In this document: in pieces, positions 1 through 16,256 of the stretch
Layout of the letters: the number at the start of each line of letters is the position of its first letter
Position numbering within the stretch: position 1 is the first letter of the stretch
Source: a virus
Taxonomy: Duplodnaviria > Heunggongvirae > Uroviricota > Caudoviricetes
Strand: one strand, 5' to 3'
IMG/VR virus record: IMGVR_UViG_2713896789_000020
DNA: 16,256 nt
Translations under genes and position numbers: made by a program
Notes under the pieces: generated by a model
Database searches by the model: none
Seen by the model: only the letters and a program-made list of their open reading frames with translations
What the model was told of the DNA's origin: nothing

Positions 1-1284
1 TTACTTCTTCGCCTCTGCAACCACTTTACTACCCACGCCGCGGTTATTGTATTCCCACATGCGGTTGTAGTTAGTGTCATTCAGATTGCGCTGTATTTCG
101 TCGTTATCATCTACGCTGCCGGTATTACCCGCAAACGGACGATTAGAGATCACCGCATCGGCCCACGGTTTAGCCGTGTTAAAACCTTCGTTGATGGCGC
201 TATCACGGATCACCACCTGACCGTTGGTATTGGCATCAACATCCAGCGAGCGGCCCAGTTGCGCCACACCATCACCGAAAGCATTGAAACGGCTGTTTAC
301 GGCGAGGAAACCGTAGTAAATGTTGGACAGCGTAGCCGGTGCAAACACATACGCTTCTTGCTGAGTACGTGAGTTCACCACGCGGAATTCGGTGTTATCG
401 AACACCACTGCGCCGCGACCAGAAACGATATCCACATCCCCTTCAATGTAGCTGTTGGTCACCAGCGTACGCGGCTGACGATTTGTTTCCAGACGGTTCT
501 GCACACCGCTGTTGGTGACAAAGAAGGTGTTCTGACGACCGAGAATGTTAACGTTGTTAATCTGTACCTGGTCACCATCAGTACGCAGTGCCACCGCCGG
601 ATGGTTACCTGCATCTACGCTATCGCCCAGCGTGTTTTCGATGGTCAGATTTTGCAGTTGCAGGCCATTGTTTTGTGACCAGAAGACCGCAGAGCAGAGA
701 ACACCGATACTGTCGCTGCGTTTGCTCTGGCAGCTATCGTACATATACCACGCTGGTTTACCTGGCATATATTTGCCGCGCGGGTTGACGTCGTGACGCC
801 AGTCGGCAGGGCTCATGCCACCATCAAGGGAAAGCCCAATCTTCACATCAATCGGTTTTTCACCTGTACCGTACAGAGTAATTCCACCCGGAGCGGCAGG
901 GACATATACCGTTCCCTGATACTCACCAGGCATCACGGCAATATACTGGCGCTTGTTGGTACGCTTGATAATTGCCGCATCTACCGCCGCCTGAATCGTG
1001 GTATGCGTTACACCTTGAGTGCCCGCCGGGCCGACAACAAAGTCAGGTTGCGCAGGCAGGGTAATCGGGGAAGGATTCCACGCTGCAGCACCTGGTGTCA
1101 GGGATGCAAAATAGTGTTGAGCATCGAAATTCTGCGCTTCTTTTGCCGACAGAATCGGGCGAGAAGAGGTACCAGGCGCGGTTTGATCAGAAGGACGTTG
1201 ATCGGGCGGGGTTGAGCTACAGGCGGTCAGCGTCACGCCAAAAGCCAATGCCAGCGCCAGACGGGAAACTGAAAATGTGTTCAC
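1..1284 (-). CDS. ybhC: YbhC-like outer-membrane lipoprotein (pectinesterase / carbohydrate-esterase family); host gene flanking attB-lambda
   Basis: Complete 427-aa ORF with lipoprotein-type signal peptide (…LTACSS); recognised from the translation as the E. coli gene adjacent to the lambda attachment site; identity from recall, not searched. Confidence 0.85.
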   Translation of the reverse strand: MNTFSVSRLALALAFGVTLTACSSTPPDQRPSDQTAPGTSSRPILSAKEAQNFDAQHYFASLTPGAAAWNPSPITLPAQPDFVVGPAGTQGVTHTTIQAAVDAAIIKRTNKRQYIAVMPGEYQGTVYVPAAPGGITLYGTGEKPIDVKIGLSLDGGMSPADWRHDVNPRGKYMPGKPAWYMYDSCQSKRSDSIGVLCSAVFWSQNNGLQLQNLTIENTLGDSVDAGNHPAVALRTDGDQVQINNVNILGRQNTFFVTNSGVQNRLETNRQPRTLVTNSYIEGDVDIVSGRGAVVFDNTEFRVVNSRTQQEAYVFAPATLSNIYYGFLAVNSRFNAFGDGVAQLGRSLDVDANTNGQVVIRDSAINEGFNTAKPWADAVISNRPFAGNTGSVDDNDEIQRNLNDTNYNRMWEYNNRGVGSKVVAEAKK

Positions 1285-1322
1285 AGGTTGCTCCGGGCTA
1301 TGAAATAGAAAAATGAATCCGT

Positions 1323-1425
1323 TGAAGCCTGCTTTTTTATACTAAGTTGGCATTATAAAAAAGCATTGCTTATCAATTTGTTGCAACGAACAGGTCACTA
1401 TCAGTCAAAATAAAATCATTATTTG
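1323..1425. other. attL: attL (B-O-P'): lambda att core GCTTTTTTATACTAA at 1331-1345, followed by P' arm with IHF-like site (about 1366-1378, tatcaatttgttg) and three arm-type Int sites (about 1392-1421, aggtcactat / cagtcaaaat / aaaatcatta)
   Basis: Exact 15-bp lambda core seen directly; downstream arm matches lambda P' arm as recalled; int stop codon lies inside the P' arm as in lambda. Confidence 0.88.
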
Positions 1426-2489
1426 ATTTCAATTTTGTCCCACTCCCTGCCTCTGTCATCACGATACTGTGATGCCATGGTGTCCGACTTATGCCCGAGA
1501 AGATGTTGAGCAAATTTATCGCTTATCTGCTTCTCATAGAGTCTTGCAGACAAACTGCGCAACTCGTGAAAGGTTGGCGGATCCCCTTCGAAGGAGAGAC
1601 CTGATGCTTTTCGTGCGCGCATAAAATACCTTGATACTGTGCCGGATGAAAGCGGTTCACGACGAGTAGATGCAATTATGGTTTCTCCGCCAAGAATCTT
1701 TTTGCATTTATCAAGTGTTTCCTTCATTGATATCCCGAGAGCATCAACATGCAATGTTGTTGGGATGGCAATTTTTACGCCTGTTTTGCTTTGCTCGACA
1801 TAAAGATATCCATCTACGATATCAGACCACTTCATTTCGCATAAATCACCAACTCGCTGCCCGGTAACAACAGCCAGTTCCATTGCAAGTCTAAGCCAAC
1901 ATGGTGATGATTCTGCTGCTTGATAAATTTTCAGGTATTCGTCAGCCGTAAGTCTTGATCTCCTTACCTCTGATTTTGCAGCGCGAGTGGCTGCGACCGG
2001 GTTTGTTGTTATATGGCCTTCAGCCATAGCCTCTCGGAATGCATCGCTCAGTGTTGATCTGATTAACTTGGCTGATGCCGCCTTTCCCTCGTCTATGTAT
2101 CCATTGAGCATTGCCGCAATTTCTTTTGTGGTGATGTCTTCAAGTGGAGCATCAGGCAGACCCCTCCTTATTGCTTTAATTTTGCTCATGTAATTTATGA
2201 GTGTCTTCTGCTTGATTCCTCTGCTGGCCAGGATTTTTTCGTAGCGATCAAGCCATGAATGTAACGTAACGGAATTATCACTGTTGATTCTCGCTGTCAG
2301 AGGCTTGTGTTTGTGTCCTGAAAATAACTCAATGTTGGCCTGTATAGCTTCAGTGATTGCGATTCGCCTGTCTCGGCCTAATCCAAACTCTTTACCCGTC
2401 CTTGGGTCCCTGTAGCAGTAATATCCATTGTTTCTTATATAAAGGTTAGGGGGTAAATCCCGGCGCTCATGACTTCGCCTTCTTCCCAT
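1419..2489 (-). CDS. int: Lambda integrase (tyrosine recombinase)
   Basis: 356-aa ORF; translation matches lambda Int essentially along its length (MGRRRSHERRDLPPNLYIRNNGYYCYRDPRTGKEFGLGRD…, C-terminal …HLLGHKSDTMASQYRDDRGREWDKIEIK). Confidence 0.97.
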   Translation of the reverse strand: MGRRRSHERRDLPPNLYIRNNGYYCYRDPRTGKEFGLGRDRRIAITEAIQANIELFSGHKHKPLTARINSDNSVTLHSWLDRYEKILASRGIKQKTLINYMSKIKAIRRGLPDAPLEDITTKEIAAMLNGYIDEGKAASAKLIRSTLSDAFREAMAEGHITTNPVAATRAAKSEVRRSRLTADEYLKIYQAAESSPCWLRLAMELAVVTGQRVGDLCEMKWSDIVDGYLYVEQSKTGVKIAIPTTLHVDALGISMKETLDKCKKILGGETIIASTRREPLSSGTVSRYFMRARKASGLSFEGDPPTFHELRSLSARLYEKQISDKFAQHLLGHKSDTMASQYRDDRGREWDKIEIK

Positions 2490-2685
2490 TTCTGATCCTC
2501 TTCAAAAGGCTACCTGTTACTGGTCGATTTAAGTCAACCTTTACCGCTGATTCGTGGAACAGATATTCTCTTCCATCCTTAACCGGAGGAGGGAATATCC
2601 TGCATTCGCGCACCCATCGACGAACTGTTTCAAGGCTTCTTGGGCGTCGCTGGCGAGCGTTCCACTCCTGAAGTGTCAAGTACAT
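2467..2685 (-). CDS. xis: Lambda excisionase
   Basis: 72-aa ORF MYLTLQEWNARQRRPRSLETVRRWV… matching lambda Xis; 3' end overlaps int start as in lambda. Confidence 0.95.
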   Translation of the reverse strand: MYLTLQEWNARQRRPRSLETVRRWVRECRIFPPPVKDGREYLFHESAVKVDLNRPVTGSLLKRIRNGKKAKS

Positions 2686-2712
2686 CGCAAAGTCTCCGCA
2701 ATTACACGCAAG

Positions 2713-2732
2713 AAAAAACCGCCATCAGGCGG
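2713..2732 (-). terminator. Putative intrinsic terminator (minus strand): stem ccgcc/ggcgg with 4-nt loop, followed on the minus strand by a U6 run
   Basis: Plus-strand sequence agaaaaaaccgccatcaggcggc; hairpin plus T-run read directly; overlaps the stop codon of the 55-aa ORF. Confidence 0.45.
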
Positions 2733-2892
2733 CTTGGTGTTCTTTCAGTTCTTCAATTCGAATATTGGTTATGTCTGCATGTGCTATCTGCGCCCATATC
2801 ATCCAGTGGTCATAGCAGTCATTGATGTTCTCTGCTTCGATAACTCTGTTGAATGGTTCTCCATTCCATTCACCTGTGACTCGGAAGTGCAT
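2725..2892 (-). CDS. Small hypothetical protein (55 aa, MHFRVTGEWNGEPFNRVIEAENINDCYDHW…), lambda xis-adjacent orf55-like
   Basis: Own translation of the minus strand; ATG at 2892, stop at 2725-2727; region matches the lambda sequence as recalled up to about position 2936, where homology ends. Confidence 0.55.
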   Translation of the reverse strand: MHFRVTGEWNGEPFNRVIEAENINDCYDHWMIWAQIAHADITNIRIEELKEHQAA

Positions 2893-2974
2893 TTATCATC
2901 TCCATAAAACAAAACTCGCCGTAGCGAGTTCAGATATAATTTCCACCAAAGGCAGTAGTTGCTGATGCTAAGAA

Positions 2975-3403
2975 TTATTCAATATCTATTCCTGTAATAT
3001 CTTTTATCTTTTTCCTTGCAAAGCCTTTTGCTAGTGATTTTGAAACACTTATTAGTGTACTAATTCCCTCATCCTTAAAGTTTGTTTTTATAGTTTGCCA
3101 GACCTCCTTTTGACGCAAGTCAGCAATAAAATCATGCCCTCTTGCTGTCAACCTCAGTGGTACTTCGATCCAACTATATCCAACACCTTCCCCTAACTCG
3201 TTGGACATTATATGACCGAACCCAGGTTTTCCATCAACCCTGACTATTAATTCGTAGTCGCATAATAATCGCATATGGAAAATAAAATTTTGGTCATATC
3301 TATTAAAGCCATTATCCTCTAGTTCACTAAGCATCGTGTCAGGGCCATGAGTTTTTTCGAATGCGATAAGTAGATCTTTTAGATATTGCTGGTCTAATTT
3401 CAT
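2975..3403 (-). CDS. Hypothetical cytoplasmic protein, 142 aa, no recognisable family; AT-rich cargo gene
   Basis: Complete ORF with GGAGG Shine-Dalgarno 5 nt upstream of ATG (3403); strongly AT-rich codon usage unlike flanking lambda genes; no signal peptide or TM segment evident. Confidence 0.7.
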   Translation of the reverse strand: MKLDQQYLKDLLIAFEKTHGPDTMLSELEDNGFNRYDQNFIFHMRLLCDYELIVRVDGKPGFGHIMSNELGEGVGYSWIEVPLRLTARGHDFIADLRQKEVWQTIKTNFKDEGISTLISVSKSLAKGFARKKIKDITGIDIE

Positions 3404-3431
3404 TGCCGCCTCCGTGACATGTCACAGAGAT

Positions 3432-3770
3432 TTATATCATTAATTTTGTTTCGTGCCAGCCTTTGGTCACCCAGCATTGTGAGTCACCATTACACGGGCA
3501 TGAATTAACAGGAACTCTCTCGCCGCACTTACCGCAACGTTTTCTGCTGATCGATTTTATACGCCAGCGCACACGTGCATCATCCTGGCGGCTCAGTAAC
3601 GCGATGTACTCACCAAACTCGTAAGGCGCATGCCTGAAGCGGCGCGTGGCTCAGTTACGATCCAGCATTTCAATTTCCTGAGCATCAAGTACAAGCTCCA
3701 GCTTACGCATACCGGATGATGCTTGCTTGGCTCTCTGATCGACTTTGCGCTCTGCTGATGATTTAGCCAT
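3432..3770 (-). pseudogene. Cys-rich small protein ORF interrupted by a single in-frame TGA (at 3651-3653): 39 codons, TGA, then 72 codons ending …RKRCGKCGERVPVNSCPCNGDSQCWVTKGWHETKLMI; either a nonsense-mutated gene (TGG to TGA) or UGA readthrough
   Basis: Reverse complement translated codon by codon: MAKSSAERKVDQRAKQASSGMRKLELVLDAQEIEMLDRN-TGA-ATRRFRHAPYEFGEYIALLSRQDDARVRWRIKSISRKRCGKCGE…; the frame stays open across the TGA for 72 codons. Confidence 0.45.
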
Positions 3771-3966
3771 TCTGCTTTTCCTGCATTAGGAGAAAGACAA
3801 TCATGGCGGCGCGGATACTTCCGGTATCTTTTTACTCGATATTACCCTTCAATGGCACATACAAGAAGAGAGCCATCAACAGGAGTGAGTGAGGAATCGA
3901 CAACCAGCAACGCTTAATTATCTATAGTGTCGTATTTGCTTCATAAAATATGGCGAATAACACAAA

Positions 3967-3998
3967 GCCCGCAGCAGCTCATTGTGCGGGCTTTTCTT
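3967..3998. terminator. Probable bidirectional intrinsic terminator: 7-bp GC-rich stem gcccgca/tgcgggc with 11-nt loop, T-run on plus strand and U-rich tail on minus strand; likely terminates the 204-aa gene
   Basis: Hairpin and flanking A/T runs read directly (aaagcccgcagcagctcattgtgcgggcttttctt). Confidence 0.5.
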
Positions 3999-4063
3999 AT
4001 ACATACTTCCTAGAGATAATTCTATGGAGGCATTAAATTAATACTGTCATTGGTAATATCATA

Positions 4064-4678
4064 TTATCTAAAAGTCTTTCCACTTTTAACGTTTAGGTAT
4101 ATTCTGTTCGACAACGTCATTCCTCCGCAATATGTGAAATAGATGTTTTTCCCCTTATTGCTTGATGCCATCCACCCTCCGATTTCCTTAAAGTCGCTTT
4201 CCGTGCAGACCCCTTCGTTTATTAACTTCCTAGCTGCCGAAGAAAACTCTTTTTTGTATATACGGTAGTCATCAGATCCTTTGATTAAAGTATCATCTCC
4301 GCTCGCATTTTCAGCAGGATCTGATGGCCTTTCACTGCTAAGATCACTAAGTTTAACCCATTCTGAAAACTTGCCATTGACGATTCCGTTTTTTCTTGTG
4401 CAGGATTTATTACCTTCTTTAATATATTCGCTTTCCCCTCCCACACATGAGGCTGAATATGGCTCAGTTATACGAACCCATTCACCTTTTTTTTCTAGAA
4501 AATCTACGCCTTCCCTGAAAAATAGTTTCCCAGCCACTCCACATTTACTTGAAGGGCAGGTATGTCTTTCCGTTCGATCAACAACAACCCAAAGTCTTGA
4601 TTCATTTTTTGCCATTGCCGATGGTATTTGAGATGAGACAATTAACGTAAGCCCTAAAATTAGTATTGATTTTTTCAT
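4064..4678 (-). CDS. Secreted/periplasmic hypothetical protein, 204 aa, with Sec signal peptide, 6 cysteines, and a possible SH3b-like N-terminal domain; AT-rich moron-like gene
   Basis: N-terminus MKKSILILGLTLIVSSQIPSAMA- is a typical signal peptide; AAGGA Shine-Dalgarno 8 nt upstream; segment RLWVVVDRTERHTCPSSKCGVAGKLFFREGVDFLEKKGEWVRI resembles bacterial SH3 pattern (tentative). Confidence 0.75.
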   Translation of the reverse strand: MKKSILILGLTLIVSSQIPSAMAKNESRLWVVVDRTERHTCPSSKCGVAGKLFFREGVDFLEKKGEWVRITEPYSASCVGGESEYIKEGNKSCTRKNGIVNGKFSEWVKLSDLSSERPSDPAENASGDDTLIKGSDDYRIYKKEFSSAARKLINEGVCTESDFKEIGGWMASSNKGKNIYFTYCGGMTLSNRIYLNVKSGKTFR

Positions 4679-4976
4679 TGTAATTTCCTTTTACTTTTTA
4701 CAAAGCGTTTAATCATGGCTGATTATCTTTAAGCGTAGTAACAGCCTTGTGCGAAACATGTTACCAAATCGCCATTTCAGTGTATCCGCAGTTAGGCTGC
4801 CACTTCAAGGATTCCTAATTACATGGTACGTAAGCGTAAAATCCCGTTGGTTGTCGGGTAATAACTCTGATCAAATCTCCCTTGTCTTTTGCTCTTACGT
4901 ATGCAGCTCTTGTGTATTCAACCCAGGCCTCCAGTTCAGCAATACGCTTACTTCCATCCGAGATAACACCTTCTAC

Positions 4977-5228
4977 TCACGCTGCTCGTTGAGTTTTGAT
5001 TTTTGCTGTCTCCAGCTCAACACGCAGTTTCCTCACCGTTAGCGCAATATCCTCGTTCTCCTGGTCGCGGCGTTTGATGTACTGCTGGTTTCTTTCCCGT
5101 TCATCCAGCAGTGTCAGCACAATCGATGGTGTTACCAGCTCATGGAAAAGGTCCGCGTCAAATCCCCAGTTGTCATGCATTGCCTGCTCTGCCGCTTCAC
5201 GCAGTGCCTGAGAGTGAATTACGCTCAC
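4977..5228 (-). CDS. Lambda Ea22-like protein, N-terminal coiled-coil part (83 aa to the first stop); frame continues past an in-frame TGA for 53 more codons to 4818
   Basis: MSVIHSQALREAAEQAMHDNWGFDADLFHELVTPSIVLTLLDERERNQQYIKRRDQENEDIALTVRKLRVELETAK… closely resembles lambda ea22 as recalled; after TGA (4977-4979) the same frame reads VEGVISDGSKRIAELEAW…. Confidence 0.6.
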   Translation of the reverse strand: MSVIHSQALREAAEQAMHDNWGFDADLFHELVTPSIVLTLLDERERNQQYIKRRDQENEDIALTVRKLRVELETAKIKTQRAA

Positions 5229-5382
5229 TTCGAACCTCTCTGTTTACTGATAAGTTCCAGATCCTCCTGGCAACTTGCACAAGTCCGACAACCCTGAACG
5301 GCCAGGCGTCTTCGTTCATCTATNNNNNNNNNNNNNNNNNNNNNNNNNNNNNNNNNNNNNNNNNNNNNNNNNNNNNNNNNNN
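5225..5382 (-). CDS. TraR/DksA-type C4 zinc-finger protein (lambda orf73-like); 5' part hidden by the N-run, so the start is undefined
   Basis: C-terminal readable portion …IDERRRLAVQGCRTCASCQEDLELISKQRGSK carries the second CxxC of a TraR-like zinc finger; upstream part masked by Ns at 5324-5382. Confidence 0.6.
5324..5382. other. Run of 59 N (masked or unresolved assembly gap)
   Basis: Literal n characters in the sequence. Confidence 1.
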
Positions 5383-5420
5383 TGAATTGTTGGTTAATAC
5401 GCTTGAGGGTGAATGCGAAT

Positions 5421-5444
5421 AATAAAAAAGGAGCCTGTAGCTCC
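5421..5444 (-). terminator. Putative intrinsic terminator (minus strand): stem ggagc/gctcc with 5-nt loop, followed on the minus strand by a U-run
   Basis: Plus-strand aataaaaaaggagcctgtagctcc read directly; lies between the 71-aa ORF and the TraR-like gene. Confidence 0.45.
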
Positions 5445-5466
5445 CTGATGATTTTGCTTTTCATGT

Positions 5467-5682
5467 TCACCGTTCCTTAAAAACGCCGTTTAACATGCCG
5501 ATTGCTAGACTTAAATGAGTCGGTGTGAATCCCATCAGCGTTACCGTTTCGCGGTGCTTCTTCAGTACGCTACGGCAAATGTCATCGACGTTTTTATCCG
5601 GAAACTGCTGTCTGGCTTTTTTGATTTCAGAATTAGCCTGACGGGCAATGCTGCGAAGGGCGTTTTCCTGCTGAGGTGTCAC
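5467..5682 (-). CDS. Small hypothetical protein of the lambda early-left cluster (71 aa from GTG; VTPQQENALRSIARQANSEIKKARQQFPDKNVDDICRSVLKKH…)
   Basis: ORF open from 5748, but the first 22 codons overlap the upstream 27-aa ORF; the GTG at 5682 overlaps that ORF's TGA stop (GTGA), suggesting the coupled start; lambda has ATG at the equivalent position as recalled. Confidence 0.5.
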   Translation of the reverse strand: MTPQQENALRSIARQANSEIKKARQQFPDKNVDDICRSVLKKHRETVTLMGFTPTHLSLAIGMLNGVFKER

Positions 5683-5762
5683 TGAACAAGCCCCATGTCG
5701 GCAAGCATAAGCACACAGAATATGAAGCCCGCTGCCAGAAAAATGCATTCAGTGGTTGTCAT
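5679..5762 (-). CDS. Candidate 27-aa hydrophobic micro-protein (MTTTECIFLAAGFIFCVLMLADMGLVQ), translationally coupled on both sides
   Basis: Its ATG overlaps the TGA of the upstream 63-aa gene (ATGA at 5759-5762) and its TGA overlaps the GTG of the downstream gene; one predicted TM-like segment; too short for the ORF track. Confidence 0.3.
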   Translation of the reverse strand: MTTTECIFLAAGFIFCVLMLADMGLVQ

Positions 5763-5950
5763 ACCTGGTCTCTCTCATCTGCTTCTGCTTTCGCCACCAT
5801 CATTTCCAGTTTTTGTGAAAGGGATGTGGCTAACGTATGAAATTCTTCGTCTGTTTCTACTGGTATTGGCACAAACCTGATTCCAATTTGAGCAAGGCTA
5901 TGTGCCATCTCGATACTCGTTCTTAACTCAACAGGAGATGCTTTGTGCAT
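5759..5950 (-). CDS. Small hypothetical protein, 63 aa (lambda orf63-like)
   Basis: Complete [66 protein letters not shown]; same position and length as lambda orf63. Confidence 0.6.
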   Translation of the reverse strand: MHKASPVELRTSIEMAHSLAQIGIRFVPIPVETDEEFHTLATSLSQKLEMMVAKAEADERDQV

Positions 5951-6105
5951 ACAGCCCCTCGTTTATTATTTATCTCCTCAGCCAGCCGCTGTGCTTTCAG
6001 TGGATTTCGGATAACAGAAAGGCCGGGAAATACCCAGCCTCGCTTTGTAACGGAGTAGACGAAAGTGATTGCGCCTACCCGGATATTATCGTGAGGATGC
6101 GTCAT
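5923..6105 (-). CDS. Small hypothetical protein, 60 aa (lambda orf60a-like), start overlapping exo stop
   Basis: [29 protein letters not shown]…; ATG at 6105 immediately follows the exo stop (6102-6104). Confidence 0.55.
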
Positions 6106-6743
6106 CGCCATTGCTCCCCAAATACAAAACCAATTTCAGCCAGTGCCTCGTCCATTTTTTCGATGAACACCGGCACCATCTCGTCAAAACTCGCCATGTA
6201 CTTTTCATCCCGCTCAACCACGACATAATGCAGTCCTTCACGCTTCATACGCGGGTCATAGTTGGCAAAGTACCAGGCATCTTTTCGTGTCACCCACATG
6301 CTGTACTGCACCTGGGCCATGTAAGCCGACTTTATGGCCTCGAAACCACCGAGCCGGAACTTCATGAAATCCCGGGAGGTAAACGGGCATTTCAGCTCAA
6401 GGCCATTGCCGTCACTGCATAAACCATCGGGAGAGCAGGCGGTGCGCATACTTTCGTCGCGATAGATGATCGGGGATTCAGTAACATTCACGCCGGAAGT
6501 GAATTCAAACAGGGTTCTGGCGTCGTTCTCGTACTGTTTTCCCCATGCCAGCGCCTTAGCATTAACTTCCGGAGCCACACCGGTGCAAACCTCAGCCAGC
6601 AGGGTGTGGAAGTAGGACATTTTCATGTCAGGCCACTTCTTTCCTGAGCGGGGCTTGGCTATCACGTTGTGAACTTCTGAAGCGGTGATGACGCCGAGCC
6701 GTAATTTGTGCCATGCATCATCCCCCTGTTCGACAGCTCTCAC
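6102..6743 (-). CDS. exo: Lambda exonuclease (Red-alpha), 5'-truncated: lacks the native first ~13 codons and ATG; the frame upstream reads …NHPICVT before a stop, resembling a Bet fragment
   Basis: 213 aa from an internal GTG match lambda Exo from residue ~14 to the C-terminus (…GFVFGEQWR); in-frame stop at 6783-6785 upstream; no ATG. Confidence 0.9.
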
Positions 6744-6932
6744 GTCGATCCCGGTAACGCAGATCGGATGATTACCGGTTCGCTACCAGGGAAGAACGGG
6801 AAGGAAAGGTGAGCACGAATCTGATTTTCAAGGAGTGTCGCCAGAGTGCCGCGATGAAGCGGGTGTTGGCATTTTATCGCGGCAATTTTCAATAGACTAT
6901 GTACATAAAAATATCATTTTTTTAATACATGT

Positions 6933-7139
6933 CTAATTATTGGACGAAATTGGTTTTTGCTTTGGTTTAGTTAGCCTAGCAATCAAGCCAGAGGCAATAA
7001 TGATGATCCAAGCAATTTGATGCAATGCTACTCCAATATAAGAACCTTTATAGATAATAAAGGCATAGATCGCTAGAAACGAAATAAATATCCATAACGA
7101 AAGTTGATAAATTTTGGCGCGCATATTTAATCCAATCAA
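6933..7139 (-). CDS. Small putative inner-membrane protein, 68 aa, two predicted TM helices; AT-rich, unknown function
   Basis: MIGLNMRAKIYQLSLWIFISFLAIYAFIIYKGSYIGVALHQIAWIIIIASGLIARLTKPKQKPISSNN; hydrophobic stretches and basic C-terminus; divergent from the lipoprotein operon. Confidence 0.45.
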   Translation of the reverse strand: MIGLNMRAKIYQLSLWIFISFLAIYAFIIYKGSYIGVALHQIAWIIIIASGLIARLTKPKQKPISSNN

Positions 7140-7380
7140 TCAGAAAGACGAGTAATCATAGAGGTACTATCACCCGGGTAACTATTGCTATTATGAACGG
7201 ATAGGATAGAGGCTTCAATAACATATGCATCAAGTATGATGGAATATGTAGGTGAAAATGACTTGTGTCAAATTTGTGGAAATGAGTACCATGTTTCTCT
7301 GAAATTGATGTCGTTAATGGCTAGTGATAGTGAACTTTTTTACTTTATAATTCCTTTGGTTATAACAATAAGGTAAATTT

Positions 7381-7941
7381 ATGAAGAAGATAATATTATT
7401 AGCCATGATTATTGGTTCTTTAACAGGTTGCGCTAGTGTGCCACCATTGAATTTTTCAACACCTAACGTGGGAGTTAGCCAGAAAAAAATAGATGCTGAA
7501 ATTAAGTCATTAACGGTATCACTTGCTCGTCCAGATGAGCAGAAAGGGGATATCACTGCTGGTATGGAGGCTATAACTCCAATTTGGCGTGAATCTTTGC
7601 AGGAAGCACTCGACCGAATGACTATTTTTCGTGATAGTTCACCAAATACGGTTAGCTTAAATGTTAAAGTGTTGGCTCTTGACGTTCCTGCTTTTGGTGT
7701 TTCAATGACAACTAAAGCAATTGCAAGGTATGAAATAATCAACCGTGCGAATGGTGATATTATATATACGCAGGATATTGAGTCTACCGGTACTGTTCCA
7801 GCCAGTTACGCATTCTACGGTATTGTTCGAGCACGCGAATCTGTTAATCGCGCGGTGCAAAACAACATAACGCAGTTCTTGCAAGCATTAGAAAGTGTTG
7901 ATCTTTCTCGTCCAATGTTTCCTGTTAGGGTAGCTAAATGA
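7381..7941 (+). CDS. Lipoprotein of unknown function, 186 aa (lipobox LTGC)
   Basis: MKKIILLAMIIGSLTGCASV… signal peptide plus lipobox; AAGGT Shine-Dalgarno; stop overlaps the next gene start (ATGA at 7938-7941); AT-rich. Confidence 0.8.
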   Translation: MKKIILLAMIIGSLTGCASVPPLNFSTPNVGVSQKKIDAEIKSLTVSLARPDEQKGDITAGMEAITPIWRESLQEALDRMTIFRDSSPNTVSLNVKVLALDVPAFGVSMTTKAIARYEIINRANGDIIYTQDIESTGTVPASYAFYGIVRARESVNRAVQNNITQFLQALESVDLSRPMFPVRVAK

Positions 7942-8390
7942 AGCGATTATTCGTAATTGCTCCACTCTTAGTGTTGGTTGGATGCGCACAAAATATATCG
8001 CCAAATAGTTATTCTGTTGGCTCTGTGGGCATGGTTAATCGAACTATCGCTGGTACAGTTATTAGTGCTAGGGGGGTTGATATCAGTGGGACTTCCGCGT
8101 TAGGCGGGACTGCTGGGGCTGCCGTGGGGGCAACCGCTGGTTCTGCGCTTGGTGGGGGAGTTCGTTCTAATATCGTTGGTGCCGTTGGTGGTGCAGTCAT
8201 TGGTGGTATTGCCGGGGCAGCAATCGAATCTTCAGCAACAAAACAAACAGGCATGGAATATGTTGTCGAAACTGAGAATGGGAATTTAATGACCATTGTT
8301 CAAGGCAAAGATCCGTTATTTACTCAAGGAAGTAAGGTCCTTGTTTTATACGGAAACCCTTCTCGCATAATAACAGACCCGCGTCACTAA
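7938..8390 (+). CDS. SlyB-like outer-membrane lipoprotein with glycine-zipper domain, 150 aa (lipobox LVGC)
   Basis: Signal peptide plus lipobox, then Gly/Ala zipper region (GGTAGAAVGATAGSALGGGVRSNIVGAVGGAVIGGIAGAAI) and a C-terminal module resembling SlyB/Pcp (…MEYVVETENGNLMTIVQGKDPLFTQGSKVLVLYGNPSRI); from recall of SlyB. Confidence 0.85.
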   Translation: MKRLFVIAPLLVLVGCAQNISPNSYSVGSVGMVNRTIAGTVISARGVDISGTSALGGTAGAAVGATAGSALGGGVRSNIVGAVGGAVIGGIAGAAIESSATKQTGMEYVVETENGNLMTIVQGKDPLFTQGSKVLVLYGNPSRIITDPRH

Positions 8391-8398
8391 CATACCTT

Positions 8399-8427
8399 TT
8401 GATTTTGTAAAATCAATTCGTAATAAT
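8399..8427 (+). promoter_or_regulatory. Candidate sigma70 promoter (TTGATT, 17-bp spacer, AATAAT) upstream of the nin-Q operon, followed by a 10-bp-stem hairpin at 8432-8461
   Basis: Hexamers and spacing read directly; no experimental support. Confidence 0.3.
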
Positions 8428-8580
8428 AAAGTCATCGGAGCTTGAACAACTCCGGTGACTTCTGCGCTAAACGGGGACGTTTATGCGCACATACAATCCA
8501 AACTCTCTTCTCCCTTCACAGATGCAGAAATGCACCTGCGATTTTTTGCATCCAGCGTCTGACCTCTGCGGAGGTGAAGC

Positions 8581-9036
8581 GTGAACCTACCACAAGATGG
8601 CATCAAACTGCATCGCGGTAACTTCACCGCTATCGGCCAGCAGATCCAGCCTTATCTGGAGGACGGAAAATGCTTTCGCATGGTGCTTAAACCGTGGCGT
8701 GAGAAACGCAGTCTTTCCCAGAATGCACTCAGCCACATGTGGTACAGCGAAATCAGTGAATACCTCATCAGCAGGGGGAAATCGTTCGCTACCGCAGCAT
8801 GGGTAAAAGATGCTCTCAAACACACATACCTCGGTTATGAAACCAAGGACCTGGTTGATGTCGTAACCGGCGAAATCACTACTATCCAGTCGTTACGCCA
8901 TACCTCCGATCTTGATACCGGAGAGATGTATATCTTCCTGTGTAAGGTTGAAGCCTGGGCGGTGAATATTGGCTGCCACCTGACTATTCCGCAGAGCTGC
9001 GAGTTCCAGCAGCTCCGCGACAAACAGGAGGCGTAA
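8581..9036 (+). CDS. ybcN: NinB-family protein (DLP12 YbcN-like), 151 aa, GTG start
   Basis: [55 protein letters not shown]… matches YbcN/NinB family as recalled; GGAGG Shine-Dalgarno upstream of GTG. Confidence 0.85.
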
Positions 9037-9206
9037 TGGCTACACCGCTTATTCGTGTCATGAACGGACACATCTACAGAGTACCAAATCGTCGTAAGCG
9101 TAAACCGGAGCTGAAGCCTTCCGAAATACCAACACTGCTCGGATATACCGCCAGCCTGGTTGATAAAAAATGGTTGCGACTGGCAGCAAGGAGGAGTCAT
9201 GGCTGA
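9036..9206 (+). CDS. ninE: NinE-family small protein, 56 aa
   Basis: Own translation [56 protein letters not shown]; start overlaps ybcN stop (TAATG); not in ORF track (short). Confidence 0.8.
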   Translation: MATPLIRVMNGHIYRVPNRRKRKPELKPSEIPTLLGYTASLVDKKWLRLAARRSHG

Positions 9207-9489
9207 TTTGAGAAAAGCAGCGCGTGGTCGGGAATGCCAGGTAAGAATCCCTGGCGTATGTAATGGCAACCCTGAAACGTCTGTACTGGCACATATCCGG
9301 CTGACTGGATTGTGCGGCACCGGTACGAAACCGCCAGACCTGATTGCCACCATTGCATGTTCTGCCTGCCACGACGAAATCGACCGCCGCACACATTTTG
9401 TCGATGCTGCATATGCAAAAGAATGCGCGCTGGAAGGTATGGCGAGAACACAGGTTATCTGGCTGAAAGAGGGGGTTATTAAGGCGTGA
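9199..9489 (+). CDS. ybcO: DLP12 YbcO-like protein (DUF1364, Cys-rich putative nuclease), 96 aa
   Basis: [64 protein letters not shown]…; AGGAGG Shine-Dalgarno 4 nt upstream of ATG 9199; overlaps ninE end. Confidence 0.8.
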
Positions 9490-9848
9490 ATACCTACAGC
9501 ATCACATTACCCTGGCCTCCGAGCAATAATCGCTATTACCGCCATAATCGCGGGCGCACACACATCAGCGCAGAAGGGCAGGCATACCGCGATAACGTCA
9601 CCCGAATCATTAAAAACGCAATGCTGGATATCGGCCTGGCTATGCCAGTGAAAATCCGTATTGAGTGCCACATGCCGGATCGCCGTCGCCGTGACCTGGA
9701 TAATCTGCAAAAAGCCGCTTTTGACGCACTCACCAAAGCAGGTTTCTGGCTGGATGATGCTCAGGTCGTTGATTACCGCGTTGTGAAGATGCCTGTTACC
9801 AAAGGTGGGAGGCTGGAACTGACCATCACCGAAATGGGGAATGAATGA
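9486..9848 (+). CDS. rusA: RusA Holliday-junction resolvase, 120 aa (GTG start overlapping ybcO stop)
   Basis: [103 protein letters not shown]… matches E. coli RusA. Confidence 0.95.
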
Positions 9849-9985
9849 TGTTTGAGTTTAATATGGCAGAACTTCTTCGCCACCGCTGGATGCGCCTGCG
9901 CTTATATCGTTTCCCCAGTTCTGTTTTGACCGATTACCGAATACTGAGGAATTACGCCAAAACCCTGACAGGAGCAGGAGTATGA
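9845..9985 (+). CDS. ylcG: YlcG-like small protein, 46 aa
   Basis: Own translation [46 protein letters not shown]; ATG overlaps rusA stop (ATGA). Confidence 0.7.
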
Positions 9986-10070
9986 AGTCAGAGATAACAA
10001 TCAACTAATACTGTTTTATTGATTTTTGCTTGTAATTGGCGTTCTGGTCTGATTTTTGTGGAGTAAGTTG

Positions 10071-10454
10071 ATGCGTGATATTCAGATGGTTCTTGAGCGT
10101 TGGGGAGCGTGGGCGGCTAATAATCATGAAGATGTGACCTGGTCGTCCATTGCCGCCGGTTATAAGGGATTAATTACTTCAAAAGTAAAATCTCGCCCGC
10201 AATGTTGTGACGATGACGCGATGATCATTTGCGGGTGCATGGCCCGTCTGAAAAAGAACAACAGCGATTTGCACGATTTATTAGTAGATTATTATGTAGT
10301 CGGTATGACATTCATGTCACTGGCAGGTAAGCATTGCTGCTCTGATGGTTATATCGGGAAAAGGTTACAGAAAGCTGAGGGTATAATTGAAGGGATGTTA
10401 ATGGCATTAGATATCCGGTTAGAGATGGATATCGTTGTTAATAACTCTAATTAA
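10071..10454 (+). CDS. quuD: Q-type late antiterminator, DLP12 QuuD / phage 21 Q family, 127 aa
   Basis: [81 protein letters not shown]…; GGAG Shine-Dalgarno upstream of ATG 10071; ORF track lists a longer in-frame extension from 10056. Confidence 0.88.
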
Positions 10455-10487
10455 TATGCCAATTGTTTACTAAAAATTATTAAAAAT

Positions 10488-10505
10488 GGGGCGTTGAGAC
10501 GCCCC
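10488..10505. terminator. GC-rich hairpin (ggggcg ttgaga cgcccc) between quuD and the porin gene, with A/T runs on both sides; possible bidirectional terminator
   Basis: Read directly. Confidence 0.45.
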
Positions 10506-10571
10506 CAAAAATAAAGGGTAATATATAACAGAAGGTTTATATAGTTAGAAGCAAGGTTGTGCTCCTAAAGG

Positions 10572-10627
10572 AAGTGGCTTGAGGGAGCCACTTATATGTT
10601 GGGGAGGCAAAGCCTCCCGCAACATAT
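10572..10627 (-). terminator. Two adjacent hairpins just downstream of the porin stop (8-bp stem at 10572-10593; 15-bp imperfect stem at 10594-10627); probable porin transcript terminator/stabiliser
   Basis: Inverted repeats aagtggct…agccactt and atatgttggggaggc aaa gcctcccgcaacatat read directly. Confidence 0.45.
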
Positions 10628-10642
10628 CTTTTAGTAATCAAA

Positions 10643-11725
10643 TTAGAACTGGTAAACCATACCTACAGCAACGATATCATCGGTAGCAACGCCAGATGCT
10701 TTCGTGAAATCGCTCTTATCAATCAGGTTGATTTTGTAATCAACAAAAGTGGACATATTTTTGTTGAAGTAATAGGTTGCACCTACATCAATATATTCAA
10801 CCAGGTCCTGATCACCCCACGCACCCAAGTCTTTTCCTTTAGATTGCAGGTAAGCAACGGACGGACGCAGACCGAAGTCGAACTGATATTGTGCAACTAC
10901 TTCGAAGTTTTGTGCTTTGTTGGCAATATGGTTATTACCAAAAACAGTCATGTTCTGGGTTTCAGAATAGGTGGTAGCCAGATAGATGTTGTTCGCATCA
11001 TATTTCAGACCAGCTGCCCATACTTCAGCATTTTGACCAGATGCATTCAGGCTGTTGTTACCGTAGATAACCTGATTATTAGTGCGGTCAGATTTAGCAT
11101 AGGTTGCACCTACACCGAATCCTTCATACTCATAAGTAGTGGAGAAACCGAAACCATCACCATTAGCTTCAGTTACGTCAGTGCGGTCATTTTTACCCTG
11201 ATACTGAGCAGCAAAGTTCAGACCATCAACCAGACCAAAGAAGTCATTGTTACGATAAGTTGCAACACCTGTGGTGCGACCAGTCATGAATACATCTGTT
11301 TGGGTCCAGGTATCGCCACCGAATTCTGGCAGAACGTCGGTCCATGCACCAATATCGTATGCTACACCGTAGTTACGGCCATAATCGATGGAGCCGTAGT
11401 CACCGAATTTCAGGCCAGCGAAGGCAAGACGGGTTTTATCTTTGGAGGAACCTTGAGATTCAGCGCGGTTGCCTTTGAATTCATATTCCCACTGACCGAA
11501 ACCAGTCAGTTGATCGTTGATTTGGGTTTCACCTTTGAAGCCAAGACGGGCATAAGTAGTATCACCATCATCTGCATCATTAGAGGAGAAGTAGTGCTTA
11601 GCATTAACTTTCCCGTACAGATCCAGCTTGTTACTGTCTTTATTATAAATTTCAGCTGCCTGAGCAGACATCGCCATCAGTACTGATGCAGCTACAGCAG
11701 AAATTGCCACTGTTAATTTTTTCAT
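10643..11725 (-). CDS. nmpC: Prophage-encoded general porin of the OmpC/OmpF/PhoE family (NmpC/Lc-like), 360 aa, apparently intact
   Basis: Signal peptide [23 protein letters not shown]; porin signature regions (LDLYGKV…, …[14 protein letters not shown]…), C-terminal …VAVGMVYQF; position between Q and the lysis genes as in DLP12/PA-2. Confidence 0.93.
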
Positions 11726-12152
11726 CGTGAGCCCTTTTTTTTGAACTATTATTAAAAAATGATGTCACTGCGCGATAAATATTCATCTAATCAATGTGAT
11801 TATTTCAAGATGTAAGTTTTGGTTTCTCATTTGATTTGTGAAGTAGATCTCTATTTTTATCTGAACTTTTTCTATCGAATCCTATTCATGGCTCTTGGCT
11901 GAATAAAAATAAATCTATTAGCCAATTTATATTAATGGCTGTTATTTATAAGTGCTCTATAATTTGAAGATTCAATTTAAACCAGCTAAAAATAACGCTG
12001 GAAATTATTTGTTGGTTATTTGTTGAGATTTGCTTATGTATTTGTAGTGGTGTTTTCAATACTCGGTAGCATTCTCGCAAATATCATTTAGTGGTTTACG
12101 TACGTAAAAAATTGGTTATGCTGTTAAGAGTGGTTACTTCGTCACACAGCTT

Positions 12153-12186
12153 AAACCCGCCGTCGAGCGGGTTTTTCCATTTTTTG
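12153..12186 (+). terminator. Intrinsic terminator upstream of the holin gene (stem aaacccgc/gcgggttt, loop cgtcga, then T-runs); candidate tR'-equivalent that Q-modified polymerase reads through
   Basis: Hairpin plus T-runs read directly; lambda-like placement between the expected late promoter region and S. Confidence 0.55.
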
Positions 12187-12313
12187 AGTCTCGATATTAG
12201 CTGATAACCCAATACCTGAGTTATTCACTGACTCCGAGTCTGTTACGTTTCTGCTTTTTTGCGATACGTTGTATTCCCTCAATTTACACCCGCTTTGTCT
12301 GCGAGGTGGGGTT

Positions 12314-12529
12314 ATGAAATCCATGGATAAGTTAACAACGGGTGTCGCCTATGGCACCTCAGCAGGTAGTGCCGGTTACTGGTTTTTACAGCTGCTCGAT
12401 AAAGTCACGCCCTCACAGTGGGCAGCAATAGGTGTGCTGGGTAGCCTGGTATTTGGCCTGCTGACGTACCTGACAAACCTTTATTTCAAGATTAAAGAAG
12501 ATAAGCGCAAGGCTGCGAGAGGTGAATAA
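12314..12529 (+). CDS. S: Class II holin, phage 21 S21-type pinholin, 71 aa, with dual-start motif MKSMDK
   Basis: [71 protein letters not shown] matches S21/EssD; two in-frame ATGs (12314 and 12323). Confidence 0.9.
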
Positions 12530-13026
12530 TGCCTCCATCATTACGAAAAGCCGTTGCTGCTGCTATTGGTGGCGGAGCAATTGCTATAGCATCAGTGTTA
12601 ATTACTGGCCCAAGTGGTAACGATGGTCTGGAAGGTGTCAGCTACGTACCATACAAAGATATCGTTGGCGTATGGACTGTATGTCACGGACACACCGGAA
12701 AAGACATCATGCTCGGTAAAACGTATACCAAAGCAGAATGCAAAGCACTCTTGAATAAAGACCTTGCCACTGTCGCCAGACAAATTAACCCGTACATCAA
12801 AGTCGATATACCGGAAACAACGCGCGGCGCTCTTTACTCATTCGTTTACAACGTGGGTGCTGGCAATTTCAGAACATCGACGCTTCTTCGCAAAATAAAC
12901 CAGGGCGATATCAAAGGCGCATGTGATCAGCTACGTCGCTGGACATATGCTGGCGGTAAGCAATGGAAAGGTCTCATGACTCGTCGTGAGATTGAGCGTG
13001 AAATCTGTTTGTGGGGTCAGCAATGA
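12529..13026 (+). CDS. R: SAR endolysin (signal-anchor-release lysozyme, R21/RrrD-like), 165 aa
   Basis: N-terminal Gly/Ala-rich SAR segment ([23 protein letters not shown]) then lysozyme-like domain; start overlaps holin stop (TAATG). Confidence 0.9.
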
Positions 13027-13484
13027 ACAGAGTAACCGCGATTATCTCCGCTCTGGTTATCTGCATCATCGTCTACCTGTCATGGGCTGTTAATCATTAC
13101 CGTGATAACGCCATTACCTACAAAGCCCAGCGCGACAAAAATGCCAGAGAACTGAAGCTGGCGAACGCGGCAATTACTGACATGCAGATGCGTCAGCGTG
13201 ATGTTGCTGCGCTCGATGCAAAATACACGAAGGAGTTAGCTGATGCGAAAGCTGAAAATGATGCTCTGCGTGATGATGTTGCCGCTGGTCGTCGTCGGTT
13301 GCACATCAAAGCAGTCTGTCAGTCAGTGCGTGAAGCCACCACCGCCTCCGGCGTGGATAATGCAGCCTCCCCCCGACTGGCAGACACCGCTGAACGGGAT
13401 TATTTCACCCTCAGAGAGAGGCTGATCACTATGCAAAAACAACTGGAAGGAACCCAGAAGTATATTAATGAGCAGTGCAGATAG
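13023..13484 (+). CDS. Rz: Rz i-spanin
   Basis: [21 protein letters not shown]… N-terminal TM segment then coiled-coil periplasmic domain; ATG overlaps endolysin stop (ATGA). Confidence 0.85.
13243..13425 (+). CDS. Rz1: Rz1 o-spanin lipoprotein, embedded in the +1 frame of Rz
   Basis: [24 protein letters not shown]… lipobox VVGC and proline-rich mature part ([15 protein letters not shown]), entirely inside Rz. Confidence 0.8.
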
Positions 13485-13515
13485 AGTTGCCCATATCGAT
13501 GGGCAACTCATGCAA

Positions 13516-13809
13516 TTATTGTGAGCAATACACACGCGCTTCCAGCGGAGTATAAATGCCTAAAGTAATAAAACCGAGCAATCCATTTACGAATGTTTGC
13601 TGGGTTTCTGTTTTAACAACATTTTCTGCGCCGCCACAAATTTTGGCTGCATCGACAGTTTTCTTCTGCCCAATTCCAGAAACGAAGAAATGATGGGTGA
13701 TGGTTTCCTTTGGTGCTACTGCTGCCGGTTTGTTTTGAACAGTAAACGTCTGTTGAGCACATCCTGTAATAAGCAGGGCCAGCGCAGTAGCGAGTAGCAT
13801 TTTTTTCAT
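13516..13809 (-). CDS. bor: Bor serum-resistance outer-membrane lipoprotein, 97 aa
   Basis: MKKMLLATALALLITGCAQQTFTVQNKPAAVAPKETITHHFFVSGIGQKKTVDAAKICGGAENVVKTETQQTFVNGLLGFITLGIYTPLEARVYCSQ matches lambda Bor. Confidence 0.95.
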   Translation of the reverse strand: MKKMLLATALALLITGCAQQTFTVQNKPAAVAPKETITHHFFVSGIGQKKTVDAAKICGGAENVVKTETQQTFVNGLLGFITLGIYTPLEARVYCSQ

Positions 13810-14099
13810 GGTGTTATTCCCGATGCTTTTTGAAGTTCGCAGAATCGTATGTGTAGAAAATTAAACAAACCCTAAACAATGAGTTGAAATTTCATATTGT
13901 TAATATTTATTAATGTATGTCAGGTGCGATGAATCGTCATTGTATTCCCGGATTAACTATGTCCACAGCCCTGACGGGGAACTTCTCTGCGGGAGTGTCC
14001 GGGAATAATTAAAAACGATGCACACAGGGTTTAGCGCGTACACGTATTGCATTATGCCAACGCCCCGGTGCTGACACGGAAGAAACCGGACGTTATGAT

Positions 14100-14633
14100 T
14101 TAGCGTGGAAAGATTTGTGTAGTGTTCTGAATGCTCTCAGTAAATAGTAATGAATTATCAAAGGTATAGTAATATCTTTTATGTTCATGGATATTTGTAA
14201 CCCATCGGAAAACTCCTGCTTTAGCAAGATTTTCCCTGTATTGCTGAAATGTGATTTCTCTTGATTTCAACCTATCATAGGACGTTTCTATAAGATGCGT
14301 GTTTCTTGAGAATTTAACATTTACAACCTTTTTAAGTCCTTTTATTAACACGGTGTTATCGTTTTCTAACACGATGTGAATATTATCTGTGGCTAGATAG
14401 TAAATATAATGTGAGACGTTGTGACGTTTTAGTTCAGAATAAAACAATTCACAGTTTAAATCTTTTCGCACTTGATCGAATATTTCTTTAAAAATGGCAA
14501 CCTGAGCCATTGGTAAAACCTTCCATGTGATACGAGGGCGCGTAGTTTGCATTATCGTTTTTATCGTTTCAATCTGGTCTGACCTCTTTGTGTTTTGTTG
14601 ATGATTTATGTCAAATATTAGGAATGTTTTCAC
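14100..14633 (-). CDS. Hypothetical protein, 177 aa, AT-rich; cos-proximal gene, likely DLP12 YbcV / DUF1398-like
   Basis: Complete ORF; family assignment from position and recall only. Confidence 0.6.
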
Positions 14634-14795
14634 TTAATAGTATTGGTTGCGTAACAAAGTGCGGTCCTGCTGGCATTCTGGAGGGAAATACAACCGACAG
14701 ATGTATGTAAGGCCAACGTGCTCAAATCTTCATACAGAAAGATTTGAAGTAATATTTTAACCGCTAGATGAAGAGCAAGCGCATGGAGCGACAAA

Positions 14796-15002
14796 ATGAA
14801 TAAAGAACAATCTGCTGATGATCCCTCCGTGGATCTGATTCGTGTAAAAAATATGCTTAATAGCACCATTTCTATGAGTTACCCTGATGTTGTAATTGCA
14901 TGTATAGAACATAAGGTGTCTCTGGAAGCATTCAGAGCAATTGAGGCAGCGTTGGTGAAGCACGATAATAATATGAAGGATTATTCCCTGGTGGTTGACT
15001 GA
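14796..15002 (+). CDS. Small hypothetical protein, 68 aa (DLP12 YbcW-like)
   Basis: [68 protein letters not shown]; length and position match YbcW. Confidence 0.6.
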
Positions 15003-15166
15003 TCACCATAACTGCTAATCATTCAAACTATTTAGCCTGTGACAGAGCCAACACGCAGTCTGTCACTGTCAGGAAAGTGGTAAAACTGCAACTCAATTAC
15101 TGCAATGCCCTCGTAATTAAGTGAATTTACAATATCGTCCTGTTCGGAGGGAAGAACGCGGGATGT

Positions 15167-15361
15167 TCATTCTTCATCACTTTTAATTGATGTATATGCT
15201 CTCTTTTCTGACGTTAGTCTCCGACGGCAGGCTTCAATGACCCAGGCTGAGAAATTCCCGGACCCTTTTTGCTCAAGAGCGATGTTAATTTGTTCAATCA
15301 TTTGGTTAGGAAAGCGGATGTTGCGGGTTGTTGTTCTGCGGGTTCTGTTCTTCGTTGACAT
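15167..15361 (-). CDS. Small basic protein, 64 aa (DLP12 YlcI-like; possible ribbon-helix-helix DNA binder)
   Basis: MSTKNRTRRTTTRNIRFPNQMIEQINIALEQKGSGNFSAWVIEACRRRLTSEKRAYTSIKSDEE; basic N-terminus. Confidence 0.55.
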   Translation of the reverse strand: MSTKNRTRRTTTRNIRFPNQMIEQINIALEQKGSGNFSAWVIEACRRRLTSEKRAYTSIKSDEE

Positions 15362-15560
15362 GAGGTTGCCCCGTATTCAGTGTCGCTGATTTGTATTGTC
15401 TGAAGTTGTTTTTACGTTAAGTTGATGCAGATCAATTAATACGATACCTGCGTCATAATTGATTATTTGACGTGGTTTGATGGCGTAGATGCACGTTGTG
15501 ACATGTAGATGATAATTATTATCATTTTGCGGGTCCTTTCCGGCGATCCGACAGGTTACG

Positions 15561-15572
15561 GGGCGGCGACCT
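15561..15572. other. cos: cosN: lambda 12-nt cohesive-end sequence GGGCGGCGACCT; cosB-like region follows to the nu1 start
   Basis: Exact lambda cos sequence read directly, with the lambda right-end sequence (…ccgacaggttacg) immediately upstream and the lambda left-end sequence downstream. Confidence 0.9.
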
Positions 15573-15749
15573 CGCGGGTTTTCGCTATTTATGAAAATTT
15601 TCCGGTTTAAGGCGTTTCCGTTCTTCTTCGTCATAACTTAATGTTTTTATTTAAAATACCCTCTGAAAAGAAAGGAAGCGACAGGTGCTGAAAGCGAGCT
15701 TTTTGGCCTCTGTCGTTTCCTTTCTCTGTTTTTGTCCGTGGAATGAACA

Positions 15750-16256
15750 ATGGAAGTCAACAAAAAGCAGCTGGCTGACATTTTCGGTGCGAGTATCCGT
15801 ACCATTCAGAACTGGCAGGAACAGGGAATGCCCGTTCTGCGAGGCGGTGGCAAGGGTAATGAGGTGCTTTATGACTCTGCCGCCGTCATAAAATGGTATG
15901 CCGAAAGGGATGCTGAAATTGAGAACGAAAAGCTGCGCCGGGAGGTTGAAGAACTGCGGCAGGCCAGCGAGGCAGATCTCCAGCCAGGGACTATTGAGTA
16001 CGAACGCCATCGACTTACGCGTGCGCAGGCCGACGCACAGGAACTGAAGAATGCCAGAGACTCCGCTGAAGTGGTGGAAACCGCATTCTGTACTTTCGTG
16101 TTGTCGCGGATCGCAGGTGAAATTGCCAGTATTCTCGACGGGATCCCCCTGTCGGTGCAGCGGCGTTTTCCGGAACTGGAAAACCGACATGTTGATTTCC
16201 TGAAACGGGATATCATCAAAGCCATGAACAAAGCAGCCGCGCTGGATGAACTGATA
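15750..16256 (+). CDS. nu1: Terminase small subunit Nu1, 3'-partial (169 codons, runs off the window)
   Basis: Own translation from ATG 15750: MEVNKKQLADIFGASIRTIQNWQEQGMPVLRGGGKGNEVLYDSAAVIKWYAERDAEIENEKLRREVEELRQ…, matching lambda Nu1. Confidence 0.92.
   Translation, partial: MEVNKKQLADIFGASIRTIQNWQEQGMPVLRGGGKGNEVLYDSAAVIKWYAERDAEIENEKLRREVEELRQASEADLQPGTIEYERHRLTRAQADAQELKNARDSAEVVETAFCTFVLSRIAGEIASILDGIPLSVQRRFPELENRHVDFLKRDIIKAMNKAAALDELI

Follow-up and report, generated by a model that had tools for sequence, protein, structure and literature searches.

A mosaic replacement of lambda sequence between exo and xis in a lambda-type prophage

The non-lambda segment and its inactivated genes

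The DNA analysed here (16,256 nucleotides, referred to below as the window) belongs to a decayed lambda-type prophage of E. coli located at attB-lambda, beside ybhC, which is defective in that a deletion running from exo to ren has removed pL to P and neighbouring genes. It had been predicted that lambda-like sequence is interrupted between xis/orf55 and an ea22 remnant, and a blastn comparison with lambda (NC_001416) bore this out: window 1331-2940 corresponds to lambda 27724-29333 (97.9% identity) and window 4930-5323 to lambda 30094-30490 (94.5%), which places both junctions almost to the single base. The intervening 1989 bp (window 2941-4929) stand where lambda has 760 bp (29334-30093) containing ea8.5 together with the 3' portion of ea22. 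They contain two intact accessory genes (ORF142 and ORF204), a p55-type gene inactivated by a nonsense codon, a UmuD/HumD relic and a foreign Ea22/EaA-like 3' tail (Table 1).

Table 1. Features of the replaced segment and its borders (window coordinates).
Feature	Position	Strand	Basis
Terminator-like hairpin and T-run, 44 nt past the ORF142 stop	2912-2931	-	terminator scan
Non-lambda replacement segment, exo-xis region of the lambda-type prophage	2941-4929	-	blastn against lambda
ORF142, DUF2513 protein, intact, GC 0.36	2975-3403	-	Pfam, PHROG
Conserved regulatory block upstream of ORF142	3409-3459	-	conservation in Cronobacter, Enterobacter mori, Yersinia frederiksenii, Serratia
Pseudogene, 112-aa zinc-ribbon protein (phiV10 p55 / epsilon15 gp49 type)	3432-3770	-	PHROG, Chlobot/phiV10 translations
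UmuD/HumD-like relic, 37 codons, residues 46-82 of 129, in-frame stop	3803-3913	-	tblastn
Intrinsic-terminator-like hairpin (GCCCGCA...UGCGGGC) and U-rich tail, downstream of ORF204	3956-3994	-	RNA fold
ORF204, exported protein, intact, GC 0.39	4064-4678	-	phrog_8310, SH3b fold, signal peptide
ORF204 leader, conserved, 142 nt	4679-4820	-	E. fergusonii comparison
Foreign 3' tail continuing the ea22 reading frame past an in-frame TGA	4815-4976	-	sequence reading, tblastn
Truncated ea22, 83 codons, Ead_Ea22 N-terminal part	4977-5228	-	Pfam PF13935 9e-20, blastn to lambda

The location, strand and flanking genes are those of the lambda exo-xis region (orf60a, orf63, orf61, orf73, ea22, ea8.5). The first 102 residues of Ea22 survive, and 98% identity to lambda extends through orf55, xis and int, whereas ea8.5 and the C-terminal part of ea22 have given way to the DUF2513 gene, the p55-type pseudogene, the humD relic and the gene for an exported SH3b protein. 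Ordinary lambda ea8.5/ea22 sequence was ruled out as the content of the segment, since Ea8.5 had no tblastn match in the insert at E <= 10 and similarity at the DNA and protein levels was limited to residues 1-102 of Ea22 (84%, tblastn), beyond which the reading frame stops early. The proposal that this int-proximal slot is variable among lambdoid phages also held: in phages 434, HK140, mEp213, 933W and others, orf55 homology extends up to window position ~2936-2940 and unrelated genes lie beyond this shared boundary. Lambda and Stx phages are reported to differ in the exo-xis region, with variable Ea22 C-termini (PMC7093339), and the segment is the usual sort of mosaic cargo for this region. 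In the exo-xis literature we found no study of DUF2513, p55-type, humD-relic or exported SH3b proteins, and searches on DUF2513, PF10711, the WP accessions and Chlobot returned nothing relevant.

A clearly lower GC content had been attributed to the whole island. This applies to the parts that carry ORF142 (2941-3430, 0.380) and ORF204 (3914-4815, 0.382), as compared with lambda flanks of 0.445 and 0.495, but not to the middle part (3431-3913), which has a normal value of 0.487. Third codon positions gave the same contrast, with GC3 at 0.31 (ORF142) and 0.33 (ORF204), whereas int, xis, the truncated ea22 and exo lie at 0.41-0.61.

The middle gene, of normal GC, belongs to phrog_536 (PHROG 536, 'transcriptional regulator') and is preceded by an RBS-like AGGAAA. 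It has been killed by a TGT>TGA nonsense mutation at codon 40 (window 3651-3653), is recorded as a pseudogene ('internal stop') in RefSeq and is intact in phage Chlobot. Thus, the p55 gene is dispensable in this lineage. It shares 87% protein identity (in its intact Chlobot form) and ~90% DNA identity with phiV10 p55 / epsilon15 gp49, whose usual place is the end of epsilon15-type genomes, whereas the copy described here sits, inactivated, in a lambda-type genome. Of the three ORFs originally credited with good ribosome-binding sites, ORF142 (GGAGG, 3409-3413) and ORF204 (AAGGA) are intact; the third is interrupted by the in-frame TGA. Insertion of selenocysteine at this TGA, in place of Cys40, was ruled out: the 67 nt following it, checked for a SECIS-like hairpin, fold no better than shuffled sequences (z = +0.77), Rfam gave no match, and a diverged copy of the gene has likewise lost a zinc-ribbon Cys. 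A toxin-antitoxin pairing of the p55-type and DUF2513 genes was also rejected, as epsilon15-type phages have p55 without DUF2513 and the palindrome described below precedes the second gene only.

The remaining fragments resemble genes of P1-like phages. The UmuD/HumD relic, a partial 'DNA repair protein' in RefSeq, is 89% identical to UmuD of the P1-like phage PhiR41_1 (tblastn), and its DNA matches the umuD-like gene of phage D6. The 3' tail of the ea22 frame partly resembles EaA of P1-like phages (46% over 54 aa to PhiR41_1 EaA, tblastn), with DNA matches to such phages at window 4847-4925; the truncated ea22 itself is flagged by RefSeq as frameshifted/partial.

The two intact genes and their flanking signals

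The earlier reading that none of the products matches a nameable family did not survive profile searches, which placed the middle gene as above, ORF142 in DUF2513 and phrog_585, and ORF204 in phrog_8310 with an SH3b fold; neither of the last two PHROG families has an annotated function. ORF142 matched Pfam DUF2513 (PF10711) with 42.9 bits (cut-off 29.6) over profile positions 1-100 of 100. Its winged-helix fold with C-terminal helices has the features of MarR/PadR regulators, namely a winged helix-turn-helix with flanking dimerisation helices. In contrast to this likeness of fold, ORF142 is unrelated to these regulators at the sequence level: there was no Pfam MarR or PadR match at E <= 1, a profile search of PDB sequences returned nothing relevant, and DUF2513 was the sole Pfam match. 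The protein is also acidic (pI 5.8), which is unusual in a DNA-binding repressor and counts against its putative role as one.

Upstream of ORF142, the conserved block combines a -35-like CTGGCA (3454-3459), a 17-nt spacer, a -10-like TATAAA (3431-3436) that overlaps the p55 stop codon, and a perfect 12-bp palindrome, GTGACATGTCAC (3414-3425), which covers the probable start of transcription and is a candidate operator. This block, including TATAAA, the palindrome and GGAG, is conserved in Cronobacter, Enterobacter mori and Yersinia frederiksenii. In Serratia prophages the p55 gene has gone, yet ~75 nt of its 3' end and a near-palindrome have been kept. Within the window the palindrome occurs once and a match within two mismatches arises in 87 of 200 shuffles, so its weight comes entirely from its conservation across genera. 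The terminator-like hairpin beyond ORF142 (Table 1) sits within the lambda-homologous backbone, just before the mosaic boundary common to lambdoid phages.

ORF204 has a predicted Sec signal peptide (cleavage between AMA and K, after residue 23). It further combines an SH3b-like domain, in which four Cys are conserved, with a C-terminal alpha/beta domain that is unclassified and has two conserved Cys. The SH3b fold (PF08239) is recognisable, although the match of ORF204 itself (SH3_3, 16.2 bits) stays below the Pfam gathering cut-off of 27; some homologues carry a precomputed PF08239 match. Homologues have a signal peptide or a lipobox and conserve all six Cys, and the E. coli protein has no lipobox and no similarity to annotated exclusion proteins. 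Compared with the cell-wall-binding SH3b domains of endolysins and NlpC/P60 hydrolases, ORF204 differs in three respects: it has no catalytic domain, its SH3b part is partnered by the unclassified 85-aa C-terminal domain, and this SH3b part has a Cys-rich insertion that is absent from the most distant homologues. The C-terminal domain type forms 532 clusters at 50% identity, sits at the C-terminus without exception, and has a counterpart neither in Pfam nor in PDB; because it gave no structural or family match, any activity assigned to it is a guess.

The leader of ORF204 contains a weak promoter-like sequence (TTGAAG, 4803-4808; 18-nt spacer; TACACT, 4779-4784). It is ~88% identical to that of a P1/P7-like copy in E. 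fergusonii, whereas identity in the ORF falls to 71% when third codon positions are compared; the gene upstream differs there. Homology to the E. fergusonii copy spans exactly window 4820 to 4062, plus the stem of the terminator hairpin (fold z = -2.8), which has been kept downstream. The leader showed no signal of RNA structure (fold z = -0.33), and a known RNA family or structured leader was ruled out, the sole Rfam match being a sub-threshold Thr_leader (E 0.76). Promoter-like blocks are conserved upstream of both intact genes. These candidates fit just 8-9 of 12 consensus positions, and none of them, nor any other minus-strand promoter, passes a consensus scan.

Distribution and selection

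The whole block is present in ~130 of 5426 complete E. coli genomes, is 100% identical in many E. coli chromosomes, and occurs intact and collinear at 98% in the 46-kb genome of phage Chlobot; in some strains an IS1 element has inserted into the region. Both intact genes also occur in other mobile elements. In Cronobacter prophages, p55-like and DUF2513 genes (60% and 61% protein identity) are adjacent and 27-28 nt apart, an arrangement that can also be made out in Enterobacter mori and Yersinia frederiksenii; where enterobacterial prophages have the pair in this way, the terminase genes follow directly. Serratia prophages have the DUF2513 gene in the early-left operon, three genes ahead of int; in both Serratia and Cronobacter it closes an early operon in the same orientation, as a normal early gene of a phage would, and in other phages it is found beside terminase or lysis genes. 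ORF204-type genes adjoin an integrase in Pseudomonas and lie between antiterminator and lysis genes in an Aeromonas prophage. The suggestion that the contents vary as a unit therefore fits E. coli, where they form essentially one unit, but not other genera, where the two genes travel separately. E. coli genomes with the DUF2513 gene but not ORF204 reflect an IS1-linked deletion (one case inspected). Instead of the single unit of three unrelated genes that had been envisaged, the insert is thus a mosaic in which two gene units of independent mobility stand beside an inactivated gene and a gene relic.

Comparison with distant homologues gave pN values of 0.17-0.24 for ORF142 and ORF204 against a saturated pS of ~0.84, the opposite of the lack of conservation and neutral substitution that would have spoken against the original prediction. 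Relative to Chlobot, ORF204 has a dN/dS of 0.13 and ORF142, with eight non-synonymous and three synonymous changes, one of 0.68, so that constraint on ORF142 is weak among close copies. Judged by these substitution patterns, both are real genes under purifying selection.

Possible origin and roles of the two units

Mosaic accessory cargo and morons are well known in lambdoid prophages, and the present sequences are in RefSeq as hypothetical proteins. Phage morons are autonomous promoter-gene-terminator units, for example lambda bor/lom (Cumby et al. 2012, PMC3594210). The units described here are likewise absent from collinear relatives (lambda lacks the 1989 bp between flanks that are 94-98% identical), deviate in base composition (0.38 against 0.445 and 0.495 in the flanks) and occur in unrelated mobile elements. 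Both intact genes are preceded by a conserved block and followed by a hairpin terminator, which for ORF204 is its own (hairpin and U-tract, 3956-3994). They differ from morons in that ORF142 is followed by a terminator of the lambda backbone, outside the insert, and in that promoter activity and expression in the lysogen are putative.

Taken together, these features suggest that the segment is probably a recombinational replacement in the early-left, int-proximal exo-xis region, drawn from two donor arrangements: a putatively autoregulated DUF2513 unit and a putatively envelope-acting ORF204 moron unit. In the first, p55-like plus DUF2513, the DUF2513 gene carries its own promoter-like block, lying partly within the p55 3' end, and we infer that its winged-helix product is made from this promoter and may repress it as a dimer bound to the palindrome. 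The second, ORF204 with its leader and terminator, is a moron-type unit that has the same form in the P1/P7-like element of E. fergusonii; here it is flanked by scraps of EaA and HumD genes, which fits the EaA-X-HumD arrangement of P1-like phages. ORF204 would be exported by Sec, form three disulfides and attach to peptidoglycan through its SH3b domain, with the C-terminal domain presumably acting at the envelope. Its most likely role, as far as these predictions allow, would be to modify or protect the envelope of the lysogen, superinfection exclusion being one example.

A less probable, though still appreciable, alternative is that the genes are developmental modulators like Ea8.5, Ea22 and Orf63, read early from pL and tuning the lysis-lysogeny decision or int/xis expression, with DUF2513 a positional substitute for Ea8.5 and its nucleic-acid-binding fold. 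The gene occupies the exact ea8.5 position on the strand of the pL operon, its fold is winged-helix, its Serratia counterpart holds the early-left place noted above, and Ea8.5 itself, which affects pI and paQ, is of homeodomain/zinc-finger fold (PMC7093339). However, sequence similarity to Ea8.5 is absent (tblastn), an exported ORF204 does not suit a transcription-level switch, and DUF2513 has its own conserved promoter-like block; with this block, and with its position beside terminase or lysis genes elsewhere, the DUF2513 gene is not tied to int/xis.

Somewhat more doubtful is a reading of the island as an anti-phage defence or superinfection-exclusion locus, in which, to the advantage of the lysogen, ORF204 would block incoming phages at the envelope or DUF2513 would act on their DNA. 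It draws on the int-proximal position in a variable slot, on the exported, peptidoglycan-binding type of fold of ORF204, and on two genes that look like autonomous units, expressible from a repressed or defective prophage, and that are intact although the prophage has lost pL to P and neighbouring genes. A known defence system was ruled out, as no product has a PADLOC or NCBIfam match: with PADLOC-DB 2.0, ORF142, ORF204 and the fragments were without match at E <= 1 and the intact p55-type protein at E <= 0.01. The absence of annotated function for PHROG 585 and 8310 and of a lipobox or exclusion-protein similarity in ORF204 also weighs against this reading, as does the early-gene placement of DUF2513 in Serratia and Cronobacter. 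A host-interaction or anti-phage function of ORF204 alone, exported to the envelope, is possible.

Two bolder readings are, taken together, unlikely: that ORF204 opens to study an extracytoplasmic domain family so far undescribed, and that DUF2513 is an autoregulated prophage winged-helix factor with targets beyond its own promoter. If the first is true, mobile elements might use this domain family, anchored to peptidoglycan by SH3b, against other phages or for protection of the envelope.

The exo-xis region influences the choice between lysis and lysogeny in lambda and Stx phages but has been little studied. The analysis provides a precise anatomy for one of its variants and offers two leads, a DUF2513 gene that moves with a promoter/palindrome block and an exported SH3b protein with a widespread unclassified C-terminal domain, both of which the isolated phage Chlobot makes testable in E. 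coli.

The idea that the segment is a functionless remnant of prophage decay, its ORFs open by chance or lately freed from selection, is very improbable and, judging from the conservation data, largely refuted for ORF142 and ORF204: the exo to ren deletion, the nonsense codon in the middle gene, the umuD and ea22 fragments, IS1 in some strains and the ORF142 dN/dS relative to Chlobot would suit it, but both ORFs are full length with strong amino-acid conservation across genera at saturated synonymous sites, the block is intact in Chlobot, and the non-coding blocks upstream of the ORFs are conserved.

Junctions of the insert and the slot that it occupies

The window is a stretch of E. coli chromosome that starts in ybhC and then enters a lambda-type prophage (Table). 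By blastn against lambda, window 1331-2940 corresponded to lambda 27724-29333 (97.9%), 4930-5323 to 30094-30490 (94.5%) and 5383-6756 to 30628-32002. As the matches end at 2940 and resume at 4930, an insert of 1989 bp (2941-4929) stands in place of 760 bp of lambda that comprise ea8.5 and the 3' portion of ea22; the limits originally predicted, 2937-4910, were nearly exact. With tblastn, an Ea8.5 query gave zero matches within the insert, and the Ea22 alignment was confined to residues 1-102. The clearly lower GC content that had been claimed was found in 2941-3430 (0.380) and 3914-4815 (0.382), but not in 3431-3913 (0.487); the lambda flanks had values of 0.445 and 0.495. GC3 was 0.31 for ORF142, the DUF2513 gene, and 0.33 for ORF204, which encodes a predicted exported SH3b protein.

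Table. Features of the prophage left end and the insert (window coordinates)
Feature	Position	Strand	Remarks
ybhC	1-1284	minus	window starts inside gene
att core, prophage entry	1331		lambda 27724
int	1419-2489	minus	
xis	2467-2685	minus	
orf55	2725-2892	minus	55 codons
ORF142	3403-2975	minus	Pfam DUF2513, 42.9 bits (cut-off 29.6)
Regulatory block	3459-3409	minus	promoter-like
p55-type gene	3770-3432	minus	112 codons; phiV10 p55/epsilon15 gp49 type, phrog_536
UmuD/HumD relic	3913-3803	minus	37 codons, residues 46-82 of 129, in-frame stop
Terminator after ORF204	3994-3956	minus	hairpin and U-rich tail, z = -2.8
ORF204	4678-4064	minus	
ORF204 leader	4820-4679	minus	142 nt
Foreign tail	4976-4815	minus	ea22 frame continued past 83 lambda-like codons and an in-frame TGA
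TraR/DksA-like gene	5225-5470	minus	lambda orf73 type; part masked by Ns

The orf55 homology common to many lambdoid phages ends at window ~2936-2940, just beyond a terminator-like hairpin. Past this boundary lambda carries ea8.5, phage 434 two plus-strand membrane-protein genes, HK140 a 279-aa ORF, mEp213 a DUF4752 gene and 933W ASCH and DUF551 genes, in agreement with the variable lambdoid slot proposed earlier. This slot is the 'exo-xis region', the genes of which are transcribed early from pL and influence the lysis-lysogeny decision; Stx phages lack Ea8.5, and the C-terminus of Ea22 varies from phage to phage (PMC7093339). The insert is real and its limits are well defined; it is a mosaic replacement, of a kind already known and not a new type of system. 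The PADLOC defence models did not match any of its products, and modest follow-up is merited by its two conserved, uncharacterised accessory genes, ORF142 and ORF204.

The ORF204 module

ORF204 begins with a signal peptide, MKKSILILGLTLIVSSQIPSAMA|K (predicted cleavage), and has 81 homologues in the databases, several of which have a lipobox in place of the signal-peptidase I site. Those of Pseudomonas and Aeromonas share 60-68% identity with it and have exactly its length, 204 aa, and six cysteines vary little or not at all across the alignment. The AlphaFold2 model (pLDDT 90) has two domains. The C-terminal one has neither a Pfam family nor a PDB analogue. When 1.8 billion representatives were searched with a profile of the last 89 residues, it was detected in 532 clusters; the proteins are 66-514 aa long, and the domain is C-terminal in every case. 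Often it is the sole domain after a signal peptide or lipobox; its other N-terminal partners are SH3b, ankyrin repeats, a zinc ribbon with a membrane segment, and HIRAN. The product would most likely be exported, disulfide-bonded and docked on peptidoglycan, with the C-terminal domain serving an envelope-directed role.

A P1/P7-like element of E. fergusonii carries an 88% identical copy of ORF204 downstream of humD, with homology to the window running exactly from 4820 to 4062 and additionally covering the terminator stem; identity is ~88% in the non-coding leader compared with 71% at third codon positions. Part of the foreign tail is similar to EaA, a gene of P1-like phages, and the UmuD/HumD relic is 89% identical to UmuD of one of these, PhiR41_1, whose order EaA - 174-aa ORF - UmuD agrees with the scraps around ORF204. 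In Pseudomonas monsensis (L004) the ORF204-type gene follows an integrase, and in an Aeromonas prophage it is flanked by antiterminator and lysis genes. The same 208-aa ORF follows the homologue in three Pseudomonas contigs, with further small ORFs beyond it in the two longer ones, including a KilA-N-like protein in L004 (region 8001-12411), in a small integrase-bounded island adjoining S-type pyocin genes. In ATCC 8739 and related E. coli (hits H47-H50 and H59) the module is interrupted by an IS1 copy, and int/xis of the same prophage carry IS elements in other strains.

ORF142, its upstream block and the p55-type pseudogene

ORF142 has 113 homologues spread over the Enterobacterales, and its AlphaFold2 model (pLDDT 92) comprises a helix, a winged helix-turn-helix and three C-terminal helices. 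The p55-type gene upstream ends in a four-cysteine ribbon and is ~90% identical in DNA to phiV10-like phages. Its codon 40 (3651-3653) is TGA in the window as against TGT in phiV10 and in Chlobot, an isolated 46-kb phage with the same block. The TGA is shared with strains BR1220 and A14 and with the ~3% diverged 43-kb circular element of strain SZQ1, apparently a complete lambda-like genome, in which a ribbon cysteine is also lost; the intact allele occurs in Chlobot and at least 1000 contigs, many from E. coli. No SECIS-like structure was found downstream of the TGA, and the gene is consequently a plain pseudogene. In the GenBank annotation of Chlobot (L002 4534-5012) the intact 112-codon gene (correctly L002 4534-4872, minus strand) is broken up: a 46-aa product is called 'transcriptional regulator', and a 105-aa product that is out of frame is called 'UmuD-like protein'.

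Homologues of p55 (60% identity) and DUF2513 (61%) lie 27 nt apart in non-lambda Cronobacter prophages (L024-L027), directly upstream of the terminase small subunit, and this arrangement recurs in non-lambda prophages of Enterobacter mori (L029) and Yersinia frederiksenii (L030). Between the genes in all three hosts is the palindrome (G)TGACATGTCA(C), and conservation of the block CTGGCA-17 nt-TATAAA-GTGACATGTCAC-GGAG exceeds that of the coding sequence on either side. Lambdoid prophages of Serratia have an unrelated gene upstream, yet they keep ~75 nt from the 3' end of p55 ahead of DUF2513, together with a TATAGT and the near-palindrome GTGACATCTCAC, and so the DUF2513 gene moves with the block. 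A more distant DUF2513 subfamily (~50% identity; Klebsiella phage ST846-OXA48phi9.2, L028, and loci L032, L034, L036, L037, L039 and L040) has a different conserved block, GGCATTCACTGAGTGCCTGTGATAATGCTA, which points to a different regulatory site there. The block in the window resembles a promoter whose start site is overlapped by an operator; ORF142 would be transcribed from this promoter of its own, and its product may repress it via the palindrome. The candidate promoters of ORF142 and ORF204 are weak compared with consensus, and the acidity of the ORF142 protein is a caveat to its reading as a DNA-binding repressor.

Selection, spread and decay of the prophage

Against distant homologues, ORF142 and ORF204 gave pS of ~0.84 (saturated) versus pN of 0.17-0.24. 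Compared with Chlobot, dN/dS was 0.13 for ORF204 and 0.68 for ORF142, where 8 changes were non-synonymous and 3 synonymous and several fell in the poorly predicted wing loop. Among 5426 complete E. coli genomes, 130 carried the full 2.1 kb, 129-133 the ORF204 module and 167-185 the DUF2513 module; the one DUF2513-only genome inspected was an IS1-linked deletion. In 50,697 phage records, ORF204 occurred only in Chlobot, and a DUF2513 relative of the ORF142 type only there and in one Klebsiella phage. Judged by their sequence contexts, the two intact genes, ORF142 and ORF204, are separate mobile units.

Lambda homology ends at 6756, within exo, and a ren fragment comes next; everything from bet to P is therefore missing, pL, N, cI and cro among it, and with this deletion joint (6752-6900) the prophage is defective. 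Strains A14 and BR1220 have a different, larger deletion at the same site. Just past the ea22 remnant, the TraR/DksA-like gene is partly masked by a run of 59 Ns (5324-5382). After the ren fragment and before ybcN comes a second AT-rich, overlapping plus-strand ORF pair (7381-8390; 186 and 150 aa; local GC 0.33-0.41), both hypothetical in RefSeq and lacking Pfam and PADLOC matches save a weak glycine-zipper 2TM hit (3e-4) in the second. The right half of the prophage is DLP12-like, with ybcN, ninE, rusA, quuD, a porin, lysis genes and bor.

Follow-up and report, generated by a model that had tools for sequence, protein, structure and literature searches.

An intact DUF2513 gene encoding a predicted winged-helix protein in a defective lambdoid prophage of Escherichia coli

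A gene of 142 codons lies next to orf55 and xis in a defective lambdoid prophage of Escherichia coli, and its location raises the question of which protein it encodes and what that protein could do for phage or host. We analyzed it within a 16,256-nucleotide stretch of DNA (hereafter, the window; IMG/VR record IMGVR_UViG_2713896789_000020), and all evidence on the role of its product is computational. The window is a segment of the E. coli chromosome with 100% identity to NCTC9087 among other strains, and the prophage occupies the lambda attachment site beside ybhC. It is chimeric: a lambda-like arm from int to exo is joined at a ren remnant (junction near 6750-6900) to a DLP12-like right arm with ybcN, ninE, ybcO, rusA, ylcG, quuD, a porin gene, essD, rrrD, rzpD, bor, ybcV, ybcW, ylcI and nohD. 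The pL promoter, N, cI, cro, O and P are deleted. Beyond the pseudogene upstream of the 142-codon gene, the minus-strand order continues with a UmuD-like remnant, a gene for a 204-aa secreted-type protein, Ea22-like, TraR/DksA-like and DUF1382/DUF1317 genes, and exo. A search of the whole window against Rfam gave no RNA family.

Other features of the window were recorded alongside. The 204-aa protein (4064-4678, minus strand) is the product of another accessory gene, with 39% GC, and its N-terminus resembles that of a signal-peptide protein or lipoprotein. Its matches are PHROG 8310 (annotated function unknown) at E=2e-135 and, only weakly, SH3_3, and its gene is also found in phage Chlobot. 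Two adjoining lipoprotein-like genes on the plus strand (7381-8390), with products of 186 and 150 aa, lie between the ren remnant and ybcN; the 150-aa product is glycine-rich, and the RefSeq label of both is hypothetical. A run of 59 N at 5324-5382, inside the TraR/DksA-like gene, is read as masking and not as sequence, because the matching NCTC9087 stretch is 77 bp longer than the window.

Table 1 Features of the locus in the window and of the encoded protein; nucleotide positions unless residues are indicated.
Feature	Position	Strand	Basis or remark
int	1419-2489	minus	prophage gene order
xis	2467-2685	minus	prophage gene order
orf55	2725-2892	minus	prophage gene order
Terminator-like hairpin	2912-2931	minus	scan; 44 nt past the DUF2513 stop codon
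DUF2513 CDS, 142 aa	2975-3403	minus	ORF, Pfam PF10711, PHROG 585, RefSeq, AlphaFold2, selection
Shine-Dalgarno GGAGG	3409-3413	minus	sequence; GGAG/GGGG/AGGAG box kept here in homologous loci
Perfect 12-bp palindrome GTGACATGTCAC	3414-3425		between upstream pseudogene and Shine-Dalgarno; conserved across loci
Promoter-like stretch (putative): CTGGCA (3454-3459), 17-nt spacer, TG-n-TATAAA	3431-3459 (-10 at 3431-3436)	minus	inferred
Epsilon15 gp49/N15 gp46-like pseudogene (PHROG 536, 'transcriptional regulator')	3432-3770	minus	translation, PHROG, RefSeq
Helices H1, H2, H3	residues 5-16, 25-30, 38-49		AlphaFold2 model
Four-stranded wing	residues 53-85		AlphaFold2 model
C-terminal helices	residues 87-97, 99-108, 114-137		AlphaFold2 model; last one basic, amphipathic

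The gene occupies the far end of the early-left arm, the position of lambda ea8.5. Similarity to lambda, 434 and HK022, which covers 2400-2940 of the window, stops at about 2936-2940, just left of the gene, and GC drops to 36.1% in the gene from 45-50% in int, xis, orf55 and the upstream pseudogene. An earlier, sequence-only reading of this DNA had called it the first cargo gene next to orf55/xis, and the end of phage homology and the GC content bear this out. The terminator-like hairpin lies within the stretch shared with lambda, 434 and HK022 and belongs to the lambda-type backbone upstream of orf55.

The open reading frame is complete, running over 142 codons from an ATG to a TAA, and the GGAGG located 5 nt before the ATG agrees with the strong ribosome-binding site that had been claimed for it. 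The gap of 28 nt to the stop of the upstream frame at 3432 and the lack of a signal peptide or membrane segment (highest Kyte-Doolittle 19-residue mean of 0.76) were also found as described. The description of a mixed acidic and basic composition with a basic C-terminal tail held in part. Residues 113-142 are indeed basic (pI 9.8, compared with 5.15 for residues 1-112 and 5.8 for the whole protein), but what had been taken for a tail is an amphipathic helix of basic character, and the final eight residues are acidic.

Close homologues of the protein form 113 clusters in Enterobacterales at 46-99% identity, and a profile search with the family yielded 1510 representatives at 50% identity (E<=0.001), a span that takes in Proteobacteria, Bacteroidota, Nitrospirota and Verrucomicrobiota. 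Purifying selection on the gene is strong, with pN of 0.14-0.38 in homologue pairs whose synonymous sites are saturated (pS 0.75-0.98). Given the homologue clusters, the low pN against saturated pS and a confident AlphaFold2 model, the frame is a real, conserved gene, far beyond chance.

The sequence-only reading had assigned the protein to no known family, which the profile searches corrected. Pfam DUF2513 (PF10711) was matched with 42.9 bits against a gathering cut-off of 29.6, residues 2-115 covering profile positions 1-100 of 100, and PHROG 585 (annotated function unknown) was matched at E=2.3e-34 with residues 1-135 on profile positions 1-127 of 128. The identical RefSeq protein WP_000762730.1 was already annotated, under the name "DUF2513 domain-containing protein". 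DUF2513 was the only Pfam model above threshold, with no MarR or PadR model at E<=1; the NCBIfam search with the 142-aa protein gave no match, and no housekeeping or phage structural family was matched. Neither the protein nor its three neighbours matched any family in PADLOC-DB 2.0 at E<=1, and solved structures included no relative, whether searched by single sequence or by family profile. The literature search gave no paper on DUF2513, PF10711 or phrog_585, and nothing useful for YjcQ, PDC-S66 or the accession numbers. The gene is thus an ordinary, already catalogued member of the uncharacterised DUF2513 family, and this finding mainly corrects an annotation guess.

The AlphaFold2 model (42 homologues; pLDDT 94.1, pTM 0.84) has a canonical winged helix-turn-helix fold of the PadR/MarR type with three further helices. 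As the Pfam and NCBIfam searches found no catalytic domain in the 142-aa protein, it is presumed to act by binding. The winged helix would bind nucleic acid, or possibly a nucleotide-like ligand or a protein, and the C-terminal helices may provide self-association or partner contact. The structures that match the model best are MarR, PadR, HxlR and DtxR repressors, several of which were determined in complex with operator DNA, and a PadR/MarR winged helix is typical above all of ordinary transcription factors. The main rival of a role in phage conflict, the reading we favor below, is such a factor: a PadR/MarR-like dimer that sits on an operator and represses or activates phage or host genes, possibly including its own promoter. 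The layout of the protein, like that of small PadR proteins, and the mostly stand-alone occurrence of the family also argue for it.

The chemistry of the family points elsewhere. Among 75 diverse members the median pI is 5.4 for the whole protein, 5.0 for the winged-helix core and 9.4 for the last helix, and a pI above 8 occurs in only 4%; a core that is acidic throughout the family counts against an ordinary transcription factor. In the same 75 members R84 is invariant, Y7, L12, H43, G63, T86 and G89 are nearly so, and D49 and H90 are strongly conserved. The conserved polar residues (Y7, H43, D49, R84, T86 and H90) are family-wide and not member-specific, and, together with the acidic core, they favor a common ligand over diversified operator recognition.

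The DNA just upstream of the gene holds a promoter-like stretch and the perfect palindrome, both of which would suit a transcription factor acting on its own promoter. The palindrome GTGACATGTCAC is preserved between loci with protein identities of only 54-77% and with differing flanking intergenic bases; it is invariant despite saturated synonymous sites, and about 0.07 copies would be expected by chance in the 1.2 Mb examined. Whatever gene comes next, its place is at the gp49-like stop codon, which it often overlaps, or immediately behind it. This was seen in phages of E. coli, Salmonella, Klebsiella, Pectobacterium, Cronobacter and Citrobacter, and further copies were found at L140, L141, L142, L024:2242, L123:143, L126:3917 and L013:8600. 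In epsilon15, Klebsiella phage ST11-OXA245phi3.2, Pectobacterium ZF40 and the Citrobacter locus L024 no DUF2513 gene follows it, and DUF2513 genes without the gp49-like neighbor lack it, so an autoregulatory operator of DUF2513 was rejected. Because it is present where no DUF2513 comes after, the palindrome is best read as a feature of the gp49-like neighbor or of the module junction, and it may be a putative operator of the gp49-like protein or a junction marker. The sole upstream palindrome that could be considered as a MarR/PadR-type operator therefore goes with the neighbor. With this, with no Pfam MarR/PadR match and no conserved regulated target adjoining the gene, and with a gene that is rare and mobile between slots, unlike a core phage regulator, we consider an ordinary transcription factor unlikely, albeit the strongest of the competing explanations.

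A different conserved stretch was seen upstream of another DUF2513 lineage, that of Klebsiella phage ST846-OXA48phi9.2 and relatives (L019, L026, L031, L129 and L132). About 35-70 nt upstream of their DUF2513 genes there is an inverted repeat, GGCATTCAC-TGAGTGCC, and then an extended -10-like sequence, TGTGATAAT.

The final codons of the gp49-like gene, together with its stop, form the promoter-like stretch. Whenever a gp49-like stop is located 5' of the palindrome, the final sense codon and the stop read xTA-TAR, which creates a TATAA or TATAG box; the xTA codon is rare, TAA or TAG follows, and about 16 distinct junction types were read by eye. These junctions suggest selection for a TATAA box. 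The consensus promoter scan reported no minus-strand promoter, missing 3431-3459 as its -10 hexamer must have T as the sixth base. To judge from its sequence, the putative promoter could alone drive DUF2513, and because pL and the immunity region are deleted, expression of the gene in this prophage would rest on it.

The same deletions bring up the explanation that the gene is a silent passenger, a frame that has stayed intact in an element undergoing decay and that would currently do nothing for the cell. The prophage has lost pL, N, cI, cro, O and P, the neighbors (gp49-like, UmuD-like remnant and Ea22-like) are pseudogenes, and the consensus scan was empty on the minus strand. Against this stand the strong purifying selection across the family, a frame that is intact in all E. 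coli copies examined while adjacent genes decay, the TG-n-TATAAA kept upstream, and the occurrence of the same module in the isolated phage Chlobot. We regard a silent passenger as improbable.

The sequence-only reading had further suggested co-transcription with a Cys-rich ORF just upstream, which raises the possibility of a functional pair, as in a two-gene toxin-antitoxin or abortive-infection system. A separate 46-aa Cys-rich ORF at 3432-3572 was rejected: it is really the C-terminal fragment of a gp49-like gene of 113 codons, in which Cys41 has changed to a stop (3651-3653; RefSeq remark 'internal stop'). The fragment covers positions 69-114 of 115 in PHROG 536, which the intact Cronobacter copy matches at E=3.5e-49. 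The nonsense mutation is common to 18 related prophage loci, and intact alleles exist in other E. coli prophages, such as L067 and L075-L080. Likening the Cys-rich neighbor to ORF114 of phage 434 was also dropped, as ORF114 is unrelated. The intact gp49-like protein has a Cys-rich C-terminus, and its N-terminal stretch may be ribbon-helix-helix-like by eye.

In favor of a pair, about 45 diverse viral loci include roughly 20 in which a gp49-like gene or remnant precedes DUF2513, and these fall at three different genome positions; the junction is short (28 nt) and carries the conserved palindrome. The partners do not behave as one, however: besides the nonsense codon here and in the related loci, the gp49-like neighbor is intact, truncated, a remnant or replaced in different loci, whereas DUF2513 is intact in all of them. 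Rather than both being intact and always together, each gene is found alone, with gp49-like genes widespread without DUF2513 and many DUF2513 members without that neighbor, and neither protein has a PADLOC match. A toxin-antitoxin or abortive-infection pair of this kind is highly improbable.

To describe the spread of the gene, we used the stretch 2900-3700 (801 bp), which comprises the DUF2513 gene and most of the upstream pseudogene. At least 80% of it is present in 142 of 5,426 complete E. coli genomes. Only three of 50,697 deposited phage genomes have the gene, among them Escherichia phage Chlobot, which shows the same int-xis-orf55-DUF2513 arrangement at 97.8% identity. In IMG/VR viral contigs, 158 stretches encode a DUF2513 relative (the query of the locus search was the closer alignment, A1). 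In temperate phages of Cronobacter, Serratia, Yersinia, Enterobacter and Klebsiella, DUF2513 always runs in the early-gene direction, in slots before ninB, before terminase, between lysis and terminase, or before an exonuclease gene and int. Beyond Enterobacterales, the gene usually stands by itself and encodes about 135 aa, on chromosomes or small islands in Alpha-, Beta- and Gammaproteobacteria as well as in other phyla, with many copies among housekeeping genes.

No conserved partner gene emerged, as the adjacent genes are mutually unrelated in both chromosomal and phage loci. In a census of 89 neighbors against Pfam, PHROG and PADLOC, the only families that recurred were those of phage terminase, lysis and ninB genes. 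The best PADLOC matches of ten tight neighbors had E=0.007-0.01, with no matched stretch passing alone, and most had no defence annotation. Some chromosomal copies lie at most two genes from PADLOC matches to defence or candidate families (PD-Lambda-3_B, PD-Lambda-5_B, PDC-S09 and Aga_HEPN), and methyltransferase models were also matched by genes near some of the chromosomal copies. An R-x4-H (HEPN-like) motif was noticed by eye in two partners, a Vibrio protein of 225 aa and a Bradyrhizobium protein of 327 aa, and is a lead only.

To find links with effector domains, we inspected longer members of the family, in which the DUF2513 module is N-terminal. Among the best 150 of the 1510 representatives, 115 are 120-160 aa long and 10 have at least 180 aa. 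The fusions among these 150 include two with TIR domains, one of CAP12/Pycsar type (PF10137, E=8e-21) and one with TIR_2 (PF13676, E=3e-19) that is also ThsB-like in PADLOC (PDC-S66 at 2e-57). One further fusion is to DUF4062/PDC-S60 (2e-28), and an AbiTi/PDC-M14B-like C-terminal domain, hydrophobic at its end, is common to three relatives and to a further, truncated one. Fusions are rare offshoots, more than 90% of family members being stand-alone proteins of about 135 aa. A profile search from the fused relatives agreed, with almost all of the matches listed (best 120) stand-alone, from which we take the fusions to be a small minority. All fused DUF2513 proteins found are from metagenomes, and none was found in Enterobacterales, where the 113 close homologues are all stand-alone or truncated.

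A gene for a 305-aa protein lies 19 nt upstream of DUF2513 in Serratia prophages (L007:5064-5981); the protein has a weak TIR match (PADLOC E=1e-4) and also matches PHROG 3634 and 10872. A similar 307-aa gene takes the same position in one metagenomic phage contig (L128). The TIR-like gene of 305-307 aa and DUF2513 form a candidate two-gene module.

Our preferred reading, held tentatively, is that the protein is an effector-less binding or sensor-regulator module of phage-host or phage-phage conflict. In the fused relatives, where the TIR, DUF4062/PDC-S60 and AbiT-like parts would kill the cell or degrade NAD, DUF2513 would be the sensing or regulatory part. Since the same module is joined to effectors in relatives, the stand-alone phage form may modulate (repress, sequester or sense) rather than kill. 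An accessory function in conflict is favored over a core regulator because of the rarity, AT-richness and slot mobility of the gene, its lack of a conserved target and the effector fusions. The regulatory or abortive-infection role guessed in the sequence-only reading would fit the predicted winged-helix fold and the TIR- and AbiT-like fused relatives. Against a module of conflict, the fusions are rare, PADLOC gives no match, no partner is conserved and many copies sit among housekeeping genes, in addition to a fold that is typical of transcription factors.

A more specific variant is an anti-defence decoy or sponge, in which an effector-less copy of the sensor, made early by the phage, soaks up a signal or poisons the assembly of a host DUF2513-effector protein. 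Comparable cases are antitoxin mimics and phage-encoded sponges, among them Tad1/Tad2 and Acb2. The joining of the same module to TIR, DUF4062 and AbiT-like effectors in relatives, the constant placement of the gene with early operons, near exo, ninB and Ea22-like genes, and the acidic protein with its family-wide conserved polar cluster are consistent with a decoy. They are offset by the missing fusions among the close homologues in Enterobacterales, the fusions found being from metagenomes, by stand-alone copies that are also common in chromosomes outside prophages, and by a ligand pocket that is putative; we consider a decoy doubtful. There is similarly a small chance that the stand-alone phage proteins in general are early decoys or sponges against suicide effectors, or else a trans-acting sensor for a prophage-encoded exclusion system. 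If either held, DUF2513 would constitute a family of phage immune modulators that is both new and widespread and whose scaffold is an acidic winged helix bearing the family-wide conserved polar cluster. More broadly, if the protein is a module of conflict, a family found by itself in phages and joined to TIR or AbiT-like effectors in bacteria would offer a way into a new sensor or anti-defence principle, for which Escherichia phage Chlobot and E. coli ATCC 8739 are ready experimental systems.

Compared with known systems, the window gene shares its slot with lambda ea8.5, next after orf55/xis and at the distal end of the pL operon; no homology was seen between the two, and the similarity to lambda ends at about 2940. 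Ea8.5 is a different kind of protein from the DUF2513 protein. Within DUF2513/PHROG 585, the window protein agrees with most members in length (about 135 aa) and in its stand-alone architecture, and no difference sets it apart. Some DUF2513 relatives also match YjcQ (PF09639), a Bacillus subtilis prophage-region protein (P0127, E=5.5e-6), which suggests a related family of likewise small proteins; the window protein itself, in contrast, has no YjcQ match at E<=1, and YjcQ is likewise uncharacterised. Unlike DUF2513-effector defence proteins, the window protein has no effector domain, adjacent effector gene or PADLOC match, and the retron Ec86 effector (7v9x_C) is a structural analogue of its model. 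PadR/MarR/HxlR regulators differ from it in that it has no sequence-profile match to them, its core is acidic, its wing carries an extra beta-hairpin (residues 64-78) and no cognate operator or regulated neighbor was identified for it. What it is predicted to have in common with these regulators is the winged helix-turn-helix fold, and with small PadR proteins the same layout, a winged helix followed by C-terminal helices.

Follow-up and report, generated by a model that had tools for sequence, protein, structure and literature searches.

A UGA codon in place of a conserved cysteine marks a probable nonsense pseudogene of a phage regulator family in a lambdoid prophage remnant

The reading frame under study lies on the minus strand of the window, the whole stretch of 16,256 nucleotides of viral DNA analysed here (IMG/VR record IMGVR_UViG_2713896789_000020); the earlier note on this DNA had given no strand. 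A 1.1-kb stretch around the ORF is 99.9% identical to Escherichia coli ATCC 8739 and to some 28 further complete genomes, and positions ~1419-10309 of the window are what is left, ~9 kb, of a lambdoid prophage that occupies the lambda attachment site between ybhC and ybhB/bioA. In the gene order of ATCC 8739, int and xis are followed by a 55-aa ORF, a DUF2513 gene and the TGA-containing ORF, then by a truncated S24/UmuD-like fragment, a 204-aa ORF, an IS1 copy and a frameshifted ea22-like fragment, and finally by TraR/DksA, exo, bet, gam, kil, cIII, a second IS1 copy and three gene fragments (Table 1). No N, pL, cI, replication, lysis or structural genes are annotated in this remnant, which contains only fragments between the second IS1 and ybhB. 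The S24 remnant is annotated in sister loci as an incomplete 'S24 family peptidase' or 'HumD', and it lies ahead of the gene, truncated in the same way, in every sister locus sampled, be the allele there intact or TGA. The 204-aa ORF, which matches phrog_8310, is likewise conserved beside the family gene in several lambdoid prophages. The GC-rich inverted repeat between the 204-aa ORF and the S24 remnant looks, from its sequence, like a terminator and possibly a bidirectional one. The promoter and terminator scan of positions 2900-4800, which scored this repeat on the plus strand only, gave no signal above chance and no promoter-like site on the minus strand ahead of the ORF.

Table 1. Coordinates of the interrupted frame, its parts and its neighbours in the window
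Feature	Position	Strand	Basis
Whole pseudogene, 112-codon phrog_536 frame interrupted at codon 40	3432..3770	-	Translation, homology and RefSeq
Premature stop TGA, codon 40, in place of the deduced ancestral TGT (Cys)	3651..3653	-	Homologue codons
39 codons still translatable: basic N-terminal helix, RHH strand region and most of RHH helix 1 (predicted)	3654..3770	-	AF2 model
72 codons and TAA past the stop: predicted RHH helix 2 and C79/C82/C91/C93/C99 cluster	3432..3650	-	Alignments and model
Final stop TAA of the 112-codon frame	3434-3432	-	
GTG-started 46-aa ORF within the dead 3' part (codon 67 on)	3432..3572	-	ORF listing
Shine-Dalgarno-like AGGA, 8 nt ahead of ATG 3770	3779..3782	-	Read from sequence
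Intact DUF2513 gene directly downstream, followed by 55-aa ORF, xis and int	2975..3403	-	Pfam DUF2513, E = 6.8e-11, and annotation
Truncated S24/UmuD/HumD-like remnant directly upstream of the ORF	3845..3910	-	RefSeq 'DNA repair protein', incomplete
GC-rich inverted repeat GCCCGCA...TGCGGGC with T-runs on both strands, between 204-aa ORF and S24 remnant	3960-3996		
204-aa ORF with lipoprotein-like signal sequence	4064-4678	-	phrog_8310, E = 2e-135; weak Pfam LPAM_1 and SH3_3
IS1 copies	~4791-5488 and ~9143-9840		

Translation of the minus strand from 3770 to 3432 yields 39 codons from the ATG, TGA, 72 further codons and TAA, which bears out the stop-interrupted frame described in the earlier note, including the stop at 3651-3653 and the G directly after it. 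The C-terminal cysteine cluster proposed there is present as well, beyond the stop, in the form C79-x2-C82, C91-x-C93 and C99. The accompanying statement that no in-frame ATG follows the TGA holds in essence, although one ATG does exist at codon 111, two codons short of the end of the frame, and an in-frame GTG at codon 67 (3572), with AGGA 8 nt upstream, opens a 46-aa ORF. The Shine-Dalgarno-like stretch ahead of the ATG shows no difference between the intact and the TGA alleles aligned. In ATCC 8739 the ORF corresponds to ECOLC_RS26175, which RefSeq already annotates as a pseudogene with an 'internal stop'.

A protein search with the fused frame, in which codon 40 was given a placeholder residue, matched 299 database proteins, the best of them (P0001) with 93% identity, 100% coverage and E = 1.5e-63; among the 120 matches listed of these 299, the great majority are 112 aa long with ~100% query coverage. 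The matching proteins come from E. coli, Salmonella, Citrobacter, Klebsiella, Raoultella, Enterobacter and Edwardsiella, and tblastn located the gene in 56 phage records, including phiV10, epsilon15, TL-2011b, vB_EcoP_ZX5 and the lambdoid phage Chlobot. The chance of 72 stop-free codons would be ~0.03, from (61/64)^72, and the open frame beyond the TGA is not a product of chance, because the fused frame matches intact 112-aa proteins at this E value over 100% of its length. P0001 matches phrog_536 (E = 1.5e-47, positions 2-114 of 115), a conserved temperate-phage family labelled 'transcriptional regulator'; in its intact form the family is widespread in temperate enterobacterial phages and absent from Pfam. 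The frame in the window shares its start, length and Cys cluster with members such as TL-2011b gp20 (YP_007001971.1) and the phiV10, epsilon15 and Chlobot homologues. It thus belongs to phrog_536 by full-length similarity, but in contrast to these members it has TGA for Cys-40, so that the frame is interrupted and the full protein is impossible; the locus is a pseudogene derived from phrog_536 and not a functional member. In the alignment, conservation among the homologues continues through the position of the stop without a break, and the homologues are single 112-aa ORFs and not pairs of genes, in agreement with the earlier view that the downstream part is not a separate gene. Our literature search found no experimental study of any phrog_536 member. 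A report on phage ZX5 (PMC9782041) tested a repressor, an anti-repressor and an integrase, which are ORFs other than the family member.

The family gene does not occupy a fixed place in phage genomes. In epsilon15-like phages it lies directly upstream of the small terminase gene, whereas in lambdoid prophages, that of the window among them, it lies between ea22-like genes and xis/int. Because its placement differs in this way between epsilon15-like phages and lambdoid prophages, the gene behaves as a mobile accessory gene. The placement of the epsilon15/phiV10 type may point to a function around the early/late boundary. In TL-2011b (L155, 3501-3839), the gene is found upstream of the small terminase gene and after NinX/DUF2591-like genes.

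An AlphaFold2 model of the intact protein, built from a 36-sequence alignment, has a mean pLDDT of 85.5. The model contains helices at residues 5-18, 30-43, 52-74 and 100-108 and short strands within 77-96, and its strand-helix-helix part superposes on known ribbon-helix-helix (RHH) domains of the Arc/MetJ/CopG type, namely the TraM N-domain (3omy), ParD/PrpA (7ycv) and Arc (1arq). The intact ancestor is therefore predicted to combine an RHH domain with a Cys-rich C-terminal cluster; unlike 3omy, 7ycv and 1arq, the family adds a long basic N-terminal helix and the C-terminal CxxC...CxC...C arrangement. By sequence, the intact protein has no Pfam match and no significant PDB match; no curated RHH model was significant, with RHH_1, RHH_5 and RepB appearing below threshold in single family members, and the NCBIfam model 'LexA regulated protein' gave a weak match (E = 0.028). 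Across 36 diverse members, C79 and C82 are invariant, C99 is present in at least 90%, and a Cys at 91 or 93 is usual, which provides four conserved candidate metal ligands in a CxxC...C...C arrangement. A putative zinc ribbon or other zinc-binding module at the C-terminus, as the earlier note had suggested, is plausible on this pattern. Position 40 falls within RHH helix 1 of the model and is usually Cys. This Cys is unlikely to be an essential ligand or a redox residue, because distant homologues have R, A or M in its place.

Codon 40 specifies Cys in 25 of the 25 close homologues aligned. The nearest intact alleles, those of phage Chlobot and of four P0002 prophage loci, are ~97% identical to the window at the DNA level and have TGT at this codon. 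Among the matches listed, intact IMG/VR alleles have TGC at codon 40 at no fewer than 68 loci and TGT at no fewer than 49; since the scan for the TGY pattern extended to at least 120 loci, the resulting ratio of Cys to TGA alleles is a lower bound. Because Cys is found in all of the aligned homologues and TGT in the nearest alleles, the lesion, as reconstructed from these codons, is a change from TGT to TGA, a T>A transversion at the third position of codon 40. The TGG-to-TGA transition that had been suggested before finds no place in this alignment.

A 57-mer centred on the TGA was searched in 5426 complete E. coli genomes. It was found in 64 of them (~1.2%), in 29 exactly and in the others with one (~5), two (~29) or three (1) mismatches. 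Seven E. coli loci taken from all mismatch classes were inspected, and all seven carry the TGA together with the PGAP flag 'internal stop'. About 638 E. coli genomes carry the gene in some form, so that the TGA clade makes up ~10% of the carriers (64/638). In IMG/VR, a degenerate pattern that required TGA and allowed for the variation of the family around codon 40 returned 25 loci; 19 are true family members, and all of these belong to one narrow allele group, which comprises 9 haplotypes with the E. coli loci included. A sequencing or assembly error in the window is ruled out by the identical 57-mer in 29 independent complete E. coli assemblies, and is countered further by the ~35 near-identical TGA versions and the 19 IMG/VR contigs. 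All TGA alleles have a linked synonymous C at ORF nucleotide 129, a site at which nearby Cys alleles read T. In the IMG/VR scan, TGA at codon 40 was absent from divergent alleles of the Salmonella, Klebsiella or Citrobacter type. A scan of genome contigs for TGA alleles in other species was swamped by chance matches, with none family-like among the 120 listed, and does not bear on this point. Because all 19 IMG/VR loci and the seven E. coli loci fall into one clade with the shared C at nucleotide 129, the sequences indicate that the TGA mutation arose once, in one E. coli lambdoid-phage allele.

The clade has since reached at least three prophage contexts. In this window and in L003 it sits at the lambda attachment site, in L002 it sits in a prophage adjoining torI/dsdC, and in L004/L156 it is carried on a 43-kb circular record with a near-complete lambdoid genome. 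The earlier description as a recent nonsense mutation is right as to a nonsense change in a once-continuous gene, but 'recent' applies only in a relative sense, given the 9 haplotypes and the three or more contexts. As the allele accounts for ~10% of the carriers and rides on an apparently near-complete 43-kb genome, it is more than the debris of one dead prophage.

We then compared polymorphism in the TGA clade with that of intact alleles. The clade contains 16 polymorphic sites, 13 nonsynonymous and 3 synonymous, counts that are small and may include recombination imports such as C50, which is common to the Chlobot clade. Its pN/pS is 1.01 (Nei-Gojobori), compared with 0.12-0.25 for intact alleles and 0.17 at comparable divergence, and intact clusters of similar diversity have nonsynonymous to synonymous segregating sites of 29:33 to 40:64 (Fisher p against the TGA clade, 0.02-0.002). 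Constraint in the TGA clade is relaxed. For the codons past the stop alone, pN/pS is 0.57 (8 nonsynonymous, 3 synonymous), where the counts are too small to interpret. The derived changes affect residues that are conserved over the 103 intact haplotypes scored: K3R (K in 94), A10V (A in 96), R47H (R in 94), which is the window's own allele, R66H (R in 91), G80R or G80D (G in 90) and C99Y (C in all 103). One member of the clade, L032, shows an apparent additional frameshift upstream of codon 31, for which a homopolymer sequencing error is possible. Almost all TGA copies retain an uninterrupted frame past the stop; at a divergence of only 1-4%, this is expected even without selection. Elsewhere in the family, IMG/VR contains further nonsense alleles (L098, L139 and L144, at sites near the C-terminus, Q16 and E21), and because these sporadic stops lie at other positions, inactivation of this accessory gene recurs in the family. 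A rare mosaic 112-aa protein, P0010 (8 member sequences, ENA), has an intact Cys-40 and carries in its 3' part G80R and C99Y, two changes otherwise typical of one TGA haplotype. It may represent a recombinational 'repair' of the stop that kept changes acquired by the pseudogene.

Taken together, the feature is very probably an ordinary nonsense pseudogene of a gene for a phage DNA-binding protein. The ancestor would have been a 112-aa temperate-phage protein of phrog_536 with an N-terminal RHH DNA-binding domain and a C-terminal Cys cluster, in which a single T>A change would have turned codon 40, TGT for a Cys in RHH helix 1, into TGA. Ribosomes would now release a 39-residue fragment that lacks RHH helix 2 and the whole Cys cluster. 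In RHH proteins, helix 2 is the dimer core. Judging from the predicted fold, the DNA-binding dimer would be unable to form from this fragment, and because the stop removes both helix 2 and the Cys cluster, the 39-aa product is expected to be non-functional. Phage transfer and recombination would then have brought the TGA allele into several prophages, with its sequence drifting neutrally. In the remnant of the window, normal transcription was probably lost too, because pL, N and the immunity region are gone. The locus resembles the ordinary nonsense pseudogenes of decaying cryptic prophages in its single stop, truncated neighbours, IS elements, neutral-looking substitutions and PGAP flag; it differs from them in that the allele occurs in several prophage contexts and in ~1.2% of complete E. 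coli genomes and is not private to a strain.

An in-frame UGA at a site where all close homologues have Cys is also the classical Sec/Cys signature, and in this respect the frame is like the E. coli selenoprotein genes fdhF, fdnG and fdoG. If it were a selenoprotein gene, SelB and tRNA-Sec would decode the UGA as selenocysteine with a downstream hairpin as the SECIS element, and a hairpin of -12.6 kcal/mol does start 6 nt past the UGA, with its apical loop 19 nt downstream and an energy comparable to that of the E. coli fdhF element folded likewise (-14.9). However, a 71-nt stretch that takes in the UGA and the sequence after it folds with -20.8 kcal/mol against a shuffle mean of -20.0 (z = -0.28), and 80 of 200 dinucleotide shuffles fold as well as the native sequence. 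E. coli SelB needs G-U loop bases and a bulged U, as in the fdhF and fdnG elements, whereas the apical loop here is AUGC and has neither. Furthermore, the aligned TGT alleles share the downstream sequence except for one synonymous C/T difference, indicating that nothing SECIS-specific has evolved. An Rfam scan of positions 3300-3900 on both strands, with E up to 10, gave only two chance snoRNA matches. In contrast to fdhF, fdnG and fdoG, the UGA is confined to one narrow clade with no recurrence across lineages, and no purifying selection is evident at a pN/pS of 1.01; moreover, a position in an RHH helix that holds R, A or M in distant homologues does not point to a redox or catalytic Cys. 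With a SelB-type loop, above-chance structure and cross-lineage conservation of the UGA all lacking and selection relaxed, we regard a selenoprotein gene as next to impossible.

Among the stop codons of E. coli, UGA is the most prone to leak, and the earlier note had considered low-level readthrough, in which a near-cognate tRNA (Trp or Cys) would read UGA-G and supply a small useful dose of the regulator. The downstream frame is open in nearly all copies, residues other than Cys are tolerated at position 40 in distant homologues, and the allele has persisted in numerous genomes, a near-complete phage genome included, all of which such a function would accommodate. Programmed readthrough would be recognised by a stop conserved in divergent homologues and by a constrained downstream frame. 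Instead, the stop is limited to one young clade against more than 117 intact Cys alleles in IMG/VR, pN/pS is ~1 with conserved residues changed, no stimulatory RNA structure was found past the stop, and the prophage of the window lacks the region for the early-left promoter. A generic leak of ~1% or less is possible and would be incidental, being a property of any UGA and not a designed feature, which leaves functional readthrough highly improbable. A related proposal is that the TGA allele is a down-tuned regulator: tRNA-Trp or tRNA-Cys, and exceptionally tRNA-Sec, would now and then decode UGA-G and so yield a trace of full-length protein. If so, the reduced dose would explain how the allele came to occupy several lambdoid prophages and ~1% of E. 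coli genomes; we consider this a long shot. Because there is no special RNA structure, the distribution is that of a single clade and constraint is relaxed, we judge both selenocysteine insertion and programmed readthrough very unlikely.

The two halves of the frame might alternatively be separate products of a split gene, a 39-aa peptide and/or a 46-aa Cys-cluster peptide started from the GTG at 3572. Both ORFs exist and have database proteins (P0170, 39 aa; P0147, 46 aa), phrog_34005, a family of 40 positions, matches residues 1-40, and in Chlobot the 46-aa gene is called as CDS0049, a 'transcriptional regulator'. On the other hand, the GTG and its AGGA are conserved codons (R61-V67) of the intact gene and occur in all intact alleles too, the Chlobot call sits inside an intact 112-aa ORF, half an RHH domain would be unable to fold alone as judged from the fold, and the changes G80R/D and C99Y in the Cys cluster accumulate in the TGA clade. 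Since the same GTG and AGGA lie inside intact alleles, Chlobot included, the 46-aa ORF is no evidence of a gene; it is probably an annotation artefact and not an independent gene, and we consider a split gene very improbable.

The nonsense pseudogene thus remains the preferred reading, and the tempting pattern of a UGA in place of a conserved Cys reflects here a plain nonsense mutation, neither selenocysteine nor programmed readthrough. The pseudogene status is already known from public annotation through the RefSeq PGAP 'internal stop', and beyond the correction of the ancestral codon from Trp TGG to Cys TGT the overall significance is small. The locus also illustrates how automated annotation goes wrong with this gene: pieces of it are called as 39-aa and 46-aa 'proteins', and in Chlobot this happens although the gene is intact. 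In the Chlobot record (PP925838.1, L005), the intact 112-aa ORF at 2501-2839 is missing from the deposited annotation, which gives instead an overlapping, out-of-frame 'UmuD-like protein' at 2361-2678 and the 46-aa 'transcriptional regulator' at 2699-2839; this looks like a gene-calling error. Meanwhile, the circular record that carries the TGA allele (NZ_CP174001.1, 43,337 bp) is deposited as a 'plasmid' of E. coli SZQ1. It has no annotated cI, cro or N, and a truncated host-like diguanylate cyclase fragment adjoins int; its genes include terminase, portal, capsid, head and tail genes, exo/bet/gam, O/P-like replication genes, Q and lysis genes.

What the first reader, a model, noticed from the sequence alone, without database searches (positions are those of the whole stretch)
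4064..4678. Monocistronic moron encoding a 204-aa secreted Cys-containing protein with a possible SH3b-like domain
Clear Sec signal peptide, six cysteines (potentially three periplasmic disulfides), its own Shine-Dalgarno and a downstream bidirectional hairpin terminator (3967-3998). An N-terminal stretch resembles bacterial SH3 domains, which often bind peptidoglycan. A periplasmic prophage product like this could modify the envelope or block incoming phage.
Basis: partly seen in the sequence, partly recalled or inferred. Interest (0 to 1): 0.5.

Follow-up and report, generated by a model that had tools for sequence, protein, structure and literature searches.

The report
Prophage moron: exported SH3b wall-binding protein
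A small self-contained gene cassette in a defective lambda-like E. coli prophage encodes an exported, disulfide-bonded protein made of a cell-wall-binding SH3b domain and a previously undescribed second domain. Its promoter appears to have been borrowed from the RNAI gene of a ColE1-type plasmid, and its biological role is still unknown.

Summary
ORF 4064-4678 (-) encodes 204 aa with a Sec-type signal peptide, six conserved cysteines, an AAGGA Shine-Dalgarno and a downstream hairpin (3967-3991).

- **Mobile unit:** about 860 nt (≈4825 to 3960) recurs in an E. fergusonii phage-plasmid with unrelated flanks. The gene is under strong purifying selection (dN/dS 0.09).
- **Promoter:** the upstream 116 nt is about 80% identical to the RNAI promoter plus the first ~70 nt of RNAI in small ColE1-type plasmids, in the gene's orientation. 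The TTGAAG-N18-TACACT architecture is kept and the RNAI terminator is lost.

"Monocistronic moron" is therefore supported, with an unexpected promoter origin. No partner gene is conserved and no defence or immunity family matches. The most likely function is a periplasmic peptidoglycan-tethered protective or binding factor; this is inferred, not shown.

The parts
4709..4824 (-). Segment homologous to the ColE1-type RNAI promoter plus about the first 70 nt of RNAI
   Evidence: blastn gives ~80.5% identity over 116 nt (E 1e-17) to about 140 small E. coli ColE1-type plasmids. In plasmids L050 and L052 the matched stretch overlaps Rfam RNAI RF00106, in the same orientation as the gene. It is also conserved in the E. 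fergusonii copy at ~80%, while synonymous sites differ by 46%.
4803..4808 (-). -35 hexamer TTGAAG of the RNAI-derived promoter
   Evidence: Invariant in alignment A8 across window, E. fergusonii and three plasmids; the spacer varies. The match is 8 of 12 to the sigma-70 consensus, so it fell below the scan tool's 9 of 12 threshold.
4779..4784 (-). -10 hexamer TACACT, 18-nt spacer from the -35
   Evidence: Invariant in A8. In L050 the Rfam RNAI 5' end lies 9 nt downstream of this hexamer.
4679..4772 (-). Predicted 5' UTR of ~94 nt (start inferred by homology at ~4770-4772), with RNAI-like stem-loop 1 and a shortened stem-loop 2 and no stem-loop 3 or terminator
   Evidence: The fold gives the same stem-loop 1 shape and CGCACAA loop as RNAI of p2D-6. 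The Rfam RNAI model does not score it. The transcription start is inferred, not mapped.
4685..4689 (-). Shine-Dalgarno AAGGA, 6 nt upstream of the ATG
   Evidence: Sequence read; conserved in the E. fergusonii copy.
4064..4678 (-). ORF of 204 aa (WP_000748284.1, 'hypothetical protein'; phrog_8310)
   Evidence: dN/dS is 0.089 against the E. fergusonii copy. There are 81 homologous 90%-identity clusters.
4610..4678 (-). Signal peptide, residues 1-23, predicted cleavage after A-M-A
   Evidence: Sequence features. Low pLDDT for residues 1-25. Relatives carry signal peptides, lipoboxes or a membrane anchor at this position.
4343..4600 (-). SH3b domain, residues ~27-112, with a Cys-rich insert (~78-97) carrying C78 and C93; C41 and C46 lie in the preceding loop
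4067..4339 (-). C-terminal domain, residues 114-204 (core ~129-204): three helices followed by a three-stranded sheet, with invariant C158 and C184; signature S-D-D, G-G-W, Y-F-x-Y-C-G-G
3956..3995 (.). Intrinsic-terminator-like hairpin (arms 3985-3991 and 3967-3973) flanked by an A-run and a T-rich run; marks the 3' end of the cassette
   Evidence: The stem is conserved in the E. fergusonii copy amid unrelated flanking sequence.

Best explanation
This is a horizontally mobile, single-gene expression cassette (a moron) of about 860 nt inside a defective lambda-like prophage at attB-lambda.

**Shown or directly supported**
- The cassette has sharp homology boundaries.
- Its upstream 116 nt descends from the RNAI promoter and the 5' two-thirds of RNAI of a ColE1-type plasmid. 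The RNAI terminator is missing, so transcription from that promoter would run into the ORF.
- An AAGGA Shine-Dalgarno precedes the ATG, and a hairpin terminator closes the unit.
- The product is a preprotein with a Sec-type signal peptide.
- The mature ~181-aa protein has an SH3b fold and a second, undescribed alpha/beta domain.
- All six cysteines are conserved.

**Inferred**
- The RNAI-derived promoter is active and constitutive, so the gene is expressed from the prophage without pL or N, both of which this prophage has lost.
- The protein is exported and cleaved after Ala23, then oxidised in the periplasm to up to three disulfides: two in the SH3b insert and C158-C184 in the C-terminal domain.
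- The SH3b domain tethers the protein to peptidoglycan.
- The C-terminal domain is a binding module rather than an enzyme. It is rich in conserved Trp, Tyr, Asp, Asn and Ser and has no catalytic-type His or nucleophile pattern. It would engage a second ligand, either the glycan or an incoming muralytic protein.
- The net effect would be envelope-level protection of the carrier cell. The most likely form is exclusion of superinfecting phages or neutralisation of wall-degrading attackers.
For: **Anatomy:** (ORF, Shine-Dalgarno).

**Export and disulfides**
- conserved cysteines; export signals interchange between signal peptide, lipobox and membrane anchor across 39 relatives.

**Domains**
- the C-terminal domain is a separate module with no known relative. 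It is always C-terminal and extracytoplasmic, and occurs alone, duplicated, or behind SH3b with varied N-terminal anchors.

**Autonomy of the cassette**
- homology with the E. fergusonii phage-plasmid copy runs only from ~4825 to ~4055, plus the terminator stem.
- dN/dS 0.089 and dS 0.71, while the upstream non-coding 145 nt stays ~80% identical.
- the upstream segment matches the RNAI promoter and 5' RNAI of ColE1-type plasmids in the gene's orientation. Hexamers and the 18-nt spacing are invariant, the spacer is variable, and stem-loop 3 and the terminator are absent.
- a 5.3-kb ColE1-type plasmid carries a 64% homologue ~350 nt downstream of its RNAI, in the same orientation.
- GC is lower than in the flanks.
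- lambda lacks the cassette, and only 1 of 50,697 phage records has it.
- this prophage lacks bet through P, and therefore pL and N, yet the ORF is intact.
- IS-flanked fragments on IncA-type plasmids keep the gene intact.

**Solitary cargo on many mobile elements**
- Contexts seen: prophage early-left region, a Q-to-holin region in Aeromonas, integrase islands in Pseudomonas, an IS-rich region, and small and large plasmids.
- No conserved neighbour across loci.
Against: - No expression, localisation or binding data exist. No paper mentions the protein.
- The promoter matches the sigma-70 consensus at only 8 of 12 positions and was not flagged by the scan. Its activity is argued from homology with RNAI promoters only.
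- In phage Chlobot the gene is co-oriented with the pL operon, so it need not depend on its own promoter.
- The hairpin's stability is only modestly better than shuffles (z = -2.1).
- No match to any PADLOC defence model, NCBIfam model, or known lysozyme-inhibitor or immunity family.
- At least one relative sits between housekeeping genes (metW and pheT), which argues that the family's role is not restricted to mobile-element conflicts.
- Peptidoglycan binding by this SH3b domain is assumed from its fold neighbours.
Confidence: 0.55

Rival explanations
1. Orphan immunity or inhibitor protein. The C-terminal domain directly inhibits a peptidoglycan-degrading toxin (a T6SS amidase or muramidase, a colicin M- or pesticin-type bacteriocin, or host lysozyme), and the SH3b domain places it at the wall. 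Mobile elements spread it as stand-alone protection.
For: - It is periplasmic, small and disulfide-bonded, and occurs as a stand-alone signal-peptide-plus-C-terminal-domain protein.
- It is solitary cargo on plasmids, including a 5.3-kb ColE1-type plasmid, and sits beside pyocin S/immunity clusters in a Pseudomonas island.
Against: - No toxin gene is a conserved neighbour in 45 loci.
- No Pfam match to Ivy, MliC/PliC, PliG, PliI or known T6SS immunity families.
- An integrase gene separates the gene from the pyocin clusters.
Confidence: 0.17
2. Host-physiology factor. A wall-associated scaffold or regulator tunes endogenous peptidoglycan remodelling, envelope stability, vesiculation or a trans-envelope machine, in the way TagV supports the T6SS. 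This would give a general fitness or colonisation benefit rather than defence.
For: - TagV of Serratia marcescens is a lipoprotein with an SH3b domain plus a small disulfide-stabilised C-terminal domain, is DsbA-dependent, and serves a trans-envelope machine (PMC7614798).
- Some relatives are chromosomal lipoproteins among housekeeping genes.
- The family spans Proteobacteria, Acidobacteriota, Campylobacterota, Latescibacterota and Bacteroidota.
Against: - No conserved association with any machine or hydrolase gene.
- In Enterobacteria the gene is rare (129-156 of 5,426 complete E. coli genomes) and always on mobile DNA, the pattern of accessory conflict genes.
Confidence: 0.15
3. Not an autonomous moron in function. 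It is an ordinary delayed-early gene of the pL operon that acts during lytic growth, for example conditioning the wall before lysis or blocking secondary adsorption. The RNAI-like sequence would then be an inert recombination scar.
For: - In the intact phage Chlobot the gene lies between exo/DksA-like genes and xis-int, on the pL-transcribed strand.
- The RNAI-like element is not recognised by the Rfam model.
- The promoter is a weak consensus match.
Against: - The upstream element is far better conserved (~80%) than synonymous sites (54% identical) between two contexts, with invariant hexamers and a variable spacer.
- The ORF stays intact in a prophage without pL or N and in IS-bounded plasmid fragments.
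- A terminator directly follows the gene.
- The same gene sits in a late-region slot in an Aeromonas prophage and outside phages altogether.
Confidence: 0.08

Closest known systems
Bacterial SH3 (SH3b) cell-wall-binding domains: Pfam SH3_3 PF08239; lysostaphin SH3b; endolysin binding domains; SH3b of YkfC-type NlpC/P60 endopeptidases
   Different: - No catalytic partner domain is attached.
- The domain carries a ~20-residue insert with four conserved cysteines.
- The host is a diderm, so the target would be periplasmic peptidoglycan.
- The window protein itself scores below the Pfam gathering score.
- Ligand binding is untested.
TagV, T6SS accessory lipoprotein of Serratia marcescens (PMC7614798)
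   Same: Both are extracytoplasmic proteins of a Gram-negative bacterium built from an SH3b-like domain plus a small disulfide-stabilised C-terminal domain. TagV is reported to be DsbA-dependent and proposed to bind peptidoglycan.
   Different: - TagV's C-terminal domain is a ~27-residue three-strand element, not a ~90-residue alpha/beta domain.
- TagV is encoded inside T6SS clusters, whereas this gene is solitary on mobile elements.
- Sequence homology was not tested.
Lambdoid phage morons such as lambda bor and lom and the HK97/HK022 morons (own knowledge: Juhala et al. 2000; Hendrix et al. 2000)
   Same: A single extra gene with its own promoter and terminator, atypical GC, present in some but not other closely related phages, and encoding an envelope protein.
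   Different: - It is located in the early-left (ea/b) region rather than the late region.
- The promoter is recognisably derived from a plasmid RNAI gene; I found no paper describing such a case.
- Expression from the lysogen is not demonstrated.
Envelope-level superinfection-exclusion proteins: T4 Spackle (periplasmic inhibitor of the gp5 tail lysozyme; own knowledge), T5 Llp and phi80/N15 Cor lipoproteins (Llp: bioRxiv 10.64898/2026.03.26.714494), P22 SieA (PMC10883804)
   Same: Small, single-gene, phage-encoded proteins that act in the envelope without a partner gene. They are exported or lipid-anchored.
ColE1-type antisense RNA I (Rfam RF00106) and its promoter
   Same: About 80% identity over 116 nt, covering the promoter (TTGAAG-N18-TACACT) and about the first 70 nt of RNAI in small E. 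coli plasmids. Stem-loop 1 has the same loop sequence, and the orientation is the same as the gene.
   Different: - Stem-loop 3 and the terminator are missing, so the element is not an RNAI gene.
- The Rfam model does not score it.
- It is chromosomal and prophage-borne, and is fused to a protein-coding gene as its leader.

Membership tests
SH3b (Pfam SH3_3, PF08239) | Profile match at or above the curated gathering score | tested here: inconclusive
   The window protein scores 16.2 bits against a cut-off of 27, E = 0.012. 30 of 39 relatives match at E<=0.01 (best 1.5e-8), and some fusion relatives pass the cut-off (P0094, 30.8 bits).
SH3b (Pfam SH3_3, PF08239) | SH3-like small beta-barrel fold resembling solved bacterial SH3 domains | tested here: met
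SH3b (Pfam SH3_3, PF08239) | Binding of peptidoglycan or another cell-wall ligand | not testable with these tools
   Needs sacculus pull-down or muropeptide titration.
Sec-exported protein with a type I signal peptide | Basic n-region, hydrophobic h-region, small residues at -3/-1 of the cleavage site | tested here: met
   MKK / SILILGLTLIVSS / QIPSAMA|K, read. Relatives carry signal peptides, lipoboxes or a membrane anchor at the same position. No dedicated predictor was available.
Sec-exported protein with a type I signal peptide | Actual export and cleavage | not testable with these tools
   Needs PhoA/BlaM fusion, fractionation, or N-terminal mass spectrometry.
Phage moron (autonomous extra transcription unit) | Present in some, absent from other, closely related phage genomes, with sharp boundaries | tested here: met
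   Homology to lambda ends at ~4930. Only phage Chlobot among 50,697 records has the cassette. Boundaries at ~4825 and ~3960 are defined by the E. fergusonii copy.
Phage moron (autonomous extra transcription unit) | Own promoter upstream | tested here: inconclusive
   TTGAAG-N18-TACACT is homologous to plasmid RNAI promoters and is conserved with a variable spacer. It is only an 8 of 12 consensus match and was not flagged by the scan. No transcript data.
Phage moron (autonomous extra transcription unit) | Terminator downstream | tested here: met
   GC-rich hairpin followed by a T-rich tract. It is conserved in the E. fergusonii copy, where a T7 run follows it.
Phage moron (autonomous extra transcription unit) | Base composition different from neighbours | tested here: met
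   GC 0.38-0.41 over 4001-4800 against 0.47-0.49 on both sides.
Phage moron (autonomous extra transcription unit) | Expression from the repressed prophage | not testable with these tools
   Needs RNA-seq or reporter assays in a lysogen.
ColE1 RNAI (Rfam RF00106) | Covariance-model score at or above gathering; three stem-loops plus terminator | tested here: not met
   No hit at gathering or at E<=10 on the 221-nt region. The fold keeps stem-loop 1 and a short stem-loop 2 only. It is a truncated derivative, not an RNAI gene.
ColE1 RNAI (Rfam RF00106) | Sequence homology to the RNAI promoter and 5' region | tested here: met
   80.5% identity over 116 nt, E 1e-17, to plasmid stretches that Rfam calls RNAI.
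Known anti-phage defence systems (PADLOC-DB 2.0) | Match to any defence protein model | tested here: not met
   No family at E<=1.
Cognate toxin-immunity pair (T6SS, bacteriocin) | Conserved adjacent toxin or effector gene | tested here: not met
   No neighbour cluster is shared across genera in 45 loci. Only integrases recur, within Pseudomonas islands and E. coli.
PHROG 8310 (unknown function) | Full-length profile match | tested here: met
   E 2e-135, residues 1-204 against profile positions 1-204.

The most novel reading that the evidence does not exclude
The protein would be the founding member of a new class of single-gene periplasmic protection. An SH3b anchor fixes a previously undescribed disulfide-locked domain to peptidoglycan, where it neutralises the wall-piercing enzymes of incoming phages, tailocins or T6SS attackers.

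In addition, its RNAI-derived leader, which keeps stem-loop 1 with the loop sequence of resident ColE1-type plasmids, could pair with plasmid RNAII. The prophage would then also interfere with, or sense, small plasmids.
Probability: 0.15. Interest if true: 0.75.

Novelty: new variant of a known kind. Interest (0 to 1): 0.5.

Why it matters
- **The protein and its family:** morons are the main route by which temperate phages change host phenotype, yet most remain "hypothetical". This one is a clean, portable 860-nt unit with a confidently modelled two-domain exported product. One domain is a wall-binding SH3b. The other defines a widespread family (at least 532 clusters at 50% identity) with no Pfam model or solved structure. 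That makes it a tractable target for discovering a new periplasmic binding or inhibitor module.
- **The promoter:** its origin shows that a plasmid copy-control gene can be recycled as the expression signal of a phage cargo gene. This is concrete evidence of plasmid-phage gene flow, with a testable side effect on ColE1-type plasmids.
- **If the protein blocks phage entry or wall-degrading toxins:** it would add an envelope-level, single-gene mechanism to the defence repertoire. It would also be relevant to phage-therapy host-range prediction, since it is present in about 2-3% of complete E. coli genomes and on multidrug-resistance plasmids.

Tried and rejected
- **PDB sequence searches.** With the whole protein the only hit was a phage head-closure protein at E = 1.3, which is noise. 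With the C-terminal-domain profile the hits were de novo designed TIM barrels at E ~1e-8. Each hit is four weak repeats (each with E ~20) summed, so I rejected them as a repeat artefact.
- **Family libraries.** NCBIfam and PADLOC gave nothing. Pfam on stand-alone C-terminal-domain proteins at E<=10 gave only noise.
- **Conserved-neighbour analysis over 48 loci.** No partner gene was found. A bulk Pfam scan of neighbours was abandoned because naive ORF calls in high-GC genomes were unreliable.
- **LexA-box search.** This was prompted by the umuD neighbours. CTGT-N8-ACAG with one mismatch occurs at chance level and not near the gene.
- **Rfam on the window.** No family was found, and the truncated RNAI is not detected.
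- **Terminator hairpins downstream of relatives.** They are not a general feature outside the Escherichia cassette.
- **Upstream-region conservation beyond Escherichia.** None.
- **The search for related loci with the wide alignments.** It failed for lack of a conserved 7-10-mer; a narrower alignment worked.
- **Literature.** No paper mentions the protein accessions. None of the ten best-ranked titles and abstracts from an RNAI/ColE1/moron/prophage search describes an RNAI-derived moron promoter.
Full report
**Setting**

The window is E. coli chromosome carrying a lambda-like prophage at attB-lambda. From left to right it holds:
- ybhC at 1-1284 (-)
- integrase at 1419-2489 (-)
- excisionase at 2467-2685 (-)
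- a DUF2513 gene at 2975-3403 (-)
- the ORF in question at 4064-4678 (-)
- an ea22 fragment, DUF1382 and exo (YqaJ, 6102-6743)

Two lipoprotein genes then lie directly before ninB (8581). bet, gam, kil, cIII, N, cI, cro, cII, O and P are therefore all missing. The prophage is defective and has no pL/N system.

**The observation**

- The 204-aa ORF, its AAGGA Shine-Dalgarno 6 nt before the ATG, and the downstream hairpin are all present at the stated coordinates.
- The hairpin's arms are at 3985-3991 and 3967-3973, flanked by an A-run and a T-rich run.
- The N-terminus (MKK, then a 13-residue hydrophobic core, then QIPSAMA|K) has the canonical features of a type I signal peptide.
- The six cysteines are real and conserved: C158 and C184 in all 39 aligned relatives, and C41, C46, C78 and C93 in at least 90%.
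- The hairpin folds only modestly better than shuffles (-19.2 kcal/mol, z = -2.1). Its stem recurs in an otherwise unrelated 3' flank elsewhere, which is stronger evidence than the energy.

**The protein**

RefSeq calls it a hypothetical protein (WP_000748284.1). It matches PHROG 8310 (unknown function) end to end. It matches no NCBIfam or PADLOC model and no PDB sequence.

A database search found 81 clusters of relatives. They occur in E. coli, E. fergusonii (88% identity), Pseudomonas and Aeromonas (60-68%) and many metagenomes (down to 35%).

Every relative begins with a type I signal peptide, a lipobox, or in one case a cytoplasmic zinc ribbon plus a membrane helix. This interchange of export devices is strong comparative evidence that the body of the protein works outside the cytoplasm.

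An AlphaFold model built on the family alignment is confident: mean pLDDT 90.5, and 96-98 from residue 30 onward.

Pfam SH3_3 is sub-threshold for the window protein but hits 30 of 39 relatives. Residues ~27-112 are therefore a genuine SH3b domain. It carries a ~20-residue insert. The two most distant relatives lack this insert together with all four N-terminal cysteines, which suggests that those four form two disulfides bracing the insert.

*C-terminal domain.* Residues ~114-204 fold as a separate unit of short helices, an 18-residue helix, another helix and a three-stranded sheet (pLDDT 84 when modelled alone).
- A profile search of 1.84 billion representatives found 532 clusters at E<=1e-3 and 398 at E<=1e-10.
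- The domain is always C-terminal.
- It occurs alone behind a signal peptide or lipobox, duplicated, or behind SH3b.
- The SH3b-plus-domain core can be extended N-terminally by a zinc ribbon plus membrane helix, by ankyrin repeats, or by other periplasmic segments.
- Across 228 unique sequences the signature is S-D-D, F, L, C (99%), G-G-W, S, Y-F-x-Y-C (99%)-G-G, N, Y-L, G.
- The pattern is aromatic and acidic or amide residues around one disulfide, with no catalytic-looking His or nucleophile arrangement. I read this as a binding module; that is an inference.

**The transcription unit**

In the complete lambdoid phage Chlobot (98% aa identity) the gene lies in the distal early-left region. 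The order is N ... kil, gam, recT, exo ... DksA-like, [gene], xis, int, all on the pL-transcribed strand. Read-through from pL is therefore possible in an intact phage. Four lines of evidence show that the gene is also a self-contained cassette.

1. *Sharp boundaries.* An 88%-identical copy sits in an 88-kb E. fergusonii phage-plasmid in a completely different neighbourhood. Homology between the two contexts starts at window ~4825, 145 nt upstream of the ATG. It runs through the ORF and collapses after the stop codon, except for the terminator stem.
2. *Selection.* The coding sequence is under strong purifying selection (dN/dS 0.089) with saturating synonymous divergence (pS 0.46, dS 0.71). 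The 145-nt non-coding leader is still ~80% identical, so it is constrained.
3. *Composition.* GC is 0.38-0.41 in the cassette against 0.47-0.49 on both sides.
4. *Distribution.* Lambda's homology ends inside ea22 at ~4930, and only 1 of 50,697 phage records has the cassette.

**Where the promoter came from**

A sensitive blastn of the cassette against complete E. coli genomes produced an unexpected class of hits. About 140 small (1.7-5.8 kb) ColE1-type plasmids match window 4824-4709 at ~80% identity (E 1e-17). In two of these plasmids, read in full, the matched stretch overlaps what Rfam scores as RNAI (RF00106, 76-80 bits), in the same orientation as the gene.

The alignment shows the following:
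- The window retains TTGAAG (4808-4803), an 18-nt spacer and TACACT (4784-4779). These are invariant in all five sequences, while the spacer varies.
- They are the hexamers I know as the ColE1/pBR322 RNAI promoter; that identification is own knowledge.
- About 70 nt of RNAI follow. They include stem-loop 1 with the same CGCACAA loop, and a shortened stem-loop 2.
- Homology ends before stem-loop 3 and the RNAI terminator. It is replaced by AAAAAGTAAAAGGAAATTACA-ATG.

A polymerase starting at the RNAI promoter, at ~4770-4772 by homology, would therefore transcribe a ~94-nt leader and the ORF and stop at the hairpin. The Rfam model does not score this truncated element even at E<=10. It is a relic, not an RNAI gene.

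A plausible source arrangement exists. A 5.3-kb ColE1-type plasmid of Citrobacter braakii carries a 64% homologue ~350 nt downstream of its RNAI, in the same orientation. A deletion in such a plasmid, followed by capture, would create the fusion. The consensus scan missed the promoter because it matches at 8 of 12 positions, below the tool's cut-off. Its activity here is inferred from homology, not measured.

**Distribution and context**

| Where | What was found |
|---|---|
| Complete E. coli genomes | Full cassette in 129 of 5,426 (156 with any match) |
| Large plasmids of E. coli, Klebsiella, Enterobacter, Citrobacter | Same lambda fragment, bounded by IS and Tn elements |
| Aeromonas prophage | Gene between the Q antiterminator and the holin |
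| Pseudomonas islands | Gene directly after an integrase |
| Metagenome contig | Gene among IS elements |
| Metagenome contigs (two related) | Gene between umuD-like and umuC-like genes |
| One environmental genome | Gene between metW and pheT |

A scan of one genome per species found 33 loci, from Proteobacteria to Acidobacteriota, Campylobacterota, Latescibacterota and Bacteroidota. Clustering all neighbouring ORFs of 48 loci found no partner shared across genera. The gene works alone.

**Mechanism**

*Shown or directly supported:* the anatomy, the SH3b fold, the second domain, comparative evidence for extracytoplasmic location, purifying selection, the cassette boundaries, and the RNAI-derived upstream element.

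*Inferred:*
- constitutive transcription from that promoter;
- Sec export, cleavage after Ala23 and DsbA-type oxidation;
- tethering to peptidoglycan through SH3b;
- a second ligand for the C-terminal domain.

My best guess is a periplasmic, wall-anchored protective factor. It would act as exclusion of superinfecting phage by blocking tail-associated muralytic enzymes, or as neutralisation of wall-degrading toxins. The reasons are that it is a solitary, strongly conserved, exported cargo gene. It hops between prophage accessory slots, islands and small plasmids, and it stays intact in decaying prophages.

The rivals are an orphan immunity or inhibitor protein, a physiological wall scaffold like TagV (PMC7614798), and a plain pL-operon lytic-cycle gene. 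None can be excluded computationally.

**Comparison and novelty**

- The SH3b half is a member of a well-known fold class.
- The cassette fits the moron concept.
- The closest architectural analogue is TagV: SH3b plus a small disulfide-stabilised C-terminal domain in a Gram-negative lipoprotein. TagV's second domain and genomic context differ, and homology was not tested.
- Not previously described, as far as the searched literature shows: the ~90-residue C-terminal domain family, and the use of a truncated ColE1 RNAI gene as promoter and leader of a phage cargo gene.

I therefore class the finding as a new variant of a known kind. Interest is moderate: the anatomy is clean and testable, and the function is open.

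Noticed in passing
window 3803-3913 (-); L049 2350-2742; L012 4019-4486 and 5140-6411: The gene recurs next to SOS-mutagenesis genes.
- About 50 nt past the terminator, the window holds a 37-codon fragment with an in-frame stop. It is 76% identical to residues 46-82 of the S24 (UmuD/HumD-like) peptidase that lies directly upstream of the gene in the E. fergusonii phage-plasmid.
- PGAP calls this fragment a partial 'DNA repair protein', and the Chlobot annotation calls it 'UmuD-like'.
- A 48% homologue sits between umuD-like and umuC-like genes in two related metagenome contigs.

This may record the recombination history of the cassette or a shared accessory slot. No LexA box lies near the gene.
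   Followed up: partly
window 7381-7941 (+) and 7938-8390 (+): Two overlapping lipoprotein genes (186 and 150 aa; the second has a glycine-zipper match, PF05433, E 3e-4) lie in a low-GC stretch (0.32-0.41). They occupy the place where bet through P, including the immunity region, should be, between exo and ninB. This looks like a second envelope-protein cargo insertion in the same defective prophage.
   Followed up: partly
window 5324-5382: A run of 59 N (masked or unresolved sequence) interrupts the region between the ea22 fragment and the next early-left ORFs. ORF calls across it (5111-5422, 5225-5470) are unreliable.
   Followed up: no
window 10643-11725 (-), 13516-13809 (-), 14100-14633 (-): Other cargo-like genes lie in the late region:
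- a prophage-borne OmpC/NmpC-type porin, annotated 'porin OmpC' in the matching RefSeq record;
- a 97-aa lipoprotein after the lysis genes that I recognise as Bor-like (own knowledge, not tested);
- a DUF1398 protein.
   Followed up: no
E. coli genome hits H1/H47, H55, H58 (e.g. NZ_CM173849.1 1744574-1746451): In a few E. coli genomes the cassette region matches in two pieces separated by an IS1 element, and the annotation shows two 'hypothetical protein' pieces. The gene or its flank has therefore been disrupted by IS1 in some lineages. The exact insertion point was not examined.
   Followed up: no
L002 8806-9432 and homologues in L003, L004: In Pseudomonas integrase islands the gene is followed by a conserved 208-aa ORF of unknown function. 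Its only Pfam signal is a weak, sub-threshold Cloacin tRNase-domain match (E 0.017). A KilA-N protein lies further on. The association is confined to closely related islands.
   Followed up: partly
window 4749-5042 (+): A 97-aa ORF on the opposite strand overlaps the RNAI-like leader and the ea22 fragment. The Chlobot annotation calls it a hypothetical protein. It is probably spurious, since it spans a recombination junction and non-coding promoter sequence.
   Followed up: no

Follow-up and report, generated by a model that had tools for sequence, protein, structure and literature searches.

The closest described parallel to the locus reported here is DLP12 of Escherichia coli K-12, a prophage that has lost its immunity and replication module, so that what is left of a Red gene faces, head to head, what is left of a replication-region gene. 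The K-12 scar consists of exoD'-peaD'-renD (b0539, b4508, b0542), in which exoD' is 264 bp long and peaD' is a remnant of P. Its junction joins exo, at about codon 139, to P through the dinucleotide TA (...GGGAGGTA/AACG with ...GGTTTA/CGAG; here and below a slash marks the join). In the EC931 variant of DLP12, exo is split by IS1, and a 222-bp bet remnant is connected through CTG to a 345-bp P remnant. Since this variant keeps exo together with a bet'::P' junction, the K-12 scar is itself a secondary enlargement of an older one. Site-specific deletion hot spots, for their part, are known at arrested replication forks and at enzyme cleavage sites (terB/Tus, gyrase and topoisomerase sites). Deletions between short repeats can arise by slippage, by alternative end joining or by MMBIR, and microhomology models of the MMBIR type have been reviewed (PMC2621351).

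The DNA analysed here (16,256 bp, hereafter referred to as the window) is part of a DLP12-like cryptic lambdoid prophage of ~21 kb, inserted at attB-lambda. The left flank of the prophage is ybhC (1-1284, minus strand). Adjoining it is the attL core GCTTTTTTATACTAA (1331-1345, plus strand), an exact match to the lambda att core, for which 0 chance matches are expected. In the identical genome of NCTC9087, an attR core with one mismatch is found beside ybhB, which gives the size of ~21 kb. The integrase gene int (1419-2489) and the excisionase gene xis (2467-2685), both on the minus strand and both annotated in RefSeq, are intact, each with 98.6% identity to its lambda counterpart over the full length. 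They are followed by a b-region with several pseudogenes, then by the exo remnant, the ren remnant and an AT-rich cargo segment. The right part of the window is DLP12-like, with ybcN, ninE, ybcO, rusA, ylcG, quuD, a porin gene, essD, rrrD and rzpD. According to the RefSeq annotation of the identical NCTC9087 sequence, the window ends, after rzpD, with bor, ybcV, ybcW, ylcI and nohD.

DLP12 thus shares with the window the gene order from ylcH/ybcN through quuD, the porin gene, essD/rrrD/rzpD, bor and nohD, as well as the loss of the immunity and replication module. It differs in its attachment site and integrase (argU and IntD, against attB-lambda and a lambda-type Int in the window), and in the cargo that follows ren (emrE-ybcK-ybcL-ybcM, against two lipoprotein genes). 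The porin gene (nmpC/ompC-like; 10643-11725, minus strand, 360 aa), which is disrupted by IS5 in K-12, is intact here. In the region of a TraR/DksA-like gene, positions 5324-5382 are 59 consecutive N; as the identical NCTC9087 sequence exceeds the window by 77 bp in total, these N take the place of ~136 bp of real sequence. Rfam and tRNA scans found no RNA genes in the window.

An earlier, sequence-only reading of this DNA had claimed that N, cI, cro, O and P are absent between exo and the nin genes. This is borne out. In a tblastn search with 36 lambda proteins, gam, kil, cIII, N, rexAB, cI, cro, cII, O and P gave no match in the window, and the RefSeq annotation of NCTC9087 contains no repressor or replication gene, either in the window or in the remaining prophage out to attR. 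By these two approaches, no intact repressor or replication module is present elsewhere in the prophage. To the right of the window in NCTC9087, the large-terminase gene is cut short and runs into the remnant of a tail-fibre gene; next come a tail-fibre assembly gene and, before attR, an AraC-family regulator and IS remnants. This fusion of terminase and tail sequence means that the entire block of head and tail genes has been lost as well, as in DLP12. The element therefore shows what is expected of a cryptic lambdoid prophage: it is bounded by att cores with int and xis adjacent, and it keeps the nin, Q and lysis regions but has lost immunity, replication and morphogenesis.

From established lambda biology, such an element should be incapable of making repressor, of replicating or of being induced, since it possesses no repressor, no N, no pL or pR promoters, no origin and no O or P. 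Likewise, int, xis and the att cores are intact, but the normal promoters and the cII activator should be lost to them. The scar is an ordinary one, closely paralleled by that of DLP12, and represents another case of a temperate phage locked into the chromosome.

Three gene remnants meet at 6752-6775, namely codons 10-226 of exo on the minus strand, 19-24 bp of bet, and the last 40 codons of ren on the plus strand. The exo remnant, including its stop codon, occupies 6102-6756. Residues 10-226 of lambda Exo align to the minus strand from 6755 to 6105 by tblastn, with 98.2% identity and four substitutions. The earlier reading had correctly recognised that exo lost its start, but had placed the beginning of the match at about residue 14, with 13 codons replaced. 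The homology in fact begins at T10, and what is missing is the native ATG with codons 1-9. The bet fragment (6757-6775, minus strand) encodes codons 114-120, NHPICVT, and is identical to bet of lambda and of EC416; 14 bp of it are unique to bet, while 5 bp are common to bet and ren. That this heptapeptide derives from an internal segment of Bet had been proposed in the earlier reading, and it does match residues 114-120 of lambda Bet exactly (7/7, at 6773 to 6753 by tblastn). Taken alone, a match of this length has an E-value of only 0.29; I accept it because in sister genomes these 19-24 bp run on into a 447-bp bet remnant.

The ren remnant (6773-6895, plus strand) spans codons 58-97 and the stop, and is identical to the 3' end of the intact ren genes of strain 38 and TUM1887. 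Residues 58-92 of lambda Ren align to 6773-6877 with 91% identity (tblastn, E=7e-19), and RefSeq describes 6773-6895 as a pseudogene, 'protein ren, missing N-terminus'. A full-length ren open reading frame would be about 96-97 aa, and codons 58-97 alone are left. This changes part of the earlier picture. The minus-strand stop at 6783-6785, noted there, is indeed a TAG, but it is simply the antisense reading of ren. The sequence beyond it is not unrelated, as had been supposed, and the scar does not lead directly into the membrane-protein and lipoprotein genes, since 123 bp of ren lie between; unrelated sequence starts only after 6895. As for the claim that everything from bet to ren is missing, it stands for the immunity and replication genes, whereas ren is truncated, not absent.

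Alignment of the scar to lambda and to sister genomes mapped the two junctions at 6752-6756 and 6771-6775, 19 bp apart. Junction 2 (exo::bet', 6752-6756) was resolved by a three-way alignment of the window, the EC416 allele and lambda. The exo side reads ...GATCCCGGTA/CGCTGCAGG, the bet side reads ...CCACTCGGTA/ACGCAGATCGG, and one copy of CGGTA is retained. In lambda, the two CGGTA repeats lie at 31998-32002 and 32450-32454, 452 bp apart, with a microhomology of 5. Junction 1 (bet'::ren', 6771-6775) was resolved by alignment of the window, lambda and strain 38. Here the bet side reads ...GGATGATTAC/GGTCC, the ren side reads ...GGTGTATTAC/CGGTTCGC, beginning with CGG, and one copy of ATTAC is retained. 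The corresponding lambda repeats, at 32469-32473 and 40449-40453, are 7,980 bp apart. Of 200,000 random deletions generated by simulation, only 0.56% had junctions with microhomology of at least 5 bp. At both junctions, then, short direct repeats flank the lost segment and a single copy is left, as in deletions by slippage, alternative end joining or MMBIR, and the microhomology-mediated origin proposed in the earlier reading is supported for each of them. The sequences at the two junctions, CCGGTAA (6751-6757) and TTACCGG (6772-6778), are also exact inverted copies of each other over 7 bp, with a 14-nt spacer.

The double scar is found in one piece in 6 of 5,426 complete E. coli genomes (RM10410, FDAARGOS_1248, 200112, NCTC9100, NCTC9087 and E423), and in contigs from many samples, the sequence being indexed in 198 blocks. 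Of these contigs, 24 were read, and the six places inspected all carry the junction. Its presence in so many separate assemblies makes an assembly error at the scar unlikely. Junction 1 has a wider distribution, and is common to 24 of the 5,426 genomes. Seven of these (EC416, PEC1009, MS 124-1, NCTC9040, NCTC9104, 1332KP and VG48B2) carry an intermediate allele, in which an intact exo of 681 bp and a 447-bp bet' are fused to the identical 123-bp ren remnant. A further 11 genomes combine junction 1 with other secondary deletions. Between the window and intermediate alleles, the flanks are 99.9-100% identical over 16 kb, and the sequences are identical over 457 nt to the left of junction 2. In the intermediate allele, the inverted repeat noted above is 6 bp long (CGGTAA...TTACCG).

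Seen in isolation, the window would be compatible with one deletion from the start of exo to ren, the junctions being within 24 bp of each other and the stray bet fragment having been picked up on the way. This is also close to what the earlier reading had proposed, namely one bet-to-ren deletion that included the exo start. The sister alleles make it very improbable: seven genomes, in otherwise 99.9-100% identical prophages, possess an intact exo and 447 bp of bet at the identical ren junction, and four more pair the bet::ren junction with a different exo deletion. The bet::ren junction must therefore be older than the loss of the exo start. Given that the intermediate allele has an intact exo and the same bet'::ren' junction, the immunity deletion came first and the 452-bp deletion later, and the latter is, judging from these alignments, a recent secondary event. 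The direction from intermediate to window allele follows from parsimony, as a gene cannot be rebuilt by chance. It is conceivable that a window allele reverted to the intermediate one through recombination with a donor carrying the intermediate allele.

An undeleted relative was identified at the same site in TUM1887, with 98.8% identity. There, exo and bet are followed by gam, a 207-bp gene, genes for an S24-peptidase repressor, a cro-like regulator, a YdaT-domain protein and a replication protein of 339 aa, and then by P, ren, the same pair of lipoprotein genes and the nin region. The ATTAC sites are 5,036 bp apart in this prophage, and the CGGTA sites 452 bp apart. The size of 5,036 bp and the list of lost genes are to be read as estimates, TUM1887 being a 98.8% identical stand-in for the real ancestor. 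Strain 38 carries a different primary scar, in which ACCA links a bet remnant of 561 bp to a P remnant of 231 bp, while ren is intact.

The reading that I favour, with a probability of about 0.9, is that a DLP12-like prophage with a lambda-type integrase, at attB-lambda, underwent two deletions one after the other, both RecA-independent and mediated by microhomology. In the first, which the shared junctions show, the prophage lost the segment between one ATTAC at bet codon 113/114 and another at ren codon 57/58. Going by the closest undeleted relative, this cost it gam, a kil-like gene, the repressor with its S24-peptidase domain, the cro-like regulator, a YdaT-like gene, the replication genes (O-like and P) together with the origin, and the 5' parts of both bet and ren, as well as the leftward and rightward early promoters. 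In the second, shown by comparison with the intermediate allele, 452 bp between CGGTA in exo (codons 9-11) and CGGTA in the bet remnant were lost, and with them the exo ATG, the first nine codons and the translational coupling to bet. DLP12 offers an independent version of the same course: in both prophages the present scar enlarges an older one (bet'::P' in DLP12, bet'::ren' in the window), but the DLP12 join from exo to P is a different one from those of the window, which connect exo codon 10 to bet codon 120 and bet codon 114 to ren codon 58. Together, the alleles provide a clean, datable series of prophage erosion, from an intact relative through a primary scar to three different secondary deletions.

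The exo remnant deserves attention on its own, since RefSeq presents it as a normal protein (WP_032269513.1, 220 aa, 6102-6764) with a non-canonical ATC start. The exo of the icd prophage, described below, receives similar treatment and is listed as an ordinary protein despite its truncation. The remnant possesses a YqaJ-family domain (Pfam PF09588, E=4.8e-30), the segment around D119/E129/K131 is unchanged, and the frame is uninterrupted over 217 codons with only four substitutions relative to lambda. On the minus strand, a weak promoter-like match is found at 6935-6908, and an open reading frame of 68 aa lies upstream, with no terminator predicted between it and the remnant. On these grounds, one may consider a working gene, producing an exonuclease of 213-220 aa from the GTG at codon 14 or from a rare start, to the benefit of the host. 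Low-level read-through into the remnant, from the promoter-like site or from the 68-aa frame, is indeed possible. However, the remnant is incomplete and lacks a start codon of its own. In frame, translation could begin only at the GTG at 6743 (codon 14, 213 aa) or at the annotated ATC at 6764, no ATG being present until codon 53, and the native start has been lost along with pL and the coupling to bet. Bet, the partner protein, is absent, exo is entirely deleted in sister lineages, and the same lineage is still eroding nearby DNA. The open frame also says little about selection, as the alleles are 99.9-100% identical and the deletion is too recent for such a test. I therefore consider a working gene improbable, and a functional exo product unlikely from these features. 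The remnant is more likely a pseudogene than the ordinary protein it is annotated to be, and the sequence is most likely that of an unexpressed or poorly expressed pseudogene which has kept an uninterrupted 217-codon frame and a catalytic core.

The cargo between ren and ybcN (6933-8390) is AT-rich. It comprises the 68-aa open reading frame mentioned above (6933-7139, minus strand), which is membrane-like and hydrophobic, is unannotated in RefSeq and points towards the exo remnant, and two co-oriented lipoprotein genes (7381-8390, plus strand) in a moron position between ren and ybcN. The first of these encodes a protein of 186 aa (7381-7941), labelled YajG-family in some records, and the second a 150-aa glycine-zipper lipoprotein (7938-8390) with a weak match to a glycine-zipper Pfam family. 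Neither has a Pfam match above threshold or an NCBIfam match. Promoter-like sites are found upstream of the 68-aa frame, a 63-aa version of which is called by gene callers on Logan contigs. Since the same cargo genes follow an intact ren in TUM1887, the cargo predates the deletion and was not brought in by it.

The exo side of junction 2 is a recurrent breakpoint, hereafter referred to as X. It lies in exo at CCCGGT/ACGCTGCAGG, corresponding to lambda 32001/32002, 27 nt into a lambda-type exo. Eight junction types that arose independently have it in common; their prophages sit at attB-lambda, icd and argU, among other sites, and X is used in both directions. In the window allele (6752-6756), exo codons 10-226 are joined to bet codon 120. 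Elsewhere, the same codons are joined to the 3' part of O, in an icd prophage with a different integrase (23 genomes and a metagenome contig), to the 3' part of an MT-A70 methylase gene, to about codon 62 of gam (protein P0001), and to ybcN, in DLP12 at argU (XJ34). A metagenome contig has bet codons 1-113 joined in frame to exo codon 10 (protein P0005). Two types use the opposite side of X. In A14, FORC_081, CM2010-0578/1 and NCTC9041, all of which keep bet'::ren', exo codons 1-9 are kept and joined to a 216-bp hypothetical gene (...CGCCGTTTA/CGCTGCAGG), the deletion having removed exo codons 10-226, orf60a, orf63 and most of the 216-bp gene. In 23CRST021, of the window's lineage, a larger deletion leads to an Ea22-like gene (...ATCGATGGT/ACGCTGCAGG), and from the pattern of coverage six more genomes probably share it.

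The microhomology at the X junctions is 2-5 nt long and always abuts X. Every one of them is compatible with a crossover at GT/AC, between T and A, or just before TA, and many of the partner sites read GGTA/A, GGTA also preceding the join at X. A pattern scan of IMG/VR recovered seven junction contigs of three types at X, and none at four control positions in exo; in reading this comparison, it should be kept in mind that only four controls were used and that the X events were gathered by mixed routes. The bet codon 113/114 site (GATGAT-TA-CGG, 6771-6775) has likewise been used twice independently, junction 1 of the window retaining the bet 3' side of it and the P0005 junction the other side.

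Left of X, the exo haplotypes differ between junction types, the nearest discriminating SNPs being 36 and 93 nt from X, which argues against simple inheritance of a truncated exo end. For the same reason, and because the window is identical to its own intermediate allele, the passing of X between prophages by homologous recombination was rejected, although very short conversion tracts may have played a part. GGTA as a generally recurrent site was also considered and discarded, as the other GGTA junction in exo, at the K-12 DLP12 site, gave a single junction type.

Endpoints without constraint and without a preferred site would be the pattern for a purely microhomology-driven deletion, and the exo endpoint does recur. 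The recurrence of one endpoint at the same nucleotide in many independent events is not predicted by slippage, alternative end joining or MMBIR, and argues against purely random slippage for deletion 2. It could instead be that the secondary deletion started from a site-specific break or recombination at X, the other end being set by 2-5 nt of terminal microhomology; a nuclease or topoisomerase could have nicked the DNA or broken both strands, or the cut could have been made around TA by a recombinase or transposase. The eight independent junction types, the empty control positions, the differing haplotypes, the abutting microhomology and the frequency of TA at other junctions (see below) all point this way. 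Against it, the scans turned up no agent, no significant hairpin, no insertion or mosaic boundary in 187 phage records and no contig with a mobile element at X. The controls are few and the routes mixed, as stated, and the 5-bp repeat alone suffices for the deletion seen in the window. The chances of a site-specific origin of this kind I put at slightly below even.

X resembles the hot spots known from arrested forks and enzyme cleavage sites in having one fixed endpoint, varying partners and short terminal homology at the join. It is unlike them in that no Ter-like, gyrase-consensus or other recognisable site was identified in it, and in being used in both directions. No symmetric motif or identifiable enzyme was found for X, and a comparison by eye with restriction-enzyme, Chi, dif/Xer and lambda Int core sequences, IS5 and IS608 targets, and gyrase and topoisomerase I preferences showed no convincing match. 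When segments of 80-100 nt around X, the bet::ren junction and the partner site in the hypothetical gene were folded as DNA, their z-scores ranged from -0.4 to 0.5, so that a hairpin or cruciform was set aside; a weak CCGG(T)AC...GTCCGG stem alone spans X. A homing-endonuclease gene, an insert or a mosaic boundary at X was dismissed on the grounds that all 187 phage records (187/187) span the 301-bp bet/exo junction unbroken. A mobile element was rejected as well: apart from a single SNP, all that pattern scans detected in IMG/VR and the JGI metagenomes were deletion junctions, and the scan of species-representative genomes gave no hit. The IS1 copy of EC931 sits in the middle of exo, away from X, which speaks against a role for IS1.

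A more committed proposal is that X is a genuine fragile or recombinogenic site, opened repeatedly by a sequence-directed activity (a nuclease, a topoisomerase, a TA-cutting recombinase or transposase, or an arrested fork), the fixed end then being joined wherever 2-5 nt of terminal homology would occur. I regard this as doubtful, and propose it only tentatively. The fixed end, the varied partners, the short terminal homology and the bidirectional use around the self-complementary GTAC would fit a site-specific nick or double-strand break followed by microhomology-primed joining, and would equally suit an enzyme making a staggered cut around TA. Were it true, E. coli prophages would owe the decay of their Red and immunity modules in part to a specific mechanism and not to random slippage, which would help to explain the stereotyped loss of recombination and immunity modules by prophages. 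A fragile or enzyme-targeted position in exo, a lambda Red gene in wide use, would also open a way to study how illegitimate recombination works in enterobacteria. I found no description of this exo hot spot in the literature, and the recurrent breakpoint is the only part of these results that a specialist might find surprising.

The preference for TA extends beyond X. At five of the eight non-X junctions, TA is found inside the microhomology, against a base rate of 6.1% among random junctions with at least 2 nt of microhomology (P about 4e-5), and this broader excess of TA and GGTA junctions fits the notion of a fragile site. Other deletion sites have also been reused in the lineage. In Logan/ENA contigs with the window's allele, GGAAGTA/AGCG served twice, in two different b-region deletions, and ...ACGAGTA(TCG) was used twice, 3 nt apart. 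In RM10410, ~2.1 kb of the b-region is gone and ninE has an internal stop. Other contigs of the lineage show four further b-region deletions, one of which extends from orf60a into int.

Follow-up and report, generated by a model that had tools for sequence, protein, structure and literature searches.

Rings formed by SlyB around proteins and lipid patches shield the outer membrane, as has been shown recently, and YfgH was put forward in 2025 as a second SlyB-like protein (mechanism and role in stress are summarised in bioRxiv 10.64898/2025.12.22.696046). TraT, the surface-exclusion and serum-resistance lipoprotein of the F plasmid (PDB 9E2V/9FS5), comprises an LptE-like core and two transmembrane helices within one chain and forms a lipid-plugged ring (PMC12658005). 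The lysogenic-conversion cargo of lambdoid prophages (bor, lom, the Lc/NmpC porin gene and cor) takes the form of small GC-deviant inserts between conserved backbone genes, which are absent from sister prophages and encode outer-membrane proteins.

Located in a decayed lambda-like prophage of Escherichia coli is a pair of lipoprotein genes, referred to here as ORF-A and ORF-B, the second of which encodes a full-length homologue of SlyB. The stretch of DNA analysed, the window, comprises 16,256 nt (IMG/VR record IMGVR_UViG_2713896789_000020) and contains the pair and its surroundings in the following arrangement.

7381–7941, plus strand: ORF-A, an outer-membrane lipoprotein of 186 residues (PHROG 12521; RefSeq WP_000720581.1)
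7938–8390, plus strand: ORF-B, a SlyB-type glycine-zipper outer-membrane lipoprotein of 150 residues (PHROG 13877; RefSeq WP_000825400.1)
7938–7941, plus strand: ATGA overlap of the ORF-A stop and ORF-B start codons (translational coupling)
6896–7380, no strand assigned: AT-rich leader, the left-hand portion of the cargo insert, starting directly after the 3′ end of ren
7324–7351, plus strand: candidate sigma-70 promoter (GTGATA, 16-nt spacer, TATAAT), 30 nt 5′ of the ORF-A start codon
6933–7139, minus strand: 68-residue ORF within the leader, with two hydrophobic segments, taken from the ORF list; a possible gene
8391–8399, no strand assigned: right edge of the insert, with common DLP12-type backbone upstream of ylcH/ybcN from about 8396–8399
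6760–6762, no strand assigned: deletion junction joining truncated exo to the final 134 nt of ren; context, not part of the module
6102–6743, minus strand: truncated exo

A first-pass annotation of the window had proposed two translationally coupled lipoprotein genes, and these are real, with the ATGA overlap and both lipoboxes confirmed. Each product has a basic N-terminus followed by a hydrophobic core and a lipobox: ORF-A carries MKKIILLAMIIGSLTG before the cysteine of its LTGC lipobox, and ORF-B carries MKRLFVIAPLLVLVG before the cysteine of LVGC, which is followed by AQN. The +2 residue is alanine in both, with no aspartate inner-membrane retention signal, and both products bear Lol-type outer-membrane lipoprotein signals. 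The lipobox cysteine of ORF-B is invariant in 23 family members. Since each has hundreds of homologues, ORF-A and ORF-B are not chance reading frames, and both genes are under strong purifying selection (pN of 0.10–0.21 against pS of 0.75–0.87, comparing the window, Klebsiella and a second phage). For ORF-A, relatives at E of 1e-3 or better amount to 931 representatives, more distant ones among them.

The second gene had been described as SlyB-like, and this was borne out over its whole length. ORF-B residues 2–149 match SlyB residues 3–155 of PDB 7OJF (chain A; phmmer E of 1.3e-14), and identity to K-12 SlyB is 33% over the full length (BLASTP E of 7e-13). Common to both proteins is the order of secondary structure, in which an N-terminal strand is followed by a glycine-zipper helical hairpin (residues 56–100) and a C-terminal β domain; ORF-B also resembles SlyB (PDB 7OJF/7OJG) and its paralogue YfgH in length and lipobox. 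In the AlphaFold2 model of ORF-B, predicted with moderate confidence (pLDDT 64.7), helices 56–71 and 75–100 lie between strands, and the sole significant Foldseek match is 7OJF chain A (E of 3e-8, TM-score of 0.55–0.59).

The G-x3-G/A spacing is made up of G56, G60, G64, G68 and G72. With K-12 SlyB among the aligned sequences all five are invariant; within the alignment of 23 family members the same holds for all but G60, which is nearly so (90% or more). ORF-B itself scores below the gathering cut-offs of the Pfam glycine-zipper models (21.1 bits against 24.2 and 16.9 against 25; PF05433/PF13488), and many of its close homologues have precomputed PF13488 or PF05433 matches.

ORF-B differs from SlyB in forming a separate, tightly conserved subfamily, with 63–76% identity within it and about 33% to SlyB. 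Its gene is accessory and mobile, whereas slyB is core, and with few exceptions its translation is coupled to that of a partner gene, which the annotated K-12 slyB locus lacks. The ORF-B subfamily is a third, divergent branch beside SlyB and YfgH, set apart by its accessory status, its horizontal mobility and its nearly constant coupling to a partner. The core-genome pair yfgH–yfgI was considered as an analogue and rejected, since YfgI belongs to DUF5384 and is no relative of ORF-A.

ORF-A had matched nothing recognised in the first-pass annotation, and on its sequence it belongs to an undescribed family: it has no Pfam match at E of 0.1 or better and no NCBIfam match, and its profile finds nothing below E of 0.2 among PDB sequences. 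The AlphaFold2 model (pLDDT 83.7) has the α/β fold of the LptE/PqiC/PelC lipoproteins, two helices packed with an antiparallel sheet, and its closest structural matches are PqiC-family (DUF330) and LptE proteins. A search of the BFVD viral structure library gave nothing convincing. Helix 2 carries strongly conserved Arg, Glu and Asn residues, and an ARYE strand is invariant; the segments PPLNFSVPNVG and PMFP are conserved but unstructured. The predicted fold class is that of LptE, PqiC (PDB 2IQI, 8Q2C) and PelC, albeit without sequence membership in any of these families, and the partner of ORF-A is a SlyB-type protein: lptD, pqiAB/MCE and pelB are absent among the neighbours of the pair in nine annotated contexts.

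The current RefSeq name of ORF-A assigns it to the YajG family (PF03923, COG3056), and YajG is likewise a lipoprotein of about 190 residues, with a weak profile match to ORF-A. Profile tests left this label unsupported in four ways. The PF03923 model gives 176.8 bits with E. coli YajG and matches none of 79 ORF-A family members at E of 0.01 or better, and the NCBIfam search of ORF-A returns no YajG match. Alignment of the two profiles with hhalign (probability 88–94%) covers only 52–53 columns, corresponding to the signal peptide, lipobox and first strand. With a shallow profile it reaches 119 columns at 73%. The YajG profile stayed shallow because the homologue search for YajG gave only sequences of 85% identity or more. 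Furthermore, yajG adjoins ampG and has no glycine-zipper partner there. Long members of the ORF-A family (P0248, P0250, P0302 and P0322) were considered as natural A–B fusions and rejected, as they contain no B-like part and no Pfam domain.

In E. coli the pair occupies an AT-rich insert of about 1.5 kb (window positions 6896–8396) between ren and ylcH/ybcN, the end of ren having been mapped by comparison with the intact prophage L001. This insert is present in 280 of 5,426 complete E. coli genomes at 99.8% identity or more, with 279 of the 280 copies full length, and the leader is found in exactly the same 280 genomes as ORF-A and ORF-B. Natural carriers include NCTC9087, NCTC9100 and RM10410. 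The flank at 8391–8600 matches 2,971 genomes, from query position 6–9 onwards, as against 280 for the pair. In K-12, the same slot of DLP12 holds emrE–ylcJ–ybcK–ybcL–ybcM. The description of the block as AT-rich holds mainly for the leader (32% GC) and ORF-A (40.5%), with 47% in ORF-B and 48.6% in the nin region; the insert as a whole has 39.8% GC.

The pair is a cargo insert, or ‘moron’, in the ren–ybcN slot of a lambdoid prophage, and shares with bor, lom, the porin gene and cor all of the features given above. Unlike the bor, lom and cor morons it is a coupled two-gene unit that is also common outside phages, and its products are unrelated in sequence to Bor, Lom and Cor.

The leader contains no RefSeq-annotated feature. 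Its 68-residue ORF is annotated in phage PhiR30_1 only and has no family matches in Pfam, NCBIfam, PHROG or PADLOC. The candidate promoter matches the consensus at 10 of 12 positions, but the region holds no more such sites than shuffling would predict, which makes it a lead only. Terminator-like sites were found by the same scan in the prophage backbone and none within the insert.

The pair had been thought to sit where the immunity and replication module should be. This proved wrong, because in intact prophages and in phage PhiR30_1 the pair has ren on one side and ybcN/ninB on the other, and none of cI, cro, O and P is missing. Truncation of exo, which had also been noted, was confirmed. 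It belongs to a separate deletion in the window that, by comparison with intact L001, removed 8.1 kb between exo and ren, formerly with bet, gam, kil and the immunity and replication genes; the exact exo–ren junction occurs in only 3 of 5,426 genomes. Both genes survive undamaged, at 100% identity, in a prophage that lacks pR, immunity and replication.

Beyond this locus, co-occurrence of the two genes, which the first-pass annotation had proposed to survey, is very strong. In 50 of 55 species-level genome loci (Alpha-, Beta- and Gammaproteobacteria) ORF-B lies directly 3′ of ORF-A, as it does in 33 of 37 viral contigs, and in viral contigs the B subfamily is present only alongside A. Stop and start codons overlap in 55 of 61 loci outside E. 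coli (by 4 nt in 48 and by 1 nt in seven more). Distances among A copies track those among B copies (Mantel r of 0.90, reached in none of 2,000 permutations). At a few loci, in Photorhabdus, Budvicia, Massilia and four viral contigs, A has no B beside it.

Neighbour clustering over the 55 loci found B to be the one conserved neighbour of A and no third conserved gene. Cassettes have no common flanks or mobile-element boundary, nucleotide similarity between them ending at the coding region, and no plasmid carriage was found except one fragment of 26% identity in a Vibrio plasmid. The pair is a self-contained, horizontally mobile two-gene cassette.

The cassette had been taken for a phage module, but the majority of copies are chromosomal or sit in integrative islands, with Xanthomonadales, Burkholderiales and Enterobacterales as hosts. 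Non-phage contexts include Klebsiella, Stenotrophomonas, Xanthomonas, Bordetella, Edaphovirga and Alcaligenaceae, with chromosomal neighbours such as ispH–lspA–ileS (Stenotrophomonas) and pgaABCD (Xanthomonas). In setting, though not in known function, this approaches the refuting case named in the first-pass annotation, a common host chromosomal operon captured here. The pair is found in two unrelated lambdoid phages whose cargo sites for it differ, between ren and ybcN in E. coli and in the tape-measure/minor tail gene interval in L088; phages gained it independently, at different positions. The suggestion that the pair was undescribed also stands, as no paper on it was found in the literature searched, and it goes unmentioned in papers on EHEC phages, on the SdiA regulon and on how TraT evolved.

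The first-pass annotation had named superinfection exclusion, receptor masking and envelope-stress protection as candidate functions. As the likeliest function, held at a little short of an even chance, we propose that the pair, as lysogenic-conversion cargo, encodes an assembly of the SlyB type that stabilises the outer membrane and has a partner of its own. The glycine-zipper hairpin of ORF-B would insert into the outer membrane, and ORF-B would oligomerise into SlyB-like rings that corral lipid patches and outer-membrane proteins; such rings, and induction by envelope stress (PhoPQ), mark the SlyB type. ORF-A, produced in a fixed ratio to ORF-B, would be its dedicated partner on the periplasmic face, where it may dock onto the ring or bind an anionic lipid or LPS ligand; candidates for this role are its PPLNFSVPNVG and PMFP segments, together with the face of helix 2 that bears Arg, Glu and Asn. 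It is genomic linkage that suggests a physical interaction between the two proteins. Such an assembly would toughen the outer membrane against chelators, detergents and bile, antimicrobial peptides and serum, and a lysogen or island carrier might gain fitness from it much as lambda lysogens do from Bor. The non-phage contexts, together with the lack of PADLOC matches for ORF-A, ORF-B or the leader ORF, suggest a cellular rather than a phage-specific role.

Counted against the stabilising assembly are the presence of both SlyB and YfgH in E. coli already, the loci with A and no B, and the near-identity of the E. coli copies, which could mean recent spread rather than selection. The below-threshold zipper scores of ORF-B, the moderate confidence of its model and a promoter that is a bare consensus match were counted in the same way.

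Should A and B work together, outer-membrane stabilisation would be obtainable as a ready-made cassette, bearing on tolerance of bile, detergents, cationic peptides and serum in about 5% of sequenced E. coli, and the mechanism of SlyB may allow for accessory subunits. The family now widely misannotated as ‘UDP-N-acetylglucosamine acyltransferase’ would then also receive its correct assignment.

Unlikely, though by no means fanciful, is an exclusion device, in which the lipoproteins form a surface or periplasmic barrier against superinfecting phages or conjugative pili, for example by enclosing or immobilising receptors, as a two-chain counterpart of TraT or in the manner of Cor and Llp. The acquisition by two unrelated phages at different cargo sites is in keeping with such a device, as is the position of many other copies in or beside integrative elements. 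By analogy of architecture, A and B would supply the two elements of TraT, an LptE-like core and two transmembrane helices, here on two chains rather than one. The pair nevertheless has no sequence match to TraT (PF05818 was not hit), and the Foldseek match of ORF-B to TraT is not significant (E of 0.27). No PADLOC model matches, both PHROG families are of ‘unknown function’, and the copies beside housekeeping and metabolic genes (ispH–lspA–ileS, pgaABCD) are more in line with a general role in the envelope. Proteins enclosed in a ring of the SlyB type would also still be exposed on their extracellular face.

Joining both ideas is a bolder and more doubtful proposal, that ORF-A as LptE-like core and ORF-B as membrane hairpin co-assemble into a hetero-oligomeric outer-membrane ring, a two-chain TraT counterpart. 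SlyB-type nanodomain formation would then be mobile, traded by phages and genomic islands as armour or for surface exclusion, and ORF-B would be the first SlyB-family protein to need a dedicated partner.

It is improbable that the functional core of the pair is ORF-A acting as a lipid- or LPS-handling accessory, docked like LptE or PqiC on an outer-membrane or trans-envelope lipid transport machine of the host, with ORF-B merely anchoring or organising it. The structural matches to PqiC-family proteins and LptE, the conserved helix-2 residues and the invariant ARYE strand would fit such a role, as would the occurrence of ORF-A without ORF-B and the co-purification of both SlyB and YajG with LptDE (PMC12065857). 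Yet no pqiAB, MCE, lptD or pelB gene adjoins the pair in the contexts examined, LptE or DUF330 membership is lacking at the sequence level, and the fold is common to functionally unrelated lipoproteins, including CsgG, LpoB, HpaA and TraT.

More improbable again is a host-interaction or virulence factor of animal-associated E. coli, conferring serum, complement or antimicrobial-peptide resistance, or adhesion, as prophage bor and lom do. Bor and a porin are encoded by this prophage as well, the carriers originate from humans, livestock, birds and pets, and SlyB and YajG are reported to be partly surface-exposed (PMC12065857). Most family members, however, belong to bacteria of soil, water and plants (Stenotrophomonas, Xanthomonas, Luteimonas and Comamonadaceae), and high conservation across such lifestyles favours an intrinsic envelope target over a host ligand. 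This explanation overlaps with the stabilising assembly and does not exclude it.

That the cassette is passenger DNA without a role in E. coli, hitch-hiking in a successful prophage lineage, is hard to credit: near-identity of all 280 copies would fit recent clonal spread, the promoter evidence is weak and the surrounding prophage is decaying, but 279 copies are full length, the pair is intact where 8 kb alongside was lost, purifying selection is strong across the family and phages picked the pair up independently, not at one position.

Being small, the pair is easily cloned, and natural carriers, NCTC strains among them, are obtainable.

Overlapping through an ATGA at 7938–7941 are the lipoprotein genes ORF-A (7381–7941, plus strand, 186 residues) and ORF-B (7938–8390, plus strand, 150 residues), both as described in the first-pass annotation. 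Each product begins with a signal peptide, basic then hydrophobic, and a lipobox (LTG/C in ORF-A, LVG/C in ORF-B). The +2 residue is Ala in both proteins, which under the established rules of the Lol pathway predicts their sorting to the outer membrane. Both are genuine genes, with 512 (ORF-A) and 581 (ORF-B) database relatives at an E-value of 1e-3 or better. When the copies in the window, in Klebsiella oxytoca and in a second phage are compared, they differ at 0.10–0.21 per non-synonymous site, and synonymous sites are saturated (0.75–0.87).

ORF-B is a full-length homologue of SlyB, in agreement with its initial description as SlyB-like. The alignment with E. coli SlyB runs over the full length (PDB 7OJF; E = 1.3e-14), identity to the K-12 protein is 33%, and SlyB is the only significant match of its predicted structure among solved structures (E = 3e-8). 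The model comprises a strand, a helical hairpin (residues 56–100) bearing a G-x3-G ladder, and a C-terminal β domain. The glycine-zipper domain expected from a profile search is represented by Pfam matches scoring just under threshold. The ORF-B branch is distinct and tightly conserved, with 63–76% identity among its members.

ORF-A, for which no family was recognized at first reading, matches none in Pfam or NCBIfam, and 79 diverse relatives match nothing in Pfam beyond the lipid-attachment motif. When a profile was run against 1.84 billion representative proteins, 931 relatives emerged at E-values of 1e-3 or better, 95 of them at 1e-30 or better. Older records give the protein the name ‘UDP-N-acetylglucosamine acyltransferase’, which is widespread for the family in NCBI and UniRef (P0001, P0003, P0021, P0041, P0057, P0075 and P0114). 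We take this label to be an annotation error, because ORF-A is a small lipoprotein, secreted and lacking any acyltransferase domain. The newer RefSeq name is ‘YajG family lipoprotein’. Since the YajG Pfam model, which scores 177 bits on YajG, does not detect ORF-A, and profile–profile alignments of the two reach only the signal peptide, lipobox and first strand, ORF-A is not filed under YajG; a very remote shared origin inside the predicted LptE/PqiC/PelC-like fold class is possible.

After the lipid anchor, the ORF-A family has an invariant extended segment, PPLNFSVPNVG. The conservation of this stretch, for which no secondary structure is predicted, suggests that it may serve as a binding surface. 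An ARYE strand is the second standout feature of the family, and the third is a polar Arg/Glu/Asn face on the second helix (R150, R152, E153, R157, Q160 and N162). Four distant relatives (P0248, P0302, P0322 and P0350) lack the lipobox Cys and have C-terminal extensions of about 60 to more than 400 residues, long and rich in Lys, Glu and Gln in P0302 and P0322; Pfam scans of P0248, P0302 and P0322 found no domain.

The two genes travel together. Scanning a single genome for each species gave 55 loci, spanning Xanthomonadales, Burkholderiales, Rhodocyclales-type bacteria, Enterobacterales and several Alphaproteobacteria, and a SlyB-like gene lies immediately 3′ of ORF-A in 50 of them. Both genes are present in 33 of 37 viral contigs, and a search led by ORF-B recovered the same contigs. 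Of 61 loci outside E. coli, 48 have a 4-nt overlap between stop and start codon, and 7 more have an overlap of 1 nt. Pairwise protein distances of ORF-A and ORF-B are correlated (r = 0.90, a value reached in none of 2,000 permutations). No third conserved neighbour was found around the pair, nor any nucleotide similarity beyond the coding region between the cassettes compared. In a few loci ORF-A stands without a SlyB-like gene (L043 8001–10049, L100 8001–8851 and L101 7971–9042); the lone copy in Photorhabdus is followed by a tandem repeat array, and in L100 the next gene encodes a secreted protein of 95 residues (PHROG 21025), with Q and ant genes nearby. One locus with the pair, JBJNRH010000001.1, is labelled Nocardiopsis yanglingensis, a Gram-positive actinomycete, and shares neighbour genes with the Stenotrophomonas loci; this assembly is probably contaminated or mislabelled.

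The settings of the pair differ widely. In Klebsiella it is in a variable chromosomal region with umuDC and stress genes; in Stenotrophomonas it has a TonB-dependent receptor on one side and ispH-lspA-ileS on the other. Its neighbours in Bordetella are toxin–antitoxin and transposase genes, in Edaphovirga an island with a P4-type integrase, in Xanthomonas pgaABCD, and in a genome of the Alcaligenaceae a serine recombinase. From this we conclude that the cassette is a self-contained unit of sporadic occurrence that moves horizontally. In a lambdoid siphovirus (L088 4665–15154, 53% GC) the pair, at 73–74% identity, lies between the tape-measure and minor tail protein genes. Here the cassette occupies a second cargo site, independent of the first, and separate phages have thus acquired it at differing positions.

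The window itself is an Escherichia coli lambdoid prophage, defective and adjoining ybhC, with a DLP12-type right arm after exo:

1–1284, minus strand, pectinesterase-like lipoprotein ORF
1419–2489, minus strand, lambda-type integrase
6102–6743, minus strand, YqaJ/lambda-type exonuclease (exo)
8581–9036, ybcN/ninB (right arm)
9486–9848, rusA (right arm)
10056–10454, Q (right arm)
10643–11725, minus strand, OmpC/NmpC-type porin (right arm)
between porin and bor, holin–lysozyme–Rz/Rz1 lysis genes (right arm)
13243–13425, plus strand, Rz1 lipoprotein of these lysis genes
13516–13809, minus strand, bor (right arm)
after bor, ybcV (right arm)

The pair is present in 280 of 5,426 complete E. coli genomes, always on the chromosome and at 99.8% identity or more (279 at full length), and in one deposited phage, PhiR30_1; none of the plasmids searched carries it. 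Because the 485-bp leader occurs in the identical set of 280 genomes and the sequence from about 6–9 bp past the ORF-B stop codon is common to 2,971, the insert extends from 6896 to about 8396, between ren and ylcH/ybcN. This interval is a slot with alternative cargo, occupied in K-12 DLP12 (L105 4249–8368) by emrE-ylcJ-ybcK-ybcL-ybcM. The AT-rich block noted initially is real but uneven, with a GC content of 32% in the leader, 40.5% in ORF-A and 47% in ORF-B, against 48.6% in the nin region. Within the leader is a 68-residue ORF (6933–7139, minus strand) with two hydrophobic segments, annotated in PhiR30_1 only and matching no family in searches including Pfam, NCBIfam and PADLOC.

The pair had been placed where the immunity and replication module should be. 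Intact prophages hold both, with that region complete upstream of the pair; it is absent from the window because of an 8.1-kb deletion, which has joined a truncated exo to the final 134 nt of ren (junction at 6760–6762) and taken out bet, gam and kil as well as O, P and the immunity genes. This exact junction occurs in only 3 of 5,426 E. coli genomes, and a variant retaining a RecT fragment in about 10 more.

In stressed membranes, SlyB forms outer-membrane rings that enclose lipid patches and proteins such as BamA, LptD and porins (bioRxiv 10.64898/2025.12.22.696046). For a pair that is real, widespread, timely and easily tested, the function that we infer, tentatively and by analogy with SlyB, is that ORF-B would assemble similar rings, that ORF-A, produced in fixed proportion, would be its dedicated partner at the periplasmic face, and that carriers would thereby acquire a sturdier outer membrane. 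The main rival, exclusion of phages or conjugation, draws on carriage by phages and islands and on a proposed architectural parallel with TraT, whose LptE-like core and pair of membrane helices build a ring plugged by lipid (PMC12658005); it is less likely but still plausible. A defence-model scan of the pair gave no match, and this result and the copies adjoining housekeeping genes in Stenotrophomonas and Xanthomonas lean towards a general envelope role. Lesser alternatives are a part in lipid handling with ORF-A at its centre, interaction with the host, and simple hitch-hiking.

Prophage envelope cargo and SlyB-type lipoproteins are already known; new is a mobile SlyB branch that comes with a partner of an undescribed family. 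The literature searched mentions neither the pair, which the first-pass annotation had taken to be undescribed, nor a phage-borne SlyB homologue or a SlyB partner protein. K-12 YfgH (L104 3793–4308), a glycine-zipper lipoprotein proposed to act like SlyB (bioRxiv 10.64898/2025.12.22.696046), matches the TraT model of Pfam over its hairpin region, though below threshold (28.1 versus 31 bits), which hints that the TraT membrane helices are related to glycine-zipper hairpins.

Elsewhere in the window, an assembly gap of 59 N (5324–5382) lies in the early-left region, between an Ead/Ea22-like gene and small ORFs. The AT-rich stretch between xis and the ea-like genes encodes a DUF2513 protein (2975–3403, minus strand) and a 204-residue protein with a signal peptide (4064–4678, minus strand; no match in Pfam and PADLOC scans), both of which may be further cargo. 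Five envelope proteins, ORF-A, ORF-B, the porin, Rz1 and Bor, are encoded within 7381–13809 of this short, decaying prophage.
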